This document shows positions 1 to 64,000 of a stretch of 64,000 nt of DNA, piece after piece; the first letter of the stretch is position 1; each line of letters opens with the position of its first letter. Under the pieces are notes generated by a model. That model searched no databases, was not told the DNA's origin, and worked only from the letters and a program-made list of their open reading frames with translations. The translations under genes and the position numbers were made by a program. Source of the stretch: Diplonema japonicum (taxonomy: Eukaryota; Protista; Euglenozoa: Diplonemea); contig OZ025719.1 in assembly GCA_964019335.1 (NCBI GenBank), positions 248,001 through 312,000 of the forward strand, given 5' to 3'.

Positions 1-408
1 ATGGAAAACTTTCCCGGCTCTAGCCAAAATCCCATCCAGAAAATAAATAAAATAGAAAACTTTTCTTTTTGCTTGGAGCCAACACCGACCTCCTTAACTC
101 TTATATATTTCTTCTTGGGCACCCCATGCACACTGAAATTTTATCGAGTTTCTTTTCCTTTTTGTTCGGCTTTCATCATTCTGCAGGATAAAGAACACCG
201 ATTTTTGCATGAAAGTCGCCAACTCTTTCTGTTCTCTGAAAGCCTGAAAGGTTCATCATCACCCACCACTGTGATATTGATCTTTTCCTAAACGTTTATT
301 TATTCGCTTTTTACTTCTTTTTTTTTTTGATTTCTCCTTTTTTATTCCCACAAAACGTCCGTTGGACTGCATCGCGAGCTTTCAGATTCACACAAACACA
401 ACATAAAC

Positions 409-3276
409 ATGAAGTTATTTGCAGTGCTTGCGCTGCTTTCGGCAGGCTCTATGGCGAATGTGACCCCTTTGCCACCAACCAGTGCCCCTTCTACTTATGC
501 CCCACCGACCAATGCCCCTTCTACTTATGCACCACCGACCAGTGCCCCTTCTACTTCTGCGCCGGGTTCACCTGTTACTTATGCACCACCGACCAGTGCC
601 CCTTCTACTTATGCACCACCGACCAATGCCCCTTCTACTTCTGCGCCGGGTTCACCTGTTACTTACGCACCACCGACCAGTGCCCCTTCTACTTCTGCGC
701 CGGGTTCACCTGTTACTTATGCACCACCGACCAGTGCCCCTTCTACTTACGCCCCACCGACCAGTGCCCCTTCTACTTATGCCCCACCGACCAGTGCCCC
801 TTCTACTTCTGCGCCGGGTTCACCTGTTACTTACGCACCACCGACCAGTGCACCACCGACCAGTGCCCCTTCTACTTCTGCGCCGGGTTCACCTGTTACT
901 TATGCACCACCGACCAGTGCCCCTTCTACTTCTGCGCCGGGTTCACCTGTTACTTATGCACCACCGACCAGTGCCCCTTCTACTTCTGCGCCGGGTTCAC
1001 CTGTTACTTATGCACCACCGACCAGTGCCCCTTCTACTTCTGCGCCGGGTTCACCTGTTACTTATGCACCACCGACCAGTGCCCCTTCTACTTATGCACC
1101 ACCGACCAATGCCCCTTCTACTTACGCACCACCGACCAGTGCCCCTTCTACTTCTGCGCCGGGTTCACCTGTTACTTATACACCACCGACCAGTGCCCCT
1201 TCTACTTATGCACCACCGACCAATGCCCCTTCTACTTATGCACCACCGACCAGTGCCCCTTCTACTTATGCCCCACCAACCAATGCCCCTTCTACTTATG
1301 CACCACCGACCAGTGCCCCTTCTACTTCTGCGCCGGGTTCACCTGTTACTTATGCACCACCGACCAGTGCCCCTTCTACTTATGCACCACCGACCAATGC
1401 CCCTTCTACTTATGCCCCACCAACCAATGCCCCTTCTACTTATGCACCACCGACCAGTGCCCCTTCTACTTCTGCGCCGGATTCACCTGTTACTTACGCA
1501 CCACCGACCAATGCCCCTTCTACTTATGCCCCACCTACCAGCCGTGTCCCAACCGGTTCCCCTGGTGCACTCGTTACTTCTGCCCCTTCTACTTACGCCC
1601 CACCGACCAGTGCCACCTCGTCAAGCGCACCCGTTCCGATGTCTTCTTCTGGTCCTGCTACACCTATTCCGCCAACCAGCGTCACCGGTTCACCCGCCAC
1701 TTCTGCTCCTGCTAGCAAGATGCCAAGCCCTTCGAACGGACCTGTGACATCAAGCCCGGCCTCTGGTGCCCCCAGGCCTTCTTCTGGTCCTGTCACACCT
1801 TCTGTCGCGCCACCAACCAGCGCCCCTTCGTCTGGTGCGCCTATTCCTACCTCTGGTCCTGCGAGCAAGATTCCGATGCCTTCTTCTGGTCCTGCGACGC
1901 CTCTTCCGCCAACCAGCGTTACCGGTTCACCCGCCACTTCTGCTCCTGCAAGCAAGATGCCAAGCCCTTCGAACGGACCTGTCTCATCAAGCCCGGCCTC
2001 TGGTGCACCGATGCCTACCTCTGGCCCTGCGAGCACCATTCCGAGCCCTTCGAATGGGCCTGTGTCTGGTGCACCGATGCCTACCTCTGGTCCGGCCTCT
2101 GGTGCTCCCATTCGTACCTCTGCCCCCTCGAGCAGGGTGCCGTCGCCGACGACAGCCCACAACTGCGAGTGGAGCGAGAAGACGGAGGCCCCTTGGACTG
2201 CGGCGCAGAAGAAGTACTGCTGTGAGAAGGAAGGGGTTCGTTGCCCTGAGAAGAAGTCGTCTGAAGAGGAGGCGGAACTGAAGAAGTGCTTGATGGAGCT
2301 GGAGAAGAAGGGGGAGTCATCCACAAACTGCTGCAAGGTTCATGGAGTGGGGTGCCCTTCTGAGAAGTACGTGTGCGTGGCTGGGGAGACTATGTCGAAG
2401 GCGAAGAGGGAGTGGTGCTGCAAGGAGAAGGACATCGGGTGCCGTGTGGACTGCGAGGCGGAATCGTTGTCGGAGACGGAGGACAAGGAGTTCTGCTGTC
2501 AGGAGAAGGGGACCTGGTGCGGGGTGGAGACACAGCAAGAGCAGGCGGTACCGACCGGCTCGCTCAGCTTCAGGCTGAAGATGAAGGGAGATGCGGCGAG
2601 CCTCCTTGCGAACCCGAAGCAGTTCTTGAGGAGGTTCCGTGTGTCGATGCTGGCGGCCTCACCCGCTCTTCGGAAGAAGCCCGAAGACCTCGTGGTGACG
2701 AGGATCGGGTCGCTGATGGCAGGGAACGCAGTCCCAAAGCTTGGGCGGTGGTTCGTGGACGTACCGCTGCAGTGGAACTCGGAGCCCCTGCAGGAGGGAA
2801 TGTCTTTCAACGGGAGGAACGGGAAGGCTCTTGGGGCGGCGGCTGTGAGCTCTTCCTCGCAGGTGGGTGACGATGGTGTGTTCACAGAGTACTACTTCAA
2901 GAAGGGGAGCGAGGGGAAGGAGGAGGTGGAGGCAGCTGTGGCGCAAGCGTTGGAGAACAAAGGTCCTCTCGCTGACAACCAGCGTGGGTACGGGATGGTG
3001 GTGGAGCCCGTGGAGGGAGGCACTGAGGAGCTGAAGAAGGATGACGACAACGACAGTGCATGGAGCCCCCTCGCCTACGCTGCTGCGGCGGCAGGCGGTC
3101 TTCTCTGTGTCGGTGGTGTTGCGGCTCTCTCAGTCTTCCACAAGAAAAGGCAAGCGAAGGACCAAGAAGGTACCATGCAGCAGCTGACTTTGGAAATGGT
3201 TGCAGCCGAAGACCCTGAGGAATACAAGGTTGGCCGCAGAGTGGGCTCGTGTAGGCCTACGCGGATAGAAATCTAA
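409..3276 (+). CDS. Mucin-like type I membrane protein, copy 1 (signal peptide, Pro/Ser/Thr repeats, Cys-rich CC-repeat domain, TM, short tail)
   Basis: 955-aa ORF. Signal peptide MKLFAVLALLSAGSMA, PTSAPSTYA-type repeats, repeated (W)..K..CC...G..C modules, TM AYAAAAAGGLLCVGGVAALSVF followed by HKKR stop-transfer. Confidence 0.9.
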   Translation: MKLFAVLALLSAGSMANVTPLPPTSAPSTYAPPTNAPSTYAPPTSAPSTSAPGSPVTYAPPTSAPSTYAPPTNAPSTSAPGSPVTYAPPTSAPSTSAPGSPVTYAPPTSAPSTYAPPTSAPSTYAPPTSAPSTSAPGSPVTYAPPTSAPPTSAPSTSAPGSPVTYAPPTSAPSTSAPGSPVTYAPPTSAPSTSAPGSPVTYAPPTSAPSTSAPGSPVTYAPPTSAPSTYAPPTNAPSTYAPPTSAPSTSAPGSPVTYTPPTSAPSTYAPPTNAPSTYAPPTSAPSTYAPPTNAPSTYAPPTSAPSTSAPGSPVTYAPPTSAPSTYAPPTNAPSTYAPPTNAPSTYAPPTSAPSTSAPDSPVTYAPPTNAPSTYAPPTSRVPTGSPGALVTSAPSTYAPPTSATSSSAPVPMSSSGPATPIPPTSVTGSPATSAPASKMPSPSNGPVTSSPASGAPRPSSGPVTPSVAPPTSAPSSGAPIPTSGPASKIPMPSSGPATPLPPTSVTGSPATSAPASKMPSPSNGPVSSSPASGAPMPTSGPASTIPSPSNGPVSGAPMPTSGPASGAPIRTSAPSSRVPSPTTAHNCEWSEKTEAPWTAAQKKYCCEKEGVRCPEKKSSEEEAELKKCLMELEKKGESSTNCCKVHGVGCPSEKYVCVAGETMSKAKREWCCKEKDIGCRVDCEAESLSETEDKEFCCQEKGTWCGVETQQEQAVPTGSLSFRLKMKGDAASLLANPKQFLRRFRVSMLAASPALRKKPEDLVVTRIGSLMAGNAVPKLGRWFVDVPLQWNSEPLQEGMSFNGRNGKALGAAAVSSSSQVGDDGVFTEYYFKKGSEGKEEVEAAVAQALENKGPLADNQRGYGMVVEPVEGGTEELKKDDDNDSAWSPLAYAAAAAGGLLCVGGVAALSVFHKKRQAKDQEGTMQQLTLEMVAAEDPEEYKVGRRVGSCRPTRIEI
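472..1540 (+). repeat. Coding tandem repeat of interspersed 30-bp (PPTSAPSTYA) and 54-bp (PPTSAPSTSAPGSPVTYA) units
   Basis: Directly visible reiteration of ccaccgaccagtgccccttctact. Confidence 0.95.
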
Positions 3277-3338
3277 ATTGTATTTGTTTCAAAAAAAACT
3301 GAGCCAGAGCTCACTTCCGGTTAGGTTAACTAACTTTC

Positions 3339-3772
3339 CATATCCGCTAAGTGACCCTGCCAATGTCCTAAGGGGATTATAGGGGAAAAAAGGCAAAAAT
3401 TCTCAAAGGTTCACTGAATTCTTTTTTTCAAAAAATCCATATGTCGGAAATGAAAGAACGGTGAGTTCCAAGGAAGTTCCAAAAAAAGTTTTCCAAAAAA
3501 AAAAAAAAAAAAAAAAAAATCTTGGGGGCCAACCAAAATGACCTCAGAAGTCGCCATTTTTGGGTTTTGGCCATTTTACTCTTCAGTGGTTTTAGAGGTT
3601 TGTATACCAAAAGGTTTTATAGTACAAAAAGGTTTTATAGTACAAAAAGATTTCCATATGTCGGACATCGGGCCCCGGAAGCAAATAAATCCGTTCCAGC
3701 CCTAGAAAAAGCAATTGGAAATTTTCTTAGCTCTTCAAAATGCGGGCTCTGGTGGGTCACTTAGCGGATATG
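3339..3772. mobile_element. MITE-like element with perfect 19-bp inverted termini
   Basis: catatccgctaagtgaccc (3339-3357) is the exact reverse complement of gggtcacttagcggatatg (3754-3772). The outer bases can be read as a TA or ATAT target duplication. The interior is non-coding and has no counterpart downstream of paralog 2. Confidence 0.8.
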
Positions 3773-4057
3773 AAGCGTTTATTTATTTTCTTCTTTGAAC
3801 TATGGTGTCTTTGCTGGTAACATTAAAGTAACTGCTTCTCAAGATAAAGTGCCACCAGTATCCCTTGTGACAACTTTGTTGCACTTGCATGCTGCACGTT
3901 CTTTTTTCTGAGAGCAATTTCTATTATATTGTTGTAGGGTATTTCTTTTGCCCTGTCGTGATTGCATTGTGCTGGCTATTCACTCTTGGGGGTAGGGGAC
4001 TCTCAAGAAGTGAAACAGTACGTTAGTAACAAGGACTTGTTGAATGCTAAGCACTGA

Positions 4058-4062
4058 CTCTC

Positions 4063-4111
<49 letters not shown>

Positions 4112-4126
4112 CCATCTATCCATCTA
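4058..4126. repeat. Compound (CT)n/(CTAT)n microsatellite
   Basis: Direct inspection. Confidence 0.9.
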
Positions 4127-4466
4127 TTTATTTCAGGCGTCCTGCCGCATACCGCAGGTACCCTTAAATGTCTCTTTTTTTATTATTTATTTTTCGCTGA
4201 AACAAGTATACAAACTTTAAAATGAGTTGTAATTGCAAAAAAGAAAAGTAGAGGCTTGCCCGTTTATCCGGTGAAAACGGCTTTAGATAAACAATCAGCT
4301 TGCTCTTTTTTTTTTCTTCTTTTTTTTTTTGTCTTGTCATGAAAGCAATCGTTTGATTGCGTTGTGCTGGCTATTCGCTCTTCTGGGGACTCTTTAAGTG
4401 GTGAAACAGTACGTTTGTTTGAACTTATTTTGAATGCTAAGCACCGACCCTCTCTCTTTGTGTCAT

Positions 4467-4499
<33 letters not shown>

Positions 4500-4615
4500 C
4501 TAATGCAGCATGTGCGAGTTTACCATTTTGTTTTTGGCACGTTAGCGATGAATGTGGTGGTCGTTGCAGAGGCCTATTGGAAGTATTGGACGATTCAGAA
4601 AACGCAGAACAGTTT

Positions 4616-4647
<32 letters not shown>

Positions 4648-5355
4648 TTTTCTTTTTTTTTTTTTAAACGTTCTTGTAGTAAAGGGATGACAATACTAAG
4701 TTTCCCAGGCGAATTAGAAAAAGAAAAAAACACGAAGAGTAAAAGAATGGGACGGTAAGCAAAAAAAAAAAAAAGGAAAAAAAATGAAATCCCGTGGATT
4801 TGAAACAAATGCACGAAGAAACAATAAATAATAAGAATTGAATTGAAAAAAAAAGGAAAAACCCCATATTAAGCTAGTAACAACAAATAAACAAAAAAAG
4901 GAACACTCTTTGTACAAATAAAAGCACTATTCTCGCTTTCTTTTTTGACCTTGGCTTTCTCCCACTCAAAGCGCTGCGACGCAACACGATGTCACCGCTC
5001 TCTCCTGAGCCCTTTAGAAAGGAAATCATGCGAGAACACGTGGCACCGTTTCTGTATTGTGGTCGTTTGCTAGCCTGTTAGGGCCCTATTTTTTTTTTTT
5101 TTTTTTTTCAATTTCCAAAAGGATTGGTGTTTGAACATACTCTCCAGGTGTGTTTACTTGCTGCTGGTCTCTCAAGTCTCTTCCCTCCACTTTTATTTTC
5201 TACGGGACCACAGGGGACTTGAGAGGCTTCAGGGCGAAGCTCCACCAGGGGCATGGCTCTACTAAAATCGAGACTGTTTTTTTAATATTTTCTTTGCGCT
5301 TTTTTTTCCTGCAGAAGTCACGGAACTTTAAGATTCACACAAACACAACATAAAC

Positions 5356-8300
5356 ATGAAGCTCTTTGCAGTGCTTGCGCTGCTTTCGGCAGGCTCTATG
5401 GCGAATGTGACCCCTTTGCCACCAACCAGTGCCCCTTCTACTTATGCACCACCGACTAGTGCCCCTTCTACTTCTGCGCCGGGTTCACCTGTTACACCTA
5501 CTTACGCACCACCGACCAGCGCCCCTTCTACTTATGCCCCATCGACTAGTGCTCCTTTGGGTCCTGCCACACCTACTTACGCACCATCGACTAGTGCTCC
5601 TTCGGGTCCTGCCACACCAACTTACGCCCCATCGACTAGTGCTCCTTCGGGTCCTGCCACACCAACTTACGCCCCATCGACTAGTGCTCCTTCGGGTCCT
5701 GCCACACCTACTTACGCGCCACCGACTAGTGCTCCTTCGGGTCCTGCCACACCAACTTATGCCCCATCGACTAGTGCTCCTTCGGGTCCTGCCACACCAA
5801 CTTACGCCCCATCGACTAGTGCTCCTTTGGGTCCTGCCACACCAACTTACGCACCATCGACTAGTGCTCCTTCGGGTCCTGCCACACCTACTTACGCGCC
5901 ACCGACTAGTGCTCCTTCGGGTCCTGCCACACCAACTTACGCCCCATCGACTAGTGCTCCTTCGGGTCCTGCCACACCAACTTACGCACCATCGACTAGT
6001 GCTCCTTCGGGTCCTGCCACACCAACTTACGCCCCATCGACTAGTGCTCCTTCGGGTCCTGCCACACCAACTTACGCACCATCGACTAGTGCTCCTTCGG
6101 GTCCTGCCACACCTACTTACGCCCCATCGACTAGTGCTCCTTCGGGTCCTGCCACACCAACTTACGCCCCATCGACTAGTGCTCCTTCGGGTCCTGCCAC
6201 ACCTACTTACGCGCCACCGACTAGTGCTCCTTCGGGTCCTGCCACACCAACTTACGCCCCATCGACTAGTGCTCCTTCGGGTCCTGCCACACCAACTTAC
6301 GCACCATCGACTAGTGCTCCTTCGGGTCCTGCCACACCAACTTACGCCCCATCGACTAGTGCTCCTTCGGGTCCTGCCACACCAACTTACGCACCATCGA
6401 CTAGTGCTCCTTCGGGTCCTGCCACACCTACTTACGCGCCACCGACTAGTGCTCCTTCGGGTCCTGCCACACCAACTTACGCCCCATCGACTAGTGCTCC
6501 TTCGGGTCCTGCCACACCAACTTACGCACCATCGACTAGTGCTCCTTCGGGTCCTGCCACACCAACTTATGCCCCATCGACTAGTGCTCCTTCGGGTCCT
6601 GCCACACCAACTTATGCCCCATCGACTAGTGCTCCTTCGGGTCCTGCCACACCTACTTACGCCCCATCGACTAGTGCTCCTTCGGGTCCTGCCACACCAA
6701 CTTACGCACCATCGACTAGTGCTCCTTCGGGTCCTGCCACACCTACTTACGCCCCATCGACTAGTGCTCCTTCGGGTCCTGCCACACCTACTTACGCGCC
6801 ACCGACTAGTGCTCCTTCGGGTCCTGCCACACCAACTTACGCCCCATCGACTAGTGCTCCTTCGGGTCCTGCCACACCAACTTACGCACCATCGACTAGT
6901 GCTCCTTCGGGTCCTGCCACACCAACTTATGCCCCATCGACTAGTGCTCCTTCGGGTCCTGCCACACCAACTTATGCCCCATCGACTAGTGCTCCTTCGG
7001 GTCCTGCCACACCTACTTACGCGCCACCAACCAGCGCTCCTTCTACTTATGCCCCACCTACCAGCCGTGTCCCAACCGGTTCCCCTGGTGCACTCGTTAC
7101 TTCTGCCCCTTCTACTTACGCCCCACCGACCAGTGCCACCTCGTCAAGCGCACCCGTTCCGATGTCTTCTTCTGGTCCTGCTACACCTATTCCGCCAACC
7201 AGCGTCACCGGTTCACCCGCCACTTCTGCTCCTGCTAGCAAGATGCCAAGCCCTTCGAACGGACCTGTGACATCAAGCCCGGCCTCTGGTGCCCCCAGGC
7301 CTTCTTCTGGTCCTGTCACACCTTCTGTCGCGCCACCAACCAGCGCCCCTTCGTCTGGTGCGCCTATTCCTACCTCTGGTCCTGCGAGCAAGATTCCGAT
7401 GCCTTCTTCTGGTCCTGCGACGCCTCTTCCGCCAACCAGCGTTACCGGTTCACCCGCCACTTCTGCTCCTGCAAGCAAGATGCCAAGCCCTTCGAACGGA
7501 CCTGTCTCATCAAGCCCGGCCTCTGGTGCACCGATGCCTACCTCTGGCCCTGCGAGCACCATTCCGAGCCCTTCGAATGGGCCTGTGTCTGGTGCACCGA
7601 TGCCTACCTCTGGTCCGGCCTCTGGTGCTCCCATTCGTACCTCTGCCCCCTCGAGCAGGGTGCCGTCGCCGACGACAGCCCACAACTGCGAGTGGAGCGA
7701 GAAGACGGAGGCCCCTTGGACTGCGGCGCAGAAGAAGTACTGCTGTGAGAAGGAAGGGGTTCGTTGCCCTGAGAAGAAGTCGTCTGAAGAGGAGGCGGAA
7801 CTGAAGAAGTGCTTGATGGAGCTGGAGAAGAAGGGGGAGTCATCCACAAACTGCTGCAAGGTTCATGGAGTGGGGTGCCCTTCTGAGAAGTACGTGTGCG
7901 TGGCTGGGGAGACTATGTCGAAGGCGAAGAGGGAGTGGTGCTGCAAGGAGAAGGACATCGGGTGCCGTGTGGACTGCGAGGCGGAATCGTTGTCGGAGAC
8001 GGAGGACAAGGAGTTCTGCTGTCAGGAGAAGGGGACCTGGTGCGGGGTGGAGACACAGCAAGAGCAGGCGGTACCGACCGGCTCGCTCAGCTTCAGGCTG
8101 AAGATGAAGGGAGATGCGGCGAGCCTCCTTGCGAACCCGAAGCAGTTCTTGAGGAGGTTCCGTGTGTCGATGCTGGCGGCCTCACCCGCTCTTCGGAAGA
8201 AGCCCGAAGACCTCGTGGTGACGAGGATCGGGTCGCTGATGGCAGGGAACGCAGTCCCAAAGCTTGGGCGGTGGTTCGTGGACGTACCGCTGCAGTGGAA

Positions 8301-8784
8301 CTCGGAGCCCCTGCAGGAGGGAATGTCTTTCAACGGGAGGAACGGGAAGGCTCTTGGGGCGGCGGCTGTGAGCTCTTCCTCGCAGGTGGGTGACGATGGT
8401 GTGTTCACAGAGTACTACTTCAAGAAGGGGAGCGAGGGGAAGGAGGAGGTGGAGGCAGCTGTGGCGCAAGCGTTGGAGAACAAAGGTCCTCTCGCTGACA
8501 ACCAGCGTGGGTACGGGATGGTGGTGGAGCCCGTGGAGGGAGGCACTGAGGAGCTGAAGAAGGATGACGACAACGACAGTGCATGGAGCCCCCTCGCCTA
8601 CGCTGCTGCGGCGGCAGGCGGTCTTCTCTGTGTCGGTGGTGTTGCGGCTCTCTCAGTCTTCCACAAGAAGAGGCAAGCGAAGGACCAAGAAGGTACCATG
8701 CAGCAGCTGTGCCAGGCTATGGAGATGGCTGCAGCTGAAGACCCTGAGGAATACAAGGTTGGCCGCGAGGTGGGCTCTGTGTAG
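5356..8784 (+). CDS. Mucin-like type I membrane protein, copy 2
   Basis: 1142-aa ORF. Same signal peptide as copy 1 and near-identical C-terminal ~1.7 kb, but a different repeat unit. Confidence 0.9.
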   Translation: MKLFAVLALLSAGSMANVTPLPPTSAPSTYAPPTSAPSTSAPGSPVTPTYAPPTSAPSTYAPSTSAPLGPATPTYAPSTSAPSGPATPTYAPSTSAPSGPATPTYAPSTSAPSGPATPTYAPPTSAPSGPATPTYAPSTSAPSGPATPTYAPSTSAPLGPATPTYAPSTSAPSGPATPTYAPPTSAPSGPATPTYAPSTSAPSGPATPTYAPSTSAPSGPATPTYAPSTSAPSGPATPTYAPSTSAPSGPATPTYAPSTSAPSGPATPTYAPSTSAPSGPATPTYAPPTSAPSGPATPTYAPSTSAPSGPATPTYAPSTSAPSGPATPTYAPSTSAPSGPATPTYAPSTSAPSGPATPTYAPPTSAPSGPATPTYAPSTSAPSGPATPTYAPSTSAPSGPATPTYAPSTSAPSGPATPTYAPSTSAPSGPATPTYAPSTSAPSGPATPTYAPSTSAPSGPATPTYAPSTSAPSGPATPTYAPPTSAPSGPATPTYAPSTSAPSGPATPTYAPSTSAPSGPATPTYAPSTSAPSGPATPTYAPSTSAPSGPATPTYAPPTSAPSTYAPPTSRVPTGSPGALVTSAPSTYAPPTSATSSSAPVPMSSSGPATPIPPTSVTGSPATSAPASKMPSPSNGPVTSSPASGAPRPSSGPVTPSVAPPTSAPSSGAPIPTSGPASKIPMPSSGPATPLPPTSVTGSPATSAPASKMPSPSNGPVSSSPASGAPMPTSGPASTIPSPSNGPVSGAPMPTSGPASGAPIRTSAPSSRVPSPTTAHNCEWSEKTEAPWTAAQKKYCCEKEGVRCPEKKSSEEEAELKKCLMELEKKGESSTNCCKVHGVGCPSEKYVCVAGETMSKAKREWCCKEKDIGCRVDCEAESLSETEDKEFCCQEKGTWCGVETQQEQAVPTGSLSFRLKMKGDAASLLANPKQFLRRFRVSMLAASPALRKKPEDLVVTRIGSLMAGNAVPKLGRWFVDVPLQWNSEPLQEGMSFNGRNGKALGAAAVSSSSQVGDDGVFTEYYFKKGSEGKEEVEAAVAQALENKGPLADNQRGYGMVVEPVEGGTEELKKDDDNDSAWSPLAYAAAAAGGLLCVGGVAALSVFHKKRQAKDQEGTMQQLCQAMEMAAAEDPEEYKVGREVGSV
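5497..7030 (+). repeat. Coding minisatellite, 45-bp unit (PSTSAPSGPATPTYA), about 33 copies
   Basis: atcgactagtgctccttcgggtcctgccacaccaacttacgcccc repeated at a 45-bp period. Confidence 0.95.
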
Positions 8785-9325
8785 GCCTGCAATGGCAATA
8801 TGCGATTGTTTAGCCACTCCCTTAGTTATGATGGACTTCTTGGGATGTCTTCTTCTTTCTTTCTTTTCTTTCTTTTTCTTTTTTTTTTAATTATTGTGTC
8901 TCGTTGCGAACTTCAAAGCAAATCCGCATGAGGAGAGGATGGAACAACAACCAGTATCCCTTGTGGCAACATGTTGCACTTGCATGCTGCACGTTCCTGT
9001 CCCTCAGGGAAGTTTTGATGTTTATTTGTTGTATCCTGTCATGAAGCTATCGTTTGATAGTGCTGGCGCCAGACAAATATGACACCAGGCTGGCTATTCA
9101 CTCTTGGGAGGCCTCCTAAGTGGTGAAACAGCACAATTTTGGTTGATTTTTTTTTTTTTTTTTTTTTGCCTTGCCCACCGCAATGGCCTCCTTATATCTC
9201 GGATGTAAATTATCGAGTTTACCCCCCCCCTCTATTGTAACAACTTCTTACCTGTGATAAGTATCTGATTTAAACTTATCTTTTAGGGTATTTTTTTTTT
9301 CTTCATTTTTTTTTAAATGTCTCTT

Positions 9326-9359
<34 letters not shown>

Positions 9360-9774
9360 CTTTTTTTTTTTTCCTTCTTCCTCTTGAAACGAAGAAGCCC
9401 TCTCTCCCTCCAAATGAATTGAACAAAAAGAACTACAGAATTGAACAAGAAAAAAAAAAAAAAATACAAAAATAAAAAAGACAACAGACAATAAAAGGTC
9501 CCAGAAGCACACTGTGACACAGCGCAACATGCCTCCTCTCCCTCCTATGCTACTTTGACTTTGGTGAAAGTGCGATGCGGGATATCCTGGATTGTTGCAC
9601 CGTTGGATGCGGTTTGTTCGTTGCGATGATGTTTTCTTCTTCTTTTTTTTTTTCCTGCTAATTTTTTTTACTACTACCTCTCTCTTTTTTTTTTTATTTT
9701 ATTTTTATTGTTCTCCCTTCACTTTTTTTTTCCCCCTCGCACCCCTCAAAGTTTTATTTAAAAAAAAAAAAAAA

Positions 9775-10053
9775 ATGAAGCTCCTTGCAGTGTTAGTGAG
9801 TGTGATGCTGCTTTCCGTGAGCAGTGTTGTAGGATGCACGGCACCCCAGGACAAGGTTCCGGAAAAACTTATCACCACAACGGACGAAGGAGCAAATATT
9901 GTTGGGCCCTTGACACCCTCTGTCCCTTTACCGAAAGGGGACCCACCTGCAAGGAAAGAAGACGTTCATCACAGCCAGCCGGATGCACACGTAACTCCTC
10001 AGAACACCCGCAGGAAATTTGCGATTCATTTCTATTTAATTTTCACGTGGTGA
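9775..10053 (+). CDS. Small putative secreted protein (92 aa)
   Basis: ATG follows an A-run as in other genes here. Hydrophobic signal-like N-terminus MKLLAVLVSVMLLSVSSVVG. No recognisable domain. Confidence 0.4.
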   Translation: MKLLAVLVSVMLLSVSSVVGCTAPQDKVPEKLITTTDEGANIVGPLTPSVPLPKGDPPARKEDVHHSQPDAHVTPQNTRRKFAIHFYLIFTW

Positions 10054-10081
10054 AGCCCGAAACACGAAGAAAGAACTACAC

Positions 10082-10157
<76 letters not shown>

Positions 10158-10187
10158 ATCTATCCTTTTTCTTTTATTTATTATTAA

Positions 10188-10393
10188 CCATCTAACCATC
10201 TAACCAACGGACCACTTTTTGCCCATCAGGGTATTTTTTCAAAAATTTCCGGGGCTGCATACCACTTGAAATGCCTCCAGATGAAATTTCCCTAATAGTC
10301 TTTAAAGCACGGAGTCACGCAAAGTTGTACCAGGCAGGCTGAACACTGAATCTGGGGTCTTTCCGCGCTAGTTAGACGCTCGTTGGTAGATGG
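10188..10393. mobile_element. piggyBac-like MITE with TTAA target-site duplication
   Basis: TTAA (10184-87) + ccatctaaccatctaaccaacg ... cgttggtagatgg + TTAA (10394-97). Termini are inverted repeats starting CC. Confidence 0.7.
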
Positions 10394-11357
10394 TTAAATT
10401 TAATAAAACTTTTTATTCTTTCCTCCTCTCTTTGCTGCCTTGCATGCAGCTGAACCCCCCCCCCTCTCCCCCTTCTTGTCATTCGAAGTGGCGTAATGAG
10501 AAAGCGCCCCTGATCTCACACCCCGATTCGGGCCTTAATAAGGCCTGGCCTTCCGGTTATATCATGCTGTGTTTCAGAGAGGTCCACCCCCATTTTGTTT
10601 ACGATGATTTGTTGGGCAGAACTGCCTTTTTCTCCGGGAGGGGGAAACAAAATGTTTTAAAAGAATGCGTGATAGAAAGAATGGAAGAAAAAAAAAAAGA
10701 ACGGGAAGTGAACATATTAAAAAAAAAAGGAGTCATAAGAACAGCCCCCCCCCCCCCCCCCCCCGACTTGGTAAAATAATGAAAAAAGGGGGTTTTTTTC
10801 TTTTTAAAAACAAGCTTTTAACTTTTTTTTTACCTTTTACTATTCCATCACTGTTTTGAGCGCACCACATATCCTGTAGGGTCCGGAGCTAGACCATCAT
10901 AGTTGATTGGAAAAAAAGAAAAAGCAAAAAAAAAAGAAGGAAAAAAAAAACAAGAGAACGAAATAGACTTATAAAGGGGGGCCCCGAATAATTCTATCCC
11001 AATTAATGTGGTTTTTTCCCAAATTCTTTTTTTAGGTGGTGGGGATAACATGGAAATATAAGAAGTACATCAGATGTGTTGTTCGCTGTTGACCTCCTCG
11101 TCGGTCATCACCGGTAGCGCCCGAGTGGAAGAACGTATCGCAGATGCTCAGGGTGACGAACAGGCAGCAAACTGCACGAGCGCAGAATCTTGGTTACCCG
11201 GGACGCCCCGGCTAGGGTTGAGCACACCGCATGCATTAAGGACACGACGCGGAACGCAGAAGAAGCTACTGCTCGGCCGAGGAGCGCCCCCTGTAATCAA
11301 GTAGGTATTTCGTGCTTCGTTGCACGCTTAACGCCACCTAGTGTTGCAATCAAAGCC

Positions 11358-11399
<42 letters not shown>

Positions 11400-11795
11400 G
11401 AGCCCAAACACCCCACCCTCCTCTACTGCCCAAATAGGAATTATTCGGGGGGCCCTTTAACTGTTTTTTTTTTTCCCTCGTTTCTTTTTGTATTTCTTTC
11501 GTGTTTGAAATAAAAAAAAAAAGAGTAGTTTGTAACATAAAAACGATATGTTCTGACTCGTTTCTTTCTTCTTGTGCAGGGCGCCGCCAACACGGGCCTC
11601 CTTAAACTCATATATTCTTTCCCCCTTTTTTTTTTCTCTTTTTTTGTTTGCTTTTTTTTTTTAATTTTTTAATTTTTTAATTTTTTAATTTTTTTTTACA
11701 TATTCAAATGGCAATGTAGTTAAAAAGAATGATTACAAACCTGTATAATTTGTGGCGAGGTTTTACCTCCTTACTCGAGTAAAAAACTATTTTAG

Positions 11796-11988
11796 CCACT
11801 AAGCCCACAGGCCAAAAAACCGGGAAAAAGTCAATTTCTCAAAAAATTCAAAAAAGAAATGGCAGTATTTAAACTAGTTGATGGCAGGCGTAATGAGCTA
11901 TTTTATTAGGTAAAATTCCGCTCGTGCGCACAAATGAAGCGCCAAACTAGTTTTTATGTCATATGTATATGACATGTAGGTTTAGTGG
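11796..11988. mobile_element. Degenerate piggyBac-like MITE
   Basis: ccactaagcccaca versus the reverse complement of the right end, ccactaaacctaca (12/14 match). Subterminal near-palindrome tgtcatatgtatatgaca. Flanks ttag/tttg only loosely resemble TTAA. Confidence 0.4.
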
Positions 11989-12022
<34 letters not shown>

Positions 12023-12025
<3 letters not shown>

Positions 12026-12766
12026 GCTATTTACTGCCAAAAAGTAATGACTTTACCGTTACCTCTCGGTTCCGCATTTTACCATCTCGGGCCCTGCGGG
12101 CCCTCGACGGTAAAATGCGGAACCGAGAGGTCGGTAAAGCATTACTTGGCGGTAGGTAAGTGGTTTTATTTCACGACACTCTGAAATTACTTCACCACGA
12201 GGGGCACAACAGGGTGACAAGGGGTACAACAAGAGAGGGGTTACAAAGGTTACAATACAAGTTGTTTTTCCTCCTTTTGTTGACTAAGAGCTGCCGCTGT
12301 CGCTGGCATTGCCACTGTCACCATCTCTAATCAGGCCTTCCCATACCTGGCGCGGCCGCTGGCTCCTTTTTTTCTGCTGCTTCGGTATTTTGAAGTCTTT
12401 TGGGGTGCTTGGGTAAGCTGACTAAGTTACCCTTACCCACAGAAGAGTTACCCACAGAAACTGGGAACAAGGCCTAGCCAAAAGTGGGCAAATTGGGAGG
12501 AAAAAGTAGTCCAACTTGGAACTGAGCCGAGGCAAAAGTTGGCCAATTGAGCTGAACCTGGGGGGAAATAGCAAACTGAGAGGAAAAAGTAGCCCCACTG
12601 GGAACCGAACCGAGGCAAAAATTGGCCTACCGAGGCATATTATTTAACGGAAACCCCCAATTACTTCACGGAAAACAGGCCATTATTTCACCGTGAAGTA
12701 ATGAGATTTAGCGTGAAGTAATGGGCCCCCCAGTGCGTGAAGTAATTTCTGAAGAGTGAAATAAAA
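12023..12766. mobile_element. 744-bp non-coding hairpin-ended element, family A copy 1 (flip)
   Basis: Near-identical to 24080-24823. Terminal hairpin of ~135 nt (12027-12160) with a perfect 23-bp inner stem. The inverted repeat ttttatttcac..gaaattacttcac right after the hairpin matches the far end. gtgaagtaat motif is iterated. Inserted in poly-A. Confidence 0.9.
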
Positions 12767-13270
12767 AAAAAAACGACGAGCTTTACCACTTTTTTTTTCC
12801 TTCTTCTTTTTTTTCTTTCGTGCGTTCGCGAGGAGTCAACATCTAGCCTTGGAAAAAGCTACATTATATTTGTCTACAAAAGAATTTTCAAGCTCCGAGG
12901 GTCCCAAAAAGAATGCTCGTTGCTAGCAATAGAGGCAATAGAATCAACGGAAGAAAAAAAAAAATATTTTTGAACCCCTAACTCTGTGCTTTCCATTTTT
13001 TTTTCCACCCTCATGCACACTGAAATTTTATCGAGTTTTTTTTAGCTCTTTGTATTGTAACACTTCAAGCACTGCTAATAGTTTTCTCAGATTGAACCCG
13101 TTTCAATGGTCCCTCTCTACCTGCAATTAACAAGAACTGTCGCTTTGCGGTCTGCGAGGGGGAACGAAAAAAAAAAGAAGTGGGATTAGCGAAAATCTTT
13201 TTTTCTTTATTTTCTTTTTTTTTCCTTTTTCCCTCCACCGTTGTGGACTAAGAACAGAATAGGCCGAACC

Positions 13271-13302
<32 letters not shown>

Positions 13303-13411
13303 AGACAGGGAAAAAAGAAAGAAAAAAGCTCTCTCCTGCCTCGTATCAACTATTTGACTCCCTAGCTCCCTTTCTTTTATTTTCTTTCTCTTTTTTTTTT
13401 TTTTTTTAAGT

Positions 13412-13955
13412 GGGCCGTTGCTAACCACTTCGTTTCCTATCATGGTGGGAAAAAAAAAAAGATTATTTTATTACAAGAATGAGTCCTTGACTTGTCTTAA
13501 ACAAAAGGGGACCGTTGGCAACTTGTTTCGGGGGTTTTACTAACTTTTCTCCAGAATTTTTTCGGCACGTACAAAAACAACGGCCGGTTCCTCGATTTTC
13601 CCCCCTCCTTGGCGAGAAAAGGCAATTGTATAAAGGAGAGGGTTTTTCTGGGGAAAGAATTTTTTTTTTCCGTGATGGGGCTGCACAGTATGATGCTTCG
13701 GGGATGATTGTCTCCGGGAGGTTTTTTTTTACGCCAAATCAAGGGTGCGACAGGAGACCACTCTTCTCCTCGAGCCAAACCCCCCCCCTACCTAGCACGA
13801 CTCCAAGCAATGTTTCTCGCCCAGATGCCGTCCATCTCATCGCGACAAACAGCCACCGCAGGCACCAGACAGCAACCGCAGAACGGTGACCGATTAGTGT
13901 GCATTTCTACCTGAACAGTGAGCACTCCCATGCACACTGAAATTTTATCGAGTTT
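13412..13955. repeat. Mosaic of degenerate dispersed repeat fragments
   Basis: 13412-13443 matches 40482-40512. 13473-13590 matches 27296-27410. 13871-13929 matches 33091-33159. catgcacactgaaattttatcgagttt occurs at 125, 13012 and 13929. Confidence 0.75.
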
Positions 13956-14461
13956 TTTATTTATTTTTTTTTCCGGGTTTTTACAAACTGTATTAAGTTG
14001 TACACGAACTACGGCCGGTTCTTTCCTTCTTTTCTTCAAAATTAGTTCCCCGTTCACGATGATTCGTTAAAAGGGAACTAAATGACGGACGTGTGCGGGA
14101 AAAAAAAAAGGAAAAAAGGTGCCACAATAGGCTGTAACATCTCTCTCTCTCTCTCCCCCCCCCCCCCCCTACCCCCATCTACTGTGAATGTCTTTCTCCC
14201 TTCTCGTCATGTAATTCTTTTGAGCGAGGAAGGGATGTTTAAAAAAAAAAAAACTGAACCATCACCGCTAACCTCAACCTCTCCCTTCTAATGGGAAAGA
14301 AGTTTTGCTCATTTTATGGGGATTGCGCTTGTTAACACTTGGGAATTTCTTCTGGGTTAGGCCGGGATGACTCTCTACTAAGGGGGAAAAATGAATTGAA
14401 GACTGAACTCACCAAGTTTATTTTATTTTCTCCCTCCCTCCAATATTTAAAAAAGAAGAAG

Positions 14462-14494
<33 letters not shown>

Positions 14495-15069
14495 GCTACG
14501 TACCAACAGTCTATTTATGGCAACAAACAGTGAACAGCTGAAAGAACCTCCGCCCGCCCACTCCGCCCTTATTTCGTCAACCATGGAACCCGCAAACGAT
14601 TACGAGCGGTTCACTCGACGATAAGAACTAGCTCAAGTGCAACGAAGCGGGACGGCAACTTTGCCTTCTTGCTCATAAGTGCGTGGGCGATATCCCCCCC
14701 CCACCCTCCCCCCTTTCACTCTTTTTTTTTTTTTTGCTGGAACAAGTACTTTGAAAAGAAATTGTTGTTGCAAAAAAAGAGTCCGTTTTATCCCTGCTTT
14801 AGGTGAAAACGGACAAGACAAACAAAAAAAAACCCACCCCTCTTTTTTTTCTTTTTGCGCTACAGAATTGGAGATGAATGGAAGCTGAACATGATAAACA
14901 GGAGCCTCACTGTCCCTTGGCTCGTTGCATTTCTTCTTTATTCGTTTCTCTTCTGTACTTGTTTATTTCCCAACTAGCTCCTACGGGTAATCAAGGACAC
15001 CTCGTTTCTTTATCACCGCCTTTGTTATTTTACAAACTCCACATCAGATTCACATCCAACAACATAAAC

Positions 15070-17928
15070 ATGAAGTTCTTTGCAGTGCTTGCGCTGCTTT
15101 CGGCAGGCTCTATGGCGAATGTGACCCCTTTGCCACCAACCAGTGCCCCTTCGTCGGGTGCACCTGTTCCTACTTCTGGTCCTGCGAGCAGGATGCCAAG
15201 CCCTTCGAAAGATCCTGTGACATCAAGCCCATCCTCTGGTGCTCCCAAGCCGTCACCAACCAGTGCCCCTTCGTCTGGTGCACCCATGCCTACCTCTGGT
15301 CCCTCAAGCACAATGCCGAGCCCCTCGAATGGACCTGTGTCTGGTGCCCCCATGCGTACTTTTAGTCCTGAAAGCAGCATGCCGAGCCCCTCGAGCGTGC
15401 CTGTGTCTGGTGCCCCCATGCCCACCTCTGGTCCCTCAAGCACAATGCCGAGCCCCTCGGGCGTGCCTGTTCCTACCTCTGGTCCTGCGAGCACCATTCC
15501 GAGCCCCTCGAATGGTCCTGTTTCTGGTGCACCGATGCCTACTTCTGGTCCTGCAAGCACAATGCCGAGCCCTTCGAATGGTCCTGTGTCTGGTGCACCG
15601 ATGCCTACTTCTGGTCCTGCGAGCACCATTCCGAGCCCTTCGAATGGTCCTGTGTCTGGTGCTCCCATGCCTACATCTGGTCCCTCAAGCACTATGCCGA
15701 GCCCCTCGGGCGTGCCTGTTCCTACCTCTGGTCCTGCGAGCACCATCCCGAGCCCTTCGAATGGTCCTGTTTCTGGTGCACCGATGCCTACATCTGGCCC
15801 CGTGAGCGGCATGCCGAGCCCGAACGTGCCTGTTCCTACCTCTGGTCCTGCGAGCACCATCCCGAGCCCCTCGAACGGACCTGTGTCTGGTGCTCCCATG
15901 CCTACCTCTGGCCCCGTGAGCGGCATGCCGAGCCCGAACGTGCCTGTTCCTACTTCTGGTCCTGCGAGCACCATTCCGAGCCCTTCGAATGGTCCTGTGT
16001 CTGGTGCTCCCATGCCTACTTCTGGTCCCTCAAGCACTATGCCGAGCCCCTCGGGCGTGCCTGTTCCTACCTCTGGTCCTGCGAGCACCATCCCGAGCCC
16101 TTCGAATGGTCCTGTTTCTGGTGCACCGATGCCTACATCTGGCCCCGTGAGCGGCATGCCGAGCCCGAACGTGCCTGTTCCTACCTCTGGTCCTGCGAGC
16201 ACCATTCCGAGCCCCTCGAATGGTCCCGTGTCTGGTACACCGATGCCTACATCTGGACCCGTGAGCAGTATGCCGAGCCCGAACGTGCCTGTTCCTACCT
16301 CTGGTCCTGCGAGCACCATCCCGAGCCCCTCGAACGGACCTGTTTCTGGTGCTCCCATGCCTACCTCTGGCCCCGTGAGCGGCATGCCGAGCCCGAACGT
16401 GCCTGTTCCTACCTCTGGTCCTGCGAGCACCATCCCGAGCCCCTCGAACGGACCTGTGTCTGGTGCTCCCATGCGTACTTCTGGTCCTGCGAGCACAATG
16501 CCGAACCCGGTTCCTGTTCCTACCTCTGGTCCTGCGAGCACCATTCCGAGCCCCTCGAATGGTCCCGTGTCTGGTACACCGATGCCTACATCTGGACCCG
16601 TGAGCAGTATGCCGAGCCCGAACGTGCCTGTTCCTACCTCTGGTCCTGCGAGCACCATTCCGAGCCCCTCGAACGGACCTGTGTCTGGTGCTCCCATGCC
16701 TACCTCTGGTCCTGCGAGCACTATGCCGAACCCGGTTCCTGTTCCTACCTCTGGTCCGGCCTCTGGTGCTCCCATTCGTACCTCTGCCCCCTCGAGCAGG
16801 GTGCCGTCGCCGACGACAGCCCACAACTGCGAGTGGAGCGAGAAGACGGAGGCCCCTTGGACTGCGGCGCAGAAGAAGTACTGCTGTGAGAAGGAAGGGG
16901 TTCGTTGCCCTGAGAAGAAGTCGTCTGAAGAGGAGGCGGAACTGAAGAAGTGCTTGATGGAGCTGGAGAAGAAGGGGGAGTCATCCACAAACTGCTGCAA
17001 GGTTCATGGAGTGGGGTGCCCTTCTGAGAAGTACGTGTGCGTGGCTGGGGAGACTATGTCGAAGGCGAAGAGGGAGTGGTGCTGCAAGGAGAAGGACATC
17101 GGGTGCCGTGTGGACTGCGAGGCGGAATCGTTGTCGGAGACGGAGGACAAGGAGTTCTGCTGTCAGGAGAAGGGGACCTGGTGCGGGGTGGAGACACAGC
17201 AAGAGCAGGCGGTACCGACCGGCTCGCTCAGCTTCAGGCTGAAGATGAAGGGAGATGCGGCGAGCCTCCTTGCGAACCCGAAGCAGTTCTTGAGGAGGTT
17301 CCGTGTGTCGATGCTGGCGGCCTCACCCGCTCTTCGGAAGAAGCCCGAAGACCTCGTGGTGACGAGGATCGGGTCGCTGATGGCAGGGAACGCAGTCCCA
17401 AAGCTTGGGCGGTGGTTCGTGGACGTACCGCTGCAGTGGAACTCGGAGCCCCTGCAGGAGGGAATGTCTTTCAACGGGAGGAACGGGAAGGCTCTTGGGG
17501 CGGCGGCTGTGAGCTCTTCCTCGCAGGTGGGTGACGATGGTGTGTTCACAGAGTACTACTTCAAGAAGGGGAGCGAGGGGAAGGAGGAGGTGGAGGCAGC
17601 TGTGGCGCAAGCGTTGGAGAACAAAGGTCCTCTCGCTGACAACCAGCGTGGGTACGGGATGGTGGTGGAGCCCGTGGAGGGAGGCACTGAGGAGCTGAAG
17701 AAGGATGACGACAACGACAGTGCATGGAGCCCCCTCGCCTACGCTGCTGCGGCGGCAGGCGGTCTTCTCTGTGTCGGTGGTGTTGCGGCTCTCTCAGTCT
17801 TCCACAAGAAGAGGCAGGCGAGCAACGACGAGGCCAGCTTGACCCAACTGTGCCAGGCTATGGAAGTGGAACTGGAACAAGAGGACGCGTCAGAGTACAA
17901 GGTTGACCGTGAGCTGGGCTCAATCTAA
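15070..17928 (+). CDS. Mucin-like type I membrane protein, copy 3
   Basis: Start placed at 15070 (aacataaacATG, as in copies 1 and 2). PTSGPASTIPSPSNGPVSGAPM-type repeats, identical Cys-rich/TM region, divergent tail. Confidence 0.9.
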   Translation: MKFFAVLALLSAGSMANVTPLPPTSAPSSGAPVPTSGPASRMPSPSKDPVTSSPSSGAPKPSPTSAPSSGAPMPTSGPSSTMPSPSNGPVSGAPMRTFSPESSMPSPSSVPVSGAPMPTSGPSSTMPSPSGVPVPTSGPASTIPSPSNGPVSGAPMPTSGPASTMPSPSNGPVSGAPMPTSGPASTIPSPSNGPVSGAPMPTSGPSSTMPSPSGVPVPTSGPASTIPSPSNGPVSGAPMPTSGPVSGMPSPNVPVPTSGPASTIPSPSNGPVSGAPMPTSGPVSGMPSPNVPVPTSGPASTIPSPSNGPVSGAPMPTSGPSSTMPSPSGVPVPTSGPASTIPSPSNGPVSGAPMPTSGPVSGMPSPNVPVPTSGPASTIPSPSNGPVSGTPMPTSGPVSSMPSPNVPVPTSGPASTIPSPSNGPVSGAPMPTSGPVSGMPSPNVPVPTSGPASTIPSPSNGPVSGAPMRTSGPASTMPNPVPVPTSGPASTIPSPSNGPVSGTPMPTSGPVSSMPSPNVPVPTSGPASTIPSPSNGPVSGAPMPTSGPASTMPNPVPVPTSGPASGAPIRTSAPSSRVPSPTTAHNCEWSEKTEAPWTAAQKKYCCEKEGVRCPEKKSSEEEAELKKCLMELEKKGESSTNCCKVHGVGCPSEKYVCVAGETMSKAKREWCCKEKDIGCRVDCEAESLSETEDKEFCCQEKGTWCGVETQQEQAVPTGSLSFRLKMKGDAASLLANPKQFLRRFRVSMLAASPALRKKPEDLVVTRIGSLMAGNAVPKLGRWFVDVPLQWNSEPLQEGMSFNGRNGKALGAAAVSSSSQVGDDGVFTEYYFKKGSEGKEEVEAAVAQALENKGPLADNQRGYGMVVEPVEGGTEELKKDDDNDSAWSPLAYAAAAAGGLLCVGGVAALSVFHKKRQASNDEASLTQLCQAMEVELEQEDASEYKVDRELGSI
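15130..16770 (+). repeat. Coding tandem repeat of alternating ~66-bp and ~48-51-bp PTSGP units
   Basis: Reiterated cctacctctggtcctgcgagcaccat / ccgagcccctcgaatgg. Confidence 0.9.
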
Positions 17929-18723
17929 GATTAAAGATGCTGATGCTGAGGATGACGAGCAAGCACACACAACAAACAACAGACGATATTACTTTTTTCT
18001 TTTCCCTCGAAACCTTTTTTGTGAAAGCGCATTTGAACCTACCGCCATCCCAAGAATACATACTACAAGTATGTAATGTTGCATGAGCTGCATGGTTAGT
18101 TTCTTTATTTCCCCTGTCTCATTCCCCTTTTACTCCACACTTTTCGGGAAGTGTTCCTAAGATGGAGTGACCCATTTTTTTTTTTAATTTTTTTTTTTTT
18201 TGCATCTTTCTTTATACGAATTGAAGAGCGAACAATAAGAAAAGAAAATGTAACAAAGCCCCCCCTTTTTTTTTTGAACTCTCCATAAATAGGAGTGTCT
18301 CTTTTTTAAGATGATTCGGGAAAAGGAGAGAAAAAAAAAGAAATTGTTAGAAAGCAAGAACTGAAGAAGGAACATTAAAAAAAAAAAAACATTTTTATTT
18401 AATATTAATCTCAAAGGGAGAAAGCACAAGCCAGACCCCAAAGAACTCATACATAAATATACCTTCATAGGTAAACATCCAAGGTAAACGCAGACTTGTG
18501 AGTTTCTTTTTATTTTTTTTATTTTCTATTTTTTTTGACCTCTATTTCATTTATTCTACCTCCTTGTTTCCTACCTCTTTTCTTTTCATGAGCGAGCCCT
18601 CTTGGTTGAGGCAATGCACAATCCCCCCCCCTTTTTTTTTGCTCAGTTCATGTGTTCATTGTTTTAATTGTTTTTTTGCAATGCATACACAACACCGACA
18701 GATTGTAGGGGGAAAGAAAGACT

Positions 18724-19482
18724 ATGTTGCTCCTTAGCCTACTGGCCATATGTACGGGGTCGACCTCCCCTGACCCGTTCTCTGTGTCCGTGAGAGCTGC
18801 AGTGAAGTCTGTCTCCGTCTTGGAGTCTCCCATCCCTCCGAGCTCTTGGTCGCCTTTATCAGTTCCTGTCTCGGGTGTTCCCATGCCTACCTCTCCTGCA
18901 AGCTCAGTGCGGAGCTCTTCGAACGGGCCTGTGTCTGGGATGCCTGTGACTACTGGTCTTGGTACCTCTGGTGCTCCAGTTCTTACCTCCGCCCCCTCGA
19001 GCGGGGTGCCTTCATCAGTCCCTCCTGAGGCACCCTCATCTTCAGTTCCTGTCTCTGGGGCACCGTCATCAGCACCCGCCTCGATCCCTCCTAGCTCTTG
19101 GTCACCAGATTCCAGAGCACCCACTTCGACATCGGTCCCTCCGATCTCTGAGTCGCCCGCTTCGGGTGTCACAGGGTCGCCTGCACCGCTCACTGCAGGC
19201 CCAGGGACTGGAACGCCGAGAACGGTGTCGCCACCAGTGACCTTCGCTCCTGGGACACCTACTCCCTCCTCTCCTCTGGCAGGGCCGCAAAAGCAGAGGG
19301 GAAGCGAGTCCTCGATGGACGGCGGGAAGATTGCTGTTGTGACTGCGTCTGTGGCAGGGCTGCTCGTTGTTGGTGCAGTCGCCTTCACCGTCTACCGCAG
19401 GACACGAGCCTTGCAGTACTACGCAGCCATCAACCTGGAACCAGGGACCCCCTACGATGAGATGGAGCGGGCACTGGAGTGA
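18724..19482 (+). CDS. Short mucin-like type I membrane protein related to copies 1-3, lacking the Cys-rich domain
   Basis: 252 aa. Signal peptide MLLLSLLAICTG, shared SNGPVSGMP and TSAPSSG motifs, TM IAVVTASVAGLLVVGAVAFTVY followed by RR. Confidence 0.8.
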   Translation: MLLLSLLAICTGSTSPDPFSVSVRAAVKSVSVLESPIPPSSWSPLSVPVSGVPMPTSPASSVRSSSNGPVSGMPVTTGLGTSGAPVLTSAPSSGVPSSVPPEAPSSSVPVSGAPSSAPASIPPSSWSPDSRAPTSTSVPPISESPASGVTGSPAPLTAGPGTGTPRTVSPPVTFAPGTPTPSSPLAGPQKQRGSESSMDGGKIAVVTASVAGLLVVGAVAFTVYRRTRALQYYAAINLEPGTPYDEMERALE

Positions 19483-19823
19483 GCAGCATACCCCCTTCTC
19501 TGAGAAGGAAGAGGAAACTAAACTGTAAAATGAAAAATGTCCTGGCACGTACCCGGGTGCGCAAAAAGCTCCTTCAGAATCCCCGGGCAGATGGTCCGGC
19601 CTGACAGATTACTGGGACATTATCAGTCGCCCTTTTTCATTTTACAGTAGTTGTCCGTTAAAACCTGGGGAGGGGTAACAACAACAAAATAAGAATTGAA
19701 AAAAAAAAAAAAAAAAAGAACTCTCAGAACTCGAAGATTATTTTTAGAGAAAAAACAGCGTACAGGTAATAACCAAATAACTTTTTCCCACTCAAGTCTG
19801 TAAGCAGAATTTCCACCACTGTT

Positions 19824-20012
19824 TACGGTAACCCATAACTTTTTTTCCACTGTCCACTACGAGTCATTGTGCACTTCAAAGAAGCTATCGGCGCCGGGTG
19901 GCATCATGTTCTTTGCGGTGAAAAGGTTGGTGGTTACACTGAACAGTGAAGAAGTTCTGCGGCTCACAGGCCTCTCAACGGTGGGAAAAAAAAGTAATTT
20001 AGTTACCGTGTA
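19824..20012. mobile_element. Possible decayed TIR element (MITE)
   Basis: acggtaac..actttttttccac at the left is inverted as gtgggaaaaaaaagt..gttaccgt at the right. Imperfect match. Confidence 0.35.
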
Positions 20013-20596
20013 CGTTGTCTTTCTCTTATTTTTAAAACCTGAAAGAACTCCCTAACTTAATGTTGCTACTAAAAAAAAAAAGAAAAAAGAGAGGTTGCCA
20101 TTGTCTGGTGCATCCTCCTGCAGGACGGTCCCCCGGCTGTGCGCACGAACAACCGACTCTTTTTCTTTTTCTTTTTCATTTTTTACAATACCCCGCTCAG
20201 CAACTCCTTCGTGTTTCTTGTAAAGTGTGTCAAAAGCACTCAATGCTAAGCAATCACGTATCGAAATATACACGTTGCTAGCGGCTGTTCTCTTATGCTC
20301 TTTAAAATCACAATCCTTTCTTGGTAGGGGTTTTTTCTTTTGTTTGCCCTCTCTTTTTTAAATGTCTCTCTTTTTTTGCTCTCTTTTTAGCCTTTTTCCC
20401 CCCCTAAAAAAGCTTCCGTTTCCTAGCGGTTTCAATTTAGGGGAAAAAAAGCCCGCCCAAACGACGCCCCCCTTGATTGAGCTAATTTTATTGGCCGACC
20501 TTTCCTTTTCTTTTTAAAGCTCCTTTTTTTTCACTCTTATAACACACCCCCCGACAGGCTATTCACAGCACGCTTCTTTTATAAATTCTAAAAAAG

Positions 20597-21406
20597 ATGA
20601 AGATGGACGGTCTTGTGTTCGTGGTGACGGGAGGAGCGTCCGGTCTCGGGGAGGCGGTTGTGAGGATGGTGATTGAGAACAACGGGCGGGCTGCGATCTG
20701 GGACATGAACACGAAGAGGGGGAATGCGCTTGCGGAGGAGCTGGGGGCGACGGAGAGGATCGCGGTGTGCAAGGTGAACGTGACGAGCGAGGAGGACGTG
20801 GACAAGGCGGTGGCGGCGACGGTGGAGAAGTTCGGGCGGATCGACGTGTGCGTGAACTCCGCCGGAGTAGGAGGGGCGTGCCTCACTGTGAACAGGAAGG
20901 GAGAGGCGCACGGGGTGAAGGCCTACGAGAGAATCGTGGCGATCAACCTGATGGGGACCTTCCTGTGCGCGTCGCGTTGCGCGGCGCAGATGTCGAAGCA
21001 GGAGGTGAACGACGAGGGGGGCAGGGGCCTCATCGTCAACATCTCGTCGGTGGCGGCGATGGACGGGCAGAATGGTCAGCTCGCCTACAGCGCCTCGAAG
21101 GCGGGGGTGGTCGGGATGACCCTCCCCATGGCACGCGACCTCTCCAAGATGGGGATCCGCGTCAACACGATCTGCCCGGGGATCTTCGACACCCCGCTCG
21201 TCGGGGCGAAGAAGCCTGTCGACAACCGCGACGTCCAGAAGCTCGGCCGCGTTCAGCAGTCCCTCCTCAGCGGGCAGCTCTTCCCCAACTCCCGCTTCGG
21301 CCGCCCCTCCGAGATCGCCCAGCTCATCAAGGCCATGGCTGAGATCACCTACTTCAACGCTGAGACCGTCCGCCTCGACGCAGGTATCAGGATGCCCAAG
21401 CTTTGA
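20597..21406 (+). CDS. HSD17B10: 3-hydroxyacyl-CoA dehydrogenase type-2 (HSD17B10-like SDR)
   Basis: TGGASGLG cofactor motif, GQ.AYSASKAGVVGMTLPMARDL, PGIFDTP, and C-terminal NAETVRLDAGIRM typical of this family. Confidence 0.88.
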   Translation: MKMDGLVFVVTGGASGLGEAVVRMVIENNGRAAIWDMNTKRGNALAEELGATERIAVCKVNVTSEEDVDKAVAATVEKFGRIDVCVNSAGVGGACLTVNRKGEAHGVKAYERIVAINLMGTFLCASRCAAQMSKQEVNDEGGRGLIVNISSVAAMDGQNGQLAYSASKAGVVGMTLPMARDLSKMGIRVNTICPGIFDTPLVGAKKPVDNRDVQKLGRVQQSLLSGQLFPNSRFGRPSEIAQLIKAMAEITYFNAETVRLDAGIRMPKL

Positions 21407-21839
21407 AGTGGGTGAGATGAAAGGGGGGGGGGGGGAAGAAATATCGATTTTTTCTACATTAGTGGATCCCCCACCCCCTCCCCTACCCCTCCTCGCAATA
21501 GTAAATATACGGGAAAAAAAGAAAGAAAAAAAAGGGAACCCCACTTCCCCCTTCCCCTGGGAAAGTACAATCGGCTATTACGCACCACCAACTGCATAAT
21601 AGGCGCCAAGAAAAAAAAGAAAGAAAAAAGGAGAAGAAAATAAAAACGGTATTGGGGAGGGACATCCGCCAGCCCTCAATACTCACCCGCCCCTTTTTCC
21701 TTTCGATTTTTTTCCCCCCTCTCTTTTTTTCTTCATTTCCAACCCCCCCCCCTTTTTTTCATTTTGTCCCCCCCTATTTTCTCAACCAGTTACCGATTTC
21801 TTAAAAGGCACGAAACAAAAAACAAAAAAAAAAAGAAAC

Positions 21840-24032
21840 ATGAATGAGAATGAAATAGAGCAATGGAGACCGAAGGTTGAGGAAGCAGGGGAAAGATGCA
21901 TAGTACAACTGCCTGAAGAGGTTGTAAACAGGATCGCAGCAGGTGAAGTAGTACAACGTCCTGCGAACGCGGTGAAGGAACTGGTCGAAAACTCACTAGA
22001 CGCAGGGGCGGACCGGATAGAGGTAACCGCAACAGGAGGCGGCCTCACCGTACTAAGAATAGAAGACAACGGCCACGGCATCAGAAGAGAAGACTTCCCG
22101 CTCCTATGCGTCCGGTTCGCAACTTCAAAACTAACAAAATTCGACGATCTGCAATCAATATCCACATACGGGTTCAGAGGAGAAGCCCTGGCATCCCTAT
22201 CAATGGTATGCAGAATAGAAGTCACAACAAGACGGAAAGACACAACGGATACGTTTTCCGCAAGATTCCGCGAAGGTGTTCTGAAAGACGATTCCCGCGT
22301 GCCTGCGGGAATGAACAACCAGGGGACCATCATCAAAGCCACTGACATGTTCTACTCCATGCCTCAAAGACGATCCATGTTCTCGAAGCCGAATGAAGAA
22401 TACCGGCTTCTCGTGGATGTTCTGTCGAAATATTCCATCCAGTACCCGAGATGCTCATTCTTGTGCAGAAAGGCCATGGGCGCCGCACCTGATCTGTCGG
22501 CCATGAAATCGTCTGACCGAACCAACGCAATACGACAGATTTACGGGAAGGACCTTGCCGATGCTTTGCTGCCCATAACCGTTCGATGTGATAAGCTGCA
22601 TTTTCGAGCGGAGTTGTACGTAAGCGGGCTGTCGTACTTCACCCCGAAAACCGAGCAGATCTTCTTTATCAACGGAAGGCTCGTCAACCATGAAGGATTG
22701 TCACGCATGATAAAGACTATTTACCAACCGCTTCTCCCGAGACAGGCACATCCTTTTGTGTTCGTTGAACTGAACGTGAAGCCCGAAGATGTCGATGTCA
22801 ACGCGCACCCCACCAAGGAAAAGGTCATCTTCCTCAACGAGGATGAGATCTTATCCGTGATTCAAAACGAGGTCACACCTGTCCTTCAACGATCCCTCGA
22901 AGTGTCTGGTTCGTTGCACCTCAAACGGAAGCTTTCCGATGCAGAGGGCTCCTTTGGAGTCTCCGCTGCACTTCCAAAAAGTACTAAAACATCTGAAAGT
23001 GGTACTTCCGCACTTTCATACGCCCATGAGATGGTAAGAACCGATCATCTTTTCGAGCAAGGCGCCATGGGGAAGTTTATGAACAAAACAGCATCATCAG
23101 CGGTGACGAAGACATGGTGGAACACCGACGCCGGGAGGCTAACCGTGGTACAGAACAGATTGGACTCCATTGTACGCTCGCATGATGAGGAGCTTCGTGA
23201 AGCGTTGTCGAAGTACGTCTTCGTCGGGTGGGTCAACACCCGCCACATTCTCGTTCAGCTCGATTTGGGTCTGTACATAGTTGATAGCTGTGTGGCGTCT
23301 TGTGAGTTGTTCTACCAGTTGTGTCTTGCTTCTATAGGTGATGTGACACGTCTTCGGCTTTCGTCGCCTCTCGGCGTGCGGACTTTATTGGAGTTGAGCC
23401 CTGGTGCGAGCTCCGGTCTTGTCTCATTTGCTCTTTCGTGTTTAATGGGGAACGCCCGCCTCCTTTCGTCGTACTTTGCTATCGACATCTCGTCTGATGG
23501 GGTGCTCGAGTCGCTTCCCAACATATTAGATGGGTACACCCCCCCGTATCATAGGTTGCCTTTGTTTTTGTTGAGGTTGGCTGTTGAGGTTGATTGGGGG
23601 ACCGAGGAAGGGTGCGTGTTAGGGGTGGCGGAGGAAATCGCGAATTTTTACATGTTGGACGATGGTGCGATAGTCGAGGAGGAAACAAAGGTTGAGGCTG
23701 AGGCGGTGAAAAATGATGAACAAAAGAAAGAAGAGGAACCTGTTGTGAAAAAACCCCGGGTTACACACATTGCCGTGCCGGACTTAGACTCCGATGGCAG
23801 CAGCGATGATGAAAAGGAACATGTCCCGTTGGCCATGCGTGAGAAAAAAGAGACGATCCGCGAGACGGAGACGGAGACGAGCAAGCCAAGTGGCGACCCG
23901 TCGTGGGTGGCGCAACACGTGCTGTACCCTGCCATGAAACGTTCCCTTCTACCCCCTTCAAACTGGAAAGGCACCGTTTTCAAAAGGGTCGCCGATTTAC
24001 CTACCATGTACAAGATCTTCGAGAGGTGTTGA
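21840..24032 (+). CDS. MLH1: DNA mismatch repair protein MLH1
   Basis: VVNRIAAGEVVQRPANAVKELVENSLDAG, TYGFRGEALASLS, DVNAHPTKEKV, and the invariant C-terminal KIFERC. Confidence 0.97.
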   Translation: MNENEIEQWRPKVEEAGERCIVQLPEEVVNRIAAGEVVQRPANAVKELVENSLDAGADRIEVTATGGGLTVLRIEDNGHGIRREDFPLLCVRFATSKLTKFDDLQSISTYGFRGEALASLSMVCRIEVTTRRKDTTDTFSARFREGVLKDDSRVPAGMNNQGTIIKATDMFYSMPQRRSMFSKPNEEYRLLVDVLSKYSIQYPRCSFLCRKAMGAAPDLSAMKSSDRTNAIRQIYGKDLADALLPITVRCDKLHFRAELYVSGLSYFTPKTEQIFFINGRLVNHEGLSRMIKTIYQPLLPRQAHPFVFVELNVKPEDVDVNAHPTKEKVIFLNEDEILSVIQNEVTPVLQRSLEVSGSLHLKRKLSDAEGSFGVSAALPKSTKTSESGTSALSYAHEMVRTDHLFEQGAMGKFMNKTASSAVTKTWWNTDAGRLTVVQNRLDSIVRSHDEELREALSKYVFVGWVNTRHILVQLDLGLYIVDSCVASCELFYQLCLASIGDVTRLRLSSPLGVRTLLELSPGASSGLVSFALSCLMGNARLLSSYFAIDISSDGVLESLPNILDGYTPPYHRLPLFLLRLAVEVDWGTEEGCVLGVAEEIANFYMLDDGAIVEEETKVEAEAVKNDEQKKEEEPVVKKPRVTHIAVPDLDSDGSSDDEKEHVPLAMREKKETIRETETETSKPSGDPSWVAQHVLYPAMKRSLLPPSNWKGTVFKRVADLPTMYKIFERC

Positions 24033-24079
24033 TTTTTAGATTTTTTTTTCTCCCCCTCCGTTGCGCACAAACAAAGTTT

Positions 24080-24823
24080 ATAGCTATTTACTGCCAACAA
24101 GTAATGACTTTACCGTTACCTCGAGGTTCCGCATTTTACCGTCGAGGGCCCGCAGGGCCCGAGATGGTAAAATGCGGAACCGAGAGGTCGGTAAAGCATT
24201 ACTTGGCGGTAGGTAAGTGGTTTTATTTCACGACACTCTGAAATTACTTCACCACGAGGGGCACAACAGGGTGACAAGGGGTACAACAAGAGAGGGGTTA
24301 CAAAGGTTACAATACAAGTTGTTTTTCCTCCTTTTGTTGACTAAGAGCTGCCGCTGTCGCTGGCATTGCCACTGTCACCATCTCTAATCAGGCCTTCCCA
24401 TACCTGGCGCGGCCGCTGGCTCCTTTTTTTCTGCTGCTTCGGTATTTTGAAGTCTTTTGGGGTGCTTGGGTAAGCTGACTAAGTTACCCTTACCCACAGA
24501 AGAGTTACCCACAGAAACTGGGAACAAGGCCTAGCCAAAAGTGGGCAAATTGGGAGGAAAAAGTAGTCCAACTTGGAACTGAGCCGAGGCAAAAGTTGGC
24601 CAATTGAGCTGAACCTGGGGGGAAATAGCAAACTGAGAGGAAAAAGTAGCCCCACTGGGAACCGAACCGAGGCAAAAATTGGCCTACCGAGGCATATTAT
24701 TTAACGGAAACCCCCAATTACTTCACGGAAAACAGGCCATTATTTCACCGTGAAGTAATGAGATTTAGCGTGAAGTAATGGGCCCCCCAGTGCGTGAAGT
24801 AATTTCTGAAGAGTGAAATAAAA
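24080..24823. mobile_element. 744-bp non-coding hairpin-ended element, family A copy 2 (flop)
   Basis: Colinear with 12023-12766 at offset 12057. Visible differences are 1 SNP, a TC/GA dinucleotide in the stem, and the inverted 25-nt tip (24141-24165). Confidence 0.9.
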
Positions 24824-24886
24824 TTTATTATCTCATTGGTATTTCTTTTTTTTTTCTGACTATTATTCTTTTTTAAAAAAAAAGAA

Positions 24887-25249
24887 ATGAAACTCGTTCT
24901 TGGTACGTCGTCGAAATGGAGGAAGGCCATCCTCGAAAAGGAGCTGCCGGGGTTGGTGTGGAAACAGATTTCACCGGATATAGACGAGAAGGCGGTGAGA
25001 GATGAAGATGCGGTGCAGTTGTGCTTGAAAGTGGCGGAAGCGAAGGCTGATAAGCTTGAGAAAAAGATGATAGAGTGGTGCAAGGAAGAAGGAGACGAGC
25101 TGGTCCTGCTTACAGCAGACCAAGTAGTACGACATGGCAGCGAGATCAGAGAAAAGCCTGAGTCGGAGGAGGAAAACTACAGGTACCTCCGTTCTTACAC
25201 ACCAGAGAGTCCTTTGGAGACCTGCTCTGCCCTTGTCCTCACCCACTTC
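24887..25249 (+). CDS. Maf family nucleoside triphosphate pyrophosphatase (5' part; runs into the assembly gap)
   Basis: LVLGTSSKWRK.IL, PDIDEK, AEAKA and LTADQVV...IREKP Maf motifs. Confidence 0.88.
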
Positions 25250-25449
25250 NNNNNNNNNNNNNNNNNNNNNNNNNNNNNNNNNNNNNNNNNNNNNNNNNNN
25301 NNNNNNNNNNNNNNNNNNNNNNNNNNNNNNNNNNNNNNNNNNNNNNNNNNNNNNNNNNNNNNNNNNNNNNNNNNNNNNNNNNNNNNNNNNNNNNNNNNNN
25401 NNNNNNNNNNNNNNNNNNNNNNNNNNNNNNNNNNNNNNNNNNNNNNNNN
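25250..25449. other. Assembly gap (200 N)
   Basis: Run of n. The true size is unknown and probably larger, since it must hold the Maf 3' end. Confidence 1.
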
Positions 25450-25493
25450 GATACGCGGTTGAGCCGCCGCTTGCTATGTGTTCCGAGCTTTAA

Positions 25494-27264
25494 AGTGATC
25501 GATGGGCATCAGGTCCAGGTGGTGCCGAACAGACTGTCTATTGCGGTGGAGAACTGCGAGGTGCGGGGGGTGGGCGGGGAGGCGTTGCCATTTGGAGATT
25601 AGAGACAAAAGGGCTCGAAAGCGGCGAAGAAGTGGTGATGGTGAAGGGAAGAGACATCATGCGGCCACGCGACCAGACCATGCTGCTAGGCCTGTTCGAG
25701 TCGATCCATGAAATGGTACAGGACGGCGCGGTTCTCGACGAAAGCGCAGAAGTGCCCATGGAGACGGGAAGGGCCACGCGGAAGCAAAACCTCATGAAAG
25801 ACGTCGGCCCGGAAGGGTTCGACCACCTCCACACCAACGAGCTGCTCCCCGAAGCCACCGAATCCGAAATCTCGCTATGGCTGACCTTCTACGCGCACCC
25901 TTCGCTCCCAGCGACAAGGTTCCTCCTCCTCGTCTCCCCGAACCTTCGGTCCCTGTCAACAACCTTCAAGACCCCTCTCCGCCTTACCAACCTGATGTTC
26001 AAACATAACAGCTGGAATTTTCTCCCGCCAGCTGCTTACAGAGAAACACCTGTACCATCCGAAGCCGATGTCAGTGAAAGCGTTTTGAAACATGAAAGTG
26101 TTGTTGCGATTCCGGGGCTCAGCGTGACGATGGTGAGCGGGGTGTGCGAGGTGATCATACCGGACAATGCGAACACGACGCTGATCTTGAAGGAAGTGGA
26201 AGCCAGCAGCGGCGAAGTAGTACTTGTGGCGTCGCGACACGAGCAAGGTGTCGACGGCTTCTGCTGTTGGGACCCTGCCAACAAGATGGACTCCTTAGTG
26301 ATCTCGACAAGGGGGGACACAGTCAACTGGAACGACACCTCAACTGACACCTCTGCCTGCCGCATCGGAGGCACCTTCGTGAAGCTGACATCGAAGCAAG
26401 GCGCGGACCAAACCACGCTTGAGGACGGGTACTGCATCCCCGTTGCGACCGACACCATCTCTTCTGTATTGTCCGGCAACTCTGTTGAGACACCCAACCT
26501 CAAGGTCCGATTTGTGAAGGGTTTGATCGTGTCTACCCCTGCGCTGCCTGGTGTTGAGGTGTCTGACGAGGATGCCAACCTCCCTCTTGATGACTGGCTT
26601 TCGTATATTAAGAACGCAGTCGGATCGAAACAACGGGAAAAGGAGGTGCAACAAACTGCCCGTCAAGACACCCGCAGGCAGAATCTTAGTAGGGAGCCTC
26701 CTGAAATGAAGCATTTCAAAACCGAAGTGAAGCCGATTATAGAGGAGAAGAAAGAGGAGGTGGAGGAGAACAAGCCGCAGGAAAGCCCTGCTGAGGAGCG
26801 CACAACCGTGGAGCCGAGAATGGTGAAGGCAGACTTTGGGGAGTATTCCACAGACGAGCGAGCTCAGGTGAATTTAAAAAAAAAAAAAAAAAAAAAAAGA
26901 AACTTTTATGTATTTTTTTTTTTATTATTTTACAGACCGAAGAATGGGAAAAATACGTCATTCGTGTTGCCACGGTCCTGTCGGCTGTGTTCAGCCACTG
27001 TGGACGAAGATCAAGGCCTACAAAAGGAAAGGACGAGCCGGGTTCTGTTTTGGTTGAACTTCGCGTCGCGGACGACGGGAGTATGGCGATCCACGCAGAG
27101 GTGGACACTTTAGTTTGCAGTATGGAACTGATCCCTGAGGTATTTTTTTTTTTTTGAAAATAATAATAATGAAACAGGGTATTGAAATCCTCACCAAGAG
27201 GCTGAACAAACACTGCGGGCAGCCACCGCACAACCTTCCGCTTAAGATTTGGTTCTCATTGTAA
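25494..27264 (+). CDS. Hypothetical protein, possibly SARA/endofin C-terminal (DUF3480)-like; start uncertain; introns 26868-26935 and 27140-27177
   Basis: Frame is open from 25494. Two phase-0 GT-AG introns restore the frame to TAA at 27262-64. The family resemblance is by-eye only. Confidence 0.6.
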
Positions 27265-27466
27265 AAGACATCCTTTTATTTGTTTTTTCTTTTTGCAAGA
27301 ACGAGTCTTTGACTTGTCTAAACAAAAGGAGAACGTTGACAACGTGTTTTGGGTTGACAATCTTCACCAGGTTTTACCCGACACGTACAAATAAAAAAGA
27401 TAACGGCACTAGACTGGGATCTGGTCCAATACAAAAACCGGCACGTACAAGCAACGGCCAGTTCCT

Positions 27467-27524
<58 letters not shown>

Positions 27525-27695
27525 ATTTTATTTTGTTTTCTCGGTAACCCATCAAGGAAGAAGAAGGAGGGGAAAAAAAAAAGAAACGAAACTTTCACCC
27601 AAATTTCTTTCTTTTTTTTTTTTTTTTTTTAACATTTGTTTCATGTGTTGCTTTATTTAAAAAGAAAAAAAAAAAAAAGGAAAACAAAAAAAAAG

Positions 27696-29312
27696 ATGTT
27701 TAGAAGATTACTTCCGCTTCTGCATTCCACTGGTGCGAGCAACAGTATCACCGTGAGATTGAAGGTGTGGTTTAAAAAAATCCAAAAAAGAAAATCCAAT
27801 TGCCCAGCTCGATGATTCGCCAGGGACTCTGTCGCGTGTCTTAAGTGTTGTAGGGGATGTGGGAGGCAACATTGGCGCCATTGACATCGTACGCCACGAG
27901 TCCGGTACCCTTGTGAGGGACGTATCCATTGATACACGGAGCGTTAGCCATCAACACGAGATTCTCAGGTTTTTAATTTATAAAAAAAAAAAAAAAAAAA
28001 CCCAACCCCAGTATGCTCCACGGAATCGACGGGGTGAACGTGCAACAATGGAGCGATAGAACCTTCCTGATGCACTTGGGAGGCAAGATCAGCACAGGGA
28101 TTAAGTACGGACATTTTAAAAATAAATAAAAAAAAACTTTTTCTTTTTTTTATAGATTCCCCTTGAGAACCCGAGACGACCTCTCCATGGCGTACACCCC
28201 AGGCGTCGCCAGGGTCTGCATGGCCATTCATGAAAACCCCGAAAAGGCACGAAACCTAACCATTAAAAAGAACACGGTAGCGGTGGTAAGCGACGGAACG
28301 GCTGTTCTTGGTCTTGGCGACATCGGTCCGGAAGCAGCGATGCCGGTTATGGAAGGCAAGGCCATGCTGTTCAAGGAATTCGGCGGGGTGGACGCATTCC
28401 CAATCTGTGTGAACGAGAAGGACCCCGAGGAGATCATCAAGATCGTCAAGGCCCTGGCCCCGACCTTCGGAGGGATCAACTTAGAGGACATCTCAGCCCC
28501 CCGCTGCTTCGAAATCGAAAAACGCCTCCAAGAGGAGCTCGACATCCCTGTTTTCCACGATGACCAACACGGCACAGCAGTCGTCCTAACCGCAGCACTA
28601 ATCAACTCCTTAAAGCTCATAGAGAAGAACCCCGGTGAGCTCAAAGCAGTTGTCCTAGGTGTCGGCGCTGCAGGTACCGCCTGTACAAACATGATGCTCG
28701 CTCTTGGTATTAAAAACATCATTGGTGTCGATAGACAAGGTGTTCTGCACAGGGACAGAACGGACCTTGGATGCGATGAAAAAATGGAGTACGCGAAAAG
28801 GACCAATCCCAACGGTGAAACGGGGACCTTACAGGATGTCATTAAAGGTGCGGATTTGTTCGTTGGTGTGTCCGGGCCAAAGACCCTTACACAGGAAGAC
28901 GTCAGGTCCATGGCTCCCAACCCAATGGTTTTTGCTATGTCGAACCCTGAGCCGGAGATTATGCCGCTTGATGCTGTTGAGGCTGGTGCTTCAATCGTTG
29001 CAACAGGGAGATCAGACTTCCCCAATCAGGTTAACAATGTGCTTTGCTTCCCTGGGATCTTCAGGGGTGCGCTCGATGTTTCTGCCCTGCACATTAATGA
29101 GGCAATGAAAATGGCAGCTGCGCGTGCCATTGCCGACTCCATCCCTGACGAGGCGCTGGGGCCCGACTACATTATCCCCTCCATCTTCGACAGGTCCGTC
29201 TCGAAGAATGTTGCGAAGGCTGTTGCTCAGGCTGCTCGCGACACAGGTGTCGCACGTGTAACTGGCGAGTACTCTATCAGCCCTCGTGGTTCTATGCGAG
29301 AGATTAAGTACT

Positions 29313-29314
<2 letters not shown>
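27696..29314 (+). CDS. ACT-domain NAD(P)-dependent malic enzyme (bacterial type) with short mitochondrial presequence; introns 27765-27807, 27969-28011, 28105-28155
   Basis: Spliced: MFRRLLPLL..SITVRLKLDDSPGTL..GGNIGAIDIV..SDRTFLMHLGGKI..DLSMAYTPGVA, VMEGKAMLFK, INLEDI, FHDDQHGTA, TGRSDFPNQVNNVLCFPG. Confidence 0.93.
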
Positions 29315-29350
<36 letters not shown>

Positions 29351-29501
29351 AAGAGGGGGCGCGAGCTTTTTTTTTTAAATGGGGGGGGAAAATGTAATAA
29401 AAAGAAAAAAGAATGTGTCGATGCTGCCCTCTCCTTTTGTTTTTGCTAACGTTCTAGGGGTGTGCGAAAGGTTTTATAGAAAAAAAGGGGGGAAAGGGGG
29501 G

Positions 29502-29546
<45 letters not shown>

Positions 29547-29874
29547 GATAAGAAAAAAAAAGAGAAAAAAAAAAAAAGAAACCAGCCACGTTTCCTTCTT
29601 TCTTTTTTTAAGGGGGTCTCTTTTTTCCCCCCCCTCCAATGGCAAATATTTTTTTTTTTCTGAAATTTTTATTTTTTTGTTTCTTCCTGGCTTTTATTTA
29701 TTATATTTCCTTTTGAATTTGGGCTCTCTCGTGTTTTTTTTTCTTCTTTCCCCTTCACTTCTCACTTTTTCTTTTTTTTTTTTCTTCTCAAAAAAACAAA
29801 TGAGGGTGCACAAAGAACCCCCTTTTTTTGTTTACATTCTTCTTTTACAGAACGTTAAACTAAAAGGACACACC

Positions 29875-29906
<32 letters not shown>

Positions 29907-30099
29907 GGAGAAAAAAGAAAAGTCAGGAATAAATAGCATTGGGCTTTTGAGAGGACACAATACCCCCTCCCCCTTCTCCTGATACCTAGAAAATTATAGA
30001 AGAAGAAGAAGAATGAAGAATTTGAGACAGAGGTACAGATGGAATTTTTTTTTTTTTTTTTTTTATATATAAAAGAAGAAAAAAAAAACGAGAGTTTAC

Positions 30100-30132
<33 letters not shown>

Positions 30133-30198
30133 CGATAAGGATGGTTTTTTTTTCACGCAGTTTTTTTTTTATTTACTCCCTTCCCCTTCCCCCCATCC

Positions 30199-30240
<42 letters not shown>

Positions 30241-30376
30241 ATTGCCAAACCATATATTAGCAATTCTTTTTCCTTTTTTTTTTTTTCCTTTTTATATTTG
30301 AGTGTCTCCCCCCACTTCCCTAGTATTACACACCCCACAGAAGTCCTTTAAAAAAGAAAAAAGAAAAAGAAAAAAA

Positions 30377-32122
30377 ATGACAGAACAGGAAAAAGACACG
30401 GTGATGGCAGAGGAGGAAGAGGAAGACGATCCGATAGTTGCAGAGTATGATGTGTACATTGCAAACAGATTGGTGGAGAATTTGCATTTGTTTCAATTCC
30501 CAATGCGCCCGCCGAACAGGACGTACAATTTCGAGAAGATGCAGAGCATGAGGATGCAGCTCAGAAGCAAAAGGTTTGAGCTCGCCTTCAACACCCACGG
30601 CACGTCCATGAACAGCATCTTTGAAACGCAACCTGAAGACGCAAAAGAAGAAAACATACCGTACCACCTATCATCCTCCCGTGTTAGAAACAAAACAAAC
30701 TATGCTGTCGGGGTCGTTAGGGGTAACATGCTTCACATGACAGGTCTTGCAAACATCCATCAGTTCCGACCTGACACAGAAGCCAACATGAAAAGCAACA
30801 AAACTGCAGTTGAAACGCAAACCGAGGACAAAGAGGAAAAGCTAACATCTCAACAGCAAGCGAAACAAGATCAAATGCAAAAACAATACGAAGGCCGTCT
30901 TCGTTCCGTGTGGCTGGCCGAACAAGAACAGGATTCCTGGGTGGACATGGGGTTATCCTCCGCTTCCAACCCCGAGTCCAAAAAGGGTATACTCGAACGA
31001 ATGTTTGCAGGAAACGAGAAAGTTGAAATGAACCCGCGTCACACATCCAACCTATACCTTAACATGTTGTTTAAACGCCCTGCCGACGCATCCCTCAAGG
31101 AGGGCAAAGCGAAGATCCCTCTTGCAATGGCGTCCGAATTCGACTGGAAACGCCAGGTCGAATCCATGATGCTCTCCGCTAAAATTATGAAATTCGACCG
31201 TATTAAATCCCTCTTGACCCCTCAAAAGGCCAAGGACACCGTCAAGGACCTACCGTCCGACGCTGAGCTTCTGAAATTCCTCGACACATGCTGTATCAGT
31301 ATACGAGGCCTGTTCATTGTCAAATCAACTCCGGAATGCTCGTCCGCGGTGCTTTCAAAAGCGAGAGAATGGATTCTGCTTCACTTCTGGCGCACGGAAC
31401 AGGTTAAACGAAGCGACATCACAGGCCCTGAGTTCAAACTTCCTGTTGACGTGCATGTTATGAAGACTATTATGTCGGACTTCGCGGAGTTAAAGAAACC
31501 GCGGGTTGACGATGATTACTCAAAACGGCGGTGGGTCCTCAAGCACGGGAACAAGGACCTTGATATCCTTCAACTATACCCCCAAGAGGCGAAGGGTTCT
31601 GACTCGAGGTGGGAGCGGGAACGGGTCAAACGAATCACGAAGAATGTAGATCCCGATAACACACCAGAACCCCTTGCGTTTAGCTGGACCCCCGAGCGGT
31701 TAACGCAAGCAGGCCGTGCTGCCCCGAGGGTAACCGAGGTACAAGTCGAATCTTGGATCTCACGAGAGTTCGCGTCGAAAGGAGTTTGGAACCAAGCTGT
31801 TTTAGTCGCAAAGTTCCGTGACGCCCTGCGAAAAAGCTCCAGCACCATCCCCGACGAGCTCTTCCTGAAGGTTCTCCGGCAAGTTACCATTCCTTTCAAC
31901 GATGCGCTCATTTTAAAGAAGATCTCGAATAAAGAAGAGTTGGAAATCGACCAGTTCCGACCCCGTTACATTAAAGCCTTCCAGGACAAGTCCATCTGGA
32001 AGAAGAAGGAGTTGGAGGCGCACATCGGCGACGTCCCCAAGCACCACGCGCAGAAGATCCTCGACGAGTTGTCCACTGTCAACGGGCAGATGGTCGCTGC
32101 CAAGGCAGGGAGCTTAAACTGA
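30377..32122 (+). CDS. POLR3E: RNA polymerase III subunit RPC5 (Sin-like)
   Basis: N-terminal EDDPIVAEYDVYI..LHLFQFPMRP and NYAVGVVRGNMLHMT..IHQFRP motifs. Confidence 0.82.
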   Translation: MTEQEKDTVMAEEEEEDDPIVAEYDVYIANRLVENLHLFQFPMRPPNRTYNFEKMQSMRMQLRSKRFELAFNTHGTSMNSIFETQPEDAKEENIPYHLSSSRVRNKTNYAVGVVRGNMLHMTGLANIHQFRPDTEANMKSNKTAVETQTEDKEEKLTSQQQAKQDQMQKQYEGRLRSVWLAEQEQDSWVDMGLSSASNPESKKGILERMFAGNEKVEMNPRHTSNLYLNMLFKRPADASLKEGKAKIPLAMASEFDWKRQVESMMLSAKIMKFDRIKSLLTPQKAKDTVKDLPSDAELLKFLDTCCISIRGLFIVKSTPECSSAVLSKAREWILLHFWRTEQVKRSDITGPEFKLPVDVHVMKTIMSDFAELKKPRVDDDYSKRRWVLKHGNKDLDILQLYPQEAKGSDSRWERERVKRITKNVDPDNTPEPLAFSWTPERLTQAGRAAPRVTEVQVESWISREFASKGVWNQAVLVAKFRDALRKSSSTIPDELFLKVLRQVTIPFNDALILKKISNKEELEIDQFRPRYIKAFQDKSIWKKKELEAHIGDVPKHHAQKILDELSTVNGQMVAAKAGSLN

Positions 32123-32183
32123 AGAAAAACCCAGCGCGTTGCGACTGCGCTTCATCTATCCCCTCAATGAGATCCGAGCTGGT

Positions 32184-32223
<40 letters not shown>

Positions 32224-33290
32224 CAATGAAAGATCAGCAGTGTTTCCCCCCATTTCTATTTTTTTTTTGTCTTTCAATTCCAGTAAAGGGCGTTGCGTAT
32301 TTTGCGAATAGCTGCCTTGCCAAGTTGATTTTGCAGTCTTTGAAGCTTTCATTTGAGTCCGGATGGGCTCATCGCACCGTTCCGATTGTGCACACCCTTA
32401 CTCAAAAAATCGCGGAAGAGCTGGTAATTAATAATGAATAAAAACCTATCTATCAAGGCACGGTACCATGCCCTTCGGGGGAGAAAAAAAAAGAGAGAAA
32501 AAAAAAAAAAAAAAAAAAACAAAACGCAATAATACACAAGATGGTATTACGGGTAGACGGACTGGAAGTGGATATAGAGACAGAGGCAGGGGTACTGCAT
32601 GAGCACGCTGCGTCTTGTACTAAGAAAAGGAGTTTATAACAATCGTTGGGAAAAAGAAGGATGCGTCCTACGACAGTGCAGATATCTTGCCAACAAGTTC
32701 GCCCAACGTAAGGGCCACCCTGCCAGAAAAAACAAGTTCATGTTCCACTAGTTCGCTGAGAGGTGCTATTGTGCCCCGACGCCTCCTTTATCGTAGCTAA
32801 GGAAGTTGTTAGGTCTCTTGGTATTGGTAGTCTACTAAAAAGATGGCACCCGCTATTAGTGGTCCTTTATCGTCGCCCTGCTAGGGGAAGCAGATGTGCC
32901 CCATGCAGTGAGGCAGGTGAACAGAGGAACTGATAGAGGGAGGACATCCTTTTCCGGAATGGAAATCCGTCCACGAACAATTTGTGGAAAAGCCTCCAGA
33001 CGAGAAAGCCGGAGGAAGAAGTTGGACGGCCCGAAGGTGGAAACGCCAGACTTGGCGTGTGACTACCGATGCAAGCCGACAACGGAAGTTAGCAACCGCA
33101 GAACGGTGACCGATTCGTGCGAATTTCTTGTTTCTTCTATTTGAACAGTGAGCACTCCCTTGCTCCCTTGCACTGAAGCTTCGTCAGGCTTTTTTAAAAG
33201 TCTGACTTCTCCCCCTCCTTTTTTTTGATAACTACAAATAACAATGTTTCTGTTCAAACAAAAAAGAAAAGAAAAGGGGAAAAAAAAAGA

Positions 33291-34553
33291 ATGGCGACGT
33301 TCACGCCCCACTCAGGCGATGCCGACCCTCTGGCTACAGCACCTGAGGAAGAGGAGAAGATGGAAGAAGTGAAAGAGGAGTGGGCAGTGTGGTTCGACAG
33401 CAAGATGCCGAAGGGGCTGGGGCTAGACGAGTACCGAAGGAGGGTGAAACTGGTGGCGAACATCGAGGGGTTGGGGGAACTGGAGAAACTGGACGAGTTC
33501 AACAGCTTCAAATTCGTCCCTGAAGAAGAGCTGCTGACGACAGGGATGTCACAGCACAAAGACCCCTTCAGATTCAATTTACGATTGTTCAGAAAGGGCA
33601 TCGCACCGTTCTGGGAGGACCAAGAGGACACGTGTATGATACACACCCTGAGGATGCCCAAGGACCTGGCACCCATCGAATTCCAGATGTTTTGGAAGGC
33701 TCTCTCACGATCGCTGCTCACTCGAAAAATTTTTAAAAGTACCGAGTTAATCGATGAAGACACTGGCGACCGCCACCCCGACTTCGAGACTTCGGGCATC
33801 CTGGGCACAGTTGTCCACTATGGCCGTCACAAGGGGTACGGCACTGTCGAAATTTGGTGCAGCGGCCCCGGCCCCCTCCCTCACGACATCACAACCATCA
33901 TTCCCAAAGACCGGTACACGTACGACCTCACCTCAAAGGGGAAGGACGCCTTGAAACTCGCCCCTTCTTTCAGGCCCGCCACTACTCTTACCTCCCAGGT
34001 TCCTTTGGTCGAAAGGGCACCTAGACCCGTGTTTGAAAAACCTGGTATGTGGGGTTCAATAACAATTAAGACGCTAAGTTTGGGTAAAATGGTGATGTAG
34101 GTTGGGGAAGGTTGTTGAGGTTGAGCCTTCCCGGATTGCGGTTTATTCTATGCGTTCGTCGTGCCACTTTGGAAAGTCCTTCGCCTTCGGGTTATTCGTC
34201 TCCGTCTTTTTCGACTTTATTCCGTGGCCTTCGTGCATTCAGGCCTTCGTACACTCTCGGTCTTGAGAGGTCAAAAACCTTTACCACCCACCCAAGTGGG
34301 GTTCTTTCCAGGCGACTATCTCTGGGAGAGACGGCCAGGGTGGTGGGGGAAAAAAAAAAAAAAAACTAACTTTTTTTTTCAGAAGCACCTTCGCGTCAAG
34401 CCTTCCAACCGTATGAAACGTCTCACGCACCGAAGAGAGCTTTTCAGAAAATGGGTCGTTCCGCTGGCGGGGGTGAGCGGACAAAGGTGTGTGTTAATAT
34501 TCTGTTTAAGAAAAAAAAAGGGGGGAGGAAATAAAAAGAAAATACACAGGTAA
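33291..34553 (+). CDS. Divergent eIF4E-family cap-binding protein; predicted introns 34045-34100, 34340-34382, 34487-34549
   Basis: WAVWFD, LRLFRKGIAPFWED, ILGTVV and VEIW motifs. The 3' exons are predicted only from GT-AG frame continuity. Confidence 0.75.
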
Positions 34554-34660
34554 CCGTTGCGTATGAAAAAGGAGGGAAGAAAGGTGGGCGCGGGGGCAAA
34601 AAAGGATGGAAGGGCCGGAACTAAAACGAAGCGACAAAAAAGGAGGGAGGAAAAGAGCAA

Positions 34661-34694
<34 letters not shown>

Positions 34695-34879
34695 ACAGAT
34701 ATTTATTATCTCTCCGGCTGCCCGTTGTTAGTGTGAGTAAAGAGATCTCATTTCCAACCATTCACCGACTTCCCCTCCCCCACCCCCTTTTTTATTATAC
34801 ACAAACAAAGGAGGGGGAGGAGGAGGGGGAAGGAAAAAAAAAAAGAAAACCAAACCAAAAAAAAAAAGAAGAAAAAAAT

Positions 34880-37800
34880 ATGGGAATCTGCAACGCAAAG
34901 CTAGATGATCCTCCAAACAAGAAGGATCACCGGAAGCCAGGAAACCCCCACACACGTCACCACCCTAAAGCGTACGAGCAGCAACAATTCAAGAAGACAA
35001 AGGAGTCGCCCCCTCGGCCTCGAGGATTTGCTGTGGGCGACAAAATAGAAGCATGGTGGGAAGGAAGCTGGCACCCCGCCTCAGTACGAACAGTGCGAGG
35101 CGATGGGGGCTTCGATATTAACTGGGAGGACGGTACCATGTCCTATGGTGTGTCTCCTGAATTTCTTCGGGCACCGAATGTAAGGGTAGATGATAACCCG
35201 GTAGGCCCCCTTGTCGGAAATGAACTGATAACTGGCGACCTCAAAGCCGACCAAGTCGGCCACACCCTCTTCCGATCTCTAGACGGGAGGGAAGGCCATC
35301 TCATCCCGTTTGATCATGTTCGCTTCAAGCTCCGTGATCCTTCTCTTGTGGTGTATTTCGGGTGGCCGCCCTCACGCGGATCTGAGCTATCCGACCTCCT
35401 CACGAAGACAGACCCTAACGCCAAAGGCGTCTCACAGGAACAATGCCAGCACTACGCACGCGTGAAGTGGCTGTACGTCCTCATCGACAACGACAAGAAC
35501 GACAAGATATCATCGTGGGAGCTGGAGACCGCCTTGATACATAATGTATGGAAAGCTTTTATTATCAAAAAAAAAAAAAAAGGCAAATGTCCGGACTGAG
35601 CTGGGTATCTCCGCCGATCTTGCAGCGCCCCTCTTCCGTCAGATGGACACCGACGGGTCCGGGTGGATATCGTACGTGGAGTTCTACAGGTACTACACCA
35701 CGAACCCGTTAGGGAAGTATAACAAACAAGATGTATGAGAAGGAGAAAAAAAAAAAATAATAATAATAATAATAATTTTTTTTTTTTCAAGAAGAAAAAA
35801 CAGGACCAGCACTATGTGAGGAAAATTTTCAACAAGCTGGAGGGGAACCACAAGGGGGGCATCACGAAGTCGCAGCTGCGGAAGGTTCTGAATGAGGACA
35901 AGTCGCTGCAGCTCCGCCTCGGTTGGCCGGCACGTCAAGCCGAGAACCTCTTCGACTTCCTCGACCAAGACCGCTCGGGGACAGTATCTATGGACGAGTT
36001 GAAACAGTTCATGAGGGTACAGCTTCTGTTCAACAAGATCGACATTAACAAGAGCGGGTACATCGATCAGCACGAATTCGGTGAAGCCTTAGGCGATCCG
36101 GAACTGTCGTCGGAGCTCGGGGTACCCCAACGCAGCGCGCAAAAAGTTTTCAACGCAATCGACTACGACCACTCCGCAAGTATCACCTTCGCAGAGTTCT
36201 TCAGATATTTCGCAAGCAAGCTCCGGGCAGTCACCGGAAAAACCAAGAAAAACAACAACCACAACAACAACAACAACATGAAGCTTGAAGGCAGCGCGAA
36301 GTACGACCTTGTGAAGAAAATCGGCGAGGGAACCTTCGGTCTAGTGTACCTCATCCGCCGAAAAACAGACGGCCTCGACTTGATCATGAAAAAACCAAAG
36401 GTGGTTCAGGGTCTGTCCATGGACGATGTAAAGCAAGAAGCCAGCATGCTGTCACGTTTGAAACACCCTCACATCGTAAGGTTCATCGAATCATATTGGG
36501 AAGCAGGGGCATTGATCATCATTACGGAGTTCGCAGCAGGAGGCGACATCCGTTCGAAGATTGGAACGAGAGGATGCGGGCAGGAAAAAACCATGCTCTG
36601 GTTCTCACAGTCGTGCGAGGCCGTGAAATATCTGCACGACAGGTTCATCTTACACCGTGATTTAAAGCCCGACAACATTTTCCTAACACAAGGCGGTGCG
36701 GTTAAAATAGGCGATCTTGGTTTAGCAACACAAATGCGGTCTCGGCGTGATAAGGCACGCACTCAGTGCGGGACTGAGATCTACATGGCGCCTGAGCTGA
36801 TGAGGGGTCTTCCATATGATGAAAAAAATGACATTTGGGCGTTAGGATGCATTCTTTACGAGATGGCTGTGGGGAGGTTCGCCTTTGATAACGTTGCCAT
36901 GATCGTGGAGGGGGACTGTCCTCGGGACACGCCTGCTTACTGCCGTACCTTGGTCGACTGGATGCTGGAGGCACAGCCCCGTGACAGGCCCTCTATCGAT
37001 GAGCTCCTTGAGGAGTTGCAACATGAAATCGACCCCTCAGGCATGGCTTCCTATATGTCAGATAGAAATCTGCGAAGGGACCGCCCAGGTGCACCTGTTA
37101 TCAGTCCTAATGATGCTTACGGTTACAGTATGTTTGAGGGGGAAAGGGGGGGAAAAAAATGACTATTTACTAAATAAAAATCAGATTACCTGATTTTTAC
37201 GAGGGATTTTTTTTTTTTTTTTCACGAGTAGTTGAATTTCACGCGAGCGAAGCGAGTGAAATTCAAAAAAAAACGAGTGAAAAAAAAAAATTCCGAGTAA
37301 AAATCTGGCTGATTTTTATTTAGTATGATATTTTACTTAATTTTTGTAAAGTTAAATGAGGAAATTTCGGACACTGTGAACCCTTTATGTTCACTTCTGC
37401 GAAATGTTCACACTGATGTCAAAAGTAAGCCTGATTGCCTGAGAAGACGATGTCAAATTGACAGAATTCTGTAGGTTTTGTGTAATTTGTGTCGGCACTT
37501 GATCATCGCTCTTCAGAAACTGCTGGTTTTGCGCGGGGGCTTGATCAGGTCTGACTTCCAGGTTCCTTCATCAACAAGGTATTGTGCAAAAGAACGCCTG
37601 TATGCATGGCCAGTGTAATATTCGGCATTTGCCAGCCTCAGGTGTGATGCTTGGTGACCCGGAAACGTGGTAAAGTGTGTTTATGCCTCTTTTGCCTCGG
37701 ATGCTTGACTGTTTTTTGCCTCAGATACCTGACTCTGGTTTGGGTTGGTTGGATTTCGTCTCATATTTTGAGAGGCGATTAATGTATGTGTCGAGCGACG

Positions 37801-38271
37801 TTTGTAGAAGCGCAACATGCCATAGCCCAGTGGTAGCCCAGTGGTTATGTCGTCGCACTCGTCTCCTGGAGACGCCAGATCAAATTCTGGACCCCGAACT
37901 TTTTTCGATAAAATCGGGGTCAAAAAAACGGTCCCTCGGGGATTGAACCCTCGACCCCTGAAACCCTGGCCGAGGGTCCTGACCTCTGACCTACGGCGGT
38001 GTTAGCTGCCACCAGATGCAAAAAATGAAGACGAATACCGAAAAAGCCCGAAAATTGCTCAGAGTAAAAATCAGATTTTACTTTACATTTACAGCACTTT
38101 TTTAAGCCAAATTCGGCCTATTACTTTACCTTTATTCTTCACTTTACATTTACTCGTGAACGGTAAAGTGATTTCTGATTTTTATGGCTCTTTATAAATT
38201 TCCTCATGTAACTTTACAGAATTAAGTAATAAAAAAAAAAAAAAAAAAAAAAATGTACAGATGGATATTGA
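34880..38271 (+). CDS. Acylated Tudor/Agenet-like + multi-EF-hand + NEK-family Ser/Thr kinase; introns 35546-35582, 35733-35803, 37128-38260
   Basis: MGICNAK N-terminus, FAVGDKIEAWWEGSWHPA, EF loops (DNDKNDKISSWE, DTDGSGWISYVE, DQDRSGTVSMDE, DINKSGYIDQHE, DYDHSASITFAE), and kinase motifs GEGTFG, HRDLKPDNIFL, KIGDLGLA, YMAPE, DIWALGCILYEM. The last intron gives ...AYGYNGY*. Confidence 0.88.
37819..37905 (+). ncRNA. Degenerate tRNA-like Pol III unit inside element B
   Basis: Duplicated A-box tagcccagtgg, degenerate B-box gatcaaattc, T-run terminator. Not a canonical cloverleaf. Confidence 0.4.
37922..38000 (-). ncRNA. tRNA-like Pol III unit inside element B
   Basis: On the minus strand: A-box taggtcagagg, B-box ggttcaatcc in a short stem-loop, then T7. 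The acceptor stem is not intact. Confidence 0.55.
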
Positions 38272-38740
38272 ACAGAATTCGTGTGTGTTTTTTTTTTTTT
38301 TTTTTTTCATTTCCCTGAAGTTGTAGTAAATCCCAACACCATTGGGCTTAGGAGTAAGAAAAAAAAAATTCTATTAAAAAAAAAGTTCAATTCAACAAAA
38401 AAAAAGGAAAAAAAAAAAATACAGTCCAGAAAAAATAAAAAAAATGGAGAGAAAGAAGGAAATAGAAAAAAAAAATAGAGACACATGAAAAAAAAGGGGG
38501 AAGGGGAAAAAAAAACATAAAAAAAAAAAAGAATAAGCGAAAGGATGTTGGGAGGTGAGAGGGAATTTCTTTAAAAAAAGAAAAAAATAAAAGAAAAAAA
38601 AGGGACAAATGAAATAAACAACAGTAGATGCATTATCCCCCCTTTTTATTTTTTTTCTTTTGCTTGAACAAGAAAAAAACAATATATGAGCTCGTCCGGA
38701 TTAAAATGTCCACAAGATTTTTTGTTTTGATTATTTGAGC

Positions 38741-38788
<48 letters not shown>

Positions 38789-40824
38789 GCATGCATCCAT
38801 AGGAAGATAACGTATGGTGTACCGCGAAAACAGAGGTCAGAAAAACGGCGAAAAATGTTTAAAGTGCAATTTTATTGCTTAAAATGCAGCATCTAGGGTC
38901 CTAAAATATGGTTCTACCTAGCCCCCGAAAATCCAGTTTTTTTTTTTTTTTTTTTTTTTTTTGGTTTTTTTTTGCTACCGTGGAGGGTTAGTTGTGGACA
39001 TTTTTACCGGACAAGCTCATATTGACATTGAATTGTTATTGCTAAAAAGAGTAGTGGTGGCATTGCTGGGCTTATCCTTCTACAGGTTGACCCCGGCTGT
39101 GCACAAACAACAATTAGCCGACTCTTTCCCCTCTCTCTCACTTTCTTCTTTCTTTTCCTTCTTCTTTTTTTTTTTTTTTTTTTGTATCTTCAACTTCCCT
39201 CCTTCAAACATTCAGATTTCTCTTTTTTTATTTTCTTTTTTTTTATTTCCCACTTCCCTTCATTTTCCTCTCTTCTTCCCCTACTCTACCTGTTCTCTGG
39301 TTTAACCTTTGATGCTTCACGGAGAATTTTATTTAAAAAAAAAAAAAAATAAAAAAGCACTGAAGGGACCAGCAACAAACATCAATACTTTGTATATCTC
39401 TTAATTTTTGTCCGTAAGAAAGAAATTGTGTCCTTTTTTTTTTTTTCCTTGTCCCTCGCATGATGCACACTTAGGAATATAGCGCAATGACGCAATGAAC
39501 CTCTGCTTTGTTCTTCACTTTGAACAAGGTCCAAGAGCCAGGGAGGTTGCCTTCTTTCGAACTTAAGAGATTTACAGTATCCCTAAGAAAAAAAAAGAGA
39601 AAAAAAAGCACTGATTGTAAGTTATCACTCGTTGTAATTTCCCCCTTCCATCACTTGCATTTTTTTTTTATCTCCATTTCCCCCATTTTTTTCTTTTTTT
39701 TTTTTCTTTTCTCTTTTTCGAGAGCAAAGGTTCTTCAGAATCTTTGTTGTTGGTTTACTTTCATCGCGTGGCAAAAAAAAAAAAAAAAAAAAAAAGAAAA
39801 AAAAAATCCATATTTTTCATATTCCCCAACGAAAGAGAAAAAGAGGGGGGGGGGGTCCTTTTTTTCCCTGTGATATTATGCCTCGGGTTTTGCATTCTTT
39901 CTTCTTTTTCTTTTCTTTTTTTTGTGGGTGATTTTACACTTGCCAGCTTTACATTAAAAAGAGGAAAGGGTGTCGAAGGGAGGGGGAAAAAAAAAGGAAA
40001 AAAAAAAGAACGAAAAAAGAAAAATGGGAACTGCCCTTTATCTATTTATTAGGAATGATACAATAGTCCTGGTGCAGCTCCTGTTCGTCTCCCCCCTCCC
40101 TGATCTCATTTGAGTTTTCTCTTAATTGTATCTTTCTTTTTTTTTTTTTTTTCATGCACGGCTCCTTGGAGAGCGTCGAGGAAGCTATCGCTGAAGTGCG
40201 TGACGTGGCGGGGAGACAGATTGCCGCGCTCTGCACGGAACAGAAGTGTAGCCGGGCTGAGGCCTACGATTGTCTCGAACCTGGACGAGGGTAGGAGGCA
40301 TCTCACGGCGCTGTTGCGGGGAACGCAATGCGAGAGGTCTGTGGCGGTGGACGCTGGGGACGGTGTTACGGTGGACCCACAAGAAAGGATTGGAAGATAT
40401 AAACGACAGCTAGGCACTACGGTGGGTAGCAGGGAACGACCCCAAAAGGGGAGCATCATAAGGTAGGCACGCCACCGCGGCGGGCCGTTGCTAACCACTT
40501 CGTTCCTATCATAGTGAATTTTTTTTTTTCTTTTTTTCTTTTTATTCATTGGGAAAAAGTATTTTTTTAGAGACCATTCATTTTTTTTTTTTTGAAGCTT
40601 TTCCTTCGTAAATAAACTTGCCTTAAAAAAAAAAAACTTTTTTTTCCCCTTCATATTTACCCCCGACTGCAAATGTATTGTTCATTTTTAACAATTAGTC
40701 GCCATAAACATATGGAATAAAAGTTTTTTTTTTTTTGGTCCCTAGAAAATGCCTTTCTTCCCCTTTTTTATTTTTTTTGAAAAAAAAAGAGGAGTTTTCT
40801 CAATTTCTCCAGGTTTCTACCCGG

Positions 40825-40857
<33 letters not shown>

Positions 40858-42031
40858 CCATACGGCAGTTCGTCCCCGTATTCCGACTCCTACCCCAGTA
40901 AGTCAGTACAAAATTATCTGTGTCAGAAATTGTTTATCCCCCCCCCTGTGGACACATCTCTCTCTCCCATTCTACTCTCGCTTTCTTTCATTCTCATCTT
41001 GCAAGTTCTTTTTATGAAAAAAAAAGGGAGTACCTTCACCGATGTAGTTGTGCCAAGGAGATACTATTCAATAATCCTATTTTAAAAAAAAAGAGGGAAA
41101 GAAAAAAAAAAAAAAAAAAAAAAAAAACTGCGAACTTAACCCTTGGAGCGTTTTCGACAACTTTTTTGGGTGTTGGGCGCTCTACCCAAAAACGCTGATT
41201 CTCAGAGAAGAAGTACGCGATTGGGGTAATTTCTTGTTAAAAGAAATTGAGAAAAAGAAAATAGAAAAAAGAAGAAAAAATCTCCGAAATAAAAAAAAGG
41301 TGGAAAGCTTGTAAGTTGATATTTGTTTTTTTTTTCCCCCCCTTTTCTTTTTCTTTTTTTTCTACCTCTTGTTTTGGCTGTTGCTCCTCATCATAGCTTT
41401 TCTCTCTTCCTTGGCTTTCTATGTGCGATGAGTTTTAAAAAAAAAAGAAGAAAAGAAAAGATAGAATAAAGAAGGGGGGGGGGGGGGGAACAAGAAAGAA
41501 AAAAGAAAAAGAAAAACAGAAGAAACCAAAATTAAAACAGAAAAAAACAGAAAAGTAGAACACAGCCCCGCCCCCCCTTTGTTCACAACACTGTATTTTA
41601 ATAATCTAATGTATCAAGGAAATTTCAGAATCTTTGTTAAAAAGGGGGAAATGGGTGATAAGTAGACAAGGGGCTCCACAACAGGAACCTCCTTTATCTC
41701 ATATCTTCAAAGCCACGGCGCGGTGCTCCTTTTCTTTTTTCTTTTTTCTGCTTTTTGCGGTTAGTGACCTTCCCCTCCCACCCAAAAAAGAAACCACGTT
41801 ATTCACTTTTTTTTAAATGAAAATAAAAAAAAAGATTTTTAAAAAAAAATGTTCTTCATATTCCTTTTTTTTCTTCTTTTTTTTTTTCCGGTCAGTGCCC
41901 CTTTCTTATGTAAAGAAAAATCCCGTTTTTTTTTTTTTTTTTTTTTTGCCCTTTTTTTCTTTCCTTCTCCCTTAGTTCCCCCCCCCTCTTTTTTTCAAAA
42001 ACAAAAAAAAAACAAATTACAGAGAAGCAAA

Positions 42032-42649
42032 ATGGTAAAGTCCACAAGGCCAGTGGAGACAAATGCAAGGACTCCGGTGAGTACTTTTAGGCAAGCTATT
42101 CAAGTGCAGAAAAAACCAGAGAGGAGAGATCCGAGGTTTTCAGATATTTCTGGAGGGGTGTTGAATGAGGGACTTTATGAAGGGGGGTACAGCTGGTTAG
42201 GAGACCTGAGAGAACAGGAAGAAAAACAATTGAAACAAGAGGCAAAAAAGCTGCGCTCAGCCAAAAGACCAGAAGTCTTGGAGAGAAGGGAAGAGGTGCA
42301 CCAGCAACTTAACGAATATAAACAAGAGAGGAAGGCGCAGCAACGAAAAGAAATCGGGAGAAAGCAAAAGAAAGAATGGCGACAGGCAGAAGGAGCCAAG
42401 GTGGAGAAGGGGAAGAAACCATTCTTCTTGAAAAAGACCGCGCAAAAGGAACAAGAACTGAAAATTAAGTACGAGAAACTGAAGAAGGAAGGAAAACTGG
42501 AAAACTTCCTGACAAAAGCGAGAAAGAGACAGGTTTCCCCTCCCCCCCCTTTTTTTTTTTCCTCCCCACATATTCACCAACACACACAGGCACTAAAAGA
42601 CGCGGAAATGGTACCAGAGCTATCCACATTTGCATCATCAACACGATGA
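42032..42649 (+). CDS. RRP36: rRNA processing protein RRP36; in-frame 57-nt intron 42533-42589
   Basis: RRDPRFSDISG, YSWLGDLREQE, GKKPFFLKK and KYEKLKKEGKLENFL.K.RKR motifs. Confidence 0.9.
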   Translation: MVKSTRPVETNARTPVSTFRQAIQVQKKPERRDPRFSDISGGVLNEGLYEGGYSWLGDLREQEEKQLKQEAKKLRSAKRPEVLERREEVHQQLNEYKQERKAQQRKEIGRKQKKEWRQAEGAKVEKGKKPFFLKKTAQKEQELKIKYEKLKKEGKLENFLTKARKRQVSPPPPFFFSSPHIHQHTQALKDAEMVPELSTFASSTR

Positions 42650-42776
42650 TGAAGAAATCAAAAAAAAGAAAATCAGGATCCCCCCCCCCCCCCCCCCACA
42701 CTTCGTCACTTTTTATTTTACACGGCAAAAGAATTCATTTAAAAAAAAAGGGGGCGGTAAAGAAGGTGTGGGAAAC

Positions 42777-43982
42777 ATGTCCACTAAACCCCGCGAAGCT
42801 CTCACTAGGGCGACCTCGTATCTGAACAAAAGCAATGCTCGGTATAGCGGGTTGACAGAGATTCTGGACGACATGAGGGACAATGACATACGGCTGGACT
42901 CTCGGGGCTACCGGACAGTTCTGCACAAACTGAGAAAGCTAAGGTGGGGCAAGGCAGGATGCGACCTAATCTCGAGAATGAAAAGAGAGAACATCACAGT
43001 CGTGGGGTGGCACGTATCCCCGATCATCATGGCACTGGCAGCTTCACCAAAAATGAGCGACACCTACAAGGTGCAAAAGGTCATGCAGCTTATAAACGAA
43101 ATCGTCCCAGACGGAATGGATTCGTACACCGCAGAGGCCATGCTTTATCTATTCTGTAGAATCGATCACGCGGGGCCTCATAAAGCAGTCGTCTTGCAGC
43201 TTGTTGAGGAAAAACGTTTCGAGCTAACTCCATCTCTTACCGCACAGATAATCGCGGCCAGCCCTTCTTCAGAACTTGCTTTTAAATATTTCAATATGGA
43301 TCCTGACCCTTCTCCGTGGATCAGGGCGGTCCTGCTGCGGAGTCTGGTCGCGTTGCAGGATTTCGAAGCTGCTTTGGAAACCTTTCTCACGCTACCCCCT
43401 TCCCTTGTTATATCAAATGCAGCGTCATTAATCGCATTGTTCGAGGTTACGGCACAGCCGTACCATGCTTATCAAAGAGTTTGGTCGGCGTTGGGTTATT
43501 CGCTAGCTTCCGTCACCCCGACTCCTGACATCTCCATCCCTCTCATCGCGCTTTCGAAGGCGCTCTGCACCCGCTCTGCTGAGCAGGATAGCTTCCCACT
43601 CCTCTTGCGGCAAATCTCCAGTGATGTCGAACCCCACAAAGCATCAATCGCTGCGCATTCAGATTTTCTACACTTGTATGTGGGGGGGGGGGGGGGGGGG
43701 GGATGTTAAAACGAAGTATAAAAAAAAATCTTTTTTTTTCTTCCCACAGAGTTGCAACAGCCATAAAGACGGCCGGGCTACCGCTCCCACCCGACGCGGA
43801 GTTATAGATGAAAGGGGATTTTAAAAGAAAACATAGATTTTTTTTTTTTTTTCTGTTTTTCTTTTTTCTTTCTTTTTTTTTCCAGGCTTGAACAAGAGCT
43901 GCGGGAGTTGAAAGGGTACATTCTAGAAAGGACAGCACGGCACGACAGCTATGCTCTCGATACGGGGAGCATTAATAGATAG
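42777..43982 (+). CDS. Helical-repeat (PPR-like) protein; predicted introns 43676-43749 and 43801-43885
   Basis: PPR-like spacing ILDDMRDNDIRLDSRGYRTVL / LISRMKRENITVVGWHVSPII. Two phase-2 GT-AG introns restore the frame. Confidence 0.6.
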
Positions 43983-44290
43983 AAACGCACACCACAACTA
44001 GTGCGATTGTCTTTTACTTTAAGTTTTCCCCTTCCTGCTCTGTCAAAGGCCCCCCTTTAACTCATATAAGATATTTCTTTTTTGTGTGACCTTGCCCTAT
44101 CGGTGCCTTCTTCTACGTGCTTCCGCCACTGGTTGTTCGTTTATTGCCTTCTCGTCTTCGGCCTCATCCACATGACGTGCACCTACGACGATACCTGTTG
44201 TTCCTCTTAATTATTTAGATTAAAATTCTAACCCGCGGTACCAAAGAAGAAGAAAAAAAGGAAAACAAAGTTCAGGGGTGGGTGGGAAAC

Positions 44291-46083
44291 ATGAGCGACA
44301 CCGGCGACAATGGAGGGAATGAAACCCCCCCTCCAACGCCACCGAAGGCAGGGGGTCCAACAGGTGGCAAGGAAGGAGAAGAAGGTGACAAGTTGGAGGA
44401 CAGGACGTCGGTCTTGGAAGTATGTATCCTTTGTCTTGAAACAAATAGCACCAAATAACACCACAGTCCCGAGTGGAGATGCTCGCGTCGCAGAATGAAA
44501 GGTTAATGACGATGCTTTCTCAGCTCGCTCCGCCAACACCTTCGCAGGCCCCTCCAGCACTGCAAGAAATAAGAGAAATAAGCGAGTTTCCCAACGAAGG
44601 GATTGAACCGGAACCGGAGCCGGAACTCCCGCCCGAGTTGGAACTCTTGGTGGAGGATGAACCGAAACCGGAACCGGAACCGGAGCCGGAGCTCTCCAGC
44701 CCGCCACCAGCGGTGGAGGAAGAGAAAGGATTTACTGAATTTCACAGGTGGGTGCTAGCGGACAGCCTGTCACAGTTCAACGATAAGTGGAACATGCGGC
44801 GGGCGATGGAAAAATGGGTTGCATTCACATCAGCGAGACAGCGACAGCGGGAAATCTTTTTAGCACACTTCAGAGGAACGAGTCTAATCACAACTGTAGC
44901 GGTGACGCGGTCTATGTGGAGGGCATACCATAAGTGGAGGCTGTGGTTGGGTCTGAGAAGACGGCATCCTCAGGCATTCGGGCTGATCCCCCGTGCACTC
45001 ATCTACGACCCTGCTGAACCAGAGGTGGGCGATGTCGAGACGATAAAGGAACGGATCACATACCACACAGGCGAGATCGATGAGCTGTCAAACGTTGTGA
45101 GGAGGCACTCTGAGATTGTGGAGCTTCTCCGCGCCACGCTGCAGAAGAAGCTCACGGCAGAGATGGAGCGGCTCAACAAGGAGACCCTTCTCATCGAAAA
45201 GGATCAAAACCGTTGGTCTGCCGAGCCCGTTCGGTCGCCGCCTGTTTTGCAGCAACAGCCCGTTCCTCCAAAATCTCTCCCGCCTCTTCCCCCACCGCCT
45301 CCTCCCCCTATTGTTGTGCCTGTTTTAACCCAGCCGCCTGTCCCGTTCTCGCCTCCGCCTGGGATTCAAATCGCGAATCATGCGCCGCTCAGCCCGTTAG
45401 CAGAACCATTCACGGTTCCCTTTCAAGGGTACATCTCCAGTGGAGGGGATCTTGAGAACTCGCCTCGATGGATGGCAATCGAGGAGGCACGCGAGGAGGC
45501 AACAGAAGACCCCCGTTGCATGGGCTTCACGTACAACCTGAAACACACCACAGAAGACGGGAAGGTCTTGGTGTATTTCAAGGGGAAGAGCGATGTGCAC
45601 AGCCATGCTGCCGGGTGGTGTTCGTACACTAGACCCAACACTACGAGTGGCTCAGGTAACAACATGGTAGATGAGGTCGACGACCTTGCTTACTCTGCTG
45701 ATGAATACGCTGCTCTGTCCCCGCGTATGTTGCCTCCCATAAACCCGGCCACGCGAGACCCGAGCATCGTCCTTGAACGGCTTGGGCTCAACCCTGGTGT
45801 CAGGCGTCGGTTGATTGATTTTTACCAGTTCTACAACCCCTCGAAGCTGCCTTCTGTGCTCCACACCATGCATGAGTTCCAAGGGCATGAGGAAGCCCTC
45901 TTCCAGGCACTTTCCGAGCAATACGGTGTTGAACCCCCGTTCGTTAATCACTCGTTGCCAGAAGGGTATCTTACATTAATCAAAAGAAATATATATACAC
46001 ACAGGTGGTCGTTGACCGAAAGCTCGAAAGGCGATCTCTTCTACCGGCATGTCGATGGGAAGAAGCAGTGGCATCTCCCTTAG
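44291..46083 (+). CDS. Pro-rich/coiled-coil protein with C-terminal WW domain; introns 44420-44466 and 45966-46004
   Basis: Removing the 39-nt in-frame intron restores LPEGWSLTESSKGDLFYRHVDGKKQWHLP. Also contains an RL..FY..YNPSK...GHEE.L...L..YG module. Confidence 0.82.
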
Positions 46084-46575
46084 GGGGAAAAACGAATAAA
46101 AGTCTTTGCTGTTGTATAGTTAACAGAACGGAACGAAAATGAAAAAGAAGTGAGTCCCCCTCCACCCCCCGCCCCGCCTGTTGTACTTTCTTTTTTTTTT
46201 CTTTTTCCATCTTCTTTTCCACCCCCCCCCCCCTTCTTTCTGTCTGTAATTGTGAGTAGAGTACAGTACTAAAAGTTCTATTTATTTGTCTGGTTCAAAC
46301 GAAAAAGCAAACACCCGATCTGTTCTATCTGTTGATCGTATTATTTTCAGTACTATTGTTCTCCCTTTCGCGTTCCCTTTTCTGGGAACCGGTGCTTGCA
46401 CGTCTTCGCGTGTTCGGCCACCGTCCACTGCTACGGGGACCTCCCTTTAGGTTTGTCCTCGTCGTTGAGTAGGCACTTCTTGGGGTTCGGAGTAGATGAG
46501 CGATCTGTGAGCCTCATGCTCTGTACGGGCCTTTCGACTTCATTCGAATAAACAAGAAAAAGAAAAGGTGCAAAC

Positions 46576-48330
46576 ATGGTGCGATGCGGCAAGTGTTTCA
46601 CTGAAGGGCCTTCCGAGGAAGCTGTCTTTTGTTGGAAATGTGGCGAATCGATGCAGCAGGCGGCGCAGCACGTGGTGGGCAGGTCAGGGAGCATTGCGGT
46701 CCCGATGCCTCTGACACCACTGAAGAAGGACACGGTGTGCAATGATGTGAACAGGCAGACGTCGCCAACGAGGGACCGTGGGGGCATTCCGAAAGCGGCC
46801 CCAATAGCGGTTACGCCCCCTGCGATGACACCGACGCCTGTGTATAGTGCTGAAGACCGCTCGATAGAAGCAATCTTAGAGCGTGCAAGGCTTGTGAACA
46901 GGACGAAGGAGGTGCGACCTATGGCGAAAGAAGTGCCGATGGAAACAGATATTATTCCACAGATAAAAGGTCCCACAAAGCACACGTCACCTGAACGGTC
47001 GCACGCTCCACCTTCACCATTCCATCCCGTAGCTCCTGTTGCTGTCCCTGTCCCTGTCCCTGTTCCTGTCCCAGTGCACCCCCCTGTGATTGCCAACGTA
47101 CCGCACATCGTGCAGCTCCCTACCGACTGTATCCCAAAAGTGAAGTCCGATGCTCTCTTTGATGAGCTTGACCTTCGCGGCGCTGGACGTGTGGCTCTCG
47201 ACGACCTCCGCACTGCTCTCACCCGCTGCGGCCTTGTCCTCGACCCCATCGACATTGCGGAGATTTTCCGCAAGGCTGACATTGATCGCGACACACTACT
47301 CACCCTCTCCGAGTTCCAGATCCTCACCGACTCGTACCCTTCCCTCACAGATGCTCTCTTCCGCCGCACAAGAATCTACTGGACCGAAACAGAGGAACTC
47401 CGCGAGATAGAAGCTGCCCGCATTCACCTCGAGGTGCTGAAGTCCCAAGAGCAGTCTGAGCGTAGCATCGAAGAAGCGGAGCGCAAAGAAGACACATTAG
47501 AGAACGAACGTCTTCGAGAAGCCGAGAGCGCCCTCGCTGCAGAGGAGACTCTCGCAAGGCAGGTGCGAAACAAACTTGAGGTGTCCACTGACGAGATCGA
47601 CATGCTGCACTCGCAGGGCAAGGAAACAACGCTTAGCTACCAGGTGCAGAGCGATCGGGTGACGCAGAGGGATCTATTAGTGCAGGACTCGAAACGGGAG
47701 ACGGAGCTTCAGGAGAAAGCGCTCGCAGGACAAGCGGGAGTGGTGCAGAAGAGCCGGATTCGATTGAAGGAGCTGGAGATGCTGCTTGTGGAGCAAGAGG
47801 AGGAAGTGAAGAGGCAGGATGCGAAGTACGAGAGGTGCAAAAACGATGTTGTGAATGCTAAGAAAAGGGAGGAGGCCAACATTATAATGCTGGAGGAGCT
47901 GCAACGGGAGACCGAAAGCTACGCAGCAAGGCTGCAAGGGGTGGAGGACGAGATTGCAAAACAGGAGAGCTATCACCGTGCGCTGGAGTGCCAGTACAAG
48001 CAAGCAGAGGCAGACACACAACGCGTGGCGACAAGACGTGACGAAACCCTGCAGCATATCCAATGGGCAAGGGAGAGGAGGTCGCAGCAGAAGAAGGCCG
48101 CCTTGCACGTGAAGACACCCTCACTACACACAGTCATCGAGGAACAGCAGAGGCTCATCATCCGCCTCACTCAACAACACGAAGAGAAGAAAGCCACCAA
48201 CAAAGCAGATCGAGACAAAGAGACAGCCGTTATCAACATGGAGCTCCGTCTCCGTCGGCAGCGGCAGCAGCTAGAAGAAGAAGAACACGTTCTTGCAGCA
48301 GGGAGACAGCCTGCTAGGTGTGCAGCATAG
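46576..48330 (+). CDS. Zinc-ribbon + EF-hand pair + coiled-coil protein
   Basis: CGKC..FCWKCG, DLRGAGRVALDD / DIDRDTLLTLSEF, and a long heptad-rich C-terminal half. Confidence 0.82.
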   Translation: MVRCGKCFTEGPSEEAVFCWKCGESMQQAAQHVVGRSGSIAVPMPLTPLKKDTVCNDVNRQTSPTRDRGGIPKAAPIAVTPPAMTPTPVYSAEDRSIEAILERARLVNRTKEVRPMAKEVPMETDIIPQIKGPTKHTSPERSHAPPSPFHPVAPVAVPVPVPVPVPVHPPVIANVPHIVQLPTDCIPKVKSDALFDELDLRGAGRVALDDLRTALTRCGLVLDPIDIAEIFRKADIDRDTLLTLSEFQILTDSYPSLTDALFRRTRIYWTETEELREIEAARIHLEVLKSQEQSERSIEEAERKEDTLENERLREAESALAAEETLARQVRNKLEVSTDEIDMLHSQGKETTLSYQVQSDRVTQRDLLVQDSKRETELQEKALAGQAGVVQKSRIRLKELEMLLVEQEEEVKRQDAKYERCKNDVVNAKKREEANIIMLEELQRETESYAARLQGVEDEIAKQESYHRALECQYKQAEADTQRVATRRDETLQHIQWARERRSQQKKAALHVKTPSLHTVIEEQQRLIIRLTQQHEEKKATNKADRDKETAVINMELRLRRQRQQLEEEEHVLAAGRQPARCAA

Positions 48331-48585
48331 TTTATCCCGTGACATCACATTACAGTATATATAGCCCAAGGGCCTACTGACCCACCCCACCACCCGCCAC
48401 ACGGATTGACCTGTCAGCCGCGTGCATTTGCTTGACACCGCGGCAAGGAGGCTGTCATATTGTACCCAGAGCCTCTTTCACTGTACATGTACATTGTATA
48501 ATGTTTAAAGTAAGTTTTATCTTGGGTTTCTTGTTGCTCATATTGTCACTGCACAGGTGGGGGGCACCCCCCCCCGAGAAAGCAA

Positions 48586-49536
48586 ATGGACCGCCACGGC
48601 GAGGAGGCGCACCCAAGAGTGTTGGTGTCTCTTGCAAGTGGTGTGCTGCAAATAGATGGCGCGCGGTCGAGCATGCGGGCAGGGGTGAGCAGCCATGTGG
48701 AGGTGGTGAACAGTGTGTTGATGTCCCCCGAGCCGCCTGAAGGTGTCCCGCCAGAGAGAGATGTGTCTCCTTTCGGGCCCTTTGAGTCTGTGATGGCTGT
48801 TGAAGATCCTGCAATTGAGGACCCCTCCAATGTTGCGGAAAGCGAGCCGGGCTACCTTGCCATGCTGCTCGACGTGAGGGAGACCCCAGTGCCCCCTATG
48901 GACTGGATATCAAACACACCAGCGATGCCAATCCCGCTTGCAAGTCAGGAGGTAGAAATAGAGATTTCTTCTGAGAACGGAGAGAGCAGCGAAGAGAAGG
49001 AGCGTGAAGAGGAAGTGAGTGTGCAGCTAGACGCACATACTCAAACAAATAGAATAGATTATGATGGTCAAGGCGAAGGAGCAGTGGTGGGGCCCAGCGC
49101 CTCTGTGATTATGGATGACGAGCCTGAAGTGACGATACCGGTGCAGCCTGCAGTCGAAGGCAGTATCAAGGGAAGCGTGCCGCCCTTGCAGCCCACCCCA
49201 AAAACGGTGTTGCGCGATATGTTGAAAACTGCTGCTGCGAAGCGGAGCTCGGCATCCCGGAGTGGTGGGTCGCCTGTGAACCCCCTTGCGCCCCTGCACC
49301 CCCCGTCGAAGGCCAAAAACCCACTAGTAGAAGAGAAACCGATCGATAACAACAAGGACGACCCCGACAAGGATGGGACTGACGACTCGGCTTCATCAAC
49401 GCCCACCAGCTCATCCTCATCAGGCGACCATACGCTGGGCTCCGAAGGCAACAATGTTGTCATCATCATGGTTGCCCTCTTGCTAGTCGTCGCTGTGGTG
49501 TTGGTATCTCTAGCTGTGACGGGCAACCTTAGTTAG
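48586..49536 (+). CDS. Low-complexity protein with C-terminal transmembrane anchor; start uncertain
   Basis: 316-aa ORF ending VVIIMVALLLVVAVVLVSLAVTGNLS. Confidence 0.7.
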   Translation: MDRHGEEAHPRVLVSLASGVLQIDGARSSMRAGVSSHVEVVNSVLMSPEPPEGVPPERDVSPFGPFESVMAVEDPAIEDPSNVAESEPGYLAMLLDVRETPVPPMDWISNTPAMPIPLASQEVEIEISSENGESSEEKEREEEVSVQLDAHTQTNRIDYDGQGEGAVVGPSASVIMDDEPEVTIPVQPAVEGSIKGSVPPLQPTPKTVLRDMLKTAAAKRSSASRSGGSPVNPLAPLHPPSKAKNPLVEEKPIDNNKDDPDKDGTDDSASSTPTSSSSSGDHTLGSEGNNVVIIMVALLLVVAVVLVSLAVTGNLS

Positions 49537-49621
49537 TACTCTTGTTTAGCTGTACCCTTCACCCCCCTTTTTTTCCCAGCAAAATACTTCATACAAAACA
49601 AGGAGTGGGAAAACGGGAAAA

Positions 49622-50446
49622 ATGAAGTTGTGTCTGATCGCCGCGCTCCTTGTAGGTCTGGCCGCCGCAGAACAAAAGACACTTCGGTGGTACATCAGCG
49701 CAAACCACCTCGATGCCAATGTCGCATTCTACAACGAGCACAAGAATGCAATGTCAGGGTTCTACGGGTGCTGCGGGGGTGCGCACGTTGCTGCAAACGG
49801 GGCCGTAACTTACAACATGCCGGAACTGCAGAACCAAACAGCAACGTACAAGGGACTGGGGCTGACCTACCACATCATGGGGAGTCTTAATGAGACTGGC
49901 GTCCTGAATGGCGGTGTGCTGGGTGGCGTTGCCGACATTGTTGCTGCGGTGAAGGCAAGCGGTTCCGATGGCATCATCTTTGACTACGAACCCAAGGACC
50001 AGCCCACCGACGAGCATGCTCAAAAATACGCAAACTTTCTAACAGCAGTCAAGAAGGCTGCTGGAACATCCTTTGATGTGGGTATGGATGTGTCAGGGTG
50101 GGGCATTCTCGACAAGTTTCCCATCTACGGTGCTTCCCATCTGGACATCTACACCAGCATGGCAACCACGTACTACGCCAAGAGTGCCTTGTCACCCACC
50201 GGCACTGCTTTTATAAACAACATGACGCACTACTTCGGAGCCGACCAGTCCTTCTACGGCATTGGGACGTGGGACGCCAATGAGGCGACTTGCAAGTGGC
50301 ACTACGGTTGGAATGCCTCTGCTTTGACCACCTTCCTCGACACCTCCAATGCGACCCACATCGACATGTGGCGGTGCGACGTGGACAACTACTCGACCCC
50401 TTCACCCGATATGTTCCCTCCTCTCGAGCAGTGGTTTCACCAGTAA
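49622..50446 (+). CDS. Secreted GH18 (chitinase)-like TIM-barrel protein, copy 1
   Basis: Signal peptide, SDGIIFDYEP catalytic-like motif, LDIYTSM..YY, terminal IDMW. Confidence 0.75.
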   Translation: MKLCLIAALLVGLAAAEQKTLRWYISANHLDANVAFYNEHKNAMSGFYGCCGGAHVAANGAVTYNMPELQNQTATYKGLGLTYHIMGSLNETGVLNGGVLGGVADIVAAVKASGSDGIIFDYEPKDQPTDEHAQKYANFLTAVKKAAGTSFDVGMDVSGWGILDKFPIYGASHLDIYTSMATTYYAKSALSPTGTAFINNMTHYFGADQSFYGIGTWDANEATCKWHYGWNASALTTFLDTSNATHIDMWRCDVDNYSTPSPDMFPPLEQWFHQ

Positions 50447-50926
50447 GAGCCATCGCCTCTTATTTGTGCGTGTTTTTTTCTTTTTATTGTATTCTCCTCT
50501 GCACCTTCCATTCTCTCGCCCCCACCACTCTGATCCCCTCTGTCGGAAGGGTGAACCGAGCATGAGGTCCGAACAACGCTTTGTTGCATTTATGTTTCTA
50601 TTTAAGATACAAAAGGGAGCGAAGATTAATTCTATAAAGGGGGAGGAATAGGAAAGAGAAAAGAAAACAAGATAAGAAACAAACTGTGCACAAAAGAGAA
50701 AAAAGAAAAGGAGTGACTCCCCACCATGACACCTTTCGAGCTCTCCCCCTCTGCCAGTTTTTTTTGCTTCTTGTTTTAAAGGAGGGCCCCGAATAATTCC
50801 ATCCCAAATAAAGGGATTGTTCGGGGGGGGGGGGCTTTACCCTTATTTTTCATTTATTTTCACCTCACGTTTTTTTAAAAGAAAAATGAAGTAAAAAAGA
50901 AAAAGGGAGGAAAGAAGGAAAACAAA

Positions 50927-51751
50927 ATGAAGTTTTGTCTCATCGCTGCGCTCCTTGTAAGCCTGGCCGCCGCAGAACAAAAGACACTTCGGTGGTACAT
51001 CAAAGCTGACCTCATCGATGCCAATGTCGCATTCTACAACGAGCACAAGAATGCAATGTCAGGGTTCTACGGGTGCTGCGGGGGTGCATACGTAGATTCA
51101 AATGGAGCCGTGACTTACAACATGTCAGAACTGCAGAACCAAACAGCAACGTACAAGGGACTGGGGCTGACCTACCACATCATGGGGAGTCTTAATGAGG
51201 CTGGCGTCCTGAACGGTGGTGTGCTGGGTGGCGTTGCCGACATTGTTGCTGCGGTGAAGGCAAGCGGTTCCGATGGCATCATCTTTGACTACGAACCCAA
51301 GGACCAGCCCACCGACGAGCATGCTCAAAAATACGCAAACTTTCTAACAGCAGTCAAGAAGGCTGCTGGAACATCCTTTGATGTGGGTATGGATGTGTCA
51401 GGGTGGGGCATTCTCGACAAGTTTCCCATCTACGGTGCTTCCCATCTGGACATCTACACCAGCATGGCAACCACGTACTACGCCAAGAGTGCCTTGTCAC
51501 CTGTTGGAACTGCCTTCATGAACAACATGACGCACTACTTCGGAGCCGACCAGTCCTTCTACGGCATTGGGACGTGGGACGCCAATGAGGCGACTTGCAA
51601 GTGGCACTACGGTTGGAATGCCTCTGCTTTGACCACCTTCCTCGACACCTCCAATGCGACCCACATCGACTTGTGGCGGTGCGACATGGACAACTACTCG
51701 ACCCCTTCACCTGATATCTACCTTCCTCTCGAGCAGTGGTTTCACCAGTAA
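50927..51751 (+). CDS. Secreted GH18-like protein, copy 2
   Basis: Tandem near-identical paralog. Confidence 0.75.
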   Translation: MKFCLIAALLVSLAAAEQKTLRWYIKADLIDANVAFYNEHKNAMSGFYGCCGGAYVDSNGAVTYNMSELQNQTATYKGLGLTYHIMGSLNEAGVLNGGVLGGVADIVAAVKASGSDGIIFDYEPKDQPTDEHAQKYANFLTAVKKAAGTSFDVGMDVSGWGILDKFPIYGASHLDIYTSMATTYYAKSALSPVGTAFMNNMTHYFGADQSFYGIGTWDANEATCKWHYGWNASALTTFLDTSNATHIDLWRCDMDNYSTPSPDIYLPLEQWFHQ

Positions 51752-52153
51752 GAGCCATCGCCTCTTATTTGTGCGTGTTTTTTTTTTTTTTTTTTTTTTT
51801 TTTTTGTATTCTCCTCTCTCATTACTGCTCCCACCACTCTGATCCCTCTGTCTGAGGGTGGCGACCGATGAGGTCCGAACAACGTTTCTGTTGCATTTAT
51901 ATGTTCTGTTCACGATCCAAAAGGGAGGGTCGTCTTTGTGGCACATATTCTCAAAAAATGAATTCTACAAGGGGAGGAATAGGAAAGAACGAAAGAAGAG
52001 ATAAGAAACAGAATGTGCGCCAACCATTCGAGCCTATCTCTGCCAGTTCTTCTTTTACTTGTTTGTTTCAAAATATTTTTGTCTTCATATTTTTTTTCGC
52101 CCTACGTTTTAAAAAAGAAAAAAAAGAAAGAGAGAGGAAAGAAAGAGAACAAA

Positions 52154-52975
52154 ATGAAGTTGTGTCTCATCGCTGCGCTCCTTGTAGGTCTGGCCGCCGC
52201 AGAACAAAAGACACTTCGGTGGTACATCAGCGCAAACCACCTCGATGCCAATGTCGCATTCTACAACGAGCACAAGAATGCAATGTCAGGGTTCTACGGG
52301 TGCTGCGGGGGTGCGCACGTTGCTGCAAACGGGGCCGTAACTTACAACATGCCGGAACTGCAGAACCAAACAGCAACGTACAAGGGACTGGGGCTGACCT
52401 ACCACATCATGGGGAGTCTTAATGAGACTGGCGTCCTGAATGGCGGTGTGCTGGGTGGCGTTGCCGACATTGTTGCTGCGGTGAAGGCAAGCGGTTCCGA
52501 TGGCATCATCTTTGACTACGAACCCAAGGACCAGCCCACCGACGAGCATGCTCAAAAATACGCAAACTTTCTAACAGCAGTCAAGAAGGCTGCTGGAACA
52601 TCCTTTGATGTGGGTATGGATGTGTCAGGGTGGGGCATTCTCGACAAGTTTCCCATCTACGGTGCTTCCCATCTGGACATCTACACCAGCATGGCAACCA
52701 CGTACTACGCCAAGAGTGCCTTGTCACCTGTTGGCACTGCCTTCATGAACAACATGACGCACTACTTCGGAGCCGACCAGTCCTTCTACGGCATTGGGAC
52801 GTGGGACGCCAATGATTCGGCTTGCAGGGACTACGGTTGGAATGCCTCTGCTTTGACCACCTTCCTCGACACCTCCAATGCGACCCACATCGACATGTGG
52901 CGGTGCGACGTGGACAACTACTCGACCCCTTCACCTGATATGTTCCCTCCTCTCGAGCAGTGGTTTCACCAGTAA
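52154..52975 (+). CDS. Secreted GH18-like protein, copy 3
   Basis: Tandem near-identical paralog. ATG at 52154 by alignment with copies 1 and 2. Confidence 0.75.
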   Translation: MKLCLIAALLVGLAAAEQKTLRWYISANHLDANVAFYNEHKNAMSGFYGCCGGAHVAANGAVTYNMPELQNQTATYKGLGLTYHIMGSLNETGVLNGGVLGGVADIVAAVKASGSDGIIFDYEPKDQPTDEHAQKYANFLTAVKKAAGTSFDVGMDVSGWGILDKFPIYGASHLDIYTSMATTYYAKSALSPVGTAFMNNMTHYFGADQSFYGIGTWDANDSACRDYGWNASALTTFLDTSNATHIDMWRCDVDNYSTPSPDMFPPLEQWFHQ

Positions 52976-53392
52976 GAGCCATCGCCTCTTATTTGTGCGT
53001 GTTTTTTCTTTTTTTCTTTTTTGTTTCTACTCTGCTCCCTCTCCCATTATTCTCTCGCCCCCACCACTCTGATCCCCTCTGTCGGAGCATGGTGGCACCG
53101 AGCATGAGGTCCGAACAACGTTTCTTTTTGCCAATAAAAAAAGGGGGGTACCTTCGCGGTGGTGCAAAAATTCTCAAAAGAAAATAAATTCTATGAAGGG
53201 GGGGAGGAAGAGGAACGAAGAAAGAAGGAGGAAAAAAAGAAAAGCGGGCAAAAAAAAAGGAAGTGCAGAAGAAAAAAAGGCTGCCTTCACAAAGGGTTTT
53301 CCCTCCCCCTCCTATCTCCGGGTTTCCCCCCTATTTTCTTGTTTTACCCATTGTATATAATCACTTTCAGGCTGGTCGGGGGCGGGCCTTGA

Positions 53393-55711
53393 ATGCCAGC
53401 AGATCCAGATGGCGGACAGAATACCTCTCCTACCCGTGGGCACAGCGTAGAGAAAGAAGCCTGGGATATTTATTCAGGGAGGCTAGATGGGGAGTACCAC
53501 AGTTGGGTTGGCGGGCTGTATCAAAAACGGGACCACAACATCTGGGCTGTGCTGCATGAGAATGCGAAGAAAGCACGAGAGAAACGCTTGAAAATGGAAG
53601 AAGAACTGGAAGCGAGAAGAAAAGAAGCGGAGCGGCGGGAGATGGAGGAATGCACATTCACTCCCAGCGCGAAGAGCAAACGAAGAACCTCGAAAACTGA
53701 GGAAACCGTAAAAAAGGAACCGTCTCCCATCCGTGATGCCGTTGAAACTGACAACGAAGACATTGTAACCCAACCGGATTCCATGTCGCAGGGCGACAAG
53801 TTTGAAGAGATAAGCGAAGCAGGTGAACAGGACAATCTGCAGATCGTTGTTGAGGACGCAGCTCCTGATGAAGATTCGGATGCCGATTTTGCGTCAGTTA
53901 AGTCAGATACAGCGGATGAGACACAGCAGCCTTCAAGGCGATCGTCGTCCTCATCGTCATCTGCACCGTCGCCTCTCCCTCGTACGGAGCCCTCGCCAGA
54001 ACCTGAAGTGAAACGTGAAGCTGAAGCTGAACCAAAATCTGCTGATGTTACCACCGACGAGCCACCCACCCCCACACCCCTGACACCCATCTCTCTCCTC
54101 CGAGCCTTTGCATGGGGTGTAACGGGACGCCCTGTTACCGAGATTGCGGAAATCAACCCCAATGTGTCATGGCTTTTCCCGTTAGGGATTTTCTACAGAC
54201 TGGTCTTGGTGGTTTTGGCAGTCGTTATTGCAGTTGCGAGCCTCACGCCTGACACGCAGCGGGTTCTAGAGATCGTGCTGTACACGTTGTGTGTTGTGCC
54301 TGTCGTTATCAAAGCGGTGCGGAGCGCTACGCAAGAAGATATTGTTGCCACCTTTAACTTTATGAAGCTCGCCGCTGGTGACAAGCTGCCCGCTAGCGTC
54401 ATCGTTGGCACTGTGCTTGACGGTGGTGTGGCGGCGTTGTTGTGTATTTTAACTGCAGGGGACTATGCAGCGTCCGTTGTCTCGCGTCATGTACTCCTCG
54501 ACTTCAACCCGGCAGGTCTTTCAGCCATCGTTACCCTTATTCTCATAATCGTAGCCCTCACCTGGGCCAACCTCCCTTCTGTTGGCGTCGCAAGCGTTCC
54601 CGACCCTTTCATTCTGCTGAGACCGTTTTTCCTGCTGTTCACGCTCCGTGGTGGGTACATCGGGCTACTTCACGAAAACTACCTTGCAGGCATCGTCGCC
54701 GTGCATGGCATTGTCTTCACTGCTGTTCTATGCATTCCGGGTACAACCCCGTACGAGACCTTCTCAAAGGTCTTGTCCGTGCCTTTTGTCGCCTCCATTG
54801 AGATGTCGCGTCGGCACAACCGCAGCGCAAGTGTCGTCTGCGCGTGGGTGTTCCTGCTGCTCCTTGTCGTTGCCACGATATTGCTCCCGCAACCCAACCT
54901 GAGGGCGTCCAACCTGTCCTTGTGCTGGTGGGGGGTTGCTGTGGTTGTCCTTACTGGGCACTGCATTGCCGTGTTCCCCGACATGGAGGTCCCCGGTGTC
55001 GTCGTCATCTGCATAGGGGTGATTGGGGGGGCAGCGTATACATTGGCATTGGCTTCTGCAAAGTCAAGCGACAGTGAAAGCGCGGTTGCACCTATGCCCG
55101 ATGCTGCCAATGTGCACGATAGGCCTGTAAGGCCTGACAACCCTATCAGCACCTTGCGCCCTGTTGCGCCGTCTAAAGCAATGTACGCGAAGGAAGCGGG
55201 GGTTGCTCCTCAGATGTCTCCAGCCGTCCAGGAACCGGTCAACCCATTATCTATGCCCATGCCTATGCCCATGCCCCAGGGTGGTGGGCAACACGAAGCA
55301 CCTCCTCCCAATCAAGGCGCCTCACAGAACGAACCGAACAATGATGGTGCAGTGCCGCACCAACGCCAGCAGTCTCCAGCGGAAGCCGCAGGAATCTCAC
55401 CACAACAGAACGTGCCCAGCCAATCCCCCGAGCGCGAGGTGCAGCAGCAGTTTTGGATGCCACCCCGCCCTTTGCAAGGAATGCCTGTACAGCCTGCACC
55501 TGGTCAGGGGACGCCCGCACAAAGTGGTTGGCACCCCCAGCCGCCTATGCCAAATGGCGCCTTCCCTCAAATTCCAGCAGCCGGGCAAATCCCGGCAGCC
55601 GGGCAACGTCCGCAGAGGGGACGTGCCGGTCAGCGTGTGAAACGGCCCCGTCTACCGACAAATGGTGGAATGCACGCCATCCCCTTGCCACCATCGAAGC
55701 GGGTGGGCTAA
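53393..55711 (+). CDS. Multi-pass membrane protein with disordered N- and Q/P-rich C-termini
   Basis: 772-aa ORF with roughly 9-10 hydrophobic segments in the centre. Family not recognised. Confidence 0.78.
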   Translation: MPADPDGGQNTSPTRGHSVEKEAWDIYSGRLDGEYHSWVGGLYQKRDHNIWAVLHENAKKAREKRLKMEEELEARRKEAERREMEECTFTPSAKSKRRTSKTEETVKKEPSPIRDAVETDNEDIVTQPDSMSQGDKFEEISEAGEQDNLQIVVEDAAPDEDSDADFASVKSDTADETQQPSRRSSSSSSSAPSPLPRTEPSPEPEVKREAEAEPKSADVTTDEPPTPTPLTPISLLRAFAWGVTGRPVTEIAEINPNVSWLFPLGIFYRLVLVVLAVVIAVASLTPDTQRVLEIVLYTLCVVPVVIKAVRSATQEDIVATFNFMKLAAGDKLPASVIVGTVLDGGVAALLCILTAGDYAASVVSRHVLLDFNPAGLSAIVTLILIIVALTWANLPSVGVASVPDPFILLRPFFLLFTLRGGYIGLLHENYLAGIVAVHGIVFTAVLCIPGTTPYETFSKVLSVPFVASIEMSRRHNRSASVVCAWVFLLLLVVATILLPQPNLRASNLSLCWWGVAVVVLTGHCIAVFPDMEVPGVVVICIGVIGGAAYTLALASAKSSDSESAVAPMPDAANVHDRPVRPDNPISTLRPVAPSKAMYAKEAGVAPQMSPAVQEPVNPLSMPMPMPMPQGGGQHEAPPPNQGASQNEPNNDGAVPHQRQQSPAEAAGISPQQNVPSQSPEREVQQQFWMPPRPLQGMPVQPAPGQGTPAQSGWHPQPPMPNGAFPQIPAAGQIPAAGQRPQRGRAGQRVKRPRLPTNGGMHAIPLPPSKRVG

Positions 55712-55881
55712 CAATGTATGAATGCAAGCAGCCGAGTAGTAGAAACCTTTATATTATCGACCTTTTCACTTTTTCTTTTTTTGTCTTGTTCATTTCTTAT
55801 CTGTATTCTTATGAGGGAAGCTTGCTTTCTTTTAGTTTTTCATTTTCTTTCTGCTGCTACCTTCGCCAGGAACCCCTCACA

Positions 55882-58800
55882 ATGTTCCGGGGGATAAACC
55901 AACTAACTAACCTAGCTGAGCTAGCCACTGACTCGGTCCAGTCGGCGCTGAACAAGGCAGCTGGGCTAGATGAGAATGGGGTGCAGCAGGATGCGAATGG
56001 GTGGGGTGACTCGGATTTAGACGACGAGCTTAGCGAAGGAAATGATGACATGGCTGAGGAACAAAGGCGAGTAAGGGAGCGAGTGGGGACTCCAGTGGAC
56101 GACGCGCCCCCTCCACCTGAGGGGGTGAGCATGGAGGAGTACGAGACAATCCGGGTGCAGGCGTCCCAAACCGATGCTCTGAAGATAGAATTACACCGCA
56201 CGCTTGACGAGCTGAAGCAAGCAAAGGAAGCCAACAAAACGAATGCGCACTTTGAGGAGCAGGCCATGGAAGCCCACAAGATGTCCTCTCGGCTTGCAGA
56301 GGAGATCGAGACGATCAAAGAAGATCACACAGAAGCGCTTGAGAAGTTGCAGGCCCAGTACGAGAACACCCTCCAAGAAGCTCGTGACGAGACGGAAGTT
56401 CTGAAACAGCAAACTGCACAGCTGCAGGCGGATACCACCGGTGCGTCTGCAAAGGATGAAGAACAGCAAGCAGCCCTGCGGGAACAGCTTGCATCCCTTA
56501 CTGAGAAGGTCGAGACATTGGAACTCGAGAAGCAAGCGCACGAAGAGACGCTCGGCAACCTCAAACAACTTGAGGATGCCAATGAGCACCTGAAATCAGA
56601 GCTTGCGTCTTACAAGGAAGACGGAGCGAATGTAAGTAACGAACTGCAGAAAACGCACAAAGAAAAGACAGAGCTGCAAGACAGGCTGGACAGGAGCGAT
56701 GCGATCCACGCTTCGTTAACAACTCAGCTGCGAGAGGTGCGTCTGGGGACTGCGGAGAACGCAAACAGAGAGGCAGAGATGCACTCCACAGTCAACAGGC
56801 TGCAGCAAGAACTCCGAAGCAGCACCGACAACAACAACACCTTCTCAGCCCGCATCCAGGAGCTCGAAGCAGCTCTTGAGGAGCGGACCGCTTCTCTCAC
56901 CTCCACTGAGGCCAGCAACGCTGCCCTTGGCTCCGAGCTGACTGCGATGAAAACATCCGTGGAAAGGCTCGAGGCCACCAACGCATCCCTCACCACACAG
57001 TTCCAGTCCGAAGAGGACGCAGGTGACGAGTCCGCTGCTTGCAAGCTCGCACGACTGGAGGGGTCTCTCGCTGAAGTCCAAGCCGACTTGAAGAACAAAG
57101 ACCTGGAACTCACAGAAGCCCAGGAATCGCTCACTAATGCACAAGCCGACCTCAAATTGAAGGACGAGCAACTTGCAGAAACCCAGGCAACCCTTGCAGA
57201 CGCAGCCAAGACTCGTGAAGAATCGGAGCAGAATCACACCCAAGAAATGGACAGGCTGCAACAACAACTTAGAGAGCAAGTGGAAGAGGCTTCATCTTTA
57301 AAAAACAAGATAGAGACGTCAGAAACCGCACAAGTCCAGGCGACAGAAGAGATAGAGCAGCTCAGGGCACTGCTCCAAGAGACAGAGGGAGCTGAGGTAA
57401 AAAGGCTAGAAGAAGCGACACGAAAGGAGGAAGAAATGCGAGAAGAGTTAAAAAAGCTGGAAGAAATAGTGCGGGAAAAGGAAGAGGAGGTGAGGTCAAT
57501 GGAGGAAAGGGAAAAGTCTGGAGGAGAGGAAGACACTGCGACGTGTGAAGCGCTCCGGAAGGAAGTAGACATATTGAACAACAGCTACGCACAGCTCTCC
57601 GAAGAGCGAGACACCCTTGTGACGCAGCTGGAGAGCGACAAGGTATGAAGCACCTGTTTACATCAACATCCATCTGCACAGCAAGCGTATGACGAGGAAA
57701 TAGCAGCACTCACTGACCAGATAGATGCACGAGAAAAGGTACACCTTCTTCGTAAAACACCATCGCACAGGAAACGCTAACGCTGCAGGAGCAGCTCAGC
57801 AGGACAAAGACACAACTCGACGACAAGTCCGACACATGTAATGAGCAACGCAAGTCTCTTCAACAACTACAGACGGAGCTCTCTAACCACCAAGCTCAGC
57901 TTAAGCAGGTAAGTAGTACACCACAACCATAAGTAATATCCATACATAGGTCACCACCGCCGACTCCAACAAAGAAATGGAAATATCCACTTTGCGAGAA
58001 AACCTGGAAAGCCTGAAGGAAGAATTCTCCCGCAGCCTGGCCAAGGAAGAGAAAAGGGTGAAATCTCTCAGAAAAGACAGAGACGAGCTCAAGGCAAAGG
58101 CAGAAGACCTTTCGAGCGCTGCATCGAAGAAGGAAGTGCTTCTGAGCAGCCAGCAAGGGTACGGCGATAAGCTAAAAGAAGAAGCAGAAGAACTGGCGCT
58201 GAGCTTGGGGAAGGAAAAAGAACGCACGAGAGCATTGGTGAAGGAGAAGAAAACAATAGAAGAAGGTATGGCCCGGATCAAGGAAACAACACATCGACAC
58301 CAGAATATGAATCCACGAAGACCATGCTGAATCAATACGTAGTTAAGGCACGGCAGTGGCAGGACCTTAAAGTAGTCTACGAGACACGCGAGGCGGAGCT
58401 CACAGAGTCTTTGGAACAGGGGGAGAAACGAGCGAACGATGCCACACGGGAGTGCAACGAGCTGCGTGCACGTCTTGCGGAACGAGAGCAAGAGGTATAA
58501 CAACAACACACCAACCTCACTCCACAAAGGTCGCCGCGGTGACTACTGAGCTATCGTCGAAAGAGAAACTGCTTGAGTCCGACGCTTTGGAGAGGGCAGA
58601 GGAACTGTCCAGTGAGCGAAAGGAGATGGAAGAGGAGATGGCCATGCTGCGGCTTGATATGAACAACACGATGCTTGAGGTGGACAAGATGCTCCGTTCG
58701 AAAACTGCTGAGGTAGCCGACTTCACCAGACGGGCACACATCGCGGAAGAAAAGGTCGCCACGCTCGCCGACCAGGTCCCCGAGGCCACGCGTCCTTTGC

Positions 58801-59653
58801 TGCAACAAATCGACGAACTGGAGTCCTCGATGGAACCCCTCAACGCACAGTTGAAAGACATGGAAAAGAAGTACACACTCGCCATCGCCGAACTGGAGGT
58901 GCTGCGAGCCGAAAACAAAAACAAAGAAGAAAGCCTGAAGCAGAACCAGAAAACCATCATCGGGTTGAAGAATGTGCACCAAAAAGCCACCCACGAGACT
59001 AAAGTCGAGATGGAAGCGAAAATCACAAAACTCGCTGCAGAGGCCGCGGAGAAGCTTGAAGAGGTGGAGCGGTTGAGCGTGATAGTAAGCCAGCAGAAGG
59101 CTCTTCTAGCTGACGCCACACGGGAGGGAACCAGAATGAAAGCCGAGATGAAAGAACTGACTGCAAAGGCTAGTTGTGGATCACCCGCTGTCAGCATTGC
59201 TGTTGTGGAGGCTGCCCCTGTACCTGTACCTGTTTCTGTTCCTGTTCCCTCTCCGGTGGCGGAAGAACCCCCTTCACCTGTCATCTACCCGGAGTCCACT
59301 CCCGACAAATTGCAGCACCTCCAGGAAGAGTTACACAGATACGTTCTTGAAAACAACGAGCTTAAAAAAGCATCCGAAAACTACACCGCTATGCAGGTTT
59401 GTTTTGAAGTCTTTTGAAAAATAAATAAATACATAGACACGCCTAAAGTCCCTTTCACGCAAGCATGAAGCCATGCTGCAGCTCTATGGTGAGAAGGACG
59501 AGGAGTGCAATGTGGTGAAACAGAAATTCGAAAAGGTTTGTATTTGCAATTTTCAAAGGAGCGGGGGAAACAAAAAAAATTATATGGCAGGCCGAACAGC
59601 ATTTCAAGCAGCAACTTGACTTTTTTATCGATAAGCTGAAAAACGTGAAGTAG
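55882..59653 (+). CDS. TMF1: TMF1/Sgm1-like golgin; introns 57643-57681, 57739-57770, 57909-57949, 58266-58303, 58495-58529, 59397-59436, 59536-59590
   Basis: Long coiled coil with VPEATRPLLQQIDEL and a spliced C-terminal HEAMLQLYGEKDEE..FKQQL motif. Seven GT-AG introns keep a single frame. Confidence 0.82.
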
Positions 59654-60421
59654 GGAACCGAAAAAAAAAAAAAGAAAAGGGGAAGAGAAAAAAAAAAGGA
59701 TATGGCTAGTGTGTGTTTCCCCCCGGCCCCTCTCATATCCCTAAAAGCAATGTTAGTAAGAACTTACCGCAATTAGAGGCTAGAGCTGGGTTGGTTTCAC
59801 TGTTCCTTGCAAGCTTGGGATCGTTGGGACCAGCCAGTAAATCGTAAATAGCCTTTGAACTTAGCTTTCCGTACACCTTTAGAGATGTGAGGGGAGGGGG
59901 AGTCTTTTTTTTCTTTTTGTTGTTGTTCCCTTCTTGCATGGCTTTATCTTTAAAAAAGTTTTTTTTGTTTTACCCTTTTTTTTGTTCTTTTCCCCTTTCC
60001 CCACTGCCTTAAGATTTCTTCCCCCCTGTAGCGTGCCCCTGCATCTGCGATCTGCCGTTCCACTTCTGGGAGCCGCTCCCTAAGTCACATCCCAGCGTCT
60101 TCCTGCAGGAGCCCCTTTTCGAAGACGTCTTGGAATAGGCTGGCATATGGAAAAAAGTGCCTTACTTCCCTGGACCCCCTGGATGTCTAAGCCGTTTGGA
60201 ACACAAGATCCTTCATGGGCGGCCACTGCCGCTTCGGATTTGAAACTTGTTGCACATGAATGATGGAAAATCTCATACTTCGCATATCCAGCACCCGTTC
60301 GCGTCCTTCAAAAGAACTTCCCGCCCCCCATGATATTTCCACCATGGCAGCGTGCTCAGACAACCCTTTGTTTCCCTTGCAAAATAAAAAAAGTGGTGGG
60401 GACAAACCAATATCAAACGAT

Positions 60422-62272
60422 ATGTCGGGGGGTGAGGGGGCGAAGACGCCCCCCCTAGAGGACATGCTCGTTGCAGGGGACTGGAAGTCGGAGCTAGAGA
60501 AGGAAAATCGGAACGAGATGGAGAATAAATGGGGGTTCAGCACGGAAGAGCTGGAGGCAACCTTGAAGGTGGTGGGGAAGCTGAGAATGGACCCGGAGGT
60601 GTTCCTAAAGGACCAGGTCCTGAAAACAACAGGACTGTGGAGGTGGATCAACCGCCCGCCTGAGCTACGAAACAAATCAAAACTAGTCAACAAAGAGCTT
60701 TGTAAGTCGGTAAGAACACAGAAGAGGAAGCTAATGAAAGAGGAAGACAAGAGAAAGCTCGCAAAGACTGAAATGCGGATTGCACGGGACGAGGCGCTCG
60801 AACGTCTGCTGACCATTGACACGGACCAGCAGCGTGCCCTTCTCATTGAAAACGAAAAGGGCTGCGCCCTACAGATCACAGGCTCTGCCACAGAGCAAGC
60901 CCTTATCAACGCCGCGAACAATGCTGAGACTGCTGACTCCGCAACCTTGATCCCAGCCGTCGGCACTGCCCCTGCTGATGACAAAGAGTCCCCGGGCGAA
61001 CTCAACTCATCCCGCAAATGCCACATCTGCAAGGAGTCCTTCATCGAGCTGCACCACTTCTACTATGCCTTGTGCCAGAAGTGCGGCACCTTCAACTACG
61101 GGAAGCGCATCCAAACTAGGGACCTCACAGGGAAGGTGGTTCTTCTCACCGGTTCCCGGATCAAGATCGGGTACCAGATCGCCCTCCGGCTTTTGAAAGA
61201 CGGCGCCATTCTATTCGCCACCACGAGGTTTCCCAACGTATGAGTTTTAAAAGAAGAACAAAGAAAGCCATTCCCCACAGGATGCCATCAAGAGGTTTGA
61301 ACAAGAGGAGGACTTCAACGAATGGAAGGACAGGCTGCACCTCCACGCGCTGGATTTGAGGGATCTGTGGTCGGTGAAGCAATTCTGCAGGTTTTCGAGA
61401 TAAAAAAAAAAAAAAAAAAAAAGAAGAATATCCATTTCCATAACACCAGGTACATGCTTGCCAATGTGAAGTCGTTGTTTGCGATTGTGCACAATGCTGC
61501 GCAGACGATCGCTAGGCCGCCGAATTATTTTAAGAAGCTTGTTGAGGGCGAGGCGCAGGGTGCGACACAGCACAACCTCATCGCACCGGTGTGGGGGGAG
61601 TTCGTCCAGCAGGGCAAATCGGCGTATCAAATCGGTGTTCAGAAAATGCTGGAGAACAAGGAAACAAGCGAGGAACAGAAGCCCGAGGCTAACGCAACGA
61701 TCATCACAGACAAGGGGAGCGCAGATGTGAGCGTCTCGAAGCCCTTCTACGATATGTACGACAGCATGCAAGAGTCCTCAGACAGGAGGACAAAGAACTC
61801 CTGGACGAGCAATCTGAACGAGGTGACCGCTGAGGAAGCAGCAGAGGTTCACCTGATCAACGCACTTTCACCTTTCATCATCAACTCGTCACTGAAGCCC
61901 ATCTTGGAAGCCCGCCCTGATGAAGCCCCCAAAGAAAAACATTTCGTCATCAATGTGTCCGCGATGGAGGGGCAGTTCTACAGGTTCAAGTCAACAACAC
62001 ACCCCCACACCAACATGGCGAAGGCGTCTCTCAACATGATGACCCGTACGTCTGGGAGGGACTATGCTGGGGCTGGTATCTACATGAACTCAGTCGACAC
62101 CGGTTGGATTACCGATGAGTCGCCTTATGACAAGCAGCAGCGCCGTCTCGCATCGGGCTCCCTCTGCCCTTTGGACGAGATCGACGCCGCCGCCCGTGTC
62201 TTGGATTTGGTTTACATTGACAGCTCGGAGCACTCTAAATTCTGGAAAGACTACCACACCATTCCTTGGTGA
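60422..62272 (+). CDS. SDR oxidoreductase with N-terminal CxxC...CxxC extension; introns 61238-61280 and 61391-61449
   Basis: CHICK..HHFYYALCQKC, LLTGSRIKIG, TTRFP, NVSAMEGQF, HPHTNMAKASLNMMTRT, MNSVDTGWITDE. Confidence 0.88.
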
Positions 62273-62573
62273 TTTTCTTTTTTTTTTTTTCTTTTTTTTT
62301 ACTTATCATTTTTTTTTGTGTCCCCCCAACCCAGAGGATTTTTTTTTTTACCCATAATTACCCTTTGTGTGCATTTTTGCGCCTCCTCCCCTATCCTTGC
62401 CCACATTTGTTATTGAAGGGGAGGCCGTGTCGACAAAGATTTTCAAAGGGGTTTTCTTTTTTTTTCCTCCCTACCCAATTGAAACCCCCTTTATTGTTCT
62501 CCTCCCCCCCCCCCCCCTTTTTCTTTTTCCGACCTCGTATATTAAAGCAGGGGGGGAGGAAAACAAAAAGAAA

Positions 62574-63368
62574 ATGGAGGGCATGAAAAGCCAGGAAGAG
62601 ATCTGGAGGCTCTTTGTGAGCGCGGTGAGGCATTCTGGGCTGACGGAACGCGATCTTGTCAACGTGTCCGAAGGAACACTGAAGGCGCTGGCAGGGCATG
62701 CGGGCTTCGCGGCCAACCCAGTTGACATGGCAAGAATAGAAGTACAATGGAGATACCTAAGAGACACAGGATTGCTAATGGGTTCCTCGGTGTACAGTAA
62801 GAGCCCGGCAAGAAGTATAAGAAGTGTTGAAAGAAGCAGAAGCCGTAGCAGAAGCCCACTGCCAGCAGGGGGGAATCCCGAGGAGTTCGTGGTACCTAAG
62901 GCGAAGGTTAAGCCTGGGTTTAGCACGAGAAAGCCTTTAGGGGATCGAAGGCCGATAAGAGGGATCACTCCTGAACCAGGAGAAGATCGTGGGAGGAGAG
63001 AGCTAGCTTCGTCAAGGTTCTCCCCTCATGACTCACCACTGCCGCCTTATCACTGCGGTAAGTCCACTGCAGTGCCTGTCACACCCCCTCGATTAACGGT
63101 GAAGCCTGCTCCTAACACCTTTGACCGAACCATGACCAACCATCTCCATCGGTCAGTGTCTTCTGATTTCCCTGCGAGAAAAAGCCGTGCTTCCTCGTAC
63201 TCCCCTCAAAGGAGGGAGCCCGTTCCATCTTCCAGGGCCCGATCGCCCAACCATGTCCACAACTTTTCGTCAAGTATCCTGAGCCCCCCAGAGGCCCCTC
63301 ATAAGAACACCAGGAGAATGGCTTATCTCTCCAAGGCTACGCAGTCTAGCTTGACCACCTTGCGGTAG
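62574..63368 (+). CDS. Hypothetical protein with helical N-domain and Ser/Arg/Pro-rich tail
   Basis: ATG after an A-run, 264 aa, followed by poly-T. Confidence 0.7.
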   Translation: MEGMKSQEEIWRLFVSAVRHSGLTERDLVNVSEGTLKALAGHAGFAANPVDMARIEVQWRYLRDTGLLMGSSVYSKSPARSIRSVERSRSRSRSPLPAGGNPEEFVVPKAKVKPGFSTRKPLGDRRPIRGITPEPGEDRGRRELASSRFSPHDSPLPPYHCGKSTAVPVTPPRLTVKPAPNTFDRTMTNHLHRSVSSDFPARKSRASSYSPQRREPVPSSRARSPNHVHNFSSSILSPPEAPHKNTRRMAYLSKATQSSLTTLR

Positions 63369-63793
63369 TTTTTTTTTTTTTTTTTCTTTTTCTTTTTTTT
63401 TTTTTTTTTTCACCTCCCCTTTGTATTGTACCTTTTTTTTTTTTTTTTTTTTTTTTTCCTTTTAAAATAAGTCCTTTTACCCCTCTCATTCTGTGTTATC
63501 TATTCCCTTTTAGTTTTTTAGTTTTTTCCTTTCATTCTTTTCTATGTTTCAACAATTGAAAAAAAAAAAAAACAAAAACAAAAAAAAAAAAAAACAGGTT
63601 GGAGGGGGGAAGGGGGGGGTTTCAGAAAGAAAAAAAAAAAAGAAACCCTAATTGACATTGTTTTGTACTAAAAAAAAAAAAAAAAAAGAAAAAGAAGAAA
63701 AAAAACAATCACATACAACCCCCCCCCCCCCCCCCCCCCCCCAACATAACCCCCCATTTTTTCCCCTCTTGAATTAAACTCGAGGGGAAGGGA

Positions 63794-64000
63794 ATGGGCC
63801 ACGATGGCGAGTTAGTAGTAGGCTGGAAGGCTGAGGCCAACTGGTGGAGATTTAAGAAGAACACGGAGATGAGCCGCACAGGTAGGGTGGTTGCAAACCA
63901 ATGGGAGAACAAAGTGAGGGGCAAGCACCAACCGAGACCAAGAAGCGGGCACACCATCGCAGTCCTACAAAACAAAGGACTAGCTGTGATGTTTGGAGGG
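63794..64000 (+). CDS. Kelch-repeat protein (5' part, runs off the window)
   Basis: Open frame MGHDGELV...PRPRSGHTIAVLQNKGLAVMFGG. Confidence 0.75.
   Translation, partial: MGHDGELVVGWKAEANWWRFKKNTEMSRTGRVVANQWENKVRGKHQPRPRSGHTIAVLQNKGLAVMFGG

Follow-up and report, generated by a model that had tools for sequence, protein, structure and literature searches.

A 744-bp repeat of Diplonema japonicum as a young member of a tyrosine-recombinase transposon group, with a hairpin tip probably inverted by sporadic template switching

How does the tip of a terminal hairpin come to stand in opposite orientations in two copies of the same mobile element? The question is raised by a window of 64,000 nucleotides of the Diplonema japonicum genome (the whole stretch of DNA that was analysed), in which a 744-bp element occurs twice in identical orientation, at 12023-12766 and 24080-24823. 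The 25-nt tip of copy 1 (12084-12108) is the exact reverse complement of that of copy 2 (24141-24165). This relationship, like the equal length and orientation of the copies, was reproduced by sequence comparison; it had been reported in a preliminary description, which likened the two tips to the flip and flop isomers of hairpin-transfer replication known from parvoviral and poxviral termini, named recombination between inverted arms as another source, and proposed that mobilisation nicks and resolves the hairpin. The parts of the two copies are as follows.

12023..12766, + strand: copy 1 (tip state 'flip') of the non-autonomous element; first bases the 8-bp palindrome ATAGCTAT, last bases GTGAAATAAAA
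12032..12154, + strand: terminal hairpin of copy 1; arms of ~55 nt, with A and TT bulges in the 5' arm
12066..12067, + strand: outer mismatch dinucleotide, GA converted to TC; the tandem G.A/A.G mismatch is gone, which marks the left switch point
12068..12083, + strand: left half of the inner perfect 16-bp stem; pairs with 12109-12124
12084..12108, + strand: inverted tip of 25 nt; a 3-nt loop between two GGGCCC arms
12109..12124, + strand: right half of the inner perfect 16-bp stem; contains the right switch point of copy 1
12164..12196, + strand: internal inverted repeat that can pair with the element's right end (asymmetric inverted-repeat layout)
12692..12746, + strand: three direct subterminal repeats of CGTGAAGTAAT, candidate iterons that may bind protein
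12737..12766, + strand: right terminal inverted repeat, ending in GTGAAATAAAA
24080..24823, + strand: copy 2, with the 'flop' tip, the majority state of the family; body the same as in copy 1
24141..24165, + strand: flop tip of copy 2; CGAG/CGAG tandem G.A mismatches at the inner and outer sites on this strand

The copy 1 hairpin has a predicted single-stranded DNA folding energy of -55 kcal/mol, and if the ends of the element were joined, the right terminal inverted repeat would extend its arms to ~115 nt (predicted -80 kcal/mol). The tip loop is TGC in copy 1, whereas flop copies have GCA. The two bodies, compared from the internal inverted repeat up to the right end, show 0 differences in 607 bp, so the reported identity outside the hairpin stands; the change is nevertheless not confined to the tip, since the 5' arm also differs at 12041 (A in copy 1, C in copy 2) and at 12066-12067 (TC versus GA). 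As a result of the TC, the right arm of copy 1 is perfectly complementary to the outer mismatch site, and because these two bases pair with the right arm, the left exchange point must lie outside the inner 16-bp stem. The exchange had been placed within that stem, which is correct for the right point of copy 1 (12109-12124) and not for the left. The A and TT bulges, as already noted in the earlier work, keep their orientation.

We then asked how widespread the element is. Among 628 candidates in the genome, at least 40 are full-length copies at 96-100% identity, and an oriented hairpin pattern finds ~90 copies of the family, so that the concern that the repeat might have no other genomic copies does not apply. 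Mean divergence from the consensus is 0.9%, with ~1.7 private substitutions per copy, and identical pairs sometimes lie only a few kb apart, in agreement with the proposal of a recently active, non-autonomous element. As proposed, too, ORFs of at least 60 aa are absent from the element; a tRNA search was negative and no Rfam match was above threshold. The 5' end is intact in all 66 copies examined. These copies are flanked by A-rich DNA on both sides, no clear target-site duplication (TSD) was found at their flanks, again as described, and behind the GTGAAATAAAA end stands an A-run that ranges from 0 to >26 nt. We conclude that the 744-bp repeat is a young DNA transposon without an enzyme of its own.

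The likely source of that enzyme was found in longer elements. At L040, a 1.69-kb element (span 1054-2740) has a start, hairpin, internal repeat and end homologous to those of the 744-bp element, and its sole ORF encodes a 426-aa tyrosine recombinase (YR; PF00589, E = 2.4e-9) with the motifs GLRGEE, HSMRR and GYI. Smaller YR elements at L034-L037 share the same ends. These relatives, of 1.4-1.7 kb and flanked by A-tracts, encode no reverse transcriptase and no enzyme other than the YR, which carries the catalytic Arg, His-x-x-Arg and Tyr; the YR has only four detectable homologues among 5.8 billion proteins, and its matches are weakly Xer-like. Common to the whole group are a ATAGCTAT-type start, a hairpin of ~110-150 nt, one strand of which has CGAG/CGAG tandem G.A mismatches, an internal repeat that can pair with the far end, and a GTGAAATAAAA end in an A-tract. 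The 744-bp copies keep both ends and lack the ORF. Longer copies with an ORF had been anticipated. The longer elements found have homologous ends; the 32 PF00589 matches in the genome include none within 3 kb of the ~90 hairpins of the 744-bp family, and no autonomous master with an identical hairpin was found near any of them. The mobilising enzyme is therefore inferred from the related families. Of the two enzymes suggested earlier to act in trans, a YR is the one likely to mobilise the 744-bp element.

Given this homology of ends and hairpin with YR-only elements, we classify the 744-bp element as a DNA transposon of the Crypton-like, non-autonomous kind and not as a Helitron or a SINE. Cryptons are eukaryotic DNA transposons that encode a tyrosine recombinase only. 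The autonomous relatives described here resemble them in being YR-only, with the same catalytic motifs, and in the absence of reverse transcriptase, long terminal repeats and a clear TSD; they differ in their much smaller size (1.4-1.7 kb autonomous, 0.74 kb non-autonomous), in the long terminal hairpin with asymmetric inverted repeat, and in the A/T-tract targets. Non-autonomous Helitron2/Helentron elements share a 5' end that can pair with the bases immediately upstream of the 3' hairpin, T-rich targets and no TSD, but the hairpin here is far longer, same-ended elements have a YR gene, and no Rep/helicase was detected (a search of the genome with PF14214, the Helitron-type Rep, gave no match, a weak negative in that its controls were also silent).

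To determine the state of the tip across the genome, we used an oriented pattern consisting of the tip plus the asymmetric right arm with at most 3 mismatches. The flop pattern gave 87 matches; the flip copy L002 accounts for one of them through its reverse strand, which leaves 86 flop copies against 3 clean flips among the ~90 copies (flip tips were read from the assembled sequence; short-read contigs of public runs end inside the repeat). A further four copies have a flip-type right tip arm with a left half that could not be called, which places the clean-flip share between 3% and ~8%. The three flips are dispersed in the body tree and each is closest to a flop copy: L001, which is copy 1, has 0/607 differences from L003; L002 has 3 differences from L011; and L031 has 12 from L021 and L052. 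They are independent singletons.

Each of the three flips corresponds to one continuous stretch replaced by the reverse complement of the opposing stretch, yet the exchange points form three different pairs and the bulges are never inverted. The inversion in L031 is symmetric, with both outer sites as before; in L001 the left outer GA became TC while the right arm is unaltered; and in L002 the TT bulge was lost and the right outer site flipped. Arms made perfectly complementary occur at the left outer site of L001, in L004, where both left-arm GA dinucleotides are TC and the loop is not inverted, and at the right outer site in five copies of the 744-bp family; three copies have tip deletions. 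A sister family exhibits the same range of tip states and also the homogenisation of arms, with exchange within a GGGCCC stem whose 6 bp amount to no more than microhomology. In its first 100 oriented copies there are ~70 GA/GCA/GA, 14 GA/TGC/TC, 9 GA/GCA/TC and 1 full flip. The commonness of its inverted-loop class (14/100) could reflect spread by descent or many origins.

The 86:3 ratio, the independence of the flips, the variable and asymmetric exchange, the arm perfection and the tip deletions together point to template switching within a quasi-palindrome. We believe that the 744-bp repeat is probably a young member of the YR group whose flipped tip is a sporadic error of this kind, outside the mechanism of transposition. 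The element itself would presumably move when a YR acting in trans joins its two ends and recombines the junction with A-tracts. A circular intermediate may form in this way, in keeping with the long hairpin predicted for the joined ends. During DNA synthesis across the quasi-palindrome, the polymerase would occasionally switch to the opposite arm as template and switch back elsewhere, so that the intervening stretch becomes its reverse complement and the tip is inverted; where the switch points are not mirror images, one arm would become the perfect complement of the other. L004 retains a G between its two converted dinucleotides, so a single continuous switch is insufficient there; a pair of events, or the repair of mismatches in a folded strand, would be required.

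Minute hairpin-loop inversions in chloroplast DNA are an analogue of the tip inversion. Template switching between imperfect inverted repeats is known to homogenise arms and invert spacers (PMC8604942, PMC8794818, PMC7202029), and these quasi-palindrome mutations share several traits with ours: reverse complementarity of the inverted stretch is exact, mismatched arms are brought to full pairing, recurrent and independent events differ in their switch points, and microhomology suffices. Ours differ in affecting a mobile element at its functional end and in apparently clustering at copying rather than accumulating with age.

Could the tips instead be a product of the transposition enzyme, or not be real? 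Parvoviruses and AAV require an HUH Rep; their flip and flop forms occur in nearly equal amounts and differ by inversion of the entire terminal palindrome, starting at a constant nick site. Transfer of this type, in which an HUH endonuclease would nick the hairpin and each round of unfolding and copying would yield isomers, would account for an asymmetric tip of a terminal hairpin in two orientations, and the Helitron2/Helentron-like layout of the minus strand would suit it. The proposal made from the window predicted flip and flop copies at about 1:1 irrespective of copy phylogeny and named flips unique to single copies as grounds for rejecting a link; the isomer ratio alone comes close to refuting it, and the singleton flips, their differing exchange points (the inversion covers just an inner stretch whose borders vary) and the unflipped bulges also speak against hairpin nicking or resolution behind the isomers. 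The silent PF14214 search, a weak negative, and the same-ended relatives, which encode a YR only and in the 1.69-kb case have no room for a Rep, point the same way. We regard this reading as very improbable; hairpin transfer of a parvovirus-like kind in a cellular transposon is not supported, and this line can be dropped. Equally improbable is a SINE-like retroposon with a poly(A) tail and no connection to a recombinase: the variable A-run would fit, but the left flank is just as A-rich, TSDs are absent, 5' ends are intact in 66/66 copies, a tRNA or other pol III-type head is missing, identical copies are paired a few kb apart, and the same-ended relatives, likewise flanked by A-tracts, have a gene for a YR and none for a reverse transcriptase. 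A reversible inversion of the tip by a YR or by arm-arm recombination, as in the Flp or Hin switches, is somewhat easier to entertain, given YR genes in the genome, hairpin arms that are inverted repeats and a variable tip in the sister family as well. It is still unlikely, because exchange occurs at varying points, the stems, of 16 bp and in the sister family 6 bp, are too short to serve as a YR core site or to support homologous recombination, and products are often non-reciprocal (one arm converted, the other not), unlike those of a reciprocal crossover. We hold an error of assembly or polishing, with reads misaligned backwards within the palindrome, to be about as improbable. Every flip is confined to one locus, and since the inner 57 nt of a flip match a flop read backwards on the other strand, reads could conceivably have been misoriented; against this, L001 and L002 are not plain reverse complements of the hairpin, having their bulges in place and, in L001, the extra change at 12041, and the same variant states recur in many sister-family copies (14 and 9 in 100), unlike random polishing errors.

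The alternative that lies closest to template switching during copying concerns only the timing of the same errors, which might build up slowly after insertion, in chromosomal replication, unconnected with transposition. Quasi-palindromes are known replication hot spots (PMC7202029), and no transposition intermediate has been observed. Nevertheless, the rearranged copies have few private substitutions and are not older than average. An age-proportional model, which would expect more, gives P = 0.016 for the 3 flips and P = 0.006-0.06 for larger sets, and an age-independent model fits, with the provisos that numbers are small, the model is rough, and the four partial flip-type copies, perhaps older, could weaken the result. 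In addition, the hairpin of copy 1 has 3 changes against 0 in 607 bp of body. We consider slow build-up possible but doubtful; the age of the rearranged copies weakly suggests that the errors arise when the element is copied. Both the template-switch mechanism and its timing are inferred, and we lean only slightly towards switching at or near the copying event over later chromosomal replication or repair.

A more specific variant is that tip inversions, arm perfection and tip deletions are scars of copying the hairpin while folded as a single strand during transposition, either when a second strand is synthesised on an attC-like folded intermediate or when replication resolves it. Tyrosine recombinases act on folded single-stranded DNA at integron attC sites and at CTX-phage attP(+). 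The elements resemble these sites in their long imperfect hairpin with extrahelical bases and strand-specific mismatches, and in a putative crossover at the edge of a poorly paired central stretch in the predicted fold of the joined ends. They differ in their eukaryotic host, and the likeness is structural only. We think this variant rather unlikely, although the apparent independence of rearrangement from copy age hints at it. If true, movement via a folded single strand would be demonstrated here for the first time among eukaryotic tyrosine-recombinase transposons, with the rearranged tips as a natural reporter of the folded-strand step. Under sporadic template switching, the hairpin rearrangements constitute a clean natural catalogue of its products.

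The useful outcome is a group of very small YR transposons in diplonemids, apparently undescribed, with a long strand-asymmetric terminal hairpin and A/T-tract targets; it is not mentioned in the diplonemid genome paper (PMC10161547) and was not found in the Crypton literature searched. The same layout recurs in the window in a second family, whose sequence is unrelated to that of the 744-bp element.

37163..38231, + strand: element of the second family, with a left hairpin and an internal repeat complementary to its right end
37168-37325, + strand: left hairpin of this element
37313-37367, + strand: internal repeat, complementary to the right end at 38196-38250

The 744 bp element occurs twice in the window, which lies on contig C72 of a 62.5 Mb eukaryotic assembly, at 12023–12766 (copy 1, locus L001) and at 24080–24823 (copy 2), both 744 bp long and in equal orientation. 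The bodies of the two copies, that is the 607 bp from the internal repeat to the end, show no differences, and the 25 nt tip at 12084–12108 is the exact reverse complement of that at 24141–24165, as the preliminary description had reported. Its statement that the copies look identical except in the hairpin holds, but it overlooked two differences in the 5′ arm: at 12041 copy 1 alone has A, all other copies having C, and at 12066–12067 copy 1 alone has TC in place of GA. Because this TC turns the outer mismatch site of copy 1 into a perfect complement of the unchanged right arm, the left exchange point lies outside the inner 16 bp stem; the right exchange point does fall within that stem, where the whole exchange had been placed.

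The two tip orientations, flip (that of copy 1) and flop (that of copy 2, the majority state of the family), were counted across the genome. Since the inner 57 nt of flip is the reverse complement of flop, and is therefore ambiguous with respect to strand, the asymmetric right arm was added to the pattern in order to orient each match. The flop pattern, with up to three mismatches allowed, gave 87 matches, one of them the reverse strand of a flip copy (L002), leaving 86. Three matches were obtained with the flip pattern: copy 1, C9:624603 (L002) and C67:415193 (L031). With a shorter pattern, aimed at the right tip arm of flip type, four additional copies were recovered, whose left halves fitted neither the full flip nor two hybrid tip states in pattern searches; in one of them (C103:51624) the left arm is grossly deleted. 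Clean flips make up about 3% of copies, and any flip-like arm is present in at most about 8%, far from 1:1. With 86 flops to 3 clean flips, and each flip unique to a single copy, the earlier proposal that the tips are flip and flop isomers generated by hairpin transfer has to be abandoned.

The flips are scattered in the body tree and are 5–14 differences apart from one another. The body of L001 is identical over its 607 bp to that of flop L003, the closest body to L002 is that of flop L011 (three differences), and the closest to L031 are those of flop L021 and L052 (12 differences). In L031 the hairpin is inverted symmetrically and neither outer site is altered; in L001 the left outer GA has become TC, the TT bulge is kept and the right arm is unchanged; in L002 the TT bulge is lost and the right outer site is flipped. 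Each of these is what would result from exchanging one uninterrupted stretch, which starts in the left arm and stops at a non-mirror point of the right arm, for the reverse complement of the opposing stretch. In L004 both left-arm GA dinucleotides have become TC and the loop is not inverted, five family copies have a right outer site that has turned complementary, and three have tip deletions. With rearrangements set aside, point substitutions in the hairpin are not raised (0.49% vs 0.90% elsewhere in the element). Polymerase template switching in quasi-palindromes is documented to invert the spacer and to homogenise imperfect arms (PMC8604942, PMC8794818, PMC7202029). We conclude that flip is probably a rare, recurrent, one-off product of template switching and not one state of a hairpin-transfer flip/flop system.

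The 744 bp element contains no ORF of at least 60 aa, no tRNA and no meaningful Rfam match, the sub-threshold matches being to miRNA-precursor models, which fit any long hairpin. In the 66 copies examined, the ATAGCTAT-type start is always intact, the base preceding TAGCT is A in 61, and the GTGAAAT end is invariably present, with four or more A after it in 65. The flanks on either side are rich in A, the runs reaching 24–30 nt or more, and no TSD is consistent among these copies, in keeping with the lack of an ORF, the lack of a clear TSD and the A/T-rich targets noted from the window. A SINE was rejected because of these flanks, because every 5′ end is complete, and because neither a tRNA-type nor any other pol III-type head is present.

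The class of the element is indicated by its relatives. Locus L040 contains a 1.69 kb element (1054–2740) that starts in the same manner. Its hairpin retains the CTCGAG/CGAGAG outer mismatch, its internal repeat is TTTTATTTCAC, and poly(A) comes after its GTGAAATAAAA end; portions of its ends are 78–90% identical to the 744 bp element. Its sole ORF, on the opposite strand, encodes a 426 aa protein that matches the tyrosine recombinase (YR) profile PF00589 (E = 2.4e-9) and has the motifs GLRGEE, HSMRR and GYI. PF00589 has 32 matches in the genome, and loci L034–L037 carry 1.4 kb YR elements (about 1.07 kb in L036) between TTTATTTCAC and AAATAGYTAT. The recombinase is weakly Xer-like, its best PDB sequence hit being a borderline one that resembles XerC (E = 0.11), and only four homologues, all unnamed, were found among 5.8 billion proteins. 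We regard the element as a young, non-autonomous representative of a group of hairpin-ended tyrosine-recombinase transposons, of which searches on Cryptons and the diplonemid genome paper (PMC10161547) gave no description. A Helitron2/Helentron, which the minus-strand layout had at first made slightly the favoured guess, was rejected because the YR-only elements have homologous ends; the profile used to look for a Helitron-type Rep, PF14214, has no match in the genome, where control profiles were likewise silent. The suggestion that a YR acts in trans gains from these relatives, which have homologous ends and encode only a YR, but no hairpin of the 744 bp family lies within 3 kb of any of the 32 PF00589 matches, and we therefore infer mobilisation in trans by a related family.

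At L036 (C12:467859–471341) three elements are clustered: a 744 bp copy at 274–1015, a relative at about 1016–1241 that is truncated, lies on the opposite strand and has a degenerate hairpin, and the 1.07 kb YR element at about 1319–2393, its recombinase frame broken by one in-frame TAG at 1711.

Related tip states are found in the sister family, the elements with an L040-type tip, which gave 171 oriented matches. The first 100 were typed from the pattern matches alone.

Tip states in the first 100 sister-family copies (left dinucleotide/loop/right dinucleotide)
GA/GCA/GA: about 70 copies, majority state
GA/TGC/TC: 14 copies, inverted loop, right arm made a perfect complement
GA/GCA/TC: 9 copies, converted arm, loop not inverted
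TC/TGC/TC: 1 copy, full flip
TC/GCA/GA: 1 copy, left arm converted
TC/TGC/GA: 1 copy, inverted loop, left arm converted

Exchange in this family lies inside a 6 bp GGGCCC stem, a microhomology whose length suffices neither for homologous recombination nor for the core site of a recombinase. As judged from pattern matches, the 14% inverted-loop class may have spread by descent or may have originated repeatedly. The autonomous copy at L040 (C7:841084–844569) itself has a shortened tip at 1113–1130, with one GGGCCC, no loop and reversed mismatch polarity; C28:371613–371647 has the exact opposite polarity of this short tip, and other autonomous-like copies (C36:2197, C60:186510, C69:152652) have the long tip and the majority polarity.

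A DNA search of the genome returned at least 40 full-length copies of the 744 bp family, at 96–100% identity, among 628 candidates. Mean divergence from the consensus is 0.9%, and private (singleton) substitutions average 1.7 per 607 bp body; so few indicate a young family, and the view of a recently active, non-autonomous element is upheld. The body-identical pairs L001/L003 and L006/L007 each lie 7–12 kb apart on one contig and in equal orientation. Their flanks are unrelated, which rules out segmental duplication and identifies them as separate local insertions; such close same-orientation pairs suggest local reinsertion. L006 and L007 are at C41:394456 and 387234, with differing flanks and identical bodies in the same orientation, and a further same-orientation pair lies at C87:86391 and 90131, within the 4–7 kb spacing of such pairs.

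The longer copies of the 744 bp family yielded no autonomous member. In the copy at L045 (C9:498097–501097, at 240–488 and beyond) an OTU-domain retroelement, probably an AlkB/OTU retrotransposon, breaks the element at about position 249; its long ORF has an OTU-like GDCFFEAV motif. L058 and L061 are insertion or tandem variants. At about 215–240 in L058 (C107:227366–230366), a solo ATAGCTATTTA motif 20 nt upstream of the start of the element may be a leftover of an earlier insertion or excision at that site. The right flanks of L027 and L030 both adjoin one unrelated repeat (starting TTCACTATGATAGG) at slightly different offsets; these copies may have inserted into the A-tract preceding another mobile element.

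Private substitutions number 0, 0 and 1 in the bodies of the three flips, against the mean of 1.7. If events were proportional to branch length, so low a total would have P = 0.016 for the three flips and P = 0.006–0.06 for larger rearranged sets; an age-independent model fits (P = 0.10–0.30). Copy 1 has three changes in the 5′ arm and tip (element positions 19–86) and none in the 607 bp body. The evidence leans slightly towards errors that arise as the element is being copied, for instance during synthesis across the folded hairpin in transposition or associated repair, although the counts are low, the model is approximate and the four extra flip-arm copies could be older. We consider it rather unlikely that the hairpin scars are traces of a step in transposition itself at which the element is a folded single strand. 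The flips are unlikely to be artefacts of assembly, because the hairpin is not simply reverse-complemented in L001 or L002 and the same variant states recur in many sister-family copies. At least some of the sampled words were present in 20 sequencing runs, and 14 of these contained about one quarter of them or more, all as short-read contigs; in four runs that come from three studies, contigs end at repeat borders and none spans unique flank and tip.

When the right end is joined to the left end, the hairpin arms grow to about 115 nt, with a predicted −80 kcal/mol as DNA, and in the predicted fold the junction adjoins a poorly paired stretch. The CGAG/CGAG tandem G.A motif is found again on the same strand, antisense to the recombinase gene, in families otherwise unrelated in sequence. 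These include the second family of the window, in which no tRNA was detected:

37163–38231: element of the second family, same layout, sequence unrelated
37168–37325: its left hairpin, with CGAG/CGAG motifs
37313–37367: its internal repeat, complementary to the right end at 38196–38250, which is followed by poly(A)

The joined-end fold and the strand-bound motif resemble the folded single-strand sites of integron and Xer recombinases, a likeness that is structural only.

Just upstream of copy 1, summed contig depth is very high across the short stretch 11864–11945 in four of four runs, and many contigs terminate at 11888 and 11934; the stretch is probably either a further short repeat present in many copies or a small RNA that is expressed.
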